This document shows positions 1 to 64,000 of a stretch of 64,000 nt of DNA, one piece after another. Origin of the DNA: Octopus bimaculoides (Eukaryota); assembly GCF_001194135.2 (NCBI RefSeq), contig NC_068984.1, forward strand, positions 87,314,051 through 87,378,050, given 5' to 3'. The position numbers and the translations under genes are program-made. Position 1 is the stretch's first letter. Every line of letters begins with the position of its first letter. The notes below the pieces were generated by a model. That model was not told the origin of the DNA. It ran no database searches and was given only the letters and a program-made list of their open reading frames with translations.

Positions 1-815
1 AACAACTTTAGCTGTGTGAATTGGTGCATTATCATTCTGAGAGACTGCAGATTTCCAAGATATAGCCTCATCAGACCATTACAGATCCTCCTCCATGTTT
101 AACAGTTGGAAGAAGGCAGTCTGGGTCAACTACTTCTTTTGGCTGTCTCCACTCGTATACTCAGCCAGCGATTGGAAATAAGGTAAAGGATGACTTGTCC
201 GAGAAAATAGCATTCTTGCACTGCTCTAGGGACCAATTCTATAGGTTTTTTTCTCCACTCTAAACGTTTTGCAACGTTTGATTTTGAAAATAGTGGTTTT
301 CTGATTGCAGCCCTCCTGTAAAATCCAGTTTTGTGCAGCTTCCTGCAAACAGTTTTTGTGGAAACTGGGTTCTCAGGTGGTCATTAAGCTCTGCAGTAAT
401 TTTTGGAGCTGTACTTTTGTGATCCTTTTGGTCTGTATCTGAAAGTTTTGGTTTTCTTCCAGAGTTTTGTTTTGATGAGGAGTTTTTTCCTTCTTTCTCA
501 AAGGCTGTCATTACTTTCTAGACAGTACTTCTTGATATGCCAAACATTTTGGCTGTTTTCATTATGCTAGAGCCTGTCATACGAGCACCAACAGTTTGAC
601 CTCTTTGAAAGTCCAATAAATCTGTCATTTTAATTAATTTTAATTACCTTTTTCTGATGATATCTGAAAAGAAACAGCAATTTTAGCAAAACATATTAAG
701 CAACACTAATAATAAATCAAAAAACATAAAAATAAACAAGCTTTTGATGGTTTTATAGATGTTTCAAAATTATGATGCTATGATGCTAGGTGTTTCCATT
801 ATTTTGTCCAACCCC

Positions 816-817
<2 letters not shown>
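1..817 (-). mobile_element. Tc1-family DNA transposon relic (5' TIR plus disrupted transposase, cut by window edge)
   Basis: TIR at 788-817 reads CAGGGGTTGGACAAAATAATGGAAACACCT on the minus strand. Transposase from ATG 628 reads MTDLLDFQRGQTVGARMTGSS...SGRKPKLS, then IFSDKSSF and PTVKHGGGSVMV (Tc1 HTH and DDE motifs), with stops and frameshifts. Confidence 0.9.
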
Positions 818-859
<42 letters not shown>

Positions 860-1265
860 CACAAGAAATAAAAAATGATTGTAGGTCTTGTACAAGAAAA
901 AGTTTTAAAATACTTCCAGCAAATTTAAAAAAAAAACTCAACTGAAGACACAAGTCCATGATAACCAGTAAACATAAATTCCTTATATCTTTCCGTTTTT
1001 ATCATAATAACTCTAGGCAAATAGATAGTCAAATTGCAAAACAGTACAAAAGTTATGTGTGTCTGCTGATTTGACATGAAGGCATGATTATATAATTTAC
1101 ATTATGTAACTAATAATCACCTTATGTTAATGAAATGGTGTAACTAAATATCTTACAGACAAGCTGTCAAGTTTTGTTTTGTTTTATGTGTGTGCTCGCG
1201 TGTGTGTCTGTGTATTTGCATGCATCCATGTGAGTGTGTTTGTGTGTGTGCATGCACGCACATGC

Positions 1266-1302
<37 letters not shown>

Positions 1303-2378
1303 GTGAACAGATTAGCATCTTAAACAAAAATGCTTTGCAATCTTTAGGTCCATCTGTGTCACTTTGCTATCTGTCAATGTTGATTTGTCATTCGTTTCTT
1401 ACAAGATTCTTAAAATAAGAACCACAAATTCCTTGGGTCTATGTAATTAACTAAAACATTTAACTGAAAATAATCTTTATATCATGGATATGTTATTAAA
1501 ATGCTACTGAGAAAGTGCATGTATGCTGAAATCCCATGATCTGACAGTTCTGGCACTCATGCCAGACAAATCTCATCTACAGTGATATAGTCTGTGCTCT
1601 TAACATTGTATATCTATATAAAGGAATCTCTCAAGGTGAATACTGCATTATAAGATGTTCTAATAAGGCATAAAGGTTGCCATTTAATAGAAGAATAAAA
1701 GAATTTTGTTTTGATTCTGAATCATAAAATTTGAAATTCTAAAGGAAAAGCTATGATTTAAATTGTATAGGTTATATTTAACAATAGATGTCAAGAAAAC
1801 TGAAAATTGAAGTAAAAACTCTTATTTTGCTTTCCAATCAATAGTTTAATCCTACAACAACAAAATTAAATTTCATAGTTATTCCAGTAATGATGTTAAA
1901 TATCTATCCCAAAATAGAATTGGTATTTTCTACAAATTACATTACCTCTATAAACTTGATATTCTCAATAAAAAATAGTTTCAAACATTACATTCCTCGG
2001 CAAAAGACAGGTTGGTATGTAAAACTGCTTTCTGCAGTTAAGGGCAATGAAATTTTGAGAGAATATATCTGATTTCTTTGGTAAAAGGATTTACTGTTAC
2101 AACTCAAAATATCAGAATTATTTCATATGTTAGGGTGTCAGATGAAATGCCTTCTGGTATTTAATCTGGTTATGTTCTGAGTTCAAATCCCACCAGAGTC
2201 ATCTTTACTAGGATTGATGTGGTTGATGTCACTGACTAGCCCCATCCCCCAAATTCCAGGCATTTTGACTATACTAGAAACAACTTTGTTTCGTTTAATG
2301 AATAATGGATTTAAAATTCTTTCCTAGATTTCAGTTTTTCTTTGTGTGCTTAATATTTTTTATATTTTCTTCTTTTAG

Positions 2379-2504
2379 GTGTATTTATTTCAATTACATC
2401 TGTTGTTCTTGTTGATTTACTTGGTCTTGAGAACTTGACAAATTCCTTTGGATTGACTCTCTTGATTCAAGGTATTGCTACATTAATAGGACCACCCTTT
2501 GCAG
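2379..2504 (+). CDS. SLC16/monocarboxylate transporter (MFS) family gene, penultimate coding exon
   Basis: Polypyrimidine-AG acceptor at 2377-2378 and GTGAGT donor at 2505; phase 1/1; 126 nt. Encodes (G)VFISITSVVLVDLLGLENLTNSFGLTLLIQGIATLIGPPFA(G), typical MCT TM10-11 sequence. Confidence 0.92.
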
Positions 2505-2587
2505 GTGAGTTAACTTTCTTCTTCTCTATATTTCTTCATATATTTCCTTCTCTTTTTAAAAAGTTTTTCTCCAATTTTTTTTTCCAA

Positions 2588-2741
2588 GTGCAGGAGTAGT
2601 TGTGTGGTACAATACTTGCTTCCCAACCACATAGTTCTGGGTTCAATCCCACTGCGTAGCACTTTAGACAAGTGTCTTCTGCTATTGCCTCAGAGTGGAT
2701 TTGGTAGACGGAAACTGACAGAAGCCTGTTATAAATGTGTG

Positions 2742-2776
<35 letters not shown>

Positions 2777-2945
2777 TTCCCACCACTGCTTGACAAACAG
2801 TGTTGGTATGTTTACATCCCTGTAACTTAGCAGTTTGATAAAAGAGACCAATAGAATAAAAAGAAGTACTGGGGTTGATTCACTTGACTAAAATTCTTGA
2901 AGGTGGTGCCCCAGCATGGCTGCAATCTAATGACTGAGACAAGTA
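2588..2945 (+). mobile_element. tRNA-headed SINE, family A (full length, internal (TG)n)
   Basis: A/B-box-like head (GTGTGGT...GGTTCAATCCC), central (TG)n and conserved tail. The same sequence recurs many times in the window. Confidence 0.8.
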
Positions 2946-3167
2946 AAAAAAACAATACGTTTTCAAATTGATGGAGAAAATTATTACCTGACCAGTTATT
3001 TTACTTTTGCAAAAATAGCATAAAAGGCAAAACAACTGTTGTATAGAAACATATATATCTAAGGTTATCAAATTAAACTAAAAGCCAGGCTCACACTGCA
3101 AATATACTGCATGTTTAGGCCTACAGTTGTTTGAAAGTGCAACAATGTTACATCATGTACAACAATA

Positions 3168-3216
3168 CCATCATCAACACCATCATCATCACCACCACCA
3201 CCAACAACAACAACAG

Positions 3217-3277
<61 letters not shown>

Positions 3278-3287
3278 AACAACAGCA
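3168..3287. repeat. Compound trinucleotide microsatellite (CAT/CAC/CAA/CTA/CTG)
   Basis: Adjacent runs of CAT, CAC, CAA, CTA, CTG and CAA read directly. Confidence 0.95.
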
Positions 3288-3379
3288 AATAATTGTTAAA
3301 AACTGTTAAGTAGAAAGACATATGTTGGCATTGTTTCATACTTCAACAGTAATCTGCATAACAATACCATATCCATTAT

Positions 3380-3775
<396 letters not shown>

Positions 3776-4324
3776 ATGTATGTTTATATTTTATGCAACA
3801 TGTAACTTTCTAAGTTTATCATTTAGTTGTAGGGGCAAATTGTCAGTGCCATTTGCAAGCCTCTTCAGATTGGTGAGGTCAATAAAGTTACGCTGACCTT
3901 GAATATCTGTAGGTTGATTCCTTGATTCCTTTAGTGAAAACATGGGTAGGGAATTATTCTTTTTGGAGCATGTAATTTTGGGTTAGGAGAATTGATGAAG
4001 TGTGTAGTACTCAGCTGTGTGTTGAAATAGGATAGGATGAAAGGAAGAAAAGTCAATGAACTGGCTGAACTCAAATGAAAGTGGTATGCTGCCAACAAGT
4101 TTAGAGGTGTGGAAACCATCATAGTGACAGTAACAAAGACAGAAAAGAATCAGTACTTCTGTGAGTTCATGGTTTTAGTGTTTTGGTGAATGATTTTTTC
4201 CCACTCAGCTGGATAACTTTCTTTGCATGTAGCTGAGAATATGTATACATACTTAGTCTTTATTGCAAATAATAATCTGACATAATTTAGATAATCTAAT
4301 AATTACATATATAACACGTATGCA

Positions 4325-4440
4325 TATGGTGTAGTAAGAAGCTTGCTTCCCAACCACATGGTTCTGGGTTCAGTCCAACTGCATGACACCTTGAGCAAGT
4401 GACTTCTACTGTAGCCTCAAGCCAACCAAAACCTTGTGAA
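4325..4440 (+). mobile_element. SINE family A, 5' fragment
   Basis: GCTTGCTTCCCAACCACATGGTTCTGGGTTCAGTCC head shared with 2588-2945. Confidence 0.7.
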
Positions 4441-4574
4441 AGAGAAAGTGAGAAAGTGAGAAAGTGAGAGACAGTAGATATATAGATTAAAAGAAAAGTT
4501 GATACATAGACATTGTTAAATCAAAGACAAATAACTACAACAAATATTGGATGTCAATTTCACTTTTCACTACC

Positions 4575-4745
4575 ACATGAGGATAAAATTAACTTGCAAG
4601 TGGCTGAGCACTCCACAGACATGCATACCATTAACGTAGTTCTCAGAGAGATTCAGCCTCACACAGAATATGACAAGGCTGGCCCCTTTCAGTTACAGCT
4701 ACAACTCATTTTGGCCAGCTGAGTAGACTGGAGCAAGATAAACCT
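4575..4745 (-). mobile_element. CORE-like SINE fragment (family E)
   Basis: Matches the internal part of 5060-5362. Confidence 0.65.
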
Positions 4746-5059
4746 TCAAGTGTTGCAAAGAAAACGAAAGAAGATCCTATATAGGGGCAAGAAAATCTTT
4801 TTAATCATTAGGGTTACTATGGGTATTAATCTGGTCCTAACAGTGGTATTTGTGGGTCTCACAGATCTGGAGGCCAAGCCCCTAGATAAACACCAATGCA
4901 CAGGCTGTTCTTGTCAAACTGAGTGTGAGTCGAGGGTGAATACACAACGGAATAACAATTATTTCATTGCTTATATTAAACACAACATTTTTGCCTTATG
5001 ATATGGAGCATTTCCTTTTCTTTCACTCTTTTTTTTAAAAAATGGCACACTGTCATTTA

Positions 5060-5362
5060 TGATGATGAGGTTCCTGTCTATCTGATCAGTGGAACTGTCT
5101 GCTCATAAAATTAACGCGTAAGTGGCTGAGTACTCCACAGACATGCATACCATAGTTCTCAGGGAGATTCATCCTCACACAGAATGTGATAAGGCTGGCC
5201 CTTTGAGTTACAGTTACAACTCATTTTTGCCAGCTGAGTGGACTGCAGCAAAGTGAAGTAGAGTACCTTGCTTAAGAACACAGCGTGCCACCAGGAATCA
5301 TACTCATGACTTTATGATTGTGGGCTGAATACCCCTAACCACTGAGCCACACACCTTCACTC
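5060..5362 (-). mobile_element. tRNA-headed CORE-like SINE (family E; may correspond to octopus OR2)
   Basis: Minus-strand tRNA-like head near 5360, CORE-like middle (reverse complement of ACTCATTTTTGCCAGCTGAGTGGACTG), and a 3' tail shared with the SINE at 12184-12562. Confidence 0.7.
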
Positions 5363-5869
5363 TCTTAACCATAGAGAAAAGGAGTGAAGCGATAGAGACA
5401 GAAAAAGGAAAGCCTCAGTCATTTAAAATGACAATTAGACTGAAATACGATCGATCTTTTCTAGCTTCTTTACTTTTAACAATGAAGAAGAGGGAAAGAC
5501 ATTTAGTAATGAATAGAGGTAACTTTTACAGGTGTTTACATTTTTATTCTGGGAGTTCTAGAATGATCGAGTGTTAGTTCACTCTTCTTTCTCCCACCCT
5601 TGGTACTTATTCGCCTTCTTTCAAAGTTCTTCATGTCTTTTAGTTGGTGGTGGGGGGGAAGACCATGTTTTTTCTCAGGCACGTTTAATGTCTTCTCTAC
5701 AAACAACAAACAAGACTCTGCTTCCCTTCTTTTCTTTTTATACAAAAACTAATGCGAATTTCAAACGGGGTACAGGTATGAGAAGAGCTCAGAAAAATGG
5801 GTAATACCCCCCCAAAAATGGGTGGGAGAGAAAAGTTGCCAACAGGTGGCTACACGAAATTCAACTCTA

Positions 5870-5992
5870 GAGTTGTTTCTACTATAGCCTCGTGTTTGAC
5901 CCCACCACCACCATTGCTTAAGACACTTACCCAAGGTACCATGCAGTGGGACTGAACCTGGAAAGCAAGCTTTTTACCACACAGCCATGCCT
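5870..5992 (-). mobile_element. SINE family A, 5' fragment
   Basis: Reverse complement of the family A head. Confidence 0.6.
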
Positions 5993-6252
5993 AATGTAAT
6001 AAAGTATATTTCGAAGAAAGTTTGCATACTATGTTTGCATACTCTCTATGCACTTGTTTGGCCTTCAACGAACATAGGAGGTCAAACAACCACAGAGAAT
6101 TTCGTTTTGGCTCCACATCTTATTTATAGATGGAAATTAACTTGCAGCTAATATATTTAAACATGATATAATAATTGCTAGACTTAAGTATATGTTTAAA
6201 ATTTTCTTTTAACAAAGCAGTTTTAAAAGATTTTTTTATTTTTTGATTTCAG

Positions 6253-6482
6253 GATGGCTGTATGATGAAACAAAGAACTACGACTTCTCTTTTTACCTAG
6301 CTGGAATTACATTGGCTGGGGGTGGTCTTTTGTTATATATTATACCATTTTTAAAACGATACCAAAAGAAAAAGCAACATGTGATTACTGAACTAACGTC
6401 AGATGCACCGACAATGAACAGTACACCACCACAAATTGTTGTTAGTTTGACAGATATTGATTCTAATCATGAAGAATTGTGA
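6253..6482 (+). CDS. SLC16/monocarboxylate transporter family gene, terminal coding exon
   Basis: TTTCAG acceptor at 6251-6252, phase 1 matching the upstream exon. Encodes (G)WLYDETKNYDFSFYLAGITLAGGGLLLYIIPFLKRYQKKK...EEL with stop TGA at 6480-6482, the MCT GWLYDxTxxY TM12 signature. Confidence 0.92.
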
Positions 6483-7412
6483 TCATTTTACAGATATGAC
6501 TAATTTTATAATTAAGTCATTCATTAAGTTAGTCCTACTAAAGCAGGAAATATTTCTCAGGTCATGCAAGAAAACTTTATCAATTTATATTCACCAAACA
6601 TTAATTTTAATCATGGAGTTTCTCATATTTTGCTATCAACACATTATTCATTTAGCTCAGAGTCTTTTGTATGATATGATTCTACATATGTTTATGTAAA
6701 TATACCACTCTATATATATATTTATAAACATATGTGTAAGATAAGTTTTATGAAAGCCAAATATCTTGTTGTGTAAATACAGGCACACACACACACACAC
6801 ATACACACACACACACACACACATACACACACACGCACGCACACACACACACATGCATATACTTATATAAATATATACGTGAGTGTCAAAACATTTAAAC
6901 ATGTCTGTAGAGATGGTGAATTGGCAGGGTTGTTCAGGCATTGGATGAAATACCTTATGGTATTTATTCTAGCACCTTACAATCTGAGCTGACACCTTGC
7001 TGAGACCATCTTTAGTTTTCATTCTTCCAGGGTTAATAATTATAGAACTATTCAAGAATCATGGATTATCAGAACTATTAGATCATCAGACCTTGTGGTA
7101 TTTTTTTTTTTAATTGTTGAGTTCTGAGTTCAAATCTTGCCATGGCCTACATAGATGGTACAATTAATATGTCATCCAATTCAACAATACCACCACTGGG
7201 TCCTTGTGTGCCTTTAGCAGAGTCTGCCACTCTGTTGCAAGCATTTAGATCAGGTCTCTCATTTGAAGAAGTCTTCCCCATTCCCACCAGTCTAGGAGGC
7301 TCTGAAAAGGGTCATAGGTACTGCTCGTCATCCCGAGTAAGCAATATATAGATATATATACATATATATATGTAAATATATGTATGTATATGTGTATGTG
7401 TGTGTGTGTGTG

Positions 7413-7460
<48 letters not shown>

Positions 7461-7483
7461 NNNNNNNNNNGTGTGTACATAAA

Positions 7484-7522
<39 letters not shown>

Positions 7523-8269
7523 GTATAAACACGCACACACACATGGACACACATATATATAAATACATATATGCCTATTGCTTTGGCATCTATATTTTGG
7601 TCAGCAATTTTTACTTTAAGATCATTTATTTTATCTTTCCTTTTTATATACCTTTTATTTCTAAGCTGATGGTTCACTTTGTTCCATATCACTATATTGT
7701 AATAAAAGTGTTAAAAATATAATTCTGTGTCTGTTTTTAAGTCTTACTTCAAAGTGCTATTATGGAATTAAATGAGTGAGTATAGAAAAAGAATAATGAA
7801 ATGCATCCACATAAATTTTCAAAGTTAATTTAATATAATTTAATATTCAGCTCTCAAAAGTTTTGAAGGTGTTTGAGAAAGAAACATATCAGTTTACAAG
7901 ATATGTAAAATATATTTGGAAAATGGCTGTTGAATTGTTATGAGTTACTGAGGGAGCTCAATGTGGTTGCTCAATCAGCTAGAAGTATAGCCATATGTCC
8001 CTCATGTGATATCATACTGTCTTGAAATAAAAGAGACTACACTAAATCAATGTAAAAAGTAAATAAATATTCATGAATGTTGTACTGAAGTCTTTCGGAT
8101 GCAAAAACTTGACACACGATACATCATACTTTTCAGGTAAGTGTTGTCCTTACTTCTAAGAGTTCCAGTTGAAAAGTGTACCAAACAAGGAGATACCATA
8201 TCTCCATAGCTCTTCACTGAATGTCTTGAAAGGTCATCAGGGACTTTGATTGAAAAATTGACATCAGCA

Positions 8270-8505
8270 TCAACAGTGAGCCACTAATGCACCTCCATTG
8301 TGCAGATTACATTGTGCTTATCACAGAAACTGCAAATCATCAGCAGAATATGCTGACAGAGCTGGACATCCAGAGTTCAACAGTAGACCTCAAAATAAAG
8401 AGAATGAAAACAAAATACATGGGGTCTGAAAATGTAACACAAGGACAAATAGTGATAGGAAGAGATAAATTTGAAGAGGTGAAAGAATATGCCTACATGG
8501 GCCGA
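8270..8505 (+). mobile_element. RTE-clade LINE reverse transcriptase fragment
   Basis: HLHCADYIVLI...LKIKRMKTKYM...EEVKEYAYMG resembles the FADD...GLxINxxKTK...VxxYxYLG RT C-terminus. Confidence 0.7.
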
Positions 8506-8970
8506 GTAAATTATATGCGAAGGTACATATGTACACACTTATGTCTGTCTGTTAGTATGTATGTGTGTGCATGCATGTGTGTGTGCATGTGTACATACAA
8601 ACATATGTACTTACATTCAAATAGCATACACGCATGTACATACATGTATATTTAGGTCATGGACGACAGGTGTATTGAGTGAAAGTCACACAAACAACTA
8701 TAATTTCTTTACTTTTTTCTTTGCCATTCAAGCATCACCTGAATAGTTATGGATGATTAAGCCCATACAGTTATGGCTTTTAATACTAAACTTGAAAGCC
8801 TGTTCTTATTTTAATACAATATCTGTTCCTTTGAAAATGTTTGGCCTAGTGACTAAGGTGCTAGAGTTGCAACCGAAAGGTCATGGGTTCAATTCCAGGA
8901 GCAAGGCACTTGATTTCACATTGTCTCAGTCTATTTAGGCAAGAATGAGTGCCAGCTGACAGCTAGTTCA

Positions 8971-8974
<4 letters not shown>

Positions 8975-9018
<44 letters not shown>
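8975..9018. repeat. (CT)n microsatellite
   Basis: Direct reading. Confidence 0.95.
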
Positions 9019-9020
<2 letters not shown>

Positions 9021-10184
9021 GTTACTTACTTGATGTTCCACTGGGTCAAATGAAAGAGGGCTGAGAGAGTGCTTATGTCTACTCATGACAACATAAGCAC
9101 CTAAAGCAAAGAGTGAAAGCATAGTAAAAGCCACTAGGTTACATTCAATTGCAAGTAACAGCTAAGTATATAACTTCCTAGTCTCAGTGCCAAGATTGTT
9201 ATCTGAGAAATGTAATAAAGTAGATTACAATTTTTACAAATTTCATTCTTTCTTCAAGGGAATCAATCATTTACTCATTTTGTATCTAAAATTTAGGAAG
9301 CAATTTTGAATCTTGATGTTGGTCCCAATAATGAAGCTTTCTGTTACATATAAGGGGTACATATAAATAGCTTTGTTGTCTATAATACCAAAGGTTTGTT
9401 AAAAGCATTGAGACGTAAAAAGACTTTGACAGTCAACAGTTTTTTTTACAAAGGGGTGAAAAAAGAAAAAAAAAACTCTTTTTAGTTCATCTCAAAAAGC
9501 TATGAAATTAATATTAGCAAAGATCTAATATAATGAGCATAACTGGCTTATTTGAAAGGATTTTGAAATTTCTTATATGGTTTGCAGACAGGTAATATGA
9601 AAGGAAATAATATGAAAAAGCAGTGGCTTTCTTATCTATAAGAGATTGAGAGAGAGTAAGACAGGTATATATTTGGGATGAGGTGTTAGAGAAATGTTTG
9701 GAGTCAGTGAGATGAATTCAAATAGAATATTATCTATGCATCTATGCAGTTGAGTGAGGCCTTCAGGCAGAAGCAAAGTCGTTTAAATAGTATGCTTAAA
9801 AACTTTTATTTATTTATTTATTCATTCAGTGTTACTAGAAACTGGGAAAAAGAGACTTGTTAGTCTTCAGTTTACAGTGGTAACAAAAGGATATAAAGTA
9901 ATGCTAGATAATATTCAGATTAGACTGATAATAAAGGAGTCAATAATTTGAAGACATTCTCAGTGAGAATTTTCCAAAATTAGTGCAAATATGTATTCTT
10001 GAGTCAAAGTGCATTTTTTCACACTTAAAATCTTAAAAAGTTGAGTGCATGAAGAAGGATTTTGTAAATAGAACACATGAAAATCCAGTCGTTTAACCAC
10101 AGCACATATCTCTCAGGGCCAACTGACAAAATAGTTAAAGCATTGACTAGAATGCTTAACTGTGTTTCTTCTCATTCTGCATTC

Positions 10185-10560
10185 ATCATCCTTAACATCC
10201 ATTTTCCATGCTGGCATGGGTTGGACAGTTTAACCAGAGCTGGCAAGCCAGTGTTAGGAAGCTCAATGCTCCTCCTAACACCAACTGCCTTACAGAGTGT
10301 GCTGGGTGTTTTTACATGGCACTGGTGCAGGTGCTTTTTATGTGGCTATCTAACACATGCATTTTGTGATGCCAGCATGTGTGCAATTTATGTGGTGCCA
10401 GCACAGGTGCTTTTTATGTGGCCTGGCAAGGATACATTTTGTGTGGCACCAACATGGGTGCTTTCTATGTGGTACTGGCATGGGTGCTTTCTTTGTGGCA
10501 CCAGCACAGGTGCTCTTTACATAGCTCAGCATGGGTGCTTTTTACACAAACATCAACTTT
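10185..10560 (-). mobile_element. Repeat family C (RTE-like 3' end or SINE), degenerate, with internal ~26-bp minisatellite
   Basis: TTTCCATGCTGGCATGGGTTGGACAG terminus shared with 27101-27270; repeated GGTGCTTTTAYRTGGCAC units at 10300-10550. Confidence 0.7.
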
Positions 10561-11815
10561 GTCATTTTATCTTTTTTGTGGGTCATTACATAAAGCATCA
10601 GCCCATACTAGTGTAATAGTTAGGGTGTTGCTAGCCATGTGTGTTCTCAATTCAAATCCTGTTTTATACCACTGAACAAAAAACTTTTGTCAAAAATTTA
10701 AACCAAGAGAGAGTATCAGTAATTGAAAAGAAAGTTGCAGTGAGGTGATGATAATTGCATACATAGTTATTCATAGTCTACACTGCATTGGTGTTCTAGC
10801 TCATACTGTTCTATTATCAACCTTGTATTATAGTGTAAATGAAGGTGAACTGCTCTGTTTTATTTTTAAATCTTTTCTATAAGTAATTTTACTCTTTTTT
10901 ACTGTGGCAGGTTGGAAAAAAGGGTAACTGAATGCTGATGAGTCTTTGGTAAAAAAAATTAGAGCAGTCACTTCAATTCACTTTCCAATTTGCCAAAAGG
11001 CCTGTAGAGTTTAACTATAGGGGTTCTAATTTCACAAGAGGATAGAATATGCATGTACAAATGGCTATGATTGGAACAACTTCTAAAAGCACACCTGTAT
11101 CTAAACAACAACATATCAGGTTTCAGTATGTGTTTAAAATGTATGTAAACAAACTAGGATACGCACAATAAAATTTACATTAATTCTGTTAAATTATAAA
11201 ACTAATTTTTCTAACATTACTAAACAGAAGAGGGTACGTTGTGCATTTACATCATGTGATTCCTGATAGAAACAACATGAATACACAAATCCATATGATT
11301 TTTTAATACAGGAGGGTGTTATGAAATATTAAGAGATGGGAGATGAAAAGCTTCAATCAACTGATATTGTCAAAACAATTAGTAGACAAAACTCCATTTA
11401 AGATATTTAAAAAATCTAAAACACAAAAAAATAAAGAAACATGGAAGATAATTCCAGGAAGATCGATTGATTGAGGTTTTTAGACAATACAATGAGGATT
11501 ATAATGGATCTGGTCTTTAAAGCCATGAGGTGAAAACAATGGTCATTCTTCAGTCTTATAAGATCTTCTCAGTGAAGAATACTCTGGTCAGTTGACAAGA
11601 CTAATAATGAAATGTACATAGAAATAGAGGAAATACAGTGATGCTGATCTGCATGACCTAGGTCATTCAGTTTTCCAAATCTTATTGGAATTACCTCCCT
11701 TGCTTATTTTCAAATTTTAAATACCTCCAGGAGTTTTTATCTACTAATTGCTTGGATAATCCCATTGATCGAAATTTTTCAACTCATAATATATGTGTGT
11801 GTGTGTGTCTTGCAG

Positions 11816-11866
<51 letters not shown>

Positions 11867-11919
11867 CCTTGCCATATTTGGTTACAAATTGTTTAGATAA
11901 TTTCAATAATCAGAGTTTA

Positions 11920-12990
11920 TCCATTCACTATATTACATACATGAGACCCTACAGTATATGTATTCAGCTGGCAGAATGCTTCCCTGAAATATTTGGTATC
12001 TGCCAATATTGTTGACGGGGTACCCCAACAAGTCTGATAACTGAAATTAATAAAAAAATAAAACATTCAGTCACATCTGCTTTCAGAAATCTACCATGCT
12101 CTGAATGTCTTGCTTACCTGGGCATGATGAACACATTAAAGCTCTGACATCTGGCAACTGACTTGGTAGACACCCACAATATTGTGTTATTGTTGGCACT
12201 CTGTTGAGGGTTCCAGTTGATCCGATCAACAGAACAGCCTGCTCGTGAAATTAACATGCAAGTGGCTGAGCACTCCACAGACACGTATACCCTTAATGTA
12301 GTTCTCGGGGATATTCAGCATGACACAGTGTGACAAAGCTGACCCTTTTGAATTACAGGCACAACAGAAACAGGAAGTGAGAGTGAGAGAAAGTTGTGGT
12401 GGAAGAGTACAGCAGGGTTCGCCACCATCCCCTGCTGGAGCCTCGTGGAGCTTTAGGTGTTTTCGCTCAATAAACACTCACAACGTCCGATCTGGGAATC
12501 GAAACCATGATCCTATGACCGCGAGTCCGCTGCTCTAACCACTGGGCCATTGTGCCTCCACAACCCACAATATTATCAACCATCTTTCCAGCAACCTTGG
12601 GCACCGTTTTGAATTTCATATGGCTAACACTTATGGAGATGCTTACAAATTCAAAAAACAATACAGTTCCCATGACTTTCAGAAACATTTTTTCATGCTC
12701 AGAATTCTGAAGTATGGAATAAACTACCTGCATCAGTTATTAGCTGGTGAGACACTACAGCCTCCAAAACTTCTATGCTTCTTGAAATTCATCAATAGTA
12801 CACCTGATACTCCCCACTCACATTTCTTTTTTTTTTTAATTTCTTTTTAGACTTTTCACTGTTCTATGTACTGTTCATGTAGTTTTGGTTACTTTTTCTG
12901 ATAAGTTTGTAGTGCACCTGAGCACTGTATTCAATAAGTTCATGCTCCAAAGTAAAGTTATAACTGTTGAAAGATGTCATGGTTTTCTCT
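11920..12990 (+). mobile_element. CR1/L2-type LINE 3' relic interrupted by a SINE
   Basis: The frame joins across the SINE as LATDLVDTHNIIN, then FF.LRI.EVWNKLPASVI, typical of the CR1 ORF2 C-terminus. Confidence 0.6.
12184..12562 (-). mobile_element. tRNA-headed SINE, family B, full length with 12-bp TSD
   Basis: Minus-strand head TGGAGGCACAATGGCCCAGTGGTTAG...GGTTTCGATTCCC and an AAC/AAT tail. TSD ACCCACAATATT at 12172-12183 and 12563-12574. Confidence 0.9.
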
Positions 12991-13844
12991 TGTACTGTCT
13001 ATTGTGTTGATATTACCTACATCAATTGTTAGTTTTTTGTGGAGGAGATTTGACCATTATGAAATGACAATTGTGCCATTACCTACAAATCTGAATCTAT
13101 TGCTATTATCTTCTCTGCGTGTATTAATTTTTTAATTACACCAACTAAATACTTTTGGAGCAACAAAATTTAAAATATACAGTAATCCGAATGCATAAAC
13201 CATTCCTAAAGTAATAACACCCAATATAAAAAGCGGGAAAAAAAGCAACTAAAAAAATGGTGACAATTATATTAAAAGAAAAAGTTTATTTTGTGTTCTT
13301 TTGATTTATTTCAAAAGCAATTGTTATTAACATAAAAATTATCTATCGTTTGTAGATCTTAATGGTTTTGATTATGCTCATTATGGAGGCAGACTTTGAG
13401 TCCTCATTTGGTTTAATGACACCTACTGGCATATGGATGCCTTTAGCAGAGTTCCCTCAGTAGCAAGCATTCAAACTAGATGTCTAATCTCAAGATAACT
13501 TTCTCTATTCCTTCCAGCTGTCTCAAAGGTTATAAGAAATGTGATGGACACTATCTTTCTTTTTCAGTCTAGATTTCTCCCTCTCTCTCACACACACATT
13601 GAGCATCTGAATTTTTGTTTTGGTCATAAATAAGTTTGAAGGATGAAAGAGCAGGACTGGCTTTGCACAAACCATGCTCACTATAATAATAAACCTCTGC
13701 TACCTTCTTGGGAACATTTATTGACTATTTAAAAAGAGGCTCAGGGAATAAAGAAAATTCAGAGAAAGGGAACCTAAGGCAGATATGTACTTAACCACTA
13801 TCTGGTAACCTTGGGGCTCTATGAAGTCATGAATGTATTGACTT

Positions 13845-14100
13845 GTCTTTCATCTAATGTCCATTTTCCATGCTGGCATAGGTTGGACAGTTTGACCAGA
13901 GCTGCCCTAGGTTCCAGTCTGATTTGGCCTAGTTTCTATGGCTGGGTACCCTTCCAAACACCAACCACTTTACAGTGTGTGCTGAGTACTTTTAACATAG
14001 GACTGGCACATGCGCCTTCGTGTGGCGCCAGCATGAGTGCTTTTACATAGCACCGGCATGAGTGCTTTTCACAAGGCACCAGCACAGGACACTTGCAGGG
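13845..14100 (-). mobile_element. Repeat family C, degenerate copy
   Basis: TTTCCATGCTGGCATAGGTTGGACAG terminus plus short internal repeats. Confidence 0.6.
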
Positions 14101-14599
14101 CAATCCTCTTCACCAGCAGATGTGGCTTTAACACTTCTGTTATGGAGGAAGGGTCTTCTTTCCTTTGTGGCATATCTATGAATGGAAAAGTGGTGAGTGT
14201 ACATGGAATTAGGTACTCGCTTCTGGAAACAGCCTAGGCACAGCAGTGGTAGTGAAATTACTGTTTTGGCAATACCATTCACTATCAATGAAAAATATCA
14301 AACACTATTTTTGTTACAGTTACATGTAAATAAATGAGAGAAATCTAATTCTGTGAACATTGACAGAATTCGTGCAGTTGAAGATGTCAATTCTATTCCT
14401 TCAAGTTGATCCAGTTCTTCACCAAATTAAATGTGGTTGATATTCATTGAAAGGGACCACTGCTTCAGTACATTTTAGGATACTATGATAGAAAATAGGC
14501 TGAGTTAAAAAAAAAAATGGGAGAGTTTAACAGATAAATGCAATTTTTAACCTGCATAATTTCTAATTTCTGTTTCATCTTTGTTTCAATCATTATACT

Positions 14600-14770
14600 G
14601 CAGCCATGTTGGGGCACAACCTTGAAGAATTTTAGCTGAACAAATTAATCCCAGTATTTATTTTAAAGCCTGATACTTATTCTATTGGGTTCTTTTGCTG
14701 AACTGCTAAGTTATAGGGATGTAAACATACTAACACTGGTTGTCAACCAGTGGTGGGGGACAAACGCATG
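14600..14770 (-). mobile_element. SINE family A, 3' fragment
   Basis: Reverse complement of the family A tail. Confidence 0.65.
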
Positions 14771-14957
14771 TATATATGTGTGTGTATATATATATATATA
14801 AAATATAAAGGAAGAGAGGAGGTATAAGATGAATATTTTATTTCACTAGTTGATGATTGTTTTCCAGCTTTATCTTAGTGTATAATAAAATATTTTACAT
14901 GTTTGTATTAATATAAATTATATAAAACAGTGCATTAAACTTATGTATGTATGTATG

Positions 14958-14996
<39 letters not shown>

Positions 14997-16019
14997 GGCA
15001 TTAACTGTGTATTAATACCTCACGCTATCGAGGGACTAAATAAGTAAAAAAACTCCCAAAAATAAGTAACATTTACCGAAAGCGAGGGANNNNNNNNNNN
15101 NNNNNNNNNNNNNNNNNNNNNNNNNNNNNNNNNNNNNNNNNNNNNNNNNNNNNNNNNNNNNNNNNNNNNNNNNNNNNNNNNNNNNNNNNNNNNNNNNNNN
15201 NNNNNNNNNNNNNNNNNNNNNNNNNNNNNNNNNNNNNNNNNNNNNNNNNNNNNNNNNNNNNNNNNNNNNNNNNNNNNNNNNNNNNNNNNNNNNNNNNNNN
15301 NNNNNNNNNNNNNNNNNNNNNNNNNNNNNNNNNNNNNNNNNNNNNNNNNNNNNNNNNNNNNNNNNNNNNNNNNNNNNNNNNNNNNNNNNNNNNNNNNNNN
15401 NNNNNNNNNNNNNNNNNNNNNNNNNNNNNNNNNNNNNNNNNNNNNNNNNNNNNNNNNNNNNNNNNNNNNNNNNNNNNNNNNNNNNNNNNNNNNNNNNNNN
15501 NNNNNNNNNNNNNNNNNNNNNNNNNNNNNNNNNNNNNNNNNNNNNNNNNNNNNNNNNNNNNNNNNNNNNNNNNNNNNNNNNNNNNNNNNNNNNNNNNNNN
15601 NNNNNNNNNNNNNNNNNNNNNNNNNNNNNNNNNNNNNNNNNNNNNNGTTGTTCATAATAAACTTTATTTTACATTTCTTGCCCACAAGAGATTATATCCA
15701 ATCTTTAGCATACTGCTGTGTCTTCTCAAATCACAATCACAGGAAAAGTTGTTGATAATTCTTATCAACAAACACAAAGCTGATAAATACACACAGGTGT
15801 TGCAAATTAAGTTTAATTACCAATAAACATCAGCATGGGTAACACTTTGCTCAACTGACAGAGGAAGGTGACTGATCAAACTGATTATGAAAATAATATT
15901 CTTTCCACCTATTCTTGTCGGAACCTTTGATATGGAGTACCGAAATTTTAATCCCTTTCACACTTAGAAAATGTCAAGCAAACATAAAAATTTGTCATTA
16001 GCATTATTGACAGTATGGG

Positions 16020-16190
16020 CGGAACTTATGAATCATTTACTGCGAAGGAGAAATGAAATATGTTGAATATGGCAATCTTTGAACCTCATGTTAATGAAGC
16101 TAATGTTCAATATTGGCGTAAACAGTATGACAAACTTGAAACTGTGCCTAGTAATAAACAGACAAAAATAAAAACATACAATCAAGATTA
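16020..16190 (+). mobile_element. pogo/Tigger-like transposase N-terminal (Brinker-type DBD) relic
   Basis: YESFTAKEK*...VNEANVQYWRKQYDKL resembles the SYxxxFKL...VxExNVxxWRKQ pattern. Confidence 0.4.
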
Positions 16191-16384
16191 TCCATACCAC
16201 TATGTATGTCAATGGTGCTCCATTGCGATAGGTAGAAATTCCAGGCAATGTAAAATATGGCCTGGACTGTGTTTACCAGCATGAACGTCAGACTTCAAAA
16301 AGTAGTTAACCATTAAATGGTTTTAGTAAATTTATACAGAAAAAGTAAGCATTATACTGTCCAGCATAAATAAAGGTCAACTTC

Positions 16385-16810
16385 ATTATCATCGTTGTTC
16401 AATGTCCACTTTCCATGCTGGCAAGCCAGAAGGCTGTACCAGGTTCTAATCCGATCTAGCAAAGTTTCTACAGCTGGATGCCCTTCCTAAAGCCAACCAC
16501 TCCAAGTGTAGTGGGTACTTTTTACATACCACTGGCAAGAGGGCCAGTCAAGCAGTACTGGCATCGACCACACTTGAATGGTGCTTTCTATGTGCCACTG
16601 GCATGGGAACTAGTCAGACAGTACTGGCAATGACCATGTTTGAAAGATGCTTTTTACGTGCCACCGGCATTGACCATGCTTGAATGGTGCTTTTTACATG
16701 CCACCAGTACAGGAGTCAGTCAGGCAGCACTTGCATCGACCACATTCAAATGGTACTTTTTACATGCCACCAGCATGGGTGCCAATCAGGCAGTACTGTC
16801 ATCGACCATG
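16385..16810 (-). mobile_element. Repeat family C with internal ~66-bp tandem repeat (5 units)
   Basis: Family C terminus at 16385-16520. Units anchored on TTTTAYRTGCCAC start near 16520, 16585, 16650, 16690 and 16758. Confidence 0.75.
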
Positions 16811-17019
16811 ACAAAGCCATTATTTTTTCTGTAAAACCTATTCTGACATTAAATGAGTCAATTTCCAGTATGAATGATTACATTTTGTACGTCTATTTTC
16901 AAGAAAAAGGATTTCTGGAAATGATCTACTCATGTAATTTACACACCCGCTAAAGTTTATTTTTATTTTTGCAAAAAAAGTGTTTAAATTACATAGGTTT
17001 TTACGATATATATATATAT

Positions 17020-17180
17020 ATGACAAACTTCTTTCAGTTTCCATTGACCAAATCCACCTATAAGGCTTTGGTTGGTCCAAGGATATAGTAGAAAACACTT
17101 ACTCAAGGTGCCATACAGTGGGACTGAACCTGGAATCATGTGGTTGGTAAGCAAACTTCTTTCCACAGAGCCATGCCGGC
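17020..17180 (-). mobile_element. SINE family A, 5' half
   Basis: Reverse complement of the family A head. Confidence 0.7.
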
Positions 17181-18266
17181 ACACGTTTCCAATTATAACC
17201 AGAATTAGAGGTTGTAATTTAATTACATTTTAATTAAAGATCATAGTGAGTGGAATTTATGCAAATCTTGCATTGGAAAATATAAGATATGAGGTGCAAA
17301 AAAGGGTCAAATTTGAATAAGACTTGTGCCAAAATTCATCTGAAAACTAAATAATCCTTATTCCCAGAATACATCTGGCATAATTAAGCTTACTTGAAAG
17401 ATCTTAATGAGAGTTACGAGTATCTTTGAACCTCATGAAAAGTGATACTGTAGAAAAAACTCATAAAGCAAAAAGTTTTCAAATTTTGATGAATGAAGCA
17501 CCTAAGTATATCTTTAAGTCATTAAATCTGTTACTTTAGAAAAAAATTTGTTTAGTTAAGCTTTCTTATATGGTTTAAATGAGAAAAATCTAACAGTGAA
17601 AACTGTCAAAACTGGTACAGTAGAAGATAACTTAATGGAGTATAAATTGACAAGATTTGAACNNNNNNNNNNNNNNNNNNNNNNNNNNNNNNNNNNNNNN
17701 NNNNNNNNNNNNNNNNNNNNNNNNNNNNNNNNNNNNNNNNNNNNNNNNNNNNNNNNNNNNNNNNNNNNNNNNNNNNNNNNNNNNNNNNNNNNNNNNTTAT
17801 TCCAAATTTTTAACCAGTTTCAGATCAGTTCCAATTTCAGTTTGGTTTCTCCTTGATGTATGCATGTGTATTTTTTTGAGGATGGTATCGCACAAGCTAC
17901 ACATTTTCTGATTTTCTAATATTTTGAAAGAATATCTATACAAAAATCGAGAAAGCTGCTTATTAATTAGGTATGTAACAATTACTAAAAGTACTAAAAG
18001 AAAGCAATATTAAAAGCTTGACTGTCTGGAAATATTTTTATAAATTCATGTTCTAAGAAATTTCCTATAATTTTAATTTCTGAAGTTTATTGAGTTTTTT
18101 AACTCCAAATTCTGGCAAATTTAAATATTCATTGCATTCACTGCAGAGTAGATTTTAATGTTTAACAATAAGAACTATTAATTTGTTGCAGGCAACATTA
18201 TACGTTTTTATTTGCAACAGTCTCTCATTCTCGTTCGCCTCTATTTTCATTAATGATAATTTAATA

Positions 18267-18545
18267 ATAGCTGTATAACATTGATACGAGACACAATTTC
18301 AAGACTATTATCAGTTTCCGGAGTTTATTAAATGAATATTTTTGATAAAATGAAAATTTTTTAATATATCAGTAAAATTTTCAAGTGATTTTGTGTTGAA
18401 TGAATGCATGCTGTTACATAAAATAGCTGTATAACTTTGATGTGAGGCACAATTTCAAGAATATTATCAGTTTCTGGAGTTTGTTAAATGAATATTTTTG
18501 ATAAAATGAAAATTCTTTAATATACCGGTATAATTTTTTTAAATG
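18267..18545. repeat. Tandem duplication, ~120-bp unit, 156-bp period
   Basis: ATAGCTGTATAAC...GAATATTTTTGATAAAATGAAAATT occurs at 18267 and 18423. Confidence 0.85.
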
Positions 18546-18671
18546 AAGAAGTGATTTTGTTAGTATGGCTACTTGGAATGCTATAAGCTTTACAATAATA
18601 ACTATGTGATCACTGCTATTTCTAGCATGCTAAACAAGATAGTTTTTAACAAGCTTTCATTTATATATAAT

Positions 18672-19694
18672 ATGCGACCGAAAAAGAAAATTTAGCAGCA
18701 AAGGCACAACGGCAGAGAGAAAGACGGGCAACTGAATCAGATGAAACCAGGGCAAAGTGACTGAAACAGATGTCTGAATATGCACGGAGACATAGACATG
18801 ATTCTGTTTCCGTTACACATGACCGACTGGTTAGGGTATCTTGAGAGGAGAATATTCGACTTCAAAATAACGGTGTCAGATCACAAATTGTTGATGCAAC
18901 ACTAAAGAGCTCTTTTCTTTGTGATCATATGGAAGTAGTGGAGTTGACAACCAATCTAAGACTTCTTACATAAGGTCATTCTGATGAAAGAGAGTTTGCT
19001 AACTGCCTTTTTAATGCAGGAAATGGTAACATTTCTGTTGAACAAAGCCTAGGTGAATTCAAAATCAAACTACCCAATGACCTTTGCCTTGAAAGTGGTA
19101 CTCTTTCAGATCTATGTGATTTTGTATATGCTGACCTAAAAAATAACTTCACAAACCCTGTGGCTTGCAACTACTACCATTGTTACTTCAACAAATGAAG
19201 CAGCACAATTTGTGAATGATTTTCTGTTGACCAGGATCCCTGGTGAGCTAAATATATACAGAAACTCAGATACAGTTGATAATGAAGCTCTGTACCCAGT
19301 TGAGTTCATCAACAAACTTACACCATTAGGGTTTCCCCTACACATTCTCAAACTGAAGAAAAAATGATGTGTAACGCTTCTGAGAAATTTAGATGCTACT
19401 AATCGACATTGCAATGGCACATGCATTGTCAGTTTAAATGATCATGTTATTGAGGCTGAAGTTGTTTCTGGTTCTCAGGCAGGATCAACTCTGCTAATCC
19501 CAAGAATACCACATGTATCTCAAGAAATGAAATTTCTATTCACATTTACACACAAACTATTTCCTGTCAAGCCAGCTTTTGCCTTGATGTGCAACAAGGC
19601 ACAGGGACAGACTTTTGAACAAATTGGAATATATCTTCTGACACAACTCTTCTCACATGGTCAGCTATATGTTGTATTATCAAAAGAAGGCTAA
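18672..19694 (+). mobile_element. Helitron RepHel relic: N-terminus fused to the C-terminal Pif1 helicase half (internal deletion)
   Basis: Contains SQIVDATLKSSFL..LTTNLR, YPVEFINKLTPLGFPLHIL, LLRNL..HCNGT, LIPRI, FPVKPAFALMCNKAQGQT and FSHGQLYVVLS (Pif1 motifs IV-VI). The upstream part is charged, MRPKK..AAKAQRQRERRATESDETRAK. Stops and frameshifts present. Confidence 0.9.
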
Positions 19695-21309
19695 TGTAAA
19701 AATATTGGTTGAAAGAAATGGAAATAGTATGATTACTGACAATTGTGTCCACAAGGAGATACTACTTTAAAGCAAAATATGCTTTTTAGCAAGTTTCAGT
19801 AAATAGAATTAACACATAAATTATATGTAAAGTAACATATATTTGCGTGGAATTAAATTGCTTTGGCATATTTCAACACATGCCAAATGAATGATATCGT
19901 TATATTAGATTATTTTAAATTTGGGTATATTTGAAAAAAATAAGGAAATGCCATTTCTATGTGTTCTCATAGCGTGAGACTTTTGTGTGTGTGTATCCCT
20001 CCATCTACCTATGCACACCTATGGTAAATTCTACCAATTATTAATGATAGATATATATAACAGATTGACTATTTAAAATGTACATTACATCTGCTGTTTT
20101 GAAAATAAGATAAAAAGTTTTTAACTGTAGGGTAAGAATTGTTTTCTATGCTTATTTTCATACTAAAAAAAAACAAAAACAATACAAACACTATCCAGTT
20201 GTTCCTTGTCCATTCCAGTTCAGCTCATGTGTTTTGTGTTTTACATAGCACTTATCCCTTCTTTCATTTTCAGGCTGGTCTCTTCAATATCTTTTTTCAT
20301 GCTTCATTTCCTTCCTGTCAACATTACTGACAGGGGAATAACAGCGATCACGGAATCTTGTAGCATCATGATGCAATTGAATAAATTATTAATACATTAA
20401 CCTTCAACATTTAAACAAGCTATAGCCTGATCAAATATTCTACCTATTCAATATAAAATTGGCCAGATCTGGCCACTCACATTTACCCTGCAATGTCATT
20501 CTAAAAATAAACAATCGCATTGTCACAATCTCAAAGCTACAAGATAATGCATGATTAATGCAAAATAATGTGAATAAGCATTACATTTGACAGAGTAAGG
20601 AGAAGGCTACAGCGTTAAGCTAGAGTTTTGAAGTTACACTATACAGACTGTTTCCTGTAAAGCATCATAGAACACCAAGCCTTTCATGTAGAAAGATATA
20701 TCCTTATCATTTAATGTCTGTCTTCTATGCTGGATGCCCCTTCTTATTGCTGACCCCTTTATAGAGTATACTGGGTGCTTTTTTATGTAGTAATGACACT
20801 AGTAAGGTCATCAACTTGCAAGACCAAAAAAAGCCTCCAAAGATTGTAAGGGTGGCTACAATCAGCAGGAGAAAAATGTGGGGTGGGTGGCAATAGCTGA
20901 TATGACAGGTTGCTGAGAGTGAGAGCAAATATGAAAGGGTGTTAAAGATGAGGTATGGCAGTGCTAAGATGTAGCTCAGAGGAGAGGGAGAGATGATTGC
21001 AGGTACACAAAGGAATGAGCAATAGAAAATAAAGTGGGAAGGAATGATATTGAGAATGATAGGTGAATGTTAACAGGAAGTGGTTCCAAGGAGAGGGGTA
21101 AATGGTAGTGGAAAAGGGTACGAAATATCTGCAGTTCTATTCTCATACAATTACAGTAGCTGAATAGTGCCATAGTTTGAAGAATGACAGAGAGATGGGT
21201 GTTGGGAAGATGAGAGGTGGGAGAGGCTTGAATGGGAGAGATTGAGTGCAGGACAAAAGGAGGGTATACAAATAAACATAAAGGAGTTTAGGGTCTCAGT
21301 TTCAATGTG

Positions 21310-21995
21310 ACTTCTCAGACACAGCAAATCATCAATCATCTTGATCCTTTATCATCTCTGTGAGGCTCAACATTTTGAGATCAACCTTCTCTACTTCAAT
21401 CCATATCTTCCTGCATATCCCTTTTCCACAAATTACATCCACACAGCTTTCCTCACCCATACACATCACATGACCATATCAGTGCAGTCTTTTCTCTTAC
21501 ACACTACATCTGTTTCCTCTTATGCCAGTTTTTCTCTCAATGCATTTGCACTTTGTTGTATAAATTGCACTGGCATTGCACATCTAGCAGAGCTTGTTGG
21601 TTTCATTCCTTTCATTCTTTGCATGTCCTCTGCCTCAATGGCACTCCATTCTGTTCTTATTCTAGCAACTATACTTTCAGAATGTCTTCTCTGAAGTACC
21701 CCTGAGGAACCTGAGCATTGAAGAAAATCTATCTCCTGCGTGCTCTTCATTATTATACTGCTCCTGCACATCTACCCAAGAAAATGTACTTTTTTTTGTT
21801 TGCACCTTGTATCTTCATAGCTTGCACTGGGCACACTGCATATACTTTCAACATACACCTTTCCTACATACCAAGTAGGGCCATTTTCCTGAAGGAAGCA
21901 GACTCCTGTTTTATTTTCCAGCTAACTGAAACTTGGGTCCTTTGCTTAGTTAACTTTGAGGCCTTTTGATTCCAAGCTTTGCTTCAAGCATGATA
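21310..21995 (-). mobile_element. RTE-clade LINE, ORF2 C-terminal relic
   Basis: SLESKGLKVN, a Cys-rich CxxC cluster, ESIVARIRTEW and GHVMCMGEESCV; same family as 29440-30110. Confidence 0.7.
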
Positions 21996-22523
21996 GAACT
22001 TGTGGCAGAGGAAAATCAAAGAAAAGATGGGACTGAAAGGTGAAAACTGAACTAATCTCAAAAAGGCTGAAACTCATGAAGGGCATAACAAAAGACAGCA
22101 AACAAATGAAATACTGTGCTGGGGAAGACCCATGCCTGACCTTGGAAATATGTGTACAGTGATGGATTCAAGGGTTTCACATATTTACAACTTGATTTCT
22201 TAATTTCACCGGAGCATAAAAACAGAAAAAAATTTTAAAATTGAATTTACAAATTTCTTGATAAGCAAGTGGTCATATTATTTTATTCATTTTCTTTTTC
22301 ATATGACTCGACCCTTGTTTGCATATGTATAGATAATGGTGTACCTATGCGCATAGACACTGATGGATTCAAGGGTTTTGTTTATTTACAAATTGATTTA
22401 ATTTCACCAGAGTATGAATACCTATAATGGTGATACTTAAAAAAAAAAAAATAATAATTCAGACCAATCAAAAAACATGGGTAAGCAACGCATTGTAGGC
22501 CACACTATAATTTGTGAAAACAT

Positions 22524-22982
22524 TTATGTGTGCACAGGGGATGCATCAGCCTTCATTTTTTTTAGTTTATCATCCATAATATATACTGGTTTCAAAGTGG
22601 CATAGTCATTTGTCCAGCCAATAATTTCAACAGGATCTGATTTTTTTTCCTTGCTATAGCAATTTCCACAGAATATTGGGCCTCTTGCTGGTTTCCCATT
22701 TTTCAATTTTTCAACAGCGACATTTTCTAAGTCAAACATATTCTTAGTCATCCAGCACTTTTTGACACACCTTATGAAATCATCGTATTCCTCAAGATCT
22801 TCAATAGTGCAACTATTTAAATCAAAGACATCTTCTTTTGGCTTCCAGTCCTCAAATTCTACAATAAGCTTCATATTTCGGAATTTAGTAATGTCTATTT
22901 GAGGATCAACCTGATTTCTAAAATCTGCTGAAGGTTGTGAACTTGATTTATCATGTGTTCCTTTCAAAGCTTCATCAGGAAA
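22524..22982 (-). CDS. RABIF: Mss4/RABIF-family (Rab chaperone/GEF-like zinc protein), terminal coding exon
   Basis: Acceptor TTTTATTTTACAG ends at 22983, phase 0, 153 open codons. KCWMTKNMFDLENVAVEK resembles Mss4 HWLVEDMFIFENVGFTK, and IFCGNC...IIGW...VYI resembles LVCADC..GPIGW..FYV (compared from memory of human RABIF). Confidence 0.8.
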   Translation of the reverse strand, partial: FPDEALKGTHDKSSSQPSADFRNQVDPQIDITKFRNMKLIVEFEDWKPKEDVFDLNSCTIEDLEEYDDFIRCVKKCWMTKNMFDLENVAVEKLKNGKPARGPIFCGNCYSKEKKSDPVEIIGWTNDYATLKPVYIMDDKLKKMKADASPVHT

Positions 22983-23684
22983 CTGTAAAATAAAACAAAC
23001 AGTAAAGAAAAAAAGCTTTTATTATTAAAATAATTGTAAAGGAAAATTTGTTCCAAAATTAAAACAAATTATATTTTGTAACTTCATTAGATAATTTTTG
23101 TTTAATATTGAATAGTGGTTGATCCATGAAAAATTTTGAAGAACTGTATGTACAATATTGGTGGATAATGAGGCAACAATAGTATCCTACTTCTATCATA
23201 TTCAGTTATTGGAACAATCAGAGTATGAGAAAACTATTGAAAGTCTGTGTTAGGAAATAATCAGTACAAGTTCATACATTGGAGCAGATTACTCTGCTGT
23301 GAAGAAGAGGAGAGTTTTGATGTTTCGGGTGGGATCCTGCACAAACCATATCTCTTATGAAACAGGTTGGTTTATAATTAATTTGTTCAAACAGAACTGA
23401 GGTTATACTGTGACAATAACAACTAAGCTATATTTATCATATGAAGTTTCTAAAATATCATTCAGTGTTTAATTAGTAACCTCCATAACATATCTATTTT
23501 GCCAGAACTTATTCAATAACAAACTTTGCTGCATATTATACTTTGCCAAAATAAATTAGTGCTTATATGACATCTTTGCAATTCATCTAAGTCTCTTCAA
23601 CTGTATAAACATAGTTGACACCAAGCAGAATATAACATTCTCTCAATATCACATTGATATGTAGTCAGAGTCGATGACAATCTT

Positions 23685-24030
23685 TTACCTTTTACTTGTT
23701 TTAGTCATTTGGCTGCAACCATTCTGGAGCACCGCATTGAAGTTGACTCCTGAACTTATTTTTCTTAAGTTTAGTAATTATTCTATCAGTCTCTTTTGTC
23801 AAACCACTAAATTATGGGGACATAAACACACCAGCACTGGTTGTTAAGTGATGGTGGGGGACAAACACAGGCACAAAGATATACACATAGATATATACAT
23901 ATATATATATATATATACAACAGGTTTCTTACAGTTTCTTTCTACCAAATTCATTTACAAGGCCTTGGTCGGCCAAAGACAACAGAACACACTTGCCAAA
24001 GGTACTACACAGTTGGATTGGACCCAGAAC
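23685..24030 (-). mobile_element. SINE family A
   Basis: Reverse complement of the family A tail, microsatellite and part of the head. Confidence 0.7.
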
Positions 24031-24069
24031 AATGTGCAAACATCTCTTTTATCTTTAAATTTTTACTTG

Positions 24070-24335
24070 TTTCAGTCACATGACTGTGACCATGTTAGGG
24101 CACCTCTTTGAGGAATTTTAATCGAAATAATCAATTCCAGTACTTATTGTCTTTTTTAAAACCTGTTTATTCTATCAGGCTCTTTTGCTGAACTGCTAGA
24201 CTATGGGGACATAAACACACCTATCTACCCAATTCACTCACAAGGCTTTAGTCGGCCCAAAGTGCCATGCAGTGGGTGTGAGCATGGAACCATGTGGTTG
24301 GGAGGCAAACATCTTACCACACAACCACGCCTGTG
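24070..24335 (-). mobile_element. SINE family A, internally deleted
   Basis: Reverse complement of tail and head segments. Confidence 0.65.
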
Positions 24336-24949
24336 TCTATAAAACAAAAAAAGAATATCATATATATTTGGTATGGTGTACTTTATGTGTGGGTAAGCTC
24401 TAAATATCACACACAATTATTAGCAGTAAGAATTTTAAAGTTAAGTTGTTGTCAAGTGTTAAAATAATTCATGATTTTAGTGTAATAAGCATTTAAAATT
24501 AGAAATAATTAAATATTGAGAAAAAGACAACATTAGCTAATAATGTTTTAATCATCTTTGATAATTACAGGAAATAACTCCAAACATTTTTCACTCTTAC
24601 TGAATCTCTTCAGCAAAGGAAGCACGGACTTTGACAAGTAAAGTAGTGAAGAGATTATAATAATAAGATATTGTATGCAAGAAAGCATGAAGAATTAGCT
24701 TATAAATTAATCTGGTTAATTACTTCTGTTCTTACAAATTTCTTTTTATAATATTTTACTGAATATTATAGAGTAAATTCTATATTTAATTATTTTACTA
24801 AACAAATAAACAGATGCAGAATATCTGCTCTCAACACATGAAAGATATTGCTGTTGAGTAGCATCAAATCAATACTGATCATTGTAGACTTATGAGCAAA
24901 GTCATTCTGTTTGTGACCACCTTGTCATTATATGGGTGTTTAAAATTAC

Positions 24950-25266
24950 ATTATCCAGTACCGCCTGACTGGCTCCTGTAGGATTTTCGAGCGAGATCGT
25001 TGCCGGTGCCCCTGGACTGGCTTGTGCGGGTGGCACATGGGGGACACCATTTCGAGCGTGGCCGTTTTCGTGCGGGTGACACGTAAAAGCACCCACTACA
25101 CTCTCTGAGTGGTTGGCGTTAGGAAGGGCATCCAGCTGTAGAAACTCTGCCAAATCAGACTGGAGCCTGGTGTTGCCATCCGGTTTCACCAGTCCTCAGT
25201 CAAATCGTCCAACCCATGCTAGCATGGAAAGCGGACGTTAAACGATGATGATGATGATGATGATGA
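24950..25266 (+). mobile_element. Repeat family C (RTE-like 3' end or SINE) with (GAT)n tail, young copy
   Basis: GGTTGGCGTTAGGAAGGGCATCCAGC...GGAAAGCGGACGTTAAACGATGATGAT; nearly identical inverted copy at 27101-27270. Confidence 0.85.
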
Positions 25267-25327
25267 ATATAACCTTCCTTTTATTAAAATGGAGAAGTAT
25301 GACAGGAATTTGACTTAATTCTTTTAT

Positions 25328-25688
25328 TTGTTTCAGTCATTTGAATGTGGCCTTGCTGGAGCACTACCTTGAAGGGTTCTAGTCAAACAAATTGACCCCA
25401 GAGCTTTTTTTTTTTAAAGCCAAGTACTTATTCTATTGTTCTCTTTTGCCAAAGTGCTAATTTATGGGGATGTAAACATACCAACACCAGTTGTGAAGTG
25501 GTGATAGCGAGGATAAATAGTCTCACACACACACGACAGGCTTTTTTCAGTTTCCATCTACCAAATCCACTCACAAGGCTTTGGCTGGCCCAAGACTAAA
25601 GACACAGGTCCAAGGTGCCACACAATGAGACTGAACCTAGAACCATGTGGTTGGGAAGCAAGCTTCTTACCACACAGCCATGCCTGCC
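25328..25688 (-). mobile_element. SINE family A, full length
   Basis: Reverse complement of 2588-2945 over head, middle and tail. Confidence 0.8.
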
Positions 25689-25904
25689 ACCTTCTAGAAT
25701 TCTATGCATCCATTAGGTAAAGTAACCATGTTCAAGCTCTCTTTGGTTAATTAAAAGATATTGTTTTTACTTTGCAAATGACATTTCACTTCACTTCAAA
25801 AACTCCTAAATGTAGTTTCTAATGTTATTTACATTAAATTTCAAATTCAACTTTATGATGAAAGTAAACAAACAAAGTTTGTCTTTAGAAGCATTGAGAT
25901 GTAT

Positions 25905-26113
25905 TGTAAAATACAGAAATAAATTTATTTTTCAAATGCGTGATAATGCTATAAATAGCTTGATCAGGATAAATTATCCATATAATGCAGAAAAATATGT
26001 TACCGGGCTGGCTGGTAACGTATTTTTCTGCATTATATGGATAATTTATCCTGATCAAGCTATTTATAGCATTATCACGCGTTTGGAAAATAAATTTATT
26101 TCTGTATCTTACA
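25905..26113. repeat. Near-perfect palindrome (~100-bp arms, 9-nt loop), MITE/foldback-like
   Basis: Arms 25905-26004 and 26014-26113 are reverse complements with 4 mismatches seen; loop GGGCTGGCT. Confidence 0.92.
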
Positions 26114-26652
26114 TTAAATTTCAGTTTCTTTCAAGCCAGATCAACGAACTACATTAAGCATCTCTCTCTCTCTTTTTTTTTTTTTGTTAATTTATTTATT
26201 TACCAACAAATAGCAGTTAACAATATAATCATATTCATTTATAACCAAGGCAAAAAAAAAATAAGAAAAGCTAATTNNNNNNNNNNNNNNNNNNNNNNNN
26301 NNNNNNNNNNNNNNNNNNNNNNNNNNNNNNNNNNNNNNNNNNNNNNNNNNNNNNNNNNNNNNNNNNNNNNNNNNNNNNNNNNNNNNNNNNNNNNNNNNNN
26401 NNNNNNNNNNNNNNNNNNNNNNNNNNNNNNNNNNNNNNNNNNNNNNNNNNNNNNNNNNNNNNNNNNNNNNNNNNNNNNNNNNNNNNNNNNNNNNNNNNNN
26501 NNNNNNNNNNNNNNNNNNNNNNNNNNNNNNNNNNNNNNNNNNNNNNNNNNNNNNNNNNNNNNNNNNNNNNNNNNNNNNNNNNNNNNNNNNNNNNNNNNNN
26601 NNNNNNNNNNNNNNNNNNNNNNNNNNNNNNNNNNNNNNNNNNNNNNNNNNNN

Positions 26653-26699
<47 letters not shown>

Positions 26700-26794
26700 A
26701 TATTAGGGAATGAATTATTATTTCAACCTTACAGGTAAAATTCAGTAAAATAATATTAGACCAAATTTCGTAATATATAATATAATAATATATG

Positions 26795-27556
26795 TATATA
26801 ACTAATTTAGAGACGAACCACCATTCCACAACTCAGTCAATGAACAACCCATCCAAAACCATGCTGTGAGACATATACCATACAAAATACTAATCTAGAA
26901 TTTTAATAATATATAATATTGAACAGTAAGATTATTACAATCCTATAATATATAAGAGCAAATACTTTTAAAATCACAGTGAATACCATACAAAGAAACA
27001 TTCACCATAAAAATATTAATCTAAAAATCAAATAAAGGATTTTATATAGTCCTAATTCAGCCATGAAACACACGTAGTCGATGTACAAGTACTTACTTTT
27101 CATCATCATCATCATCATCATCGTTTAACGTCCGCTTTCCATGCTAGCATGGGTTGGACGACTTGACTGAGGACTGGTGAAACCGGATGGCAACACCAGG
27201 CTCCAATCTAAATTTGGCAGAGTTTCTACAGCTGGATGCCCTTCCTAACGCCAACCACTCAGAGAGTGTAGGATTTTATACATTATATTATTGTATTAAT
27301 TGTTATTGTTCAATTTATTTGATGTTTAGATTAATATTTTTACAATGAATGTTTCTTTGTATGGTATTCGCTGTGATTTTAAAAGTATTTGCTCTTATAT
27401 ATTATATGATTGTAATAATCTTACTGTTCAATATTATATATTATTAAAATTCTAGATTAGTATTTTGTATGGTATATGTCTCACAGCATGGTTTTGGACA
27501 GGTTCTTCATTGACTGAGTTGTGGAAATGGTGGTTCGACTCTAAATTAGTTATATA
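26795..27556. repeat. Long inverted repeat (~240-bp arms, ~280-bp spacer)
   Basis: 26795-27036 is the reverse complement of 27314-27556 with few differences; the spacer holds a family C copy. Confidence 0.92.
27101..27270 (-). mobile_element. Repeat family C, 3' end with (GAT)n tail
   Basis: Reverse complement of 25097-25266. Confidence 0.85.
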
Positions 27557-27589
27557 TATATATGTGCGTGTGTGTATTTATATATATAT

Positions 27590-27760
27590 GACAGGCTTCT
27601 TTTATTTTCCACCTACCAAATCCACTTGCAAAGCTTTGGTCATCCAAAGGTTATAGTAGAAAACACTTGCCTAAGGTGCCTCACAAAGTACCATGCAGTG
27701 GGCCTGAAACCTGAACCTTGTGGTTGAAAAGTAAGCTTTTAACCACACAGCCATGCCTAT
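27590..27760 (-). mobile_element. SINE family A, 5' half
   Basis: Reverse complement of the head. Confidence 0.65.
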
Positions 27761-28369
27761 TTACTGTTGTTATGATATCTAGGGTGACAAAAGTTAGGTC
27801 ATGAAGAATATGTCGAGCATTTATTTCATTGAAGTTGTCTGCATCGACAAACTTAGAGTCATTGAAAACAGAGCATAGTGGTAAGGAAAGTTGTTTTCAT
27901 CAATCAGTAGCCCTATGCTTTTTTGGCAAATGAGTATGAAGTGGTGAGAAAGAATCTTCAGATGCCGGGCCTCACTGATGAAATGACAAAGGACTGGGAG
28001 TTGTGGTGCTTTGCAATACTTGAGAAAATGCATCAAGTTAAGTAAAATTGTGGTCATCAATACAAACAAGAATGACCTTTACAGGTGCCGGTGGCACATA
28101 AAAATACCCAGCACACTCAGTAAAGTGTAGCATCAAGCCATAGAAACCATGTCACAACAAACAATTGCAATCTGACCAACTCCCATCAAACTGTCCAACC
28201 CATGCCAGCATGGAAAACAGCTGATATTCCTCAATGATGCTGATATTCCTCAATGGCCATATTATTATTAATGATAGTCCTCATGGTATTCTAGAGATGA
28301 CATTTAAAAAAAATTCACATGTTGTTATTGCTGATGAATGAGGTGTAGCAGTTAGCAGCCATGCCTGTA

Positions 28370-28568
28370 TCTATATATAAAAGGCACCTGTGCCAGTGAC
28401 GCATAAAAGGCACCTGGTACACTCTGTGGAGTGGCTGGCATTAGGAAGGGCATCTAGTCATAAAAATCAAAGCCAAAATAAACTGGAGCCTGGTGCAACT
28501 CACCAGTTCCAGTCAAATGGTTTAAACCATGCCAGCATGGAAAACGGATACTAAATGATGATGATGAT
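28370..28568 (+). mobile_element. Repeat family C, 3' end
   Basis: GGCATTAGGAAGGGCATC...CATGCCAGCATGGAAAACGG...GATGATGAT; another fragment lies at about 28080-28222. Confidence 0.7.
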
Positions 28569-29439
28569 GTATAATGTACTATTCCATAATATCTCAAGGC
28601 ATTGTATTAATGACTTAGGGTGGGGTAAAAATAAGATGCTTTGACACTGGTAGCATTATTTAGAATATCAGCAGAGGGAAGCAATAGAGCTGCAACAGAC
28701 AAAAAAATCAAATTACAGGGACAGTTCAACTACAAGAAGCCTAACTTCCAAAATACTGTACTGACTGAGTATTTCTAGTTTAATATGTGTGTGTGTGTGT
28801 GTGTGCGTGTGCACGTACATGCACATGTATCACAGGAGAGGTTATGTTGTCTATTCCAGATTGGTAGGGTCAATGTGAGTGATATTCTAATATTCAGCTT
28901 TAGTTGGCGTAAGTTGATTGATGCCAGTAGTAAAAATGTGGATGCACAGAATTCTAGAAGGTGGCAGTTCTAAAGAAGAAGAGGCTGGGTAAATTTCTGT
29001 AATAGGAAGTTTTTGCTTCACTCTTATTCGATAAACTTATGAACAAAATCATTTTAGCCATGACCATCTCCTTTTTATTCCAGGTAGTACATCTAAAACA
29101 ATGTTATCCAATGTGTCTTGTTTTTAAAATGAGAGGGTGTCCTTTATGTGCCTGTTATATCCAGTGATTATGTCAAAGGCTTCCTTGGAGACGAGTATAT
29201 TATGAAAGCTTGACTGAACAATACCTGCATCTCACTATTATATAAAATCTGATTCTGAGTACAAAGATAAATATTGATAATACCTGGTCACTTTGTCCAA
29301 ACTAGATTTGTTCTTCTGGCTTCCTGGTAAGTGTACCAATATAGTTTAATTAGCTCAAAGTTAATCATGTGATTTTAACTTGGTAGGAACCAATGATTAC
29401 AACAGCAACAGGTATGGTAACAACACCAACACAATAATA

Positions 29440-30110
29440 ATAATATGACCAAACAAGTGCAGTCTTCTCTCTTGCCCGCTGCATCTAATTCCTCTGATGC
29501 CTAACATTTTTCTCAGTACACTAGTACTCTGTTGCACATGTGTGACATTGTGCATCCAGTGAAGCACACTAGCTTCATTCCTCTCTAGTCTTTGCACATC
29601 CTCTGGGCCCATATCTCAATATCATGTAGCATTGCATGCAATCTTCCTTTCACTTGAAGAGGGAGACCTTTGATTGTCAACAGAGGTAAAAGCTCTCTGA
29701 ATTTTCTCCATCCTATTCTTATTCTAGTGATTACACTTTCTGTACATCTTCCCCCACAGCTAATTAGATCCCCTAGATAGCAAAAATTATCCACTATCTC
29801 TAACAAGTATTTCTACTCTGTGCATCTTCCACATACAAACAATACTTTCACTGGTAACCTTCTTATTATTCCACTGCACCTCATGTGTGTCCATAGCTTA
29901 CACTGGGTACACCATATTGAATTCCTGCTTGCACCTTTCCTACATATCAAGCAGGGCCATAACTGATGGTGGGTAAGGTCTTGTCCATTTTCTTGCTTAC
30001 TAGAACTCTAGTCTTTAACCTTAAGGCTGTTTGATTTCAGATTTTGCTTCCACACCTAGATGCATACCTACACAAGTGTGTGACCCCATCAACTTAGTTT
30101 CCTCATAATG
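29440..30110 (-). mobile_element. RTE-clade LINE, ORF2 relic
   Basis: LEIVDNFCYLGDLISCGG..ESVITRIRIGWRKFRELLPLL and RLERNEASVLHWM..RRLHLFGH, with an upstream CxxC/CTQC cluster. Confidence 0.85.
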
Positions 30111-30489
30111 TCCAGAAAAATGGATATTTTTAAAAGAAATTTTCAACAACTGACTTTCAGATAATGTAGATCACAATTATATTGATATTTAACGTGATAA
30201 AAAAACCCCAGAAAAAATAGAAAAACATTGGTGGTAATGCACATTAGTTTTTGAAAATTTCAGGTTTTATTTTGTAGATATATATGGGGTGTGTGTCTGT
30301 AAATATGCGCGGACGCCCATCATTTTTTCTTTTTAACATTAAATTCCAATATAATCATAATCTACACCATTCCAAAACTATTTATAGAAAATTTCATTGA
30401 AGAATGTCCATTTTTCCCCTGAAAGTTATGAGGAAACATAGTTGATGAGGGGAAGAGATATTTATGTTTCCATCCATCCATTTTCTCTG

Positions 30490-30830
30490 CCTACAGGAAG
30501 GGTTGTGGGGCTGGATCCTTCATGGAGTCCTATCAGAAGCAATTGTCATTAGACTTTTCTGGCTAGATTCTCAAACCTGACCGACAACCAGCTTGTTCTT
30601 GGTCTACTCCTACATCGCTACTCAGCTTGAAGATTCTGGCTTGCGATTCTTTCCTGCAACATTCTAATCACTTGTCTGTAGTATTAGGGCTATAACCTCT
30701 CAATGTGAAGATGTAGTGGCTCAACCTGAAGATCCTGATCTCCAAGCCACATACTCTGTTGAGTAATGTTACTCCAGAGACCTTTTGGAGTAACCCCATC
30801 TCAGCCGCTTGTATTCATGATCGTACTCAT
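30490..30830 (-). mobile_element. RTE (Expander-like) LINE 3' coding relic
   Basis: AAEMGLLQKVSGVTLLNRV..LQVEPLHLHIER..VIRM, the RTE ORF2 C-terminal pattern. Confidence 0.7.
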
Positions 30831-30903
30831 TCAACCATTACCAAACATTCATGACTACATATTAAACATACATATGTGAATATGTATGTTTAATATTATA
30901 AAT

Positions 30904-31241
30904 CAGGGATTCTCAACCATTTTTTATCTATGGACCCCTCTGAAAAGCTATTTTATTCTGGTGGACCCCCATAGCCATTCAATGTTTAAAAACTAGTTTT
31001 ATAGAAACTTCTTTCAAAATTCCTATTCAAAATTCCTTTCAAAATTCTCACATTAACTTGTGTAAGTTGAACTATGTAAAATGTTAGAGAAAGAAACCTA
31101 GCTGTTTTTTGCAATACATACATCTAAAGCAAAAATTTTCAGGGACCCTTAAAATGCTATTGTAGGTCCCCAATGTACCATTTTGTTGCGTGGACCCCCA
31201 AAATCTTATATGGACACATCAGCCCTGGTTGAGAACCACTG
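30904..31241. mobile_element. hAT (Charlie-type) MITE
   Basis: TIRs CAGGGATTCTCAACCA and TGGTTGAGAACCACTG; 8-bp flanks TTATAAAT and GTATAAAC (6/8 match). Confidence 0.8.
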
Positions 31242-32019
31242 GTATAAACGAATGAAGTTATCCAATTCCATTCACATCAAGGATACATCATAGGAAGTGC
31301 CTCCCCCTCCCCACTTCAGATTCCAATGTTTTAAACAANNNNNNNNNNNNNNNNNNNNNNNNNNNNNNNNNNNNNNNNNNNNNNNNNNNNNNNNNNNNNN
31401 NNNNNNNNNNNNNNNNNNNNNNNNNNNNNNNNNNNNNNNNNNNNNNNNNNNNNNNNNNNNNNNNNNNNNNNNNNNNNNNNNNNNNNNNNNNNNNNNNNNN
31501 NNNNNNNNNNNNNNNNNNNNNNNNNNNNNNNNNNNNNNNNNNNNNNNNNNNNNNNNNNNNNNNNNNNNNNNNNNNNNNNNNNNNNNNNNNNNNNNNNNNN
31601 NNNNNNNNNNNNNNNNNNNNNNNNNNNNNNNNNNNNNNNNNNNNNNNNNNNNNNNNNNNNNNNNNNNNNNNNNNNNNNNNNNNNNNNNNNNNNNNNNNNN
31701 NNNNNNNNNNNNNNNNNNNNNNNNNNNNNNNNNNNNNNNNNNNNNNNNNNNNNNNNNNNNNNNNNNNNNNNNNNNNNNNNNNNNNNNNNNNNNNNNNNNN
31801 NNNNNNNNNNNNNNNNNNNNNNNNNNNNNNNNNNNNNNNNNNNNNNNNNNNNNNNNNNNNNNNNNNNNNNNNNNNNNNNNNNNNNNNNNNNNNNNNNNNN
31901 NNNNNNNNNNNNNNNNNNNNNNNNNNNNNTGAAATTGCAAATTATTTAAAATATAAAAATATAATTTTCAACAGAGAGAATTTATCAAAATAGAAAACAA
32001 ATGAAGTTTGAAGTTTAAA

Positions 32020-32430
32020 AATAATAGGATCGACCACTCACGACTAGCTAGCTCGGACGCGCGAACTTTCGAGTAATAGATAGATAGATAGATAGATAGA
32101 GAGAGAGACAGACAGACATATAGCTCGCTCCGGCCAGTCATGGTATTAGCTTTCAGTAGCCAAAGAATCGAAAGGCCAGCAACAGGCAGACAGACAGATA
32201 CTTCACTAGCAGTGAGCACTTTCACTTCTGACAGCTAATAGCATGATAGTGCCCCGTTTTCTTCTAGCTGTTTATAAATAAATCACACCCTAACCCTAAC
32301 GTCANNNNNNNNNNGTGCCCCGTTTTCTTCTAGCTGTTTATAAATAAATCACACCCTAACCCTAACGTCAATCAAATCACGTGTGTGATTTATTTATAAA
32401 CAGAGATGTACGGAGAATACTAGTAAGACG
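32020..32430. mobile_element. Non-autonomous element with microsatellite and hairpin (HINE/DINE-1-like architecture)
   Basis: (GATA)n/(GA)n tract plus a perfect 21-bp inverted repeat at 32334-32354/32383-32403 enclosing CCTAACCCTAAC. Confidence 0.4.
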
Positions 32431-32459
32431 TTCAGTTACTTCCCTTAAATATTTTTATT

Positions 32460-32575
32460 TATCCCCCTAAACTTGAAGATTACCTTTCGTGTCTTTACGT
32501 TCTGAGTTCAAATTGCCTTTCATCCTTTCGGGGTCAATAAATTAAGTACTAGTTGCGTACTGAGATCGATCAATT
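32460..32575 (+). mobile_element. SINE fragment with Deu/Nin-like central domain (family D)
   Basis: GTTCTGAGTTCAAAT..GCCTTTCATCCTTTCGGGGTCAATAAATTAAGTAC; same as 60880-61055. Confidence 0.65.
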
Positions 32576-33417
32576 GAATATTCCGGATGTTTTTTAACTT
32601 GTCCGCTGATTTGCGCATGCGTAAAAGATTTTCTAGCCCGCGCATGAAATGAGCCTAGAGGTGGTCTCTCCATATGCTAGAAGTAACAGTCAAATTTCTG
32701 ACGGTATGAACAGGCAACACACCCTTTTTGATTTACTTTTATTCTTTGTTTTTTTCGTTTTCTGATTCCAATGTTTTCGACAACGGAGATTCTGATTTTG
32801 CCATAGAAAAAAAAAAAAAATTAAAAGAAAAAACAACCTTTAAAAAATTTCCGCCACTTGACTCATAGTTTGTCAACCACGAAAAGAGGAAAGGCGAAAT
32901 TAACCTCGATAGGATGAAAAGACCCCTAACTAAATACCACAAGACACTTCAACTACCACTCTACCAATTCTACTAATATTACACCAACAGGAACCAGTAA
33001 TGTCTATCCATATAACCTCTAACGTGGAAGTAGAATAATTTACTAAATACTGTGTATAAAAAGCTCACCAACTTTTTTATCACATTATATTCCAATATAA
33101 TCGTAATCTACATCATCTNNNNNNNNNNNNNNNNNNNNNNNNNNNNNNNNNNNNNNNNNNNNNNNNNNNNNNNNNNNNNNNNNNNNNNNNNNNNNNNNNN
33201 NNNNNNNNNNNNNNNNNNNNNNNNNNNNNNNNNNNNNNNNNNNNNNNNNNNNNNNNNNNNNNNNNNNNNNNNNNNNNNNNNNNNNNNNNNNNNNNNNNNN
33301 NNNNNNNNNNNNNNNNNNNNNNNNNNNNNNNNNNNNNNNNNNNNNNNNNNNNNNNNNNNNNNNNNNNNNNNNNNNNNNNNNNNNNNNNNNNNNNNNNNNN
33401 NNNNNNNNNNNNNNNNN

Positions 33418-33457
<40 letters not shown>

Positions 33458-33575
33458 TTAAATAATAAGGGTGAAAAATTGAATATTAATTTGATTAATA
33501 TCAATTTAAAACCAGTGACCTAGCATATTGAAAAACGTAACCAACGAATATATATTAGGAGAAAGTCCAACTTAC

Positions 33576-33680
33576 TTTAAAGTTACATAAGGCTGCCATG
33601 CCCTTTTTAATGATTGTCGATTTACAAGTTTTGCATTGTAGATCAACTTTGTTCATCAGCGTGGTCGCTGATGCCGTCAT
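33576..33680 (-). CDS. RABIF: Mss4/RABIF-family gene, first coding exon
   Basis: ATG at 33680, 35 codons MTASATTLMNKVDLQCKTCKSTIIKKGMAALCNFK, then a GTAAGT donor at 33575 (phase 0, matching the acceptor at 22983). NKVDLQCKTCKSTIIKKGMA resembles Mss4 NRKAVLCQRCGSRVLQPGTA (first CxxC). Confidence 0.75.
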
Positions 33681-33800
33681 TTTCTTTCCGATGTTTACTA
33701 ACAGTGCTCTTCTAAGAACAGTGTTGGCTCTTTGCTTCCGGAAAACCACATAATATGCCTCTGTCGAAAGTGAGCGGACGAATTTCTCTCCTATTTTGTG
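33670..33800 (-). promoter_or_regulatory. Candidate core promoter/5' UTR of the Mss4-like gene
   Basis: YY1-like AAAATGACGGC overlaps the start codon; palindromic ETS-like TTCCGGAA at 33736-33743; locally raised CpG content. Confidence 0.5.
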
Positions 33801-34369
33801 TGATGCGGCCGTGGTTTGCTGATGGATTATTTTTTTATGGTAATTTTTTATGGTAATTTTGTTTTTGTTTTGCTTTGTTTTCTGGAAGTTATAGGAAGGA
33901 TATATACAACACAGACATACACACATTCATATATTACACACGCGCGCGCACATAAAGAAGGGCGGAATTCTGGTTTAAGCACACCATATAACTCCTTATA
34001 ACTACTTTAATTTTTTTGAATTTTCAGTAATTCCTTGCAAATTTGTGTTCTACGCACGGGAATTCATACGATTATGAAAAAAATTTAGTATGTCATTTAA
34101 GGGTGATTTAGCACATCCCACGAGCACCCGATATCGTTCTCGTTTCTTTTTTACTCTAACTTGCATTAATATTTTTCAATATCTTTCTCCCCATAAACAC
34201 ATTTAATGGAATGATGATGCACCCAAAGGTGGTCCTAAATAATAGAGTAGAAATTATCAAGTACGCCCAAAAACTAATTTTTTAAGATGTGTGTTTTAAT
34301 CATCAAAGTAAGTTCTTAAAATTTTTTCAGATTCGTGTTTTGAATATCTGAGGTTAATACCAGCTAAAA

Positions 34370-35215
34370 TACGACATGTGATGAATGGCTGCACTGGGCA
34401 CAAGTTGTCCGGTTTCAGTGGGCTACAATTCGAGTTTTATGAATTCATGCTTGACTTATATCACAACCACTTGGGAGATAATGTCTCTGCCATGGAGTCG
34501 GAAGCAAACGAAGTGGAGGCAGTTGGCACCGTTTTAAAGGAATACTCGTCTGTGAAGGGAACTATGATCAGCCCGGACAAGTCAGTGGGCTTGCAGCTAA
34601 ATACCTGGAAAAGTAGGCTCGTGCTAGTGGAGAGCGTCATGGGATGCAATACTTACGGACCGATTAAACGCCTCGAGTCTGGTTCGGTTCCAACTTTCAT
34701 AGAGACCAGGAATGCGGTGACATAACGAACAGTGTAGACAGTCTTACTCAGAAATTAGCCAAGAGGAAGCTGTCTTTGAGCGGTAAGACAGAGGTGAACG
34801 CCTACATTGCCCTAATCGTCGTACCATGCCCTAACTACGGTCTGATCACATCGGACCACTTGCTCTTCAACTTCTTGTTATAGAGAAGGGACGCTTTCCA
34901 CTGGCCAAGCGTGTCTAGTGCCACGACTCTCTGAATTATAAGTTAGGCATGCCTTGACTGATGATTCACAGAAAGGTGCTGAGGCTGTGCCAACTGTGGA
35001 GACAGTGAGTAGATTTAGTTACCATTCATGAGGCAAGTTTTTCCACGGCTTGTTTCCTTGATGGAGCTTGCAGTCCTGGATGCCTGGTACCCCAAACGTA
35101 ATCAGGCTTTCACCGCGCTCTTCCAGTTGGACAATAGAATCGGTGGATGTTCCACTCTAACAATTTGCGGGGTTAGTGTCGAGGAAGAATCTAGGGAAAC
35201 ATTGATTTTGTGACA
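34370..35215 (+). mobile_element. Tx1/L1-clade LINE RT C-terminal relic
   Basis: LGDNVS..EVEAVGTVLKEYSSVKGTMISPDKSVGLQL..GPIK resembles YADDV...GAxINxxKSxGL of Tx1 RT. Confidence 0.65.
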
Positions 35216-36305
35216 AGCATCAGCCAATTTAGCTATGTTCGAAAAATGTTCCGCTCAGAAGCCATTCTCTAAAAGCATTCTACTGTTACGCGTAAAACTG
35301 AGAAATTTACATCGATACCAATTAACCAGGAACTAAAATTAATTAGGGCAAAAATTTAGAAACTGTCATCAGAACCGAATTTCTTGGAGGAACCTAGCAT
35401 ACTGCTAGAGATGAATGATTCCGAAACAAAAACGCTATGGGATAGAGATCTTAATTCAGGTGAAACCTGAAATGTTGGACAGGATCAATAACCTATCAGA
35501 AATCTCGGGAGATCTGAAAGTGCAGGTAGTAGTGGAGAACAAATAGCTTAGATGCTGTAAATATGGAAATACCGATCTTCTCAAGACCTTCTTCCCTCAG
35601 CAATAACGGAAAGTGACAGTTGACAGAAAGCCTCCAACACTCCGGCAGTAGGGAAAAAACAGCAGCAACTACATCAGCAACACTAGTAACAACGCAAAAT
35701 TGCGGAAGCTGTGGTTGCTGCACTAGCGACAAAGATGGAAGCAACACTTATAATAGCAGCAACGACACCAACGGTTGAAACAACATTAACGAAAACAACA
35801 ATAAAAAATATCCCTCTCATGGGCCACGATATCGGCAACAGCAACAGAAAACCCCAAAACAACAACAAAAATATTAACATCAGAATAGATCACAAACCCC
35901 ACAAAGCATGCCCTCCATTCAAGCATACTGAGTAGCGAATGTCATGGCGAGGAGCTTAAATGGCAGAAAATGACTAATAGAAAGAAAACGAAAGAGAACT
36001 CACACCAGCAACAGAATTTAAGCGAACGGGAAACATACTTTCAAACAACGACACAGCAACACACTTATATTAACAACAAAACTAGTGTTATCACCACCAT
36101 CATTAACATCGTCATCACCACAATCGCAACAGATACCATCGTAAGCACAACCCATTCTACACCCAAACCAACAACTAGAACAACATCCTCAAAGGAACAC
36201 CATAAACGATACGGTCATAGACACAAGCAACAAAGGACTAATAGGCCACACACATCAACACACAAGCATTTACACATCACGACTTCACACCAACAAATAA
36301 CATAC

Positions 36306-38474
36306 TATAGGAAAGTGGGTTATACATCATTAGATGTACACCACTTTCCTATATAAAATTAAGAATATAACGGAACGCTGAACTCCAGACTATCAACTTA
36401 AACAACATTTATTCAGGTGGTAAATATATACATCTTTAGCTCTTGTTTGTTGTTATAGCTTCTGTGTGTATGAGCATGGTTGTTGGGACGTTGGTATGTA
36501 GATGTAAGCGAGCTGTCGAGCGTAAGTTCGAAAGATGGAGAGAGACAGCTAAACACNNNNNNNNNNNNNNNNNNNNNNNNNNNNNNNNNNNNNNNNNNNN
36601 NNNNNNNNNNNNNNNNNNNNNNNNNNNNNNNNNNNNNNNNNNNNNNNNNNNNNNNNNNNNNNNNNNNNNNNNNNNNNNNNNNNNNNNNNNNNNNNNNNNN
36701 NNNNNNNNNNNNNNNNNNNNNNNNNNNNNNNNNNNNNNNNNNNNNNNNNNNNNNNNNNNNNNNNNNNNNNNNNNNNNNNNNNNNNNNNNNNNNNNNNNNN
36801 NNNNNNNNNNNNNNNNNNNNNNNNNNNNNNNNNNNNNNNNNNNNNNNNNNNNNNNNNNNNNNNNNNNNNNNNNNNNNNNNNNNNNNNNNNNNNNNNNNNN
36901 NNNNNNNNNNNNNNNNNNNNNNNNNNNNNNNNNNNNNNNNNNNNNNNNNNNNNNNNNNNNNNNNNNNNNNNNNNNNNNNNNNNNNNNNNNNNNNNNNNNN
37001 NNNNNNNNNNNNNNNNNNNNNAAATTCCACAAGGAGATAGAATGTCTGTACTCAGGAAGTCGTGGTCAGTTGTGACCGGTTACCTGGTACGGAATATTCA
37101 ATTCGGCTAGCTCTTACTGTTGTGCGTGAGTGGATAAATTCCACTCCACAGTGAAGATAAAACCGAGTGTGTTGATCTGGTGTGTCCCTGGTGGTGGGGT
37201 TGTTGGCGCACGACATTGTGGTAGACAGTACATTGATGGTGAAGACGTCAGCACAGGAACTGTAATATAGCTGTGTTCTGTATGTGTGGTGGTAATGATG
37301 TCTTGTTGAAACTTGGCGACGTCGGGGGGAATGCTTGTAGTTGGTAGTAGTAGTTGTTGTCGTCGCGGTGGTAATCTTGGTTGAACGAAGCTGGTGGCGA
37401 AAAGGCTGCTCGTTGATGATGGTTGAAGAGGTGCGCTTTCACAGACGGTCGACAGACAAATCTCTGTACGACCATTAGCGAAAACCTCGAAGAAAATTTT
37501 CTTAACCCAAGATGAAAGAACGACCGTGCGAACTCAAAAAGGAGAAATGGTGACGAATGGAAAAACAGAGGACTCCTTTTATTTAAACGTGTCACACGTC
37601 GAATACAAAAAATAATTTTTCAATGATGATATACAAATATGTTATACTACGATAACATAGATTTCGTAAATACCAGTAATGAGACGATAGAAAAAAAAAA
37701 CAACCGTATGAAATGAATAACAAGAGATATTTAGTGTGGTATAAAAGATGTATGTGTATGTGAGAGTGTGAATGCGACATATAAGAACATAATAAAAGAC
37801 AGGCCGTCTATATGTATGTGAGATATCACAGCAGATAGAAAGTCAGTACACGTGAGAGTTTTATACCAAGTTCTTGAGTACACAATTGGAAAGTCGTGTT
37901 GACTATGGTTGGAGATGTTGGTGGTCATCGTTGCTTGGTAGTTCAGTCTCAATGGCCGCATTTGTTCTTTAGTCGGGGTTCACCAGTTATAGGTTGGTAG
38001 TCCAGAATCCATGCTGCGTTTTTCTTCGTCGGGGTCACCACTTTATAGGAAAGTGGGTTATTGTAGCTCAGCGGGCTGCGTGTTCGAATCACGTCGGGGG
38101 TCACCACTTTATATAGGAAAGTAGGTTATATATCATTAGATGTATACCTGACTTTCCTATATAAAATTAGAAATTAAACGGAACGCTGAACTCCAGACTA
38201 TCAACTTAAACAACATTTATTCAGGTGGTAAATATATACATCTTTAGCTCTTGTTTGTTGTTATAGCTTCTGTGTGTATGAGCATGGTTGTTGGGACGTT
38301 GGTATGTAGATGTAAGCGAGCTGTCGAGCCTAAGTTCGAAAGATGGAGAGAGACAGCTAAAAACGTCCATGCTCAATCGCTGGCCAGCAAGAAAGCGACA
38401 GAATAGAAGCGAGAACGCTTGGTTGTTGAATTCCACGCATGCGTGAGACTACGCATGCGCACAGCGTTACTACA
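36306..38474 (-). mobile_element. Non-autonomous LTR element (TRIM-like), copy 1, tRNA-Trp PBS
   Basis: Direct repeats at 36306-(gap) and 38112-38474; TSD ATAC at 36302-36305 and 38475-38478. The minus-strand 5' LTR starts TGTAGTAAC and is followed by TGGTGACCCCCGACG (PBS). No recognisable gag/pol in the sequenced interior. Confidence 0.88.
37972..38106 (-). other. Tandem tRNA-Trp primer-binding-site cassettes (3 units)
   Basis: GTCGGGG(T)TCACCA ends at 37985, 38040 and 38106. The last extends to GGCTGCGTGTTCGAATCACGTCGGGGGTCACCA (38074-38106). Confidence 0.85.
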
Positions 38475-41036
38475 ATACCAACGCACCCACAAAATCCAGA
38501 AACAACACAAAAAACTTGCAACAAACCAAAACCAAAATTCTCCGACAGAATGGGTGATCTCCAGGGATTGTAAACAAGAACATCTACAAAACTTTAATAG
38601 TAGAAACACCCACAATTAGTCGGAAAGACAGAATACTAGCCTCTCCATAAGAATGAAATAAGTGAGCCTGTCTCGCTTTTCGCCTTCTGTCTAACATGAT
38701 CTTACTTAGAATAGGCAGTGTGAAAGCATGTAATCTTGGGTTGCCTTGGAAACATGGTCAATTGCTCAACGACCTCACGTGACTAAATATATATGTGATA
38801 ATTATCAAAGAAACGAGAATTTTCGAGCGACGCACCTTCACGACCATTTTCGGAAGTTACGAGCTGTGGGCATCTCTAAGTTGGCTGAGATTAAGAGGCA
38901 GAGTTGTGTCATTTCGGAAAGGTCTGGCCCTTCGATAGAGATCATCCTGGACCCAGAAGGTAAGTTGGTAGTAATGAACGTAACTAACAGCGAAAACCAT
39001 TTCTTCAAACTAGTGACCGTCTACGCCCCAACAAGAGCGGGGCGGTTTGATTTCTTTTGTTGTTTAATGGCCTTTCTAGGAACATCCTGCACTTTAGGGT
39101 TAGTGGGCGATCGGAACATCATCTTCGATGTGTGCAGATTGAAGAGATAGTAATTGCAAAAACCTTACAAACCTAATCAAATGCTTCCAACTGTCTGACA
39201 GGTAACGGCTGGCTTTCACGAAAATTCAAATGTGGACATAGATAAACCGCATCGGGCCATGCAAGTCGTATCTAGATAGAATATTCTGTTGGTCAGTAGA
39301 TAAGGATAGCAGAGATTGTCTACAATTTAAAATCGTCGACTAATCAGATCACAAATTTGTGGTCTATACGGTGGACCTAGATATGTTTAGTATACTAGGA
39401 TCCTGGAAGCTGAATGCGTCGCTCTCGGCGCATCAGATTTACAAGGACGTATCAATTGATTAATTGAAGGGGAAACAGTCAACGATAAATGCTGGTTCTC
39501 CTTGAAAAAAAGCGATTAGAGTATAACCAACAAGGTTATTTAAGAAAGTAGCAATGAAGAAAACTATTTTAAAAGGAGACCTAGCCAGAAACATAGAAGG
39601 GGCACTTAGGAAAGGCATCTCAACTGATGTGCTTGCAGTGAGATTGGCACTCGACCCATTCTTGAAGGCAAAGCACACGAAGGTTGCGTTGTGAGAGCTA
39701 AGGCGCGTGCTCTAAGACTGGAAAAAAACGAAAGCTGTTCGATGGGCCTGAGCGACAGAGGCACAACGTGACAAATTCACAATTTGGTCTTTGATGGACA
39801 TGATAAGCACGAGTTACCTAATCAAATATGCGCGACTTTTCAGTGACACTTTGTTCGACTGTTTGGGATAAATGGCGGGTCGCATTGCAGAATGGACTCC
39901 AGTGCATAGCACGATGGCCTATTGCGGCTCTCGGCAATGAAGATGGAGTTGATATGAAGAGTTGATAACAACCGTGAAAATACGGAAAGCAATGGTTAGC
40001 TTTATGGGCAGCAAATCACAAAATTTGGATGGTCTACTCTATAACCTTTATTTTAATATGCCATTGGCAGACAGTACAACAGAAGAATCCCCAGTTCTGT
40101 AAGTTAAGAAGCGGTTGTGCTGCCGAAAAAGATCTGAATAAAAGGGACTACATTGATAATTAACGGCTAAATGCATATTTCAAAATTTTGTCTAAGGTAT
40201 TAACGAAGAGGTTGACGTTTGTCGTCGGTGGTCTGACTGGTGAAGTACAAACAAGCACCATCCCAAAGAGAGAAACACCACGTCTTGTGATACATCATAG
40301 AGAGGTGGCAATCAAGGCCCCTACCCTGGTATGGGCGGGAACTTGATCAACTTAGATCAATCGAAAGACTTCGATCGGGGTGACCACAAGTATTTGGTGA
40401 CTGTTCTCACAGCAACCGCTTTCGGTCACGTTGGCTTTTCCTCTTTCCGGCGTTTTTGGTTCCAGACTTTTTAAGGTCTAGCCGCTGACCACAAGACACA
40501 GTCAGTTCCAGCGACAACGCCAGACACCACCACCACAGCAGCTACATTGAGACTCACCAACTTCGTCCAACAACATTACGGCAACCTCCCTCTTCGTCGC
40601 CAACATCATGTTCTTCTTAACATCGTCAACATCATCTCTCTACGTACACAGCTCAGCAAGCAATTTACCCAGGTTCCAACACTTCACTGTTCATGAATTA
40701 CTTCACCATGGATCAACAACGAATATACAACCTGCAAGAATACCTGTATCAAGTGACCCAGGCAGCAGCATCACAGCCACGACTTCATGTACCTGTAACC
40801 GACTCAGCATCATAGCCGCAACTTCTTGATACAGTATTTCAACTACTGTGTACGACTAACTACAAACTGGTATTATTCATCTTCTATGAACTTACTTCTC
40901 ACTTCAATGGCTATAGACTCTTTCACTGTCATCATCTTCATTGCCATCCTTATATGTTTTTAACACGCGCATACATCTACGCTTACACACACACATACAC
41001 TTTGTTCTCATGACGGCCTGTCTATTATTCTGTATA

Positions 41037-41742
41037 TGGCTTTCCTATAAGTAGGTTATCTCCCTTGGCTAGGCGGCGCTCCATGTAGATAATTAAACTT
41101 CCGGAGACTACCCACGCCATTGTTATTGTTTTACGTCTTATCATGGATATAAAGCATCTTGATGATTCAGCTATCGAAGTACTTACTGTGCCTGAGTTAA
41201 AGAAATATTTAAGATTATATGGACAGTATGTTACTGGAAGAAAGGCGGACTTGACTGAAAGGTTGAAAGGAATAAAAATTCTGTCGATGAAGAATGTCAA
41301 CAAAGTAAATTCATCGGACGATACTTCAGACAGGAATAAGCAGAAACTTATATCTCCTCTCGGTGAAGTATTGCCTGATCTAAAGATCTTTGTAAGTTGC
41401 CGAATTTCACAGATAATGACATAATTACCTCGTGCTACGGATGAAAGTAAAGCAACAGTTAAGGAGTGGCATATTTTACCACGACAGACACGTACACAGC
41501 ATCGAATACCACGATGTGAGTGAAAGCTGCTCTCACTGTATTGTCCGGTGTCTGGTAATCCCTTCGATACCGACATCAAACCAAAAAAAGAATCCTGACC
41601 ACAGAGTGTGGGTAATTATGTCAAATGTCACTGGCAATGTGCATTCAGCTGATTGCAACTGTTAAAGCAAGTCACTGAGCATGCGTACATGTCATACGGG
41701 AGAGTTCCAATCAGGGGTGGATAACACTTTATAGGAACCCCC
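41037..41742 (+). mobile_element. TIR element carrying a truncated SAP-SWIM ORF (ISL2EU/PHIS-like accessory gene relic)
   Basis: Imperfect ~35-bp TIRs (GGCTTTCCTATAAGTAGGTTATC versus GGGGTTCCTATAAAGTGTTATC on the opposite strand). ORF from 41143 has the SAP motif LTVPELKKYLRLYGQYVTGRKADLTERLK; after frameshifts it reads HRVWVIMSNVTGNVHSADCNC* (start of SWIM). Confidence 0.7.
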
Positions 41743-42475
41743 TATACATGACGCACACACAGGCACACATGTTAACATATCAATAAATCTTCTCTTAATC
41801 ATTCTCACCCGGTTGTCTCTTTTCCATCTGGCACTTATTAGTAGTATTCAATTTTCTCTTTATTGTAAGGGCTGTGTGATGTGGTACTAAAAAGCCATTC
41901 TCTCACTTCACATCGCACAGTCCTTTACAGTATAAATGTGAATAGGTAATCTGGGTATAGAAGCTGTAGGTTTTGGAGCAGTTGTCTGTAGTTGTCCCTT
42001 TACTTTGCTGGTAAATACTTTGTCATGTCTGTCCCAAACAACTATATCCGGTCAGTTATGTTATGTAAGTATTCATAACAGGGTAGTGCTCTATATTTTT
42101 CTCATTACGGTCATTTTTTCGGATGGAATTGTAAATTGTTTTAGTGCCAATGTTGTGTAACATTAGCAGGTAGTGTGCCTTATGACGTTTTTTGACAACC
42201 ACAGAAATGTGACATGATGTTTTCGGTTACACCTCGAAGCTCCTAGGACTTCACTGTCTTTTTTGTTTTTAGGTAGTTTGTTGTAATCGCTTGCTCTTGG
42301 ATTGCAAACGCACAACCTTCGAAGTGTGATGTGATGTAGCGGTCACGAGTCCAAGAAAGGCTGCACTTCATGTCGATATTAATTTCATCTTTAAGTCTTC
42401 GAGAGTCCGTTTGCTTGCTTTCTTTCTTTCTTTCTGGTAGAGCATTTTACATCATATTTTCATTGAGATATGTTA

Positions 42476-42917
42476 GTTTTAGGCTTCGGTTTAGTGTTAT
42501 GCTTTAGCGTTTAGAATTATAGTTTAGGGTTAAAGTTTGGGTTAGAGTTAAGGTTAGGGTTTAGGGTATAAGACTATGTTAGAGTTATGGTTGGTGTTTA
42601 GGGTTTAGGGTTATTGTTAAAGTTTAGATTCTAGGTTTAGGGTTAAAGTAAGTGTTTAGGATTAGAGATTAGGGTTGGGGTTAAGATTACGATTAGAGTT
42701 AGGGTTTAATATTACGATTAGGGTTTAGAGTTAGGGTTAGGGTTTAGCACTCGAGTCGAGGTTAGGTTTAGGGTCTAGTTTTAGGGTTTAGGTTAGGGTT
42801 TAGTGTTTGGGGTTAGGTTTAGTGTTAGGGTTAAGGGTGAGGGTTTATGGTTAAGGTTAATGTTAGGGTTTGGAGTTAAAGTTTGAGTTAGGGTTTAGGG
42901 TTAGGGTTAATGTTATG
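42476..42917 (+). repeat. Degenerate telomere-like (TTAGGG/TTTAGGG) interstitial array
   Basis: About 440 bp of TTAGGG, TTTAGGG and variants, with few uninterrupted runs. Confidence 0.9.
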
Positions 42918-43609
42918 TAAATGGCCTGGTAAACTGATATGAATTCACTAATATGCCATCCATAGATATGATAATTTTGATCAGGTACAGTAATCCCTTC
43001 TTCAAGTTGTAAAGTGTTTGTGATATAGTCAATTGAGCTTTGATCTTTGCTAGATTAAGTTGCCATATTTATTTCCAGTTTAAGTAAGTACCTCAAGCAG
43101 CTTCTAATTTGATCGGCTTTTATCCTTTTTGAACTGACTACTATGGTTTCTGTTCTTCGACCGAAAGGAAAATTTATCCCGCTCATATCGCCGAGTGTTT
43201 CAAAACCTCAAAAGCATCTTTAAACGATATATGTCGGTTTTTATAAAAAGAAAAAAATCTACAAAAAGAAATTAGAATCTGCGTGTTCACAATAGCCGTT
43301 ATCTCATTAATTGTTTGAAACAGTGGTTCTTTACCGAGATCCATACGACCCCTCAGGGTCCATAATAGATTTTGTAGAGTCTGCGTAAATAAAATAGTAA
43401 ATTAGGGAACCACAGTAGTTTATTAAGGATCCATGAAAAATGTTTGCTTTCGATGTATTTATTACAAGAAAAACTAAGTTTCTTTTGCAAATGTTTTACG
43501 AAGTTCAGCCTACATAATATATATGTATATAATATGTATGTGTGTGTGTGTGTGTGTGTGTATAATGTACATGATGTGACTATATATATATATATATATA
43601 TATATACAC

Positions 43610-43647
<38 letters not shown>

Positions 43648-44419
43648 AGAATGGAGAAACAAACACAAAAAGAAGCAATTCGGTTGGGCTAGTTAGCCAT
43701 TGTTTTAATTATGTGGAGATTATATAAGGCTGCGAGCTGCATTTCGGTGGTTTAGCCCTCATCGTCATCCACTGGTCTTGACTCGTAGCTTACCGGTTGA
43801 AAAGCGAGTGCTTTTATTGTCTTACGAATACTGCTTCCTTGTGGCGACAACGTGCTAAATACATAGCTGATGTTCTTATCAGAAAAAGGGCGCCAAAATG
43901 AAATTGTTAAATGACCATCCCATATTGTTTACCCAAGGAAGGTGCTTGTTTACAACAACTGGGATTTAATGAATTAAAGATCTGCTCGATTTAATGTATT
44001 TGAGCGGTCAGCTAGCAACTGATAAAAAATGGTTAAAATGTTTTTCAGACTTGAATGAGTTAGTTTACTGACGTCAATCATTGATGATACTCTGATTATT
44101 GTTATTCAGTTATTTGTAAATGTGAATATGATGATTCTGTTTCGATTTTTAAATGGTGATGGTGATTATAGTCATGATGTCAGTGGTTTGTCTACATTTT
44201 AGTTTGTCACTTCTATTACAAACTTGAGTTGGTTTTATATGTCGTTTGTGTCACTAAGATCACAAGAGTTTGAATAAGACTCATCTCAGTGTCAATTATT
44301 TGACTACAAGGTTGTTTAACTGTGAAGTGTTTTAAGTTTGGGTTTATTTCATTACTTGATATGTCCCGCGTAATGACGACGTATTTCATCGTCTGTGTGA
44401 CTGACTCGTACGGCGTACC

Positions 44420-46195
44420 TCGCCGACTGTTTTCCTTATTTGGCACGCAGGCCATGACACAGAAAGGACGGCACAAGGACAGACAGAACACCACAGTGGG
44501 GACAAAAAACAAACCGAATGAATGAGAGATGGATAATAATTAAATGAGGATGTAATGGCTGCTTGAACCCCACTCTCAAGCAGTACCATTTAATTGTTTT
44601 AATACAAAGTTTTTATATAATTTTTTTCCTCTTTTTTTTTCCTTTTAGTATCGTATGTGTAGTCTTTAAAATTTTAAAAGCTTACTCACGCTTTACCATT
44701 TTATATATGGCAACAAGTCGTCCTAATCTATAACTGGCGGTAGGTCGTCAACTCTACCCTCACTCCCATTGGGTTTATTTTGTTTCCAAATCATTTCTTC
44801 AATTTCTCATATCTTTCTTTGTCTATAGCTATGGCTTTTGTACTTTCTGGGTAATGTTCCGTTGGTAATTTAACTCTTATCACCGGTTTAAATTTGGTGA
44901 TTTTTCCTTCTATATCTGTGTTTTTTGTATACGTTACCATATGCCATTTGTTTTTTCCGGGTCTTTTGACTGTTCGTTCTTGCAGTGTAATTAGGTTGTC
45001 TGTGATGGTTTCCTTTCCTTTTTCCTTCGTTGTTGATGCTGGTGGAGGTTCATGTAGTGAAAAATATGTACAGTCTATTTCACTCTCCTTCTTTTTCTTT
45101 ATTGGACTCTTCGGAGATGAGTTCACTAGTTCTTTCCTTTTTCTTTTGGTTACCTCCGTAAATGGTTCATCCACTTCTTTCGTGCATTTTTCATTTTCTA
45201 GGTCCGCCACTTCGGCATTCTGCTCCTGTTGGCTTTCCTCGTTTTTATTTTCTCTCTGAGGACACTTTACTCTAATATGTCCTTTTTCGCCTCATTGATA
45301 GCAAGTTGGTGGCCTTCCTTCTACTACCACCCTCAACATTATGTCCTCCGGTAGTATTATTTCTTCAGCAATTTCATTTAGATCTTGTTTTCCGACCTGG
45401 ATGATCATTTCTAGTTCGTATCCCCATCAATTTACCTTCTTTGTCCTTGAATTTTGGCGTCTTCCTCAGTTACGTGCATTACGGCTGTCACCAGCCACGC
45501 TTCTTTGATTTCTGGTGGCACTCTACCTATTGTCACTCTGGTGACCCTTTTGCCGTAGTCGGTAGATAGGAGTATCCATTTTTCCATGTTCAGCGTCACA
45601 GTGGAGTGATTTATTGCCTCCTGTTCGTTGGCAAATCTCACCTCCACTGTGCCGTATTTTCTTCCTCTTGTATAGAATGTTGTCAGGTGCTTAATTTCCT
45701 TCAGACATTCTTCAATTGCTTCTTCCGTAGCTATCTCTATTTCTTTATTTTCTTTGTTGTTGTAGATAGTGTTCTGTACACCAATGTTTTTTCTTGGTAC
45801 TTGTCACTTCTTCTGGAGGGATCAGTTTTAAACTGGATCCTTCTGAATCAGCCTGTAGTATTCCTTTAGCTTCCTTTGTTCAATTTTAATTTCTCACATT
45901 TCTAGAGAATTTGCACCTTTCCCAGCTGCTGAAGCATAACTCCCGGTATGTGCTGGAACTGGTTCACACTTCATCTTTTCCTTTTTTCAGTTACTTCGAC
46001 CCAAAATGGGGGAGAAGACAAACACAAAATTTAAGACCCGCAGGCAAAAACAGCAACGTATTTAACAAATTCAACAAAACATGGTTCATCCGCGCGGGAG
46101 AACCTTCAGCAAAGATACAACAAAGTATAACACGACTTACGTCAACCGGGATCAAAAATGATTTAACACTAACAAAATTGGGTCGGTGACTGTAA
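44420..46195 (-). mobile_element. Gag-like ORF1-only retroelement, near-full copy
   Basis: Disrupted ORF at about 45960-44791 contains EVRFANEQEA..RVTIGRVPPEI and the zinc knuckle RVVVEGRPPTCYQ*GEKGHIRVKCP. The stop is followed by a pyrimidine-rich 3' UTR; no ORF2. Confidence 0.65.
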
Positions 46196-46199
46196 GTCT

Positions 46200-46880
46200 T
46201 TTTATTTGGCATCTAGGCCATGATACAGAGGGGACAGCACAAGGACAGACAGAACACCACAGTGGAGACCAAAAACATAAGACGAATGAAAAATGGGAAA
46301 ATAAAACAATGAAATCGATGTAGATGAAATGGCTGCATGCACCCCACTCACATGCAGTACCATTTGAACGTTCTTACTTTCAGTTTGTAATCTTTCTTTT
46401 TTTCTCATTTTTTTAACCATTAGCATCATTTTGTTTACTCTTTTTTATTCTTTTTTTTTAAACCATTTTACTCTCTTATTTTAATATCTGATGTAAAGAT
46501 CTAGTTCACTTAGTTCTACTACTGACAGCAGTTCGTCGAACTCCACCACGAAACCCGGCTGCTCAATTTGACACCTTTCCTTCAACTTTTTATATTTTTC
46601 TTTATCGATTAGAATAGCTCTTACGTTTTCACCGTACATCTCCTTGGGCAACTTAACCCTTATAACGGATTTAAGCTTGGTTATCACTCTTTCGGTATAT
46701 ATGTTTTTAGCATATGTCACGCATTTCCAGCTATATTTTCTTTGACTTCTTGCTTGTTTGTCATGTTCCACTCTTGGCGCCACCTCCTCCATTCTGGTTA
46801 GTGTCGCTGCTTCTTCTCTTTGTTGTCCAAAAAGGTTTTCTAGTATGCTTGCTTCTATCTCCTCCTCTTCCTATTATTAT
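46200..46880 (-). mobile_element. Gag-like ORF1-only retroelement, second 5'-truncated paralogous copy
   Basis: WKCVTYAKN..VIRVKLPKEMY..AILIDKEKYKKLK matches WHMVTYTKN..VIRVKLPTEHY..AIAIDKERYEKLK of 44791-45210. The 3' UTR at 46202-46364 is homologous to 44436-44590. Confidence 0.65.
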
Positions 46881-46884
46881 GTAA

Positions 46885-47100
46885 ATTAGCTCCGCCAGAA
46901 AATGGAAAATATTGTAATTTCATACTACCCCCAAAAACTAATGAAACTTGTTTCCAGGAAACAGTCGAACTACTATCAAAAATATTCAGTGATAAAACTT
47001 CCCTAGGAGCGTTGGAATCTAGTTAAAAAAGAGGATGAAGACTTTGTCACGTATGCCGGGACCGTAAATATTCGGAGAGCGTGAAAATTGTGTAGTCCCG
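46885..47100 (+). mobile_element. Ty3/Gypsy-type gag fragment
   Basis: YCNFILPPKTNETCFQETVELLSKIFSDKTSL..W NLVKKEDEDFVTYAGTVN resembles K02A2.6-type gag. Confidence 0.55.
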
Positions 47101-47124
47101 CAGCGACAAGCCACTAAGCAAATA

Positions 47125-47666
47125 TATATACATGTGTTTGGTGGGATAATAAAGGCATTGTTTATTATGAGCTTCTCCCACAAAACCAGACCATTAATTT
47201 TGATATGTATTGTCGTCAACTGGCTAATTTGAACCAAAAGACCAAAGAGTTGAGGCCGGAGATTGCCAACAGGAAAGGGGTAGTGTTCCAACAAGACAAT
47301 GCCCGACCACATGTGTCTTTGGCGACTCAAACAAAGTTACATGAACTTGGCTGGGATCTCTTACCCCATCCACCATATTCTCCTGATATTGTGCCATCCG
47401 ACCACCACTTGTTTTTGTCTCTACAGAACTCATTGCAAGGAAAACATTGAACGATTTAGATGGAGTCAAAATGCATCTAGATAACTTTTTTCCTTCAAAA
47501 CCAGTAAAATTTTATGTTGACGGAATATTTAAATTGCCTGATGGATGGGCAAAGGTCATTAATAGTAATAGAAATTATTTCATTGAATAAAATTTATTGA
47601 AAGGTCAATTATTTATATCCCTTTTTGCATATTAAAAAAACGATCAGAACTTTCCGGACAGCCTAA
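47125..47666 (+). mobile_element. mariner (D34D) transposon 3' half with TIR
   Basis: CVWWDNKGIVYYELL..VFQQDNARPH..WDLLPHPPYSPDIVPSDHHLF. Terminal AAAACGATCAGAACTTTCCGGACAGCCTAA followed by TA. Confidence 0.93.
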
Positions 47667-49369
47667 TATGTGTGTTTGTGTGTGTGTGTGTGTATACTCA
47701 CATGCATCTATTTGTATGAGTATGTTTATGCACCATGCGTCCATATAAGAGGTCCTCTCAAGGTAAATAACACAGCATCCGGTGTTCTAACACAACAACC
47801 ACTTTAAGTTGGATATAAAGATAGCTTTTTTGGTTTTAATACTGCTTTTGTCGCTTCGAAAATCAAGGTTATTCGTCAGAAATAGCTAAATTTGCCCTGT
47901 TTATTAGCTCTGTTAAGTCTACTCTGCAGGTTATATATATTACATCATATCATGATACGGTGTGGACTGAGATCCCCGTTGACAGGTCCCTGATATTAAA
48001 TAAAGTATTAACATTACGGTATGCAAATTAGTTGCCTCAATATCTTGTGGTTACTGAAATTTTGGAGGTGTATAAACAAATTGGCCGTTTGTTTCTCTGA
48101 GAGGAGTTAAACTGATATAGTCGCCTCTAATGAGAATCCAATAAGACTTGAAAATCGATTAAGGTTGTTTATAATGTTTTCAGTCTACGGGTCTACGGGA
48201 AAGTAGCTAAACTAGCCTTGTTTATAAATCTACTCTCTCTCTCTAAGCACATACGCACACACATTTACTGATTTCTATATCTTTTGCGTGTTCCCTCAAA
48301 CCCATACATACATATATACGTACACATGGATAAGCAGACAGATAGAAAGAAAATGAAGCTTCTTCCCCACCACATACACACTCTGAGACTCTAATCTATG
48401 CATTTAAGAGTTTGCTTTGTTTCTTCATCTTCTTCATTTTGTTTGATTTGGTGCCCTGGTAACATTGACATCAAAGGTGTGATCGATTTCTTCTTTTCCT
48501 TTCCTTTTCTTTTCTTTTTAATCGATCAACAATTATTTAAACGTATATGTCCTGTCCAAGTCATATCATATTTCAATATCCAAGGACTATTTTACAAGCT
48601 GAAACTTGCTAAATCTCCATCCAGTCGATTATAGAAACATCTTTGGTTGTTGGATCGGTATTTGTGATATTCATTCGTGACACAATACAGTGTTTGTTGT
48701 TGGCGAGCGAACCTGTGTATTTTAGTCGTCTTCGTGAATTATGCGCCACAAATCTTTGGTCTGAACCCTATTTTAAATCTTTAAGCCGCGAGAAAACTGG
48801 CAGTTAACAATGTCTTATGCTACATATCTGTTGGTTTTCCTATCATTTGGATTCAATTTTGTTGAGCCGCTTGGTAAGTTTTTAATACTTTAACGTTTGC
48901 TGGGATTGGGTGGTTTCTTTTTCTTGCATATTCTTCAATGTGGTGAATGTTACTTAATTTATTATGTTTTATTGATAATGTACACACACGCGCACGCGCA
49001 CACACAATCGTACTTATATATGTGCGCAAAACATGGAAGTTACAATGTGGGGAGGTAACAATTTGCCAGTGCTTTGTTTTTAACGAAGGCGGTTTAACTA
49101 ATTTTTTATTAAACATAAAATTATATCTATATTACCTTATTGTTACACATAAACGCAGTAAAATTCAAACATCTACACCATCAAGTGTTTTAACTCGAGC
49201 TTCGAAAACAACAAATGGTTACTTTATCTGTAGCTTTCTTATTAAATAATAATTTGAACACACCACACTTTATTCAGTATTTTTTTTAAAAATAATTCCT
49301 GATCAGTAAGGAGGGGCTAAAATTTTTCTATGTTAATAATACTATATGTATATCTATATGTATATATAT

Positions 49370-49790
49370 GATGGACTCCCCTGTCGGTTTCGACATATGA
49401 GGATCCAACAACCTACACTTCCTTCGTCAGTCATAACGTTTATGTCAAATGTAACATTTGAGTCCTACCAGCGATTTGTAAAGAAGTCCGCAGATGTTGC
49501 AAGTATGGAGATTACGGGTCAGTACAGGCGGTATATTTGCAACTGCTTTTCCCCTTTGCCTTACACCCATAAACATGTTAATGCTAGTTGAAACAAAATC
49601 TCTTATACTATTTTGACCGACGATCTCCATTTTTTTCGCTCTAAGGCTGTTTGCTCAAAGGTGTTGTGAGCTATATTGACTGCTGAGAGGTTACTTTTCA
49701 GCTTGTCCGGACGGTTTCTTTTCTTTCTCCAAATTGTGGTAATCATTGCAATCTTGTCTGCAAGATGCGGCTGAAAGCGCTATTTGGTCT
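49370..49790 (-). mobile_element. RTE-BovB-like LINE 3' end relic
   Basis: PDKLKSNLSAVNI..FEQTALERKKWR followed by the C2H2-like TCNICGLLYKSLVGLKCYI. Confidence 0.65.
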
Positions 49791-50639
49791 GGGGTGTACA
49801 ACCCGTTATTCACTCCTCCCCATCTTCTGCAGCTTAAACCCCAACCTTTTTCTTTCTTTTTCTTTGTTTCTTTGGTGAGGTAGTTAAGGTTTTTTTCCTC
49901 GGTAACTTTTATACTTTTAATGATTTTTCTCTTTCTTTTCTTCCTGTAAAAATATGTTGATAATAAACTTGCCTCTATTGTGAGCTAAACAAAATTTAAA
50001 ATAAAACCGCTGTGTTAGCATAAAAAAGATATACGAACTCATCTTGAGGTTTGTTGAAGAGACTTCAACTTTCTAGAATAACTACAGTCTCAGGAATATA
50101 GATAATTGTCTCTACGATCCAATATTATTAGTATAATCCACCAATACCAATATCTCGAAGATTATAGGCCTTGGCTTTGTCACAGAATTCTCTAAAAGGT
50201 ATGGCAGTTGTTACGCTAAGTTTTGACAATTTGTTATGGAAGTTGTTACTTAAGGACTTTATCACACTTCCATAAAAAGCAACAAAACTTGCTCCACATT
50301 TCTTAGACACACCTGGCTAAGTTTGGTGTCACTGCAAAGCCAACGTCTGCAAAAATTATGCGGCATGACTCGGCTTCTAGCGCTTCAGTAGAGACTGAGA
50401 ACAACATGAGTGAATGAGGAAGGAAAATAAGTATACATCGATCCACATGTATTTTCTTCTTTTACAATGCAACAGGACACTCCTCACCTACATTCTGAAA
50501 AATACTTTTTAGGTCTTCCTACCACTTAGATATTCAGTTATAGCTGGATAACAAGAGTGAAAGCGAGAGAGAGAGAGAGAGTGAGAGAGAGAGAGAAAGA
50601 GAGAGGATGGGAGAGAGAAAGCAATCTAGTTTCAATTTG

Positions 50640-51220
50640 GTATTATAAATTACAGTTGTTCTTATCGACGGATTCATAAAATTCCTGTGACTGTGTTGTC
50701 CTTCTAGCTGAGATACTGAAATAGTTGCACATACTGAGCACAATTCTCTCAATCTTATGTTCCATCTTTCCTGTAGCAAATCCTATTGAACTATACAAAA
50801 TACTACGTATATAATTTCCAGCAATAATGATATTGAACTGTTTTCAGTTTTTGAGAAACATTGTTGCATCTACATTTGCATTATCAGCAGTGTATACAGA
50901 CACTGGAGGCATCAGGTGTGGGTCTAAAGAGATATAAAAACTTGATATTTCTAATTTATTTAATGGCTGATTTGTTATTTTCTCTTGTTATTACTGTAAA
51001 AAAAATCAAGCTACACATAGTGCACTCCATTTTCAAAATGAAAGTATCGCAGAAGCATTTAGAAATACTTTGCGACGCCTTTGTTTGAAGCATCAGTTTT
51101 TACTGAAAAGAGCAAGCCACCCTCTTTGATATACCCTACATGCTTTTGTGCAGAATATGGTGCTAGAATATGATCACATAAAGATTTTATTTTTGTTTTC
51201 CTCCGGTGAGCTTTTCTCTG
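50640..51220 (-). mobile_element. hAT transposase relic
   Basis: LAPYS..FSVKTDASNKG..KYF*MLLRYFHFENGV..LDF and a YTADNANV-like motif (first catalytic D region of hAT). Confidence 0.55.
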
Positions 51221-51399
51221 TCAATGAGATACTGTATATTTCTTTGTCGATAATCTATATTTCAGTATGATTTGTGATGCGTCACAGCATGATACATATT
51301 ACAGTTTTGCATAAAAATTTTTTCTTATCTTGAGTTGATGGAGCTGGGGAGGAAAATGTGAATGATAACATTCCAACAATGCAAATGTTAACTTATATA

Positions 51400-52320
51400 T
51401 GGAGACGAGGGGCCTACCACAGCGACATCTCAGTCCCCCACAGACACTGACTCCCACTCTGAGTGCAATGGAGATGCGGAGCTCATCTAGACTGAGCAGA
51501 CCACTAATGTTGGCCACAGGCAGGACATCAATCCTGTCTTCCAAGAATTTTGCACTTGCAGAAAGTAGGCAACACCTTGAAAATTAATTAGATTGGTCAA
51601 AGAGGGAGTTGAAAGTGACACCTGAGCGTAGATTGTCCCATACTCTCTGCTTCCGTCTACCCGCAGCTGTATCAGGAAACTGAATCATTAAGTGGGCCCT
51701 GGTTCGGGTCAATATCAGTTCTGGAGCCGGCGGGATTATCCAGAAGTGATGGGAGGAGACCAGCTGGCCTTACCCTTTGTACCTGGGTAAGAGGTAGCTG
51801 CCTCATCTGGGACACTACTGTCTGTGACTCCTTTGCTCCCTCCCACATCCTGGATGCTGCTTCCGTAGCCGAATGAAACAAAATCCTGAAGTATCGGGAC
51901 CTGACAGTGAACCATTTCTTCCAGTCTGTGGCGTTTGAGATATTTGGAGGGGCTCGGTCACAAACAGCGAAGCTCTTATCATCGTTGACGGATTGCCTTA
52001 CTGAGGTGTCACTCGTGAGGGTGTTTGGCTATGTCACCGCCTCACCATTGCCCGTGGTAATTCGCGAGCGTGCTGGTTTGCTTCACTAGGTTCCGTTGAA
52101 CCTTGTGTGCGACCGATTCAGGCACTTGGTGCTGAATTGATGTCTTTTTTCTCTTTTCTTCTTTCTTTCTTCCTTCCTCTCTTTCTTTTTTTTCTTTTCT
52201 CCTCTTTCTTTCTTCCTTCGTTCATGTTTGTGTTTTCTTCGGTTTTAGATTTGTATTTTTAATGTGGCATTGTATTATATATGTATCGTATACATACGTG
52301 TTGTATTCCAATAAAAAATT
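51400..52320 (+). mobile_element. CRE-like (RLE) non-LTR retrotransposon 3' fragment with inverted 5' segment
   Basis: Plus strand 51700-52110 encodes LEPAGLSRSDGRRPAGLT..LIWDTTVCD..KY..FQSVAFE (RLE), followed by a pyrimidine-rich UTR and AATAAA at 52310. Minus strand 51692-51400 encodes KQRVWD..RISIALRVG..CRCG. Confidence 0.8.
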
Positions 52321-52859
52321 ATCACGTCATTCAACTGTACTTTTTTCCTTTCTGTTTTTAGCAATAAATCCAAAAGCGTTGGTCAATTGATTAAGTATAA
52401 TCTTTGTTTTCAGCATTTCCTTGGGGGCATGAAACAGCAAAATAATAATCAACCATTCTCCACTGATACAACAGGCAAACTTTCCTCTCATTTGGCTTGA
52501 CAACATGAACTGTATAATGAGGAGAGGTAGCGAGTTGCCGGTATTTTGTTAAAAAACAAATTGATATAACATACCGTTACACTTTAACTCATTTTGTGTT
52601 TTTATAAAGCTGCGTTTACCTCATTTTGGTGTTATATATAAAGGCAGCAAAATTCAACTATTTGCACCATCAAACGTTTTAATCAACTCGGATAAGATCC
52701 TCATTGTTTTATGTATATAGGGCACTTAAGATATTTGAGGACAGATTTATGTTTATAAAAAAAGAACAGATATATAATAACAGATAATAACTTTATTCCT
52801 CAAAAAGTGCTATGAGGATAAAAATAAACCTTCTTTTCTATAATGTTATTCAATAAAGC

Positions 52860-53185
52860 CACTTTCAGCTTCAAAAACTGTTTCTGCATGAGATCTAAAT
52901 CATCAACATGCTCGAATCAAAAGGTCCTGGTTCATTTTTGACATTGCTCTGACTATGGCAGTTTTCAAAGAATCTTTGGTGTTATGGGCGTGTTCATTGA
53001 CCTCTCTCTCAACTACGCTCCACATGTAATAGTGCAATAGATTGAGAGCTGGGGAATTAGGAGGCCAAGTGTTAGGGGTTATGTGATCATGAAAATTTTC
53101 AGCCATCCATTCCTGTGTTACTAGAGCCATGTGTGATAGTGCAGAGTCTTACTAAAACACATATGGCCTCCCATTGCATACACTG
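52860..53185 (-). mobile_element. Tc1/mariner superfamily (maT/DD37D-like) transposase C-terminal relic
   Basis: QDSA.SHMA..TQEW..WPPNSPALNLLHYYMWSVVE..HNTKDSLKTAI. Confidence 0.8.
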
Positions 53186-54015
53186 TCTATCCAGGGCTTA
53201 ACAATTATTTCTGAGACTAAAACAATAATTGAATGTATGACATTTACCTAATTTGCCAAATTTAAGATTCATTATTTTTCTAAGTACTACTATGCTCTTA
53301 TGCGCATAGAATTCATCCCTGTAACTAAAAACGTTTCTCATTCCTGTTCGATGTCATCACAACATCTGTTAGAAATAAAAGCTGAATCTCCCTCGAATTA
53401 CATCCTACCGTTTTAAAAAACAAAAGAGAAAGAAATATATCAAAGAATTCAAATATTTATTGAGAAATGTTCTCCCTTAAAACTCCTGTTTTCAGTTAGT
53501 TATACTGTGTGTGTGAACATCTCTTAGGCGAGTGAGATAAGCCTCTATAGCATCAAACACACAATGACCATTGATGCACATACTGAAGAACATACCAATA
53601 ATTATTTATTAAATAATGTCTGGGAATCCGTTACCTTTATAGGCTTCTTTTGATTGATCTATGAAATCTATTTCATATTTACTTATTGCTATGAAATAAG
53701 TAAGTATAAAATAGATTCTCCCCTTTTCAAACGAAAGTGTATAGACCAGTCAAAAAGATACATTTGCGAATGTAGCCCTCGAAATACAAAAGTTTAAGAT
53801 GGTCACAAATGGAATGCCTTCGATCATAGGTCTGGTTTTTGTATAAACAATAATTATTTTCACCGTGATATCACGAAACTATTCACTCTCATATTCAATT
53901 CACAAGGAAGACTCAAGCCATTACACTCAACTAACACTCTGCTCACGTTACCTTATACAGCGGAGGCATAACGAGTTCAACAATAATAAACAAGTCTAGG
54001 CGCATCATTTTAACC

Positions 54016-55721
54016 TTTAGTAGAAAGTGGGTTATACATCTTTAGATTGTATACCTGACTTCCTACTATAAAATTAAAGAATATAACAGAACGCTGAACT
54101 CCAGACTATCAACTTAAACAACACTTTATTTAGGTGGTAAATATATAAATCTTTAGTTCTTTAGTGGTTACAGCTTCTGTGTGTATGAGCATAGTTGTTG
54201 GGACGTTGTTCTGTAGTTGTGAGCGAGCTGTCGAGTGTAAGTCCGAAAGATGTAGAGAGACAGCTTAAACACACGTCCATGCTCAATCGCTGGCCAGCGA
54301 GAAAGAGAATGAATTGAGCGGGAAACGCTTGCTTGTTTAATTCCACGCATGCGTAAGACTACGCATGCGCATGCGTTACTACAGAGCTCCCTTGCCAGTG
54401 CGGAAACGCACGATAAATGAAATCTGTTAGAACGCCTGAGGCAGGATGGCCACTGAAAAACCACCCACAAGATGTGGTACAAACACACACAAAGAAAATT
54501 CAAAGAAATTAAATGTACACTTGTGAAATACATGCATGCNNNNNNNNNNNNNNNNNNNNNNNNNNNNNNNNNNNNNNNNNNNNNNNNNNNNNNNNNNNNN
54601 NNNNNNNNNNNNNNNNNNNNNNNNNNNNNNNNNNNNNNNNNNNNNNNNNNNNNNNNNNNNNNNNNNNNNNNNNNNNNNNNNNNNNNNNNNNNNNNNNNNN
54701 NNNNNNNNNNNNNNNNNNNNNNNNNNNNNNNNNNNNNNNNNNNNNNNNNNNNNNNNNNNNNNNNNNNNNNNNNNNNNNNNNNNNNNNNNNNNNNNNNNNN
54801 NNNNNNNNNNNNNNNNNNNNNNNNNNNNNNNNNNNNNNNNNNNNNNNNNNNNNNNNNNNNNNNNNNNNNNNNNNNNNNNNNNNNNNNNNNNNNNNNNNNN
54901 NNNNNNNNNNNNNNNNNNNNNNNNNNNNNNNNNNNNNNNNNNNNNNNNNNNNNNNNNNNNNNNNNNNNNNNNNNNNNNNNNNNNNNNNNNNNNTAGCGAA
55001 AACCTCGAAGAAAAATTTTCTTAACCCAAGATGAAAGAACGACCGTGCGAAATGAATAACAAGAGTTATTGTGTGGCATAAAATATGTATGTATATGTGA
55101 GAGTGTGAAATGCGACATATAAAAACATAAAAAACAGGCCGTAAATCCTGTCTGTTTTTCGTGAGTGGAAAAAAATCCACTCTAACAGAGGCGAGAATAA
55201 AAACCGCTCTTGTTGAGTCGTCTTGACTATGGTTGGAGATGTTGGTAATCCGTAGTTCAGTCTCCATGGCCGTATTTGTTCTTTGGTCGGGTTCACCAGT
55301 TATAAGTTGGTAGTCCAGAGTCCATGCTGCGTTTTTTCTTCGTCGGGGGTCACCACTTTAGCAGAAAGTGGGTTATACATCTTTAGATTGTATACATGAC
55401 TTTCTACTATAAAATTAAAGAATACAACGGAACGCTGAACTCCAGACTATCAACTCAAACACTTTATTTAGGTGGTAAATATATAAATCTTTAGTTCTTT
55501 AGTTGTTACAGCTTCTGTGTGTATGAGCATAGTTGTTGGGACGTTGTTCTGTAGTTGTGAGCGAGCTGTCGAGTGTAAGTCCGAAAGATGTAGAGAGACA
55601 GCTTAAACACACGTCCATGCTCAATCGCTGGCCAGCGAGAAAGAGAATGAATTGAGCGGGAAACGCTTGCTTGTTTAATTCCACGCAAGCGTAAGACTAC
55701 GCATGCGCAGGCGTTACTACA
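54016..55721 (-). mobile_element. Non-autonomous LTR element (TRIM-like), copy 2, tRNA-Trp PBS
   Basis: LTRs at 54016-54383 and 55357-55721 (about 10 differences by eye); TSD AACC at 54012-54015 and 55722-55725. PBS at 55341-55355, second degenerate PBS at 55286-55298, and a short purine tract (GGCAAGGGAG, minus) before the 3' LTR. Confidence 0.92.
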
Positions 55722-55725
55722 AACC

Positions 55726-56590
55726 CTTTAGTGTACAAAGACAACACTTTAAGAATTTGCAATTCTCGAATGGAGTATCACAAGGTACTCTAACCTACTT
55801 TTTTTTGTTAACCTATATAAATAGGACTTTCAAACACCTCAGAACATACAATCTCATACATATACAGATGTCTTTACATCCTTTCACAATTCATAATATA
55901 CAACAGGATTGAATGAATTGATATGCTCATCCGCGTGATTTAGGAGCGGGTTTTAGAAGATCCTTAACCCTACAAAAATCACGGAAACCAGGTTCGACAG
56001 CAACAGACTTAGCCGTTGAAAGTTAGTTTTAAAATATTTTATATTAATACCTACCAAATCCACTGTTTCCCTTCTTACCAGTAACACCTGAGAACTTCAA
56101 ATACAACCAGACTTCACATCCAACAACATAAATGTGCCACCACCAGACAAACTACGAGGACTTGTACGCAACACCGAATTCCTATCGCACATAAAAAGCA
56201 TTATAAATGAAAGCAAAACAATGCCCAAACATACTTAGAGTAATCATAGGGACTATGTGCGACCGACAGAAGATCTAGCGTGGATTATAAAACTGCTCAA
56301 ATAATTACAGGGTGTAGAAATACCTTACCTACAGACTATTTATACAATGAAACAAAAAATCATTAAAACTAAAATACTACTTGAATATACAATGGGCATA
56401 GATTGTTGCTACAGCAAACTGCAATCCTGACTGTCCCAACTGCAAAAATGAAAAATTACACCTAATGCACATCTACAATACCCCGGATACACCCATGCAC
56501 ATCTACAATACCCCGGATCAATTATCCGGTACGAAATGGCAATGAATTCTACACACTACTCAAATCACACTACTCATTTAAATAAAAAAA
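55726..56590 (+). mobile_element. Old LINE relic (RT and C-terminal Cys motif, A-rich end), target of LTR copy 2
   Basis: NGVSQG, a YTD-like motif, CPNC..H, and AATAAAAAAAAAA at about 56581. Confidence 0.4.
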
Positions 56591-57759
56591 AAAGGTTCTA
56601 TTAAACCATTAGGTCTTTGATATATACAAAAATGACGGATGATCATACTGGACTCCTTTGAGTTGCTTAAACAGGACTAACATGGAGTTGAATAACAACA
56701 ACACTCTTTCTCCCCCCCCCCCACACCCCAGCCTGAACAAACAAAACACATAAAGAAATAGTTGTGTAACCAGGATATAGAGAAGCCTCAAACAACGTGG
56801 AGGGATACACACCACCAATGTTAAGTGTCGCACTTTGATCAAAGTACAAGTTGTTCGCCTCCGCCGTGTTCACCATCAAAATCTGCAATCATGCAGAAGC
56901 AGACTGTCTAGCGGAGAATGTTCAACATATTAAGACTGTTCTAGGAGCGCATATGCTACTGTAATTAGGTTGACGATGGCACATGACTGTAACAACATAT
57001 TTGTGGATCACACCTAGTCTTTTCGGTTGATTACGTAAATACTACAATCAGAGCTTTCCTAGGGTTATACAATAAGAACAATAACACATCGTGTCTTTAA
57101 AATTTAATTGCCAAGAAGTTTTTTTGTGATTATTGCTGCTTAAAGATTATAAAAATATTTAAGATTTTGTAATTATTGTAAAATTCTGTAATAATATTCC
57201 TTTTCACAATATATGCATGCCACATTTTTTATTCTAATATTTCTACTGGGTGGCCTTCTTTCATCATTTACGAATTAATAGGTATTTTTCTTTTAATAGG
57301 TGAGAAGTTAGTGAGGTGCTTCTAAATTAGTGATATCGATGGCGTTACTGTTCAATTTGAACAGCCGGAGGGATTTTTCGGAGTTTAGTGCGAGATGTGT
57401 GTGTGGTGAAATAAGGCATAGCCAAAGTAAAACCCTGTAGTTATGCCGTGAAATATAGTAGGGAGGGAAAAAGACGGGTGTATCGAGTAGCACTATGGAG
57501 AGAAAATGTGTAGCAGGCAGAAATCGTTGTATGAGCGATAAAAGAAGCACAATGAGGATATCCCGCGTCTGCGCGTCAGGAATTAATGTATAATGGTAAG
57601 TGAATGTTTGCCAATAAGTCAGTCTTCTTTTGAGTGGAATATGATGCACATCTATATAACTAAGAATGCCAATATATAACAGAATCTAACTTTTGTAAAC
57701 ATAAAGCAAGGGCAAGGGTATAATTGAAAGCATACTTTCTCGGTAAAATTACTCTATAA

Positions 57760-59540
57760 TACTTAACTTAGATAACTTAACATAGATTGGTTTCGGCCAT
57801 TATTGGCCCAGGCCATGACTAACTCAATAGCACCAACTGGCACGGACCAGTTAAGCAAAAAAGTTGTTGTTGGCTGAAACGTATCCAGGTGTAGGTGATT
57901 TATTCGGTATTTCCTAGAGGAATTTGTCCTGGTACCGTTTGAAAGTTGTAGCGTCTTTTTCTACTTTAATTTCTTTCGGGATAGCATTGAAAAGAACAAG
58001 ACCATTTGCAGTGAAGGAATTGTGCCGCAATGTTTTTATGTGATGTGGTCTCGACCTTTGTAGGGGATGCATTGCACGGGGACCTAGACTTTGGTGAATT
58101 GTAAACTTAATATCGATATCATTTGGATAAAATTGGTGGAATATTTTCCACTTGGTGCAAATAACGTATCGTTCACAGCGGCGTTGCAGAGAATAGAGTT
58201 TCAGTTGTTTAAGCTGAGCTTAATAATCAAGTCCCGTCATGACATTTACTTTTTTAGTGATTGATCTTTGTGGTGCTTCGATCCTCATTATGTCTTGTTT
58301 TTTGTAGGGAGACCACAATGGGCGGCAGTATTCGAGGTGGGGGTCTAGCGAATGTGGAGAAGACAAGGATGATGGTTTCATGATCCCTATATTGTAAAGT
58401 TCTGAGGATCCATGAGCACATTCTGCAGGTAACATCGACTTTTTTGTTGATGTGCACACTCCAGTTAAGGTTGCTGTCGACAGTTACACCTAAGTCTCTG
58501 GTATTATCCAACGGTTCAAATAGGTCTCCCGGCGGTAGTGTATATGGTTGTTTGAGTGTGCCCTCTTTTCCAAAGTGGATGACCTCACATTTTTCTTCGG
58601 TCAGCTGCATATTGTTTTTGTGTGCCCACTGGGTTAGTGCGCATAAGTCCCTTAATGACTTTCTGAAGCTTAGAGTCATCTGCCAATATTTTAATGGTGC
58701 TACGTTCAATGGAATCTGCAATGTTATTGATATAGACAATAAAAAGAAGTGGACCCAGCACAGTACTTTGCGGGACTCCGCTGAAAACTTTTGCTGGTCT
58801 TGAGTGAATGCTATCAACCACAACATGCTGGGTCCTGTTTGTTAGGGAATACTTAATCCATTGAAGTAACTTTCCACCGACTCCAGTGTTGGATAGGTTC
58901 CTTAACAGTATATTGTGGTCGACTCTGTCAAAGGCCTTGCTGAAATCAAGGTATATGACATCTGTGTTCGAGCCCTCACTTAGTGCATTTAAGATATCAT
59001 CAAAGTGGTGGAGGAGCTGTGTTAGACAGTTCCTCCCACCATGAAAGTCATGCTGGTTGAAAATTAGATGATTTTGCTCTAGGAAGGGTGTTATTCTTGA
59101 TCTCAACACTCTCATAAATATTTTGATGATACGTGAGGTTAGTGAGAATGGACAGTAGTTTACTGGGAGCGATTTATTGCCTTTTTAAAGATAGGAACAA
59201 CTGACTGGGAGAGGAGGTTTTGAGAGATAAAACCGGCATCCAGTGATTTCCGCCAGAGATTTGCAAGAGGAGCTGCAAGTTGCTGTCTGCATACCTTCAG
59301 CACTCTAGCAGGGAACCTGTCAGCACCCACTGGTGAATCAGATTTGATTTCTTTTATTGCTGCTAGGATGTCAGTAGCGTCGAAGGTTATGTCGGAAAGG
59401 ACATGCTGAGGAGTCAAAGAAGCAAAGCTGCTTGAGTCAACTGAATCAGGGTCACTGAAAAAAAGAGCAGAATTGACTTTGCAGCATCTCAGCCATGTCT
59501 TTGGCAAAACTGTGAAGGAAGCCGTTTCTGTCAACCAAAT
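57760..59540 (-). mobile_element. CR1/L2-type LINE ORF2 (reverse transcriptase) relic
   Basis: DVIYLDFSKAFDRVDH, SGVPQSTVLGPLLFIVYIN, LADDSK, RDLGV, RP.LEYC..WSP; frameshifted. Confidence 0.95.
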
Positions 59541-60433
59541 TTTATCTTTTTTTTTTTTCGAAGACTAAAGAAAATAAATTTGAAGGGAAATATTACTTTC
59601 AAATTTTAGCACAAGATAAATNNNNNNNNNNNNNNNNNNNNNNNNNNNNNNNNNNNNNNNNNNNNNNNNNNNNNNNNNNNNNNNNNNNNNNNNNNNNNNN
59701 NNNNNNNNNNNNNNNNNNNNNNNNNNNNNNNNNNNNNNNNNNNNNNNNNNNNNNNNNNNNNNNNNNNNNNNNNNNNNNNNNNNNNNNNNNNNNNNNNNNN
59801 NNNNNNNNNNNNNNNNNNNNNNNNNNNNNNNNNNNNNNNNNNNNNNNNNNNNNNNNNNNNNNNNNNNNNNNNNNNNNNNNNNNNNNNNNNNNNNNNNNNN
59901 NNNNNNNNNNNNNNNNNNNNNNNNNNNNNNNNNNNNNNNNNNNNNNNNNNNNNNNNNNNNNNNNNNNNNNNNNNNNNNNNNNNNNNNNNNNNNNNNNNNN
60001 NNNNNNNNNNNNNNNNNNNNNNNNNNNNNNNNNNNNNNNNNNNNNNNNNNNNNNNNNNNNNNNNNNNNNNNNNNNNNNNNNNNNNNNNNNNNNNNNNNNN
60101 NNNNNNNNNNNNNNNNNNNNNNNNNNNNNNNNNNNNNNNNNNNNNNNNNNNNNNNNNNNNNNNNNNNNNNNNNNNNNNNNNNNNNNNNNNNNNNNNNNNN
60201 NNNNNNNNNNNNNNNNNNNNNNNNNNNNNNNNNNNNNNNNNNNNNNNNNNNNNNNNNNNNNNNNNNNNNNNNNNNNNNNNNNNNNNNNNNNNNNNNNNNN
60301 NNNNNNNNNNNNNNNNNNNNNNNNNNNNNNNNNNNNNNNNNNNNNNNNNNNNNNNNNNNNNNNNNNNNNNNNNNNNNNNNNNNNNNNNNNNNNNNNNNNN
60401 NNNNNNNNNNNNNNNNNNNNNNNNNNNNNNNNC

Positions 60434-60781
60434 AGTAGACTCGCGGTTTCGATTCCCAGACCGGGCGTTGTGAGTGTTTATTAAGTGAAAACACCTAAAG
60501 CTCCACGAGGCTCCGGCAGGGAATGGTGGCGAACCCTGCTGTACTCTTTCACCACAACTTTCTCTCACTCTTTCTTCCTGTTTCTGTTGTGCCTGTAATT
60601 CAAAGGGTCAGCCTTGTCACAGTGTGTCACGCTGAATATCCCCGAGAACTACGTTAAGGGTACACGTGTCTGTGGAGTGCTCAGCCACTTGCACGTTAAT
60701 TTCACGAGCAGGCTGTTCCATTGATCGGATCAACTGGAACCCTCGACGTCGTAAGCGACGGAGTGCCAACAACAACAACAA
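60434..60781 (+). mobile_element. SINE family B (5' end lost in gap), (AAC)n tail
   Basis: Reverse complement of 12184-12562; ends GAGTGCCAACAACAACAAC. Confidence 0.9.
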
Positions 60782-60879
60782 TGTATCAGTGTTACAATCT
60801 AGAAGAAACTAAAGTATATAAACAAAGGTATCCATTAATATGATGTAGGGAAACCAAAAAAAATAGTTCATAGTTCGTG

Positions 60880-61055
60880 GTTCACTATTTCGTCCCTCTT
60901 TACGTTCTGGGTTCAACATTCCGCTGAGGTCGACTTTGCCTTTCATCCTTTCAAGGTCGATAAAATAGGAACCAGGATAAAATAGGAACTGGGGTCGATG
61001 TAATCGACTTATCCCCTCCCTTAAATTGCTAGCTTTGTGCCAAATATTGAAACCA
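60880..61055 (+). mobile_element. SINE fragment with Deu/Nin-like domain (family D)
   Basis: GAGGTCGACTTTGCCTTTCATCCTTTC..GTCGATAAAAT..CTGGGGTCGATGTAATCGAC. Confidence 0.7.
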
Positions 61056-62656
61056 ATTATACTTATGCATATCAAAATATATAAATCTATAAAAACCAAG
61101 CAACAATGCTGTCTGAAGTAAAATAAATTCATTTTTGCATCATCTGCTACTCACTAAAAGAGAACATATAACTAGAATGAAATTCTCTCCTTTTGTCATC
61201 TTTCAATCACCCATCTCTTTCAAACTGTTTCAATTCTTTATTCTGTTTGCAGCAGTTTCTTCATATTTTAAAGCATGGTTCCTGAAAAGTGAAAACATTT
61301 CTTCTTTACAAATACAAAATGGTACTTTTTTAAACTTGAAGTAGCATGATTAGACGCGGAGACTGATTAATAGAGCCTTCATGAACAGCTTCATGAACAG
61401 CTGAACATCACTTTTAAGTATATGTATGTATGTATGTATGTATGTGTGTGCGTATATATATATATAGGTGTGTGTGAGAAAGAAGTATGGTATAGTTGTC
61501 AGAACAATCAGGAATGAAAAGAGAAGAAAAAGGACAAGTAAAATGCAGTTGCCTTTGAACTCAACACATTTGTCTTTACTTCTTTGTCATTGATTTTCGC
61601 ACAAGTTTAATCCCCCCCCCCACACACACACACATAACAGAACAGCTTATTGATATTCTTACACAGATCTCCAAAGTTACTCAAAACAACAATTGCTTTA
61701 AGCGATTTGATTGTACGTATTTACCTGGTGTTCTGAATAAGATGTCAGTTCCGACATGCATATAAACACGACTCTGATAGTGATTTATAACTTATAACAG
61801 TTAAGAATCCTTATAAGTTAGAAATGTTGATGTTACAAACCATTAATAGAACAGCTTATATATACACACATCGGAACTGATAACATATTCGTTTGACAAT
61901 CTACGATGGCGAAGGTGCAATAAGAAATCGCCTTTGCTAAATGCGAACAATTTTAATCAATGTCTGCATGTGAAGACTGAAAAGTGATGATGCATTGTTA
62001 TCTGCAACGAATCAGCGGATATTCCAAGGACAGTGGCTGAAAAAGCAATCTAGAATAAAATGTCAGATAAGAGACATATTGTATTCAATATTTTAATGAT
62101 TTATTTAGGTGTCTTACAGCAAAGTTTTGCGATACACTTTTTATGCATCTCAGTACCATGCTGTTTTTGATATTAATTGACATCTAAGCCAATCTCCACT
62201 TTTATTGTTTGTTATGATGTTGCTAGCTTATAAAACACCTATACGAATCAATAACACGTAAGAGTATTTACAGCAGCAGTCAACCATAACGATTAACGTT
62301 TCATTTGTTCCCAAGACTACAAAACACTGACTTTATCATACGTCAATGGTAACTATATCAGTTATTGCTTTACTTGTTTGTAGGGCAACAGAAAAAAGGA
62401 TAAAAAATCTATACAAATAAATTGTGAAGTGAAAGTTTCTCCAAATGTCTTAATGACTTGATGCTTGGACACAAAAATATGTACTTGTTTCATATGAGGT
62501 AGACCTCATATTTTAGTGGTTTAATTATTTTATGGAGTTAAGTAAATGTGTTGTAAATTCTAACTTGTAAATCTAACTGAAGTCGCTCAAACCGAATAAA
62601 ATATATTGATATACAGGCTGTCCTATAATGCTTATATCATATTTGTTGTTTAACAT

Positions 62657-63170
62657 CAGGGGTGGGGAAACTCCCACCCGCGGGCGCAATTGCGCCCTCG
62701 AGCACATTTTGATCCACTTGCAGGCCAATAAACTCGTATGTACAAAATATAATAAATTTTTCAATTATAAAATTTATATAATATTCATATGCCTATTTGC
62801 GACATATGTTGCGTTTTCACTTCGACTTAAAACGGTTAGACTCAAACAGAAATCGTCCAGTAATTGCCATTTGAATGGAAATTTTGTATTCACTATAAAA
62901 CATATATTGCTAGGTTTGTACTATCCCCTTGAGATCCAACTACACTCTAGCTGAAAAATATAGAATACCGCATAAGTAATATAAACGTTCTAAATTCAGT
63001 GGTGGTGTTAATGAAGATGTTACGCGTTAATATCTTTATTAATGTATATCGAATTATATATAGATGTATACAAGATTTACAAAAAAATAAGAGTTAGAGC
63101 TTGTTGTCCGCCCGCAGACCTTTTTCATTGGAAATTTTTGCCCGCCCCACTAAAAGTTTCCCCATCCCTG
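62657..63170. mobile_element. hAT MITE
   Basis: TIRs CAGGGGTGGGGAAACT and AGTTTCCCCATCCCTG; 8-bp flanks TTTAACAT and TTTTATAT (6/8 match). Confidence 0.82.
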
Positions 63171-63668
63171 TTTTATATCCATATTCCTTAACTAACATGA
63201 GTGGTAGGGACATTTTCATGTTTCAGTTGTTTACTCCAATGTAAGCTCTATGTAAGCAGAGATATGATGAAAAAGCGTTCAAAGCAGGGCTAACTAATCT
63301 TTATTTTGAGTAGTGTGCCTAGGTCTGTGTTATGCGATGTTCCTCTTTTAAAGACTGGTAAAGTATGATTTGGGGTGATTTAACCTACTATTTCTAGTAG
63401 TCTGATTGACTAGGTTAAGGGCTCTTAATTTGAGTGTTAACAGGGATATACTTCTCCTAGAGATAAACAATGTTGAATATCATCAGTTGGCAGCGACTCA
63501 ACTTCGGAATAATATTGTTTGCATTGGAAACGAAGAAACTTCTTGGTTTACTAGAAGCAGCCTTTAAATTTCTTTCTCTCAAAGTGCACTCTACCATCTC
63601 ATACAAGGAGAAGCCATGTTAAATAGTGTTGTCCTAAAAAGACAAAATGATCATAGCTGGAATGCCTT

Positions 63669-63995
63669 TGTAGTAACGCCTGCGCATGCGTAGTCTTACG
63701 CATGCGTAGAATTAATAAAGCAAGCGTTTCCCGCTCAATTCATTCTCTTTCACGCTGGCCAGCGATTGAGCATGGACGTGTGTTTAAAGCTGTCTCTACA
63801 TCTTTCGGTCTTATACTCGACAGCTCGTTATTCTCACCTCTAAAGATGTATAACTAAAAGATTTGTATGTTTATCACCTAAATAAATGTTGTTTGAGTTG
63901 TTTAGTCTGGAGTTCAGCGTTCCGTCTATTTCTTCAATTTTATAGTAGAAAGTCAGGTATACAATCTAAAGATGTATAACCCACTTTCTACTAAA
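63669..63995 (+). mobile_element. Solo LTR of the tRNA-Trp TRIM-like family
   Basis: TGTAGTAAC...CTACTAAA, reverse complement of the LTRs at 54016-55721; TSD CCTT at 63665-63668 and 63996-63999; AATAAA at about 63880. Confidence 0.9.
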
Positions 63996-64000
63996 CCTTT

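Follow-up and report, generated by a model that had tools for sequence, protein, structure and literature searches.

Stacked tRNA-Trp primer-binding sites in the leader of a non-autonomous octopus LTR retrotransposon as probable scars of reverse transcription

Results

The element family and its features

The window, by which we mean the whole 64-kb stretch of Octopus bimaculoides DNA analysed here, contains an LTR retrotransposon family with LTRs of about 365 bp, represented by two full copies on the minus strand and one solo LTR. Stacked between the 5' LTR and the internal region of each full copy are units that end in the 3' end of tRNA-Trp, three in copy 1 and two in copy 2. The features, with their strand and the evidence for each, are as follows.

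36302-36305, no strand: target-site duplication ATAC, copy 1 left (same 4-mer at 38475-38478)
36306-36556, minus: copy 1 3' LTR, partial, entering the gap 36557-37021 (96.8% identity to 38108-38360)
37022-37930, minus: copy 1 internal region, non-coding (short ORFs; no further PBS-like unit)
37931-37985, minus: copy 1 unit 3, innermost; core 37972-37985 with one inserted T (paralogous to unit 2)
37986-38040, minus: copy 1 unit 2; perfect 13-nt core 38028-38040 (core, and paralogy with unit 3)
38041-38061, minus: re-copied U5 end of 21 nt, opening the 66-nt block; 3' half of the U5 hairpin (18/18 to the 3' LTR end)
38062-38106, minus: unit 1, CCA-ended antisense tRNA-Trp 3' copy of 42-45 nt; current LTR-proximal PBS (36/41 identity)
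38108-38474, minus: copy 1 5' LTR, after spacer base 38107; U5-terminal hairpin 38108-38165 (LTR pairing)
38475-38478, no strand: target-site duplication ATAC, copy 1 right (matches left ATAC)
54012-54015, no strand: target-site duplication AACC, copy 2 left (matches right AACC)
54016-54383, minus: copy 2 3' LTR (97.5% identity to 55357-55721)
54384-55239, minus: copy 2 internal region, with assembly gap 54540-54993 inside
55240-55298, minus: copy 2 unit 3; its core at 55286-55298 lacks one base (core match)
55299-55355, minus: copy 2 unit 2, the LTR-proximal PBS; core 55342-55355 with an extra G (core match)
55357-55721, minus: copy 2 5' LTR, after spacer base 55356; U5 hairpin 55359-55409 (LTR pairing)
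55722-55725, no strand: target-site duplication AACC, copy 2 right (matches left AACC)
63665-63999, plus: solo LTR 63669-63995 with flanking CCTT duplication; U5 hairpin 63943-63993 (about 94% identity to the copy 2 LTRs)

The surroundings are a repeat-rich eukaryotic region, and the window holds 11 assembly gaps, one of them inside each element.

We identify these insertions as LTR retrotransposons because the LTRs are paired, 4-bp target-site duplications flank all three insertions (ATAC, AACC and CCTT), a solo LTR is present, and in both copies the tRNA-Trp 3' end forms a primer-binding site (PBS) one base from the 5' LTR. The LTRs of the two copies belong to subfamilies that differ by about 10%. 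Read in the sense direction, the LTRs start with TG and end in AAA (copy 2 and the solo LTR, which is copy 3) or TA (copy 1), so that the TG...CA pattern is not found; non-canonical termini occur in LTR retrotransposons, and a missing TG...CA is not disqualifying. In copy 2 a weak purine run lies on the sense strand at 54384-54396, 3 nt from the 3' LTR, and the site of the polypurine tract in copy 1 falls within the gap.

Both copies contain short ORFs only, with no Pfam match and no homologue; the 115-aa internal ORF of copy 1 has no Pfam match, and a homologue search with it was empty at E <= 0.001. The internal gaps (454-465 nt) are too small for a pol gene if the gap sizes are roughly right, and the whole element measures about 1.7-2.2 kb including gaps, with LTRs of 365-368 bp. 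Having neither gag nor pol, the element falls among the non-autonomous LTR retrotransposons by the class criterion of TRIM and LARD elements. No autonomous partner was found within the window, and an alignment of the LTR ORF, seeking further copies of the family, returned no candidates. A Ty3/gypsy-type partner elsewhere presumably copies the family, with tRNA-Trp as the primer; in their 4-bp duplication and their PBS for tRNA-Trp the copies agree, by analogy alone, with animal Gypsy-linked TRIMs (PMC10886601).

tRNA-Trp 3' ends in the leader

A search for the 13-mer at 38028-38040 (plus strand, tRNA sense) on both strands of the window, allowing at most one edit, returned matches at 37972-37985, 38027-38040, 38093-38106, 55286-55298 and 55342-55355 only, five where shuffling leads one to expect a mean of 0.04 (200 shuffles). 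The three tRNA-Trp 3' ends of copy 1 and the two of copy 2, as a preliminary description of this DNA had placed them, are thereby confirmed. One further motif match with two edits (40373-40386) has no LTR context and was set aside as chance. The assignment to tRNA-Trp rests on a tool result: of the 30 environmental contigs tested, 27 have a 22-mer from the LTR-proximal unit at the 3' end of a tRNA-Trp(CCA) gene called by ARAGORN, the reference being environmental eukaryotic contigs and not the host's own gene.

Neither ARAGORN, applied to the window, nor Rfam, run on the two stacks at permissive E-values, found a tRNA, because the tRNA pieces are too partial for a tRNA model. A cluster of tRNA genes or pseudogenes was considered and rejected. 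Tandem Repeats Finder reported no array, and a search of the internal regions for a fourth, older unit gave nothing above shuffles.

The 66-nt block and unit 1

Copy 1 equals copy 2 with an exact insertion of 66 nt. The inner two units of copy 1, with their spacers, have homologous counterparts in copy 2 (93.7% identity), in line with the earlier claim of shared inner units with homologous spacers, which leaves two units in copy 2 against three in copy 1. The block begins with a 21-nt copy of the LTR end (38041-38061), identical to the 3' LTR end at 18/18 positions and to the 5' LTR end at 20/21 with a 2-nt indel, and the score of this match was reached in 0/5000 shuffles; the outer end of the copy 1 3' LTR has 2 nt fewer than the inner end of the 5' LTR. 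There follow 12 nt (38062-38073) that weakly continue an ungapped alignment to the tRNA, with 36/41 identity over 42 nt overall, and then a perfect 32-nt tRNA-Trp 3' part with one extra G (38074-38106). The composition first given for this block, 20 nt of LTR end, 13 unexplained nt and a tRNA part, holds for its two ends, the LTR end being 21 nt long, but the unexplained portion turns out to be 12 nt of weak tRNA likeness.

Upstream of the core, the resemblance of unit 1 to tRNA-Trp was matched in 0/1000 shuffles. The tRNA sequence of unit 1, with its intact T-arm and post-transcriptional CCA, is present nowhere else in the element. Because the 42-nt tRNA-Trp match ends in a non-encoded CCA, unit 1 is best read as a copy of a mature tRNA, and its T-arm did not come from unit 2, since the T-arm region of unit 2 is equally degraded in both copies. 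The presence of the 21-nt U5 end argues that the block was joined by a polymerase returning to U5 rather than by free insertion of a tRNA copy. About 7 of the distal 12 positions of unit 1 match tRNA-Trp, and the similarity of these 12 nt to units 2 and 3 is about equal, so that an older unit could be the source of part of unit 1; a 9-nt motif lying 43-47 nt from each CCA end is common to all three units. The new junction shows no visible microhomology. The tRNA-sense sequence sits on the antisense strand of the element, as predicted by the established scheme of reverse transcription, in which the primer is attached to minus-strand DNA and copied into the plus strand.

Units 2 and 3

Units 2 and 3 are paralogous to each other (0/2000 shuffles), whereas unit 1 and unit 2 show no significant similarity outside the core (198/2000 shuffles). 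Likeness to tRNA-Trp beyond the 13-nt core is at p about 0.05 for unit 2 and p about 0.36 for unit 3, and in unit 3 of copy 1 the recognisable tRNA match covers only about 26 nt, with gaps. Since the two units are paralogous and carry no significant tRNA likeness beyond the core, they look like a single duplication of PBS and leader made by reverse transcriptase, and not like two further primer captures.

These results bear on several earlier claims. The suggestion that the unit ending at 38040 retains an older, long tRNA copy was not supported, the likeness of unit 2 outside its core not being significant. A gradient of decay is present in so far as the LTR-proximal unit is the most intact, but it separates two levels and not three, with unit 1 on one side and units 2 and 3 together on the other. 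That each tRNA end abuts a piece of the LTR terminus is true of 38041-38061, but the LTR-end-like piece beside the innermost unit, which precedes the core of unit 2 of copy 1 on the plus strand, is a 6-7-nt match that is not significant (p about 0.29).

A conserved hairpin at the end of U5

The U5 terminus of copy 1 (38108-38165) is predicted to fold into a hairpin of -25.4 kcal/mol (z = -7.9), with three compensatory pair changes between the subfamilies. The new junction of the 66-nt block falls inside this strongly predicted structure, which is plausible as a pause or transfer site.

Comparable loci in other contigs

CCA-ended tRNA-Trp copies of 29-50 nt were found at nine environmental loci, in a survey that favoured long copies, the search pattern requiring the T-arm. 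Two of these loci (L033 and L094) encode reverse transcriptase and integrase, and another (L039) a protease of gag type, all oriented as expected. When the environmental loci were compared with the element by BLAST, homology was confined to the tRNA part, and we therefore treat them as analogues rather than relatives.

L033 is a Ty3/gypsy element (protease, RT/RNase H and integrase), unrelated to the family in the window. After its LTR come, in this order, a decayed tRNA-Trp copy, a piece with weak likeness to an LTR end (p = 0.047), a tRNA-Trp copy that is perfect over 32 nt, and a PBS of 14 nt; the LTR-proximal block is missing from its relatives L094 and L116. From these sequences, the stacked layout apparently arose independently again in the Ty3/gypsy lineage of L033. 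Perfect tRNA-Trp copies of exactly 31-32 nt occur in L019, L033 and L094. Viral contigs scanned for tandem cores and CCA-ended long copies gave 0 matches, and the tandem-core scan of bacterial and archaeal genomes gave five bacterial contigs, mostly Actinomycetota, which are most likely chance or coding repeats.

Discussion

Proposed origin of the stack

We consider it somewhat probable that the stack consists of replication scars left where U5 meets the PBS in a tRNA-Trp-primed, non-autonomous family, rather than being an adaptive array. An older event, common to both copies, would have been the duplication by reverse transcriptase of a block of about 55 nt, comprising a short U5 end, a 13-14-nt PBS and the first 34-40 nt of the leader, which would have produced units 3 and 2. 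The 66-nt block, found in copy 1 only, may have a different source. From the primer, plus-strand strong-stop DNA normally copies no more than the 3' 18 nt; in this case it would have read 42-45 nt into tRNA-Trp, and synthesis would have resumed 21 nt upstream of the PBS, in the 3' arm of the U5 hairpin, which is conserved. Two routes could lead there: re-annealing of the over-long plus strand in U5, or a switch by a minus strand that had already advanced 21 nt into U5 to the end of that over-long plus strand. The resulting order would be LTR, long tRNA copy, 21-nt U5 end and old PBS, and the new copy adjacent to the LTR would then act as PBS, with the inner copies as relics.

We infer that only plus-strand synthesis past the 18-nt stop, together with a misplaced strand transfer, yields such a block; the order of the transfer steps, the strand that switched and the choice between gain and loss are likewise read back from the observed anatomy. 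The mechanism proposed earlier, re-annealing of over-extended strong-stop DNA at U5, accords with that anatomy (T-arm, CCA and re-copied U5 end), its order of transfer being the inferred part. Additions would be polarised, because new material can enter only at the U5/PBS junction. The polarised record of successive priming events that had been proposed is partly supported: there remains the probable LTR-proximal scar, the inner units look like one duplication, and the decay has two levels in two copies.

Alternative explanations

Two full copies were examined, both with assembly gaps, and the 66-nt difference fits a gain in copy 1 or a direct-repeat deletion in copy 2 alike. The three-unit form might be ancestral, copy 2 having lost exactly one repeat period by recombination between direct repeats of 35 nt, and we regard this as less probable than the reading above, though to be taken seriously. 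Such repeats bound the 66-nt difference, deletion between direct repeats by reverse transcriptase is frequent, and an RT-mediated deletion between the two would turn a three-unit parent into copy 2. The extra-G (5-G) variant is common to the proximal PBS of both copies, so that the single proximal core of copy 2 carries the variant of copy 1 unit 1, whereas the inner unit of copy 1 is a true 4-G, a pattern that fits a simple recent gain in copy 1 poorly; G-run length is, however, a homopolymer character and prone to slippage. L033 shows the same presence and absence pattern against L094 and L116, which is neutral as to direction. A loss would still need an earlier read-through event to create unit 1, and the 18/18 match of the 21-nt U5 piece to the LTR type of copy 1, despite a subfamily difference of about 10%, is consistent with the piece having arisen fairly recently in the lineage of copy 1.

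It is unlikely that all units are template-switch duplications of the U5 end, PBS and leader made during minus-strand strong-stop synthesis, with the proximal 32 nt re-copied from the primer in each cycle and no separate long read-through captured. This would account for the clear paralogy of units 2 and 3 and for the 9-nt motif in all three units, it predicts the 5-G proximal and 4-G inner pattern, and the exact 31-32-nt perfect copies in three environmental loci suggest a regular long stop point. The proximal PBS of copy 2, however, matches the tRNA over just 14-15 nt, which means that the family has no 32-nt zone of re-copying, and the T-arm region of unit 2 is too diverged a template for a 32-nt primer copy to be extended on it; nor are units 1 and 2 significantly alike outside the core. 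Selection for the extra PBS copies, either to give primer tRNA auxiliary sites to bind or to serve 3' tRNA fragments as targets or decoys, seems less likely again. Such fragments do target PBS sequences (PMC7472051), and in both copies units 2 and 3 have an almost perfect 13-nt core beside sequence that is barely tRNA-like, but the same pattern is expected if the ancestral PBS was just 13-14 nt long at the time of duplication. Moreover, the leader is conserved between the copies at a level (93.7%) little above that of the LTRs (about 90%), and copy 2 manages with one unit fewer.

The assembly is gap-rich, and the extra unit might in principle be an artefact or a DNA event after integration, such as a chimeric join or an inserted fragment of a tRNA pseudogene. 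We consider this very improbable, as 30 nt of the block are unique in the window and hence not a collapsed or duplicated read, the block ends exactly at the CCA beside the LTR and starts with an exact copy of the U5 end, and L033, an independent contig of a different organism, has this layout too. Assembly duplication in particular was rejected on the uniqueness of the block.

Implications

If replication scars are the correct reading, read-through of the primer tRNA, deemed a dead end, appears to have been rescued and inherited here, and apparently again in an unrelated Ty3/gypsy lineage. Were this general, the leaders of LTR elements would form a natural archive of strand-transfer errors, record the stop positions of reverse transcriptase on modified tRNA, and offer a route for the evolution of PBS length, PBS number and possibly primer usage. 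A bolder version holds that tRNA-Trp-primed LTR elements repeatedly and heritably write U5-tagged primer copies into the leader, which would thereby become a fossil record, newest first, of aberrant priming and strand transfer, that the copy lengths (29-32, 37-39 and 42-50 nt) report stops of reverse transcriptase in vivo, and that the inner 13-nt cores are kept as auxiliary sites for tRNA or tRNA fragments; we find this unlikely as a whole. In practice, stacks can mislead LTR-annotation tools that expect one PBS and can pass for tRNA pseudogenes.

Comparison with known systems

The family resembles TRIMs and other small LTR elements, such as bivalve biv-TRIM (PMC6934838) and animal Helenus (PMC10886601), in its pair of terminal direct repeats, its lack of gag and pol, its tRNA-complementary PBS by the 5' repeat and its solo repeats, and its 4-bp target duplications are as in animal Helenus (PMC10886601). 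Kojima connects Helenus with Gypsy partners, of which some use tRNA-Trp as primer (PMC10886601). TRIMs are defined by a total length below about 1 kb and terminal repeats of 100-250 bp (PMC6934838), and unlike a strict TRIM the element here exceeds both limits. In Helenus the LTR itself contains a tRNA-like sequence in sense orientation, presumed to be a pol III promoter (PMC10886601), whereas the tRNA pieces here are antisense, 3'-partial and CCA-ended, and lie between the LTR and the internal region; a Helenus-type element with a tRNA in its LTR was rejected, as ARAGORN and Rfam show no tRNA in the window or the LTRs. Stacked PBSs are undescribed for biv-TRIM or Helenus, and searches of the literature for PBSs that are naturally in tandem, duplicated or extended yielded no precedent.

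The likeness to CRISPR arrays is formal, in that units are added at one end by a fixed 'leader'; there are no foreign spacers, acquisition machinery or repeat-spacer regularity, and polarity is set by the primer attachment site. A CRISPR-like array was rejected, Tandem Repeats Finder having reported none and the units being self- or primer-derived. Engineered retroviral vectors with two PBSs in one leader were reportedly made by Voronin and Pathak in 2004, either PBS being able to start reverse transcription; those are laboratory constructs, whereas the stack here is natural and has U5-end tags and a long tRNA copy. Ohshima, Okada and colleagues are said to have put forward, in the 1990s, a strong-stop-DNA model for the origin of tRNA-derived SINEs in squid and octopus. 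As in that model, each cassette, read on the plus strand, runs from a 3' part of the tRNA into the complement of U5, which is the 5' portion of minus-strand strong-stop DNA, but unlike tRNA-derived SINEs the cassettes are embedded in the leader of the parent element and are not dispersed retroposons.

Like gypsy/Ty3 (PMC1635307), the family has more than one tRNA-complementary site per genome; the gypsy/Ty3 sites lie at opposite ends of the genome, correspond to different parts of one tRNA and form a bridge (PMC1635307), whereas the sites here are in tandem in the 5' leader and correspond to one 3' end. A parallel to the 66-nt block is HIV-1 and its primer tRNA-Lys3, for which read-through past m1A58 is documented and leaves DNA that is non-complementary after plus-strand transfer (PMC8599865). 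In both cases more than 18 nt of the primer are copied into plus-strand DNA, but the HIV-1 product is described as a dead end (PMC8599865), while in the octopus element it would have been rescued through a misplaced transfer into U5 and made heritable.

Structure of a small LTR retrotransposon family

Self-comparison of the window identified two LTR pairs and a lone LTR, with each of the three insertions (3/3) flanked by a perfect 4-bp duplication: ATAC for copy 1, AACC for copy 2 and CCTT for the solo LTR.

LTRs of the family
36306-36556, minus: copy 1 3' LTR, running into an assembly gap; 96.8% identical to the 5' LTR
38108-38474, minus: copy 1 5' LTR, paired with 36306-36556
54016-54383, minus: copy 2 3' LTR, 97.5% identical to the 5' LTR
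55357-55721, minus: copy 2 5' LTR, paired with 54016-54383
63669-63995, strand opposite to copies 1 and 2: solo LTR of the same family

The tRNA-sense sequence lies on the plus strand with its CCA one base from the right-hand LTR; therefore the element reads on the minus strand, the right-hand LTR is the 5' LTR and the tRNA-like units are primer-binding sites (PBS). Judged from its sequence, the element is a small non-autonomous LTR retrotransposon of ~1.7-2.2 kb including gaps, since the visible internal sequence has short ORFs only, in which searches found neither Pfam domains nor homologues. Copy 2 has a weak polypurine tract; the corresponding site of copy 1 falls in an assembly gap. The window has eleven such gaps (3524-3709, 15090-15646, 26277-26652, 31339-31929, 33119-33417, 36557-37021, 54540-54993, 59622-60432 and three short ones), two of them inside copies 1 and 2, making the element lengths approximate; many adjoin TA/TG microsatellites. 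A search for more family copies through translated ORFs yielded none, and the family comparison comprises the two full copies and the solo LTR. Against the family's other LTRs, the solo LTR shows an internal deletion of 40 nt, and with its duplications (63665-63999) it stops one base short of the window edge.

Identity of the primer

The 13-nt tRNA 3' end at 38028-38040 (plus strand), hereafter the core, is matched within one edit at the following positions and nowhere else on either strand of the window (shuffled-sequence expectation 0.04).

Cores in the window
37972-37985, plus: copy 1 locus, innermost unit (unit 3)
38027-38040, plus: copy 1 locus, unit 2
38093-38106, plus: copy 1 locus, LTR-proximal unit (unit 1)
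55286-55298, plus: second locus
55342-55355, plus: second locus

ARAGORN and Rfam found no tRNA gene in the window. When environmental metagenome contigs were scanned with a 22-mer of the LTR-proximal unit containing one degenerate position, 120 loci were recovered, and at 27 of the 30 given to ARAGORN the match was the 3' end of a tRNA-Trp(CCA) gene, so that the tRNA-Trp assignment made in the preliminary description is correct. All units in the window terminate in CCA; since this triplet is not encoded by eukaryotic tRNA genes, a mature tRNA was the template. In both copies the proximal PBS (38093-38106, 55342-55355) has a run of five G's, against four in the copy 1 inner unit (38028-38040) and in tRNA-Trp genes; pairing with the primer would leave the fifth G as a one-base bulge.

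An additional 66-nt unit in copy 1

In a sense-orientation alignment, copy 1 exceeds copy 2 by exactly 66 nt (38041-38106), as had been observed from the sequence alone, and the remaining leader is 93.7% identical.

Parts of the 66-nt unit
38041-38061: re-copied U5 end, 21 nt; 18/18 to the 3' LTR end, score reached by 0/5000 shuffles
38062-38073: 12-nt stretch extending the ungapped tRNA alignment, ~7 matches
38074-38106: tRNA-Trp 3' part, a perfect 32-nt match plus one extra G

The tRNA alignment of unit 1 amounts to 36/41 identity over 42 nt, and upstream of the core its score against tRNA-Trp is reached by none of 1000 shuffles. The 35-nt direct repeats (PBS core and U5 end) on either side of the block leave its phase ambiguous; the new join links the distal end of the tRNA copy to position -21 of U5. 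This distal end could derive in part from an older unit, because a 9-nt motif is common to all three units, 43-47 nt from their CCA ends.

Outside the cores, units 2 and 3 agree at 28 of 35 positions (0/2000 shuffles), and their simplest reading from sequence is a single ~55-nt duplication of a short PBS with its leader. Two further long primer copies were considered and rejected, the units being similar to each other and their tRNA likeness being marginal in unit 2 (p ~0.05, including the anticodon-loop hexamer noted previously) and absent in unit 3 (p ~0.36). The hint of an older long tRNA copy in unit 2 falls short of significance, and the LTR piece reported after unit 3 is a non-significant match of 6-7 nt (p ~0.29). 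A search for a fourth unit found none.

Origin of the additional unit

Under the usual reverse-transcription scheme, minus-strand DNA keeps the primer tRNA on its 5' end. Synthesis of plus-strand strong-stop DNA runs through U3-R-U5 and on into the primer, ending at m1A58 after the 3'-terminal 18 nt. To our knowledge, primer read-through is the sole route by which tRNA sequence enters an element, and only at the U5/PBS junction; unit 1 occupies this position. Read-through leaves DNA mismatched after plus-strand transfer (PMC8599865). We propose that plus-strand strong-stop DNA would have read past m1A58 into the primer tRNA-Trp and that synthesis would have restarted 21 nt upstream of the PBS, because the re-copied U5 end comes after unit 1. 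The preliminary description had the over-long plus strand re-anneal in U5; its read-through and return to U5 agree with the site of unit 1 and the re-copied U5 end, and the re-annealing itself is one of two equivalent versions, the other being that the minus strand, 21 nt into U5, would switch to the 3' end of the over-long plus strand. Either version would yield the identical product. This is the best available mechanism for the extra unit and is partly supported; the data do not establish the stack as an ordered record of several events.

Structure prediction gives every LTR a strong hairpin in the last ~55 nt of U5 (z = -7.9, -4.0, -5.9).

Predicted U5-terminal hairpins
38108-38165
55359-55409
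63943-63993
36306-36360
54018-54070

Its 3' arm abuts the PBS, and in the lower stem the copy 1 type and the copy 2/3 type are set apart by three compensatory pair changes that keep the pairing. The new tRNA/U5 junction falls within this hairpin, where a stable U5 stem could plausibly cause pausing or strand transfer.

With two copies compared, the 66-nt difference may reflect either acquisition of the block by copy 1 or its loss from copy 2 through deletion between the 35-nt repeats. The five G's shared by both proximal PBSs, against four in the copy 1 inner unit, favor deletion and are contrary to a recent simple gain, but a G-run is a slippage-prone homopolymer, which weakens this argument; the 21-nt piece, which matches the LTR type of copy 1 perfectly though the subfamilies differ by ~10%, argues against deletion.

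Recurrence in environmental contigs

CCA-ended partial tRNA-Trp copies, antisense and adjoining LTR-like ends, occur at 9 of the 120 loci (L019, L023, L033, L039, L058, L094, L103, L116, L119) in a scan whose pattern required the T-arm, which places shorter PBSs outside the sample. Their lengths (29, 29, 31, 32, 32, 37, 39, 49 and 50 nt) group at 29-32, 37-39 and 49-50 nt, possibly the positions at which reverse transcriptase stops on the tRNA. In the expected orientation, L033 and L094 have coding regions for protease, RT/RNase H and integrase, with the L033 pol region divided among three open frames; L039 encodes a gag-type protease. Between its LTRs (~582-1145 and 5205-5983), L033 has a leader that reads LTR, decayed 45-nt tRNA-Trp copy, ~20-nt LTR-end-like piece (p = 0.047), perfect 32-nt copy and 14-nt PBS. 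L094 and L116 have related leaders lacking the LTR-proximal block, with a truncated inner remnant only. Thus, as far as sequence comparison indicates, the stack layout and its LTR-proximal presence or absence recur in an unrelated lineage; the environmental loci showed no likeness to the window element beyond the tRNA part.

In L023 (1627-3339, minus), the long ORF downstream of the 50-nt copy has a NADAR domain and no gag/pol, and may be a captured host gene or part of a non-autonomous element. L002 (329-400) and L032 hold sequences resembling tRNA-Trp genes, with internal deletions or a 3' part only without CCA; uncalled by ARAGORN, they are probably tRNA pseudogenes.

Other features of the window

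42482-42914: degenerate TTAGGG-like (GGGTTA/GGTTTA) array of ~430 bp, an interstitial telomere-like repeat
58254-59534, minus: LINE-type RT remnant (Pfam RVT_1) in three adjacent or overlapping ORFs, hence with at least two frame interruptions, beside an 811-nt assembly gap; the named relative that matches best is from the octopod Argonauta hians (59% identity), suggestive of a cephalopod-like host
2602-2692, 4329-4419, 14657-14746, 17007-17179, 23758-24333, 25408-25686, 27575-27759: short dispersed SINE-like repeats of multiple families, 71-88% identical, presumably resembling cephalopod SINEs

Comparison with known systems

We found no account of tandem PBSs stacked in a natural element or of heritable primer read-through in the literature, which is weak evidence as subscription journals were mostly uncovered; the two-PBS retroviral vectors attributed to Voronin and Pathak (2004) are reportedly laboratory constructs. 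At ~1.7-2.2 kb, the window element is larger than a strict TRIM (PMC6934838). Animal TRIM-like elements have 4-bp duplications and Gypsy-type PBS regions, and some are tRNA-Trp-primed, but they carry a tRNA-like sequence within the LTR, in sense orientation, which the window element lacks (PMC10886601). Gypsy and Ty3 also have more than one PBS, but their two sites lie at opposite ends of the genome (PMC1635307).
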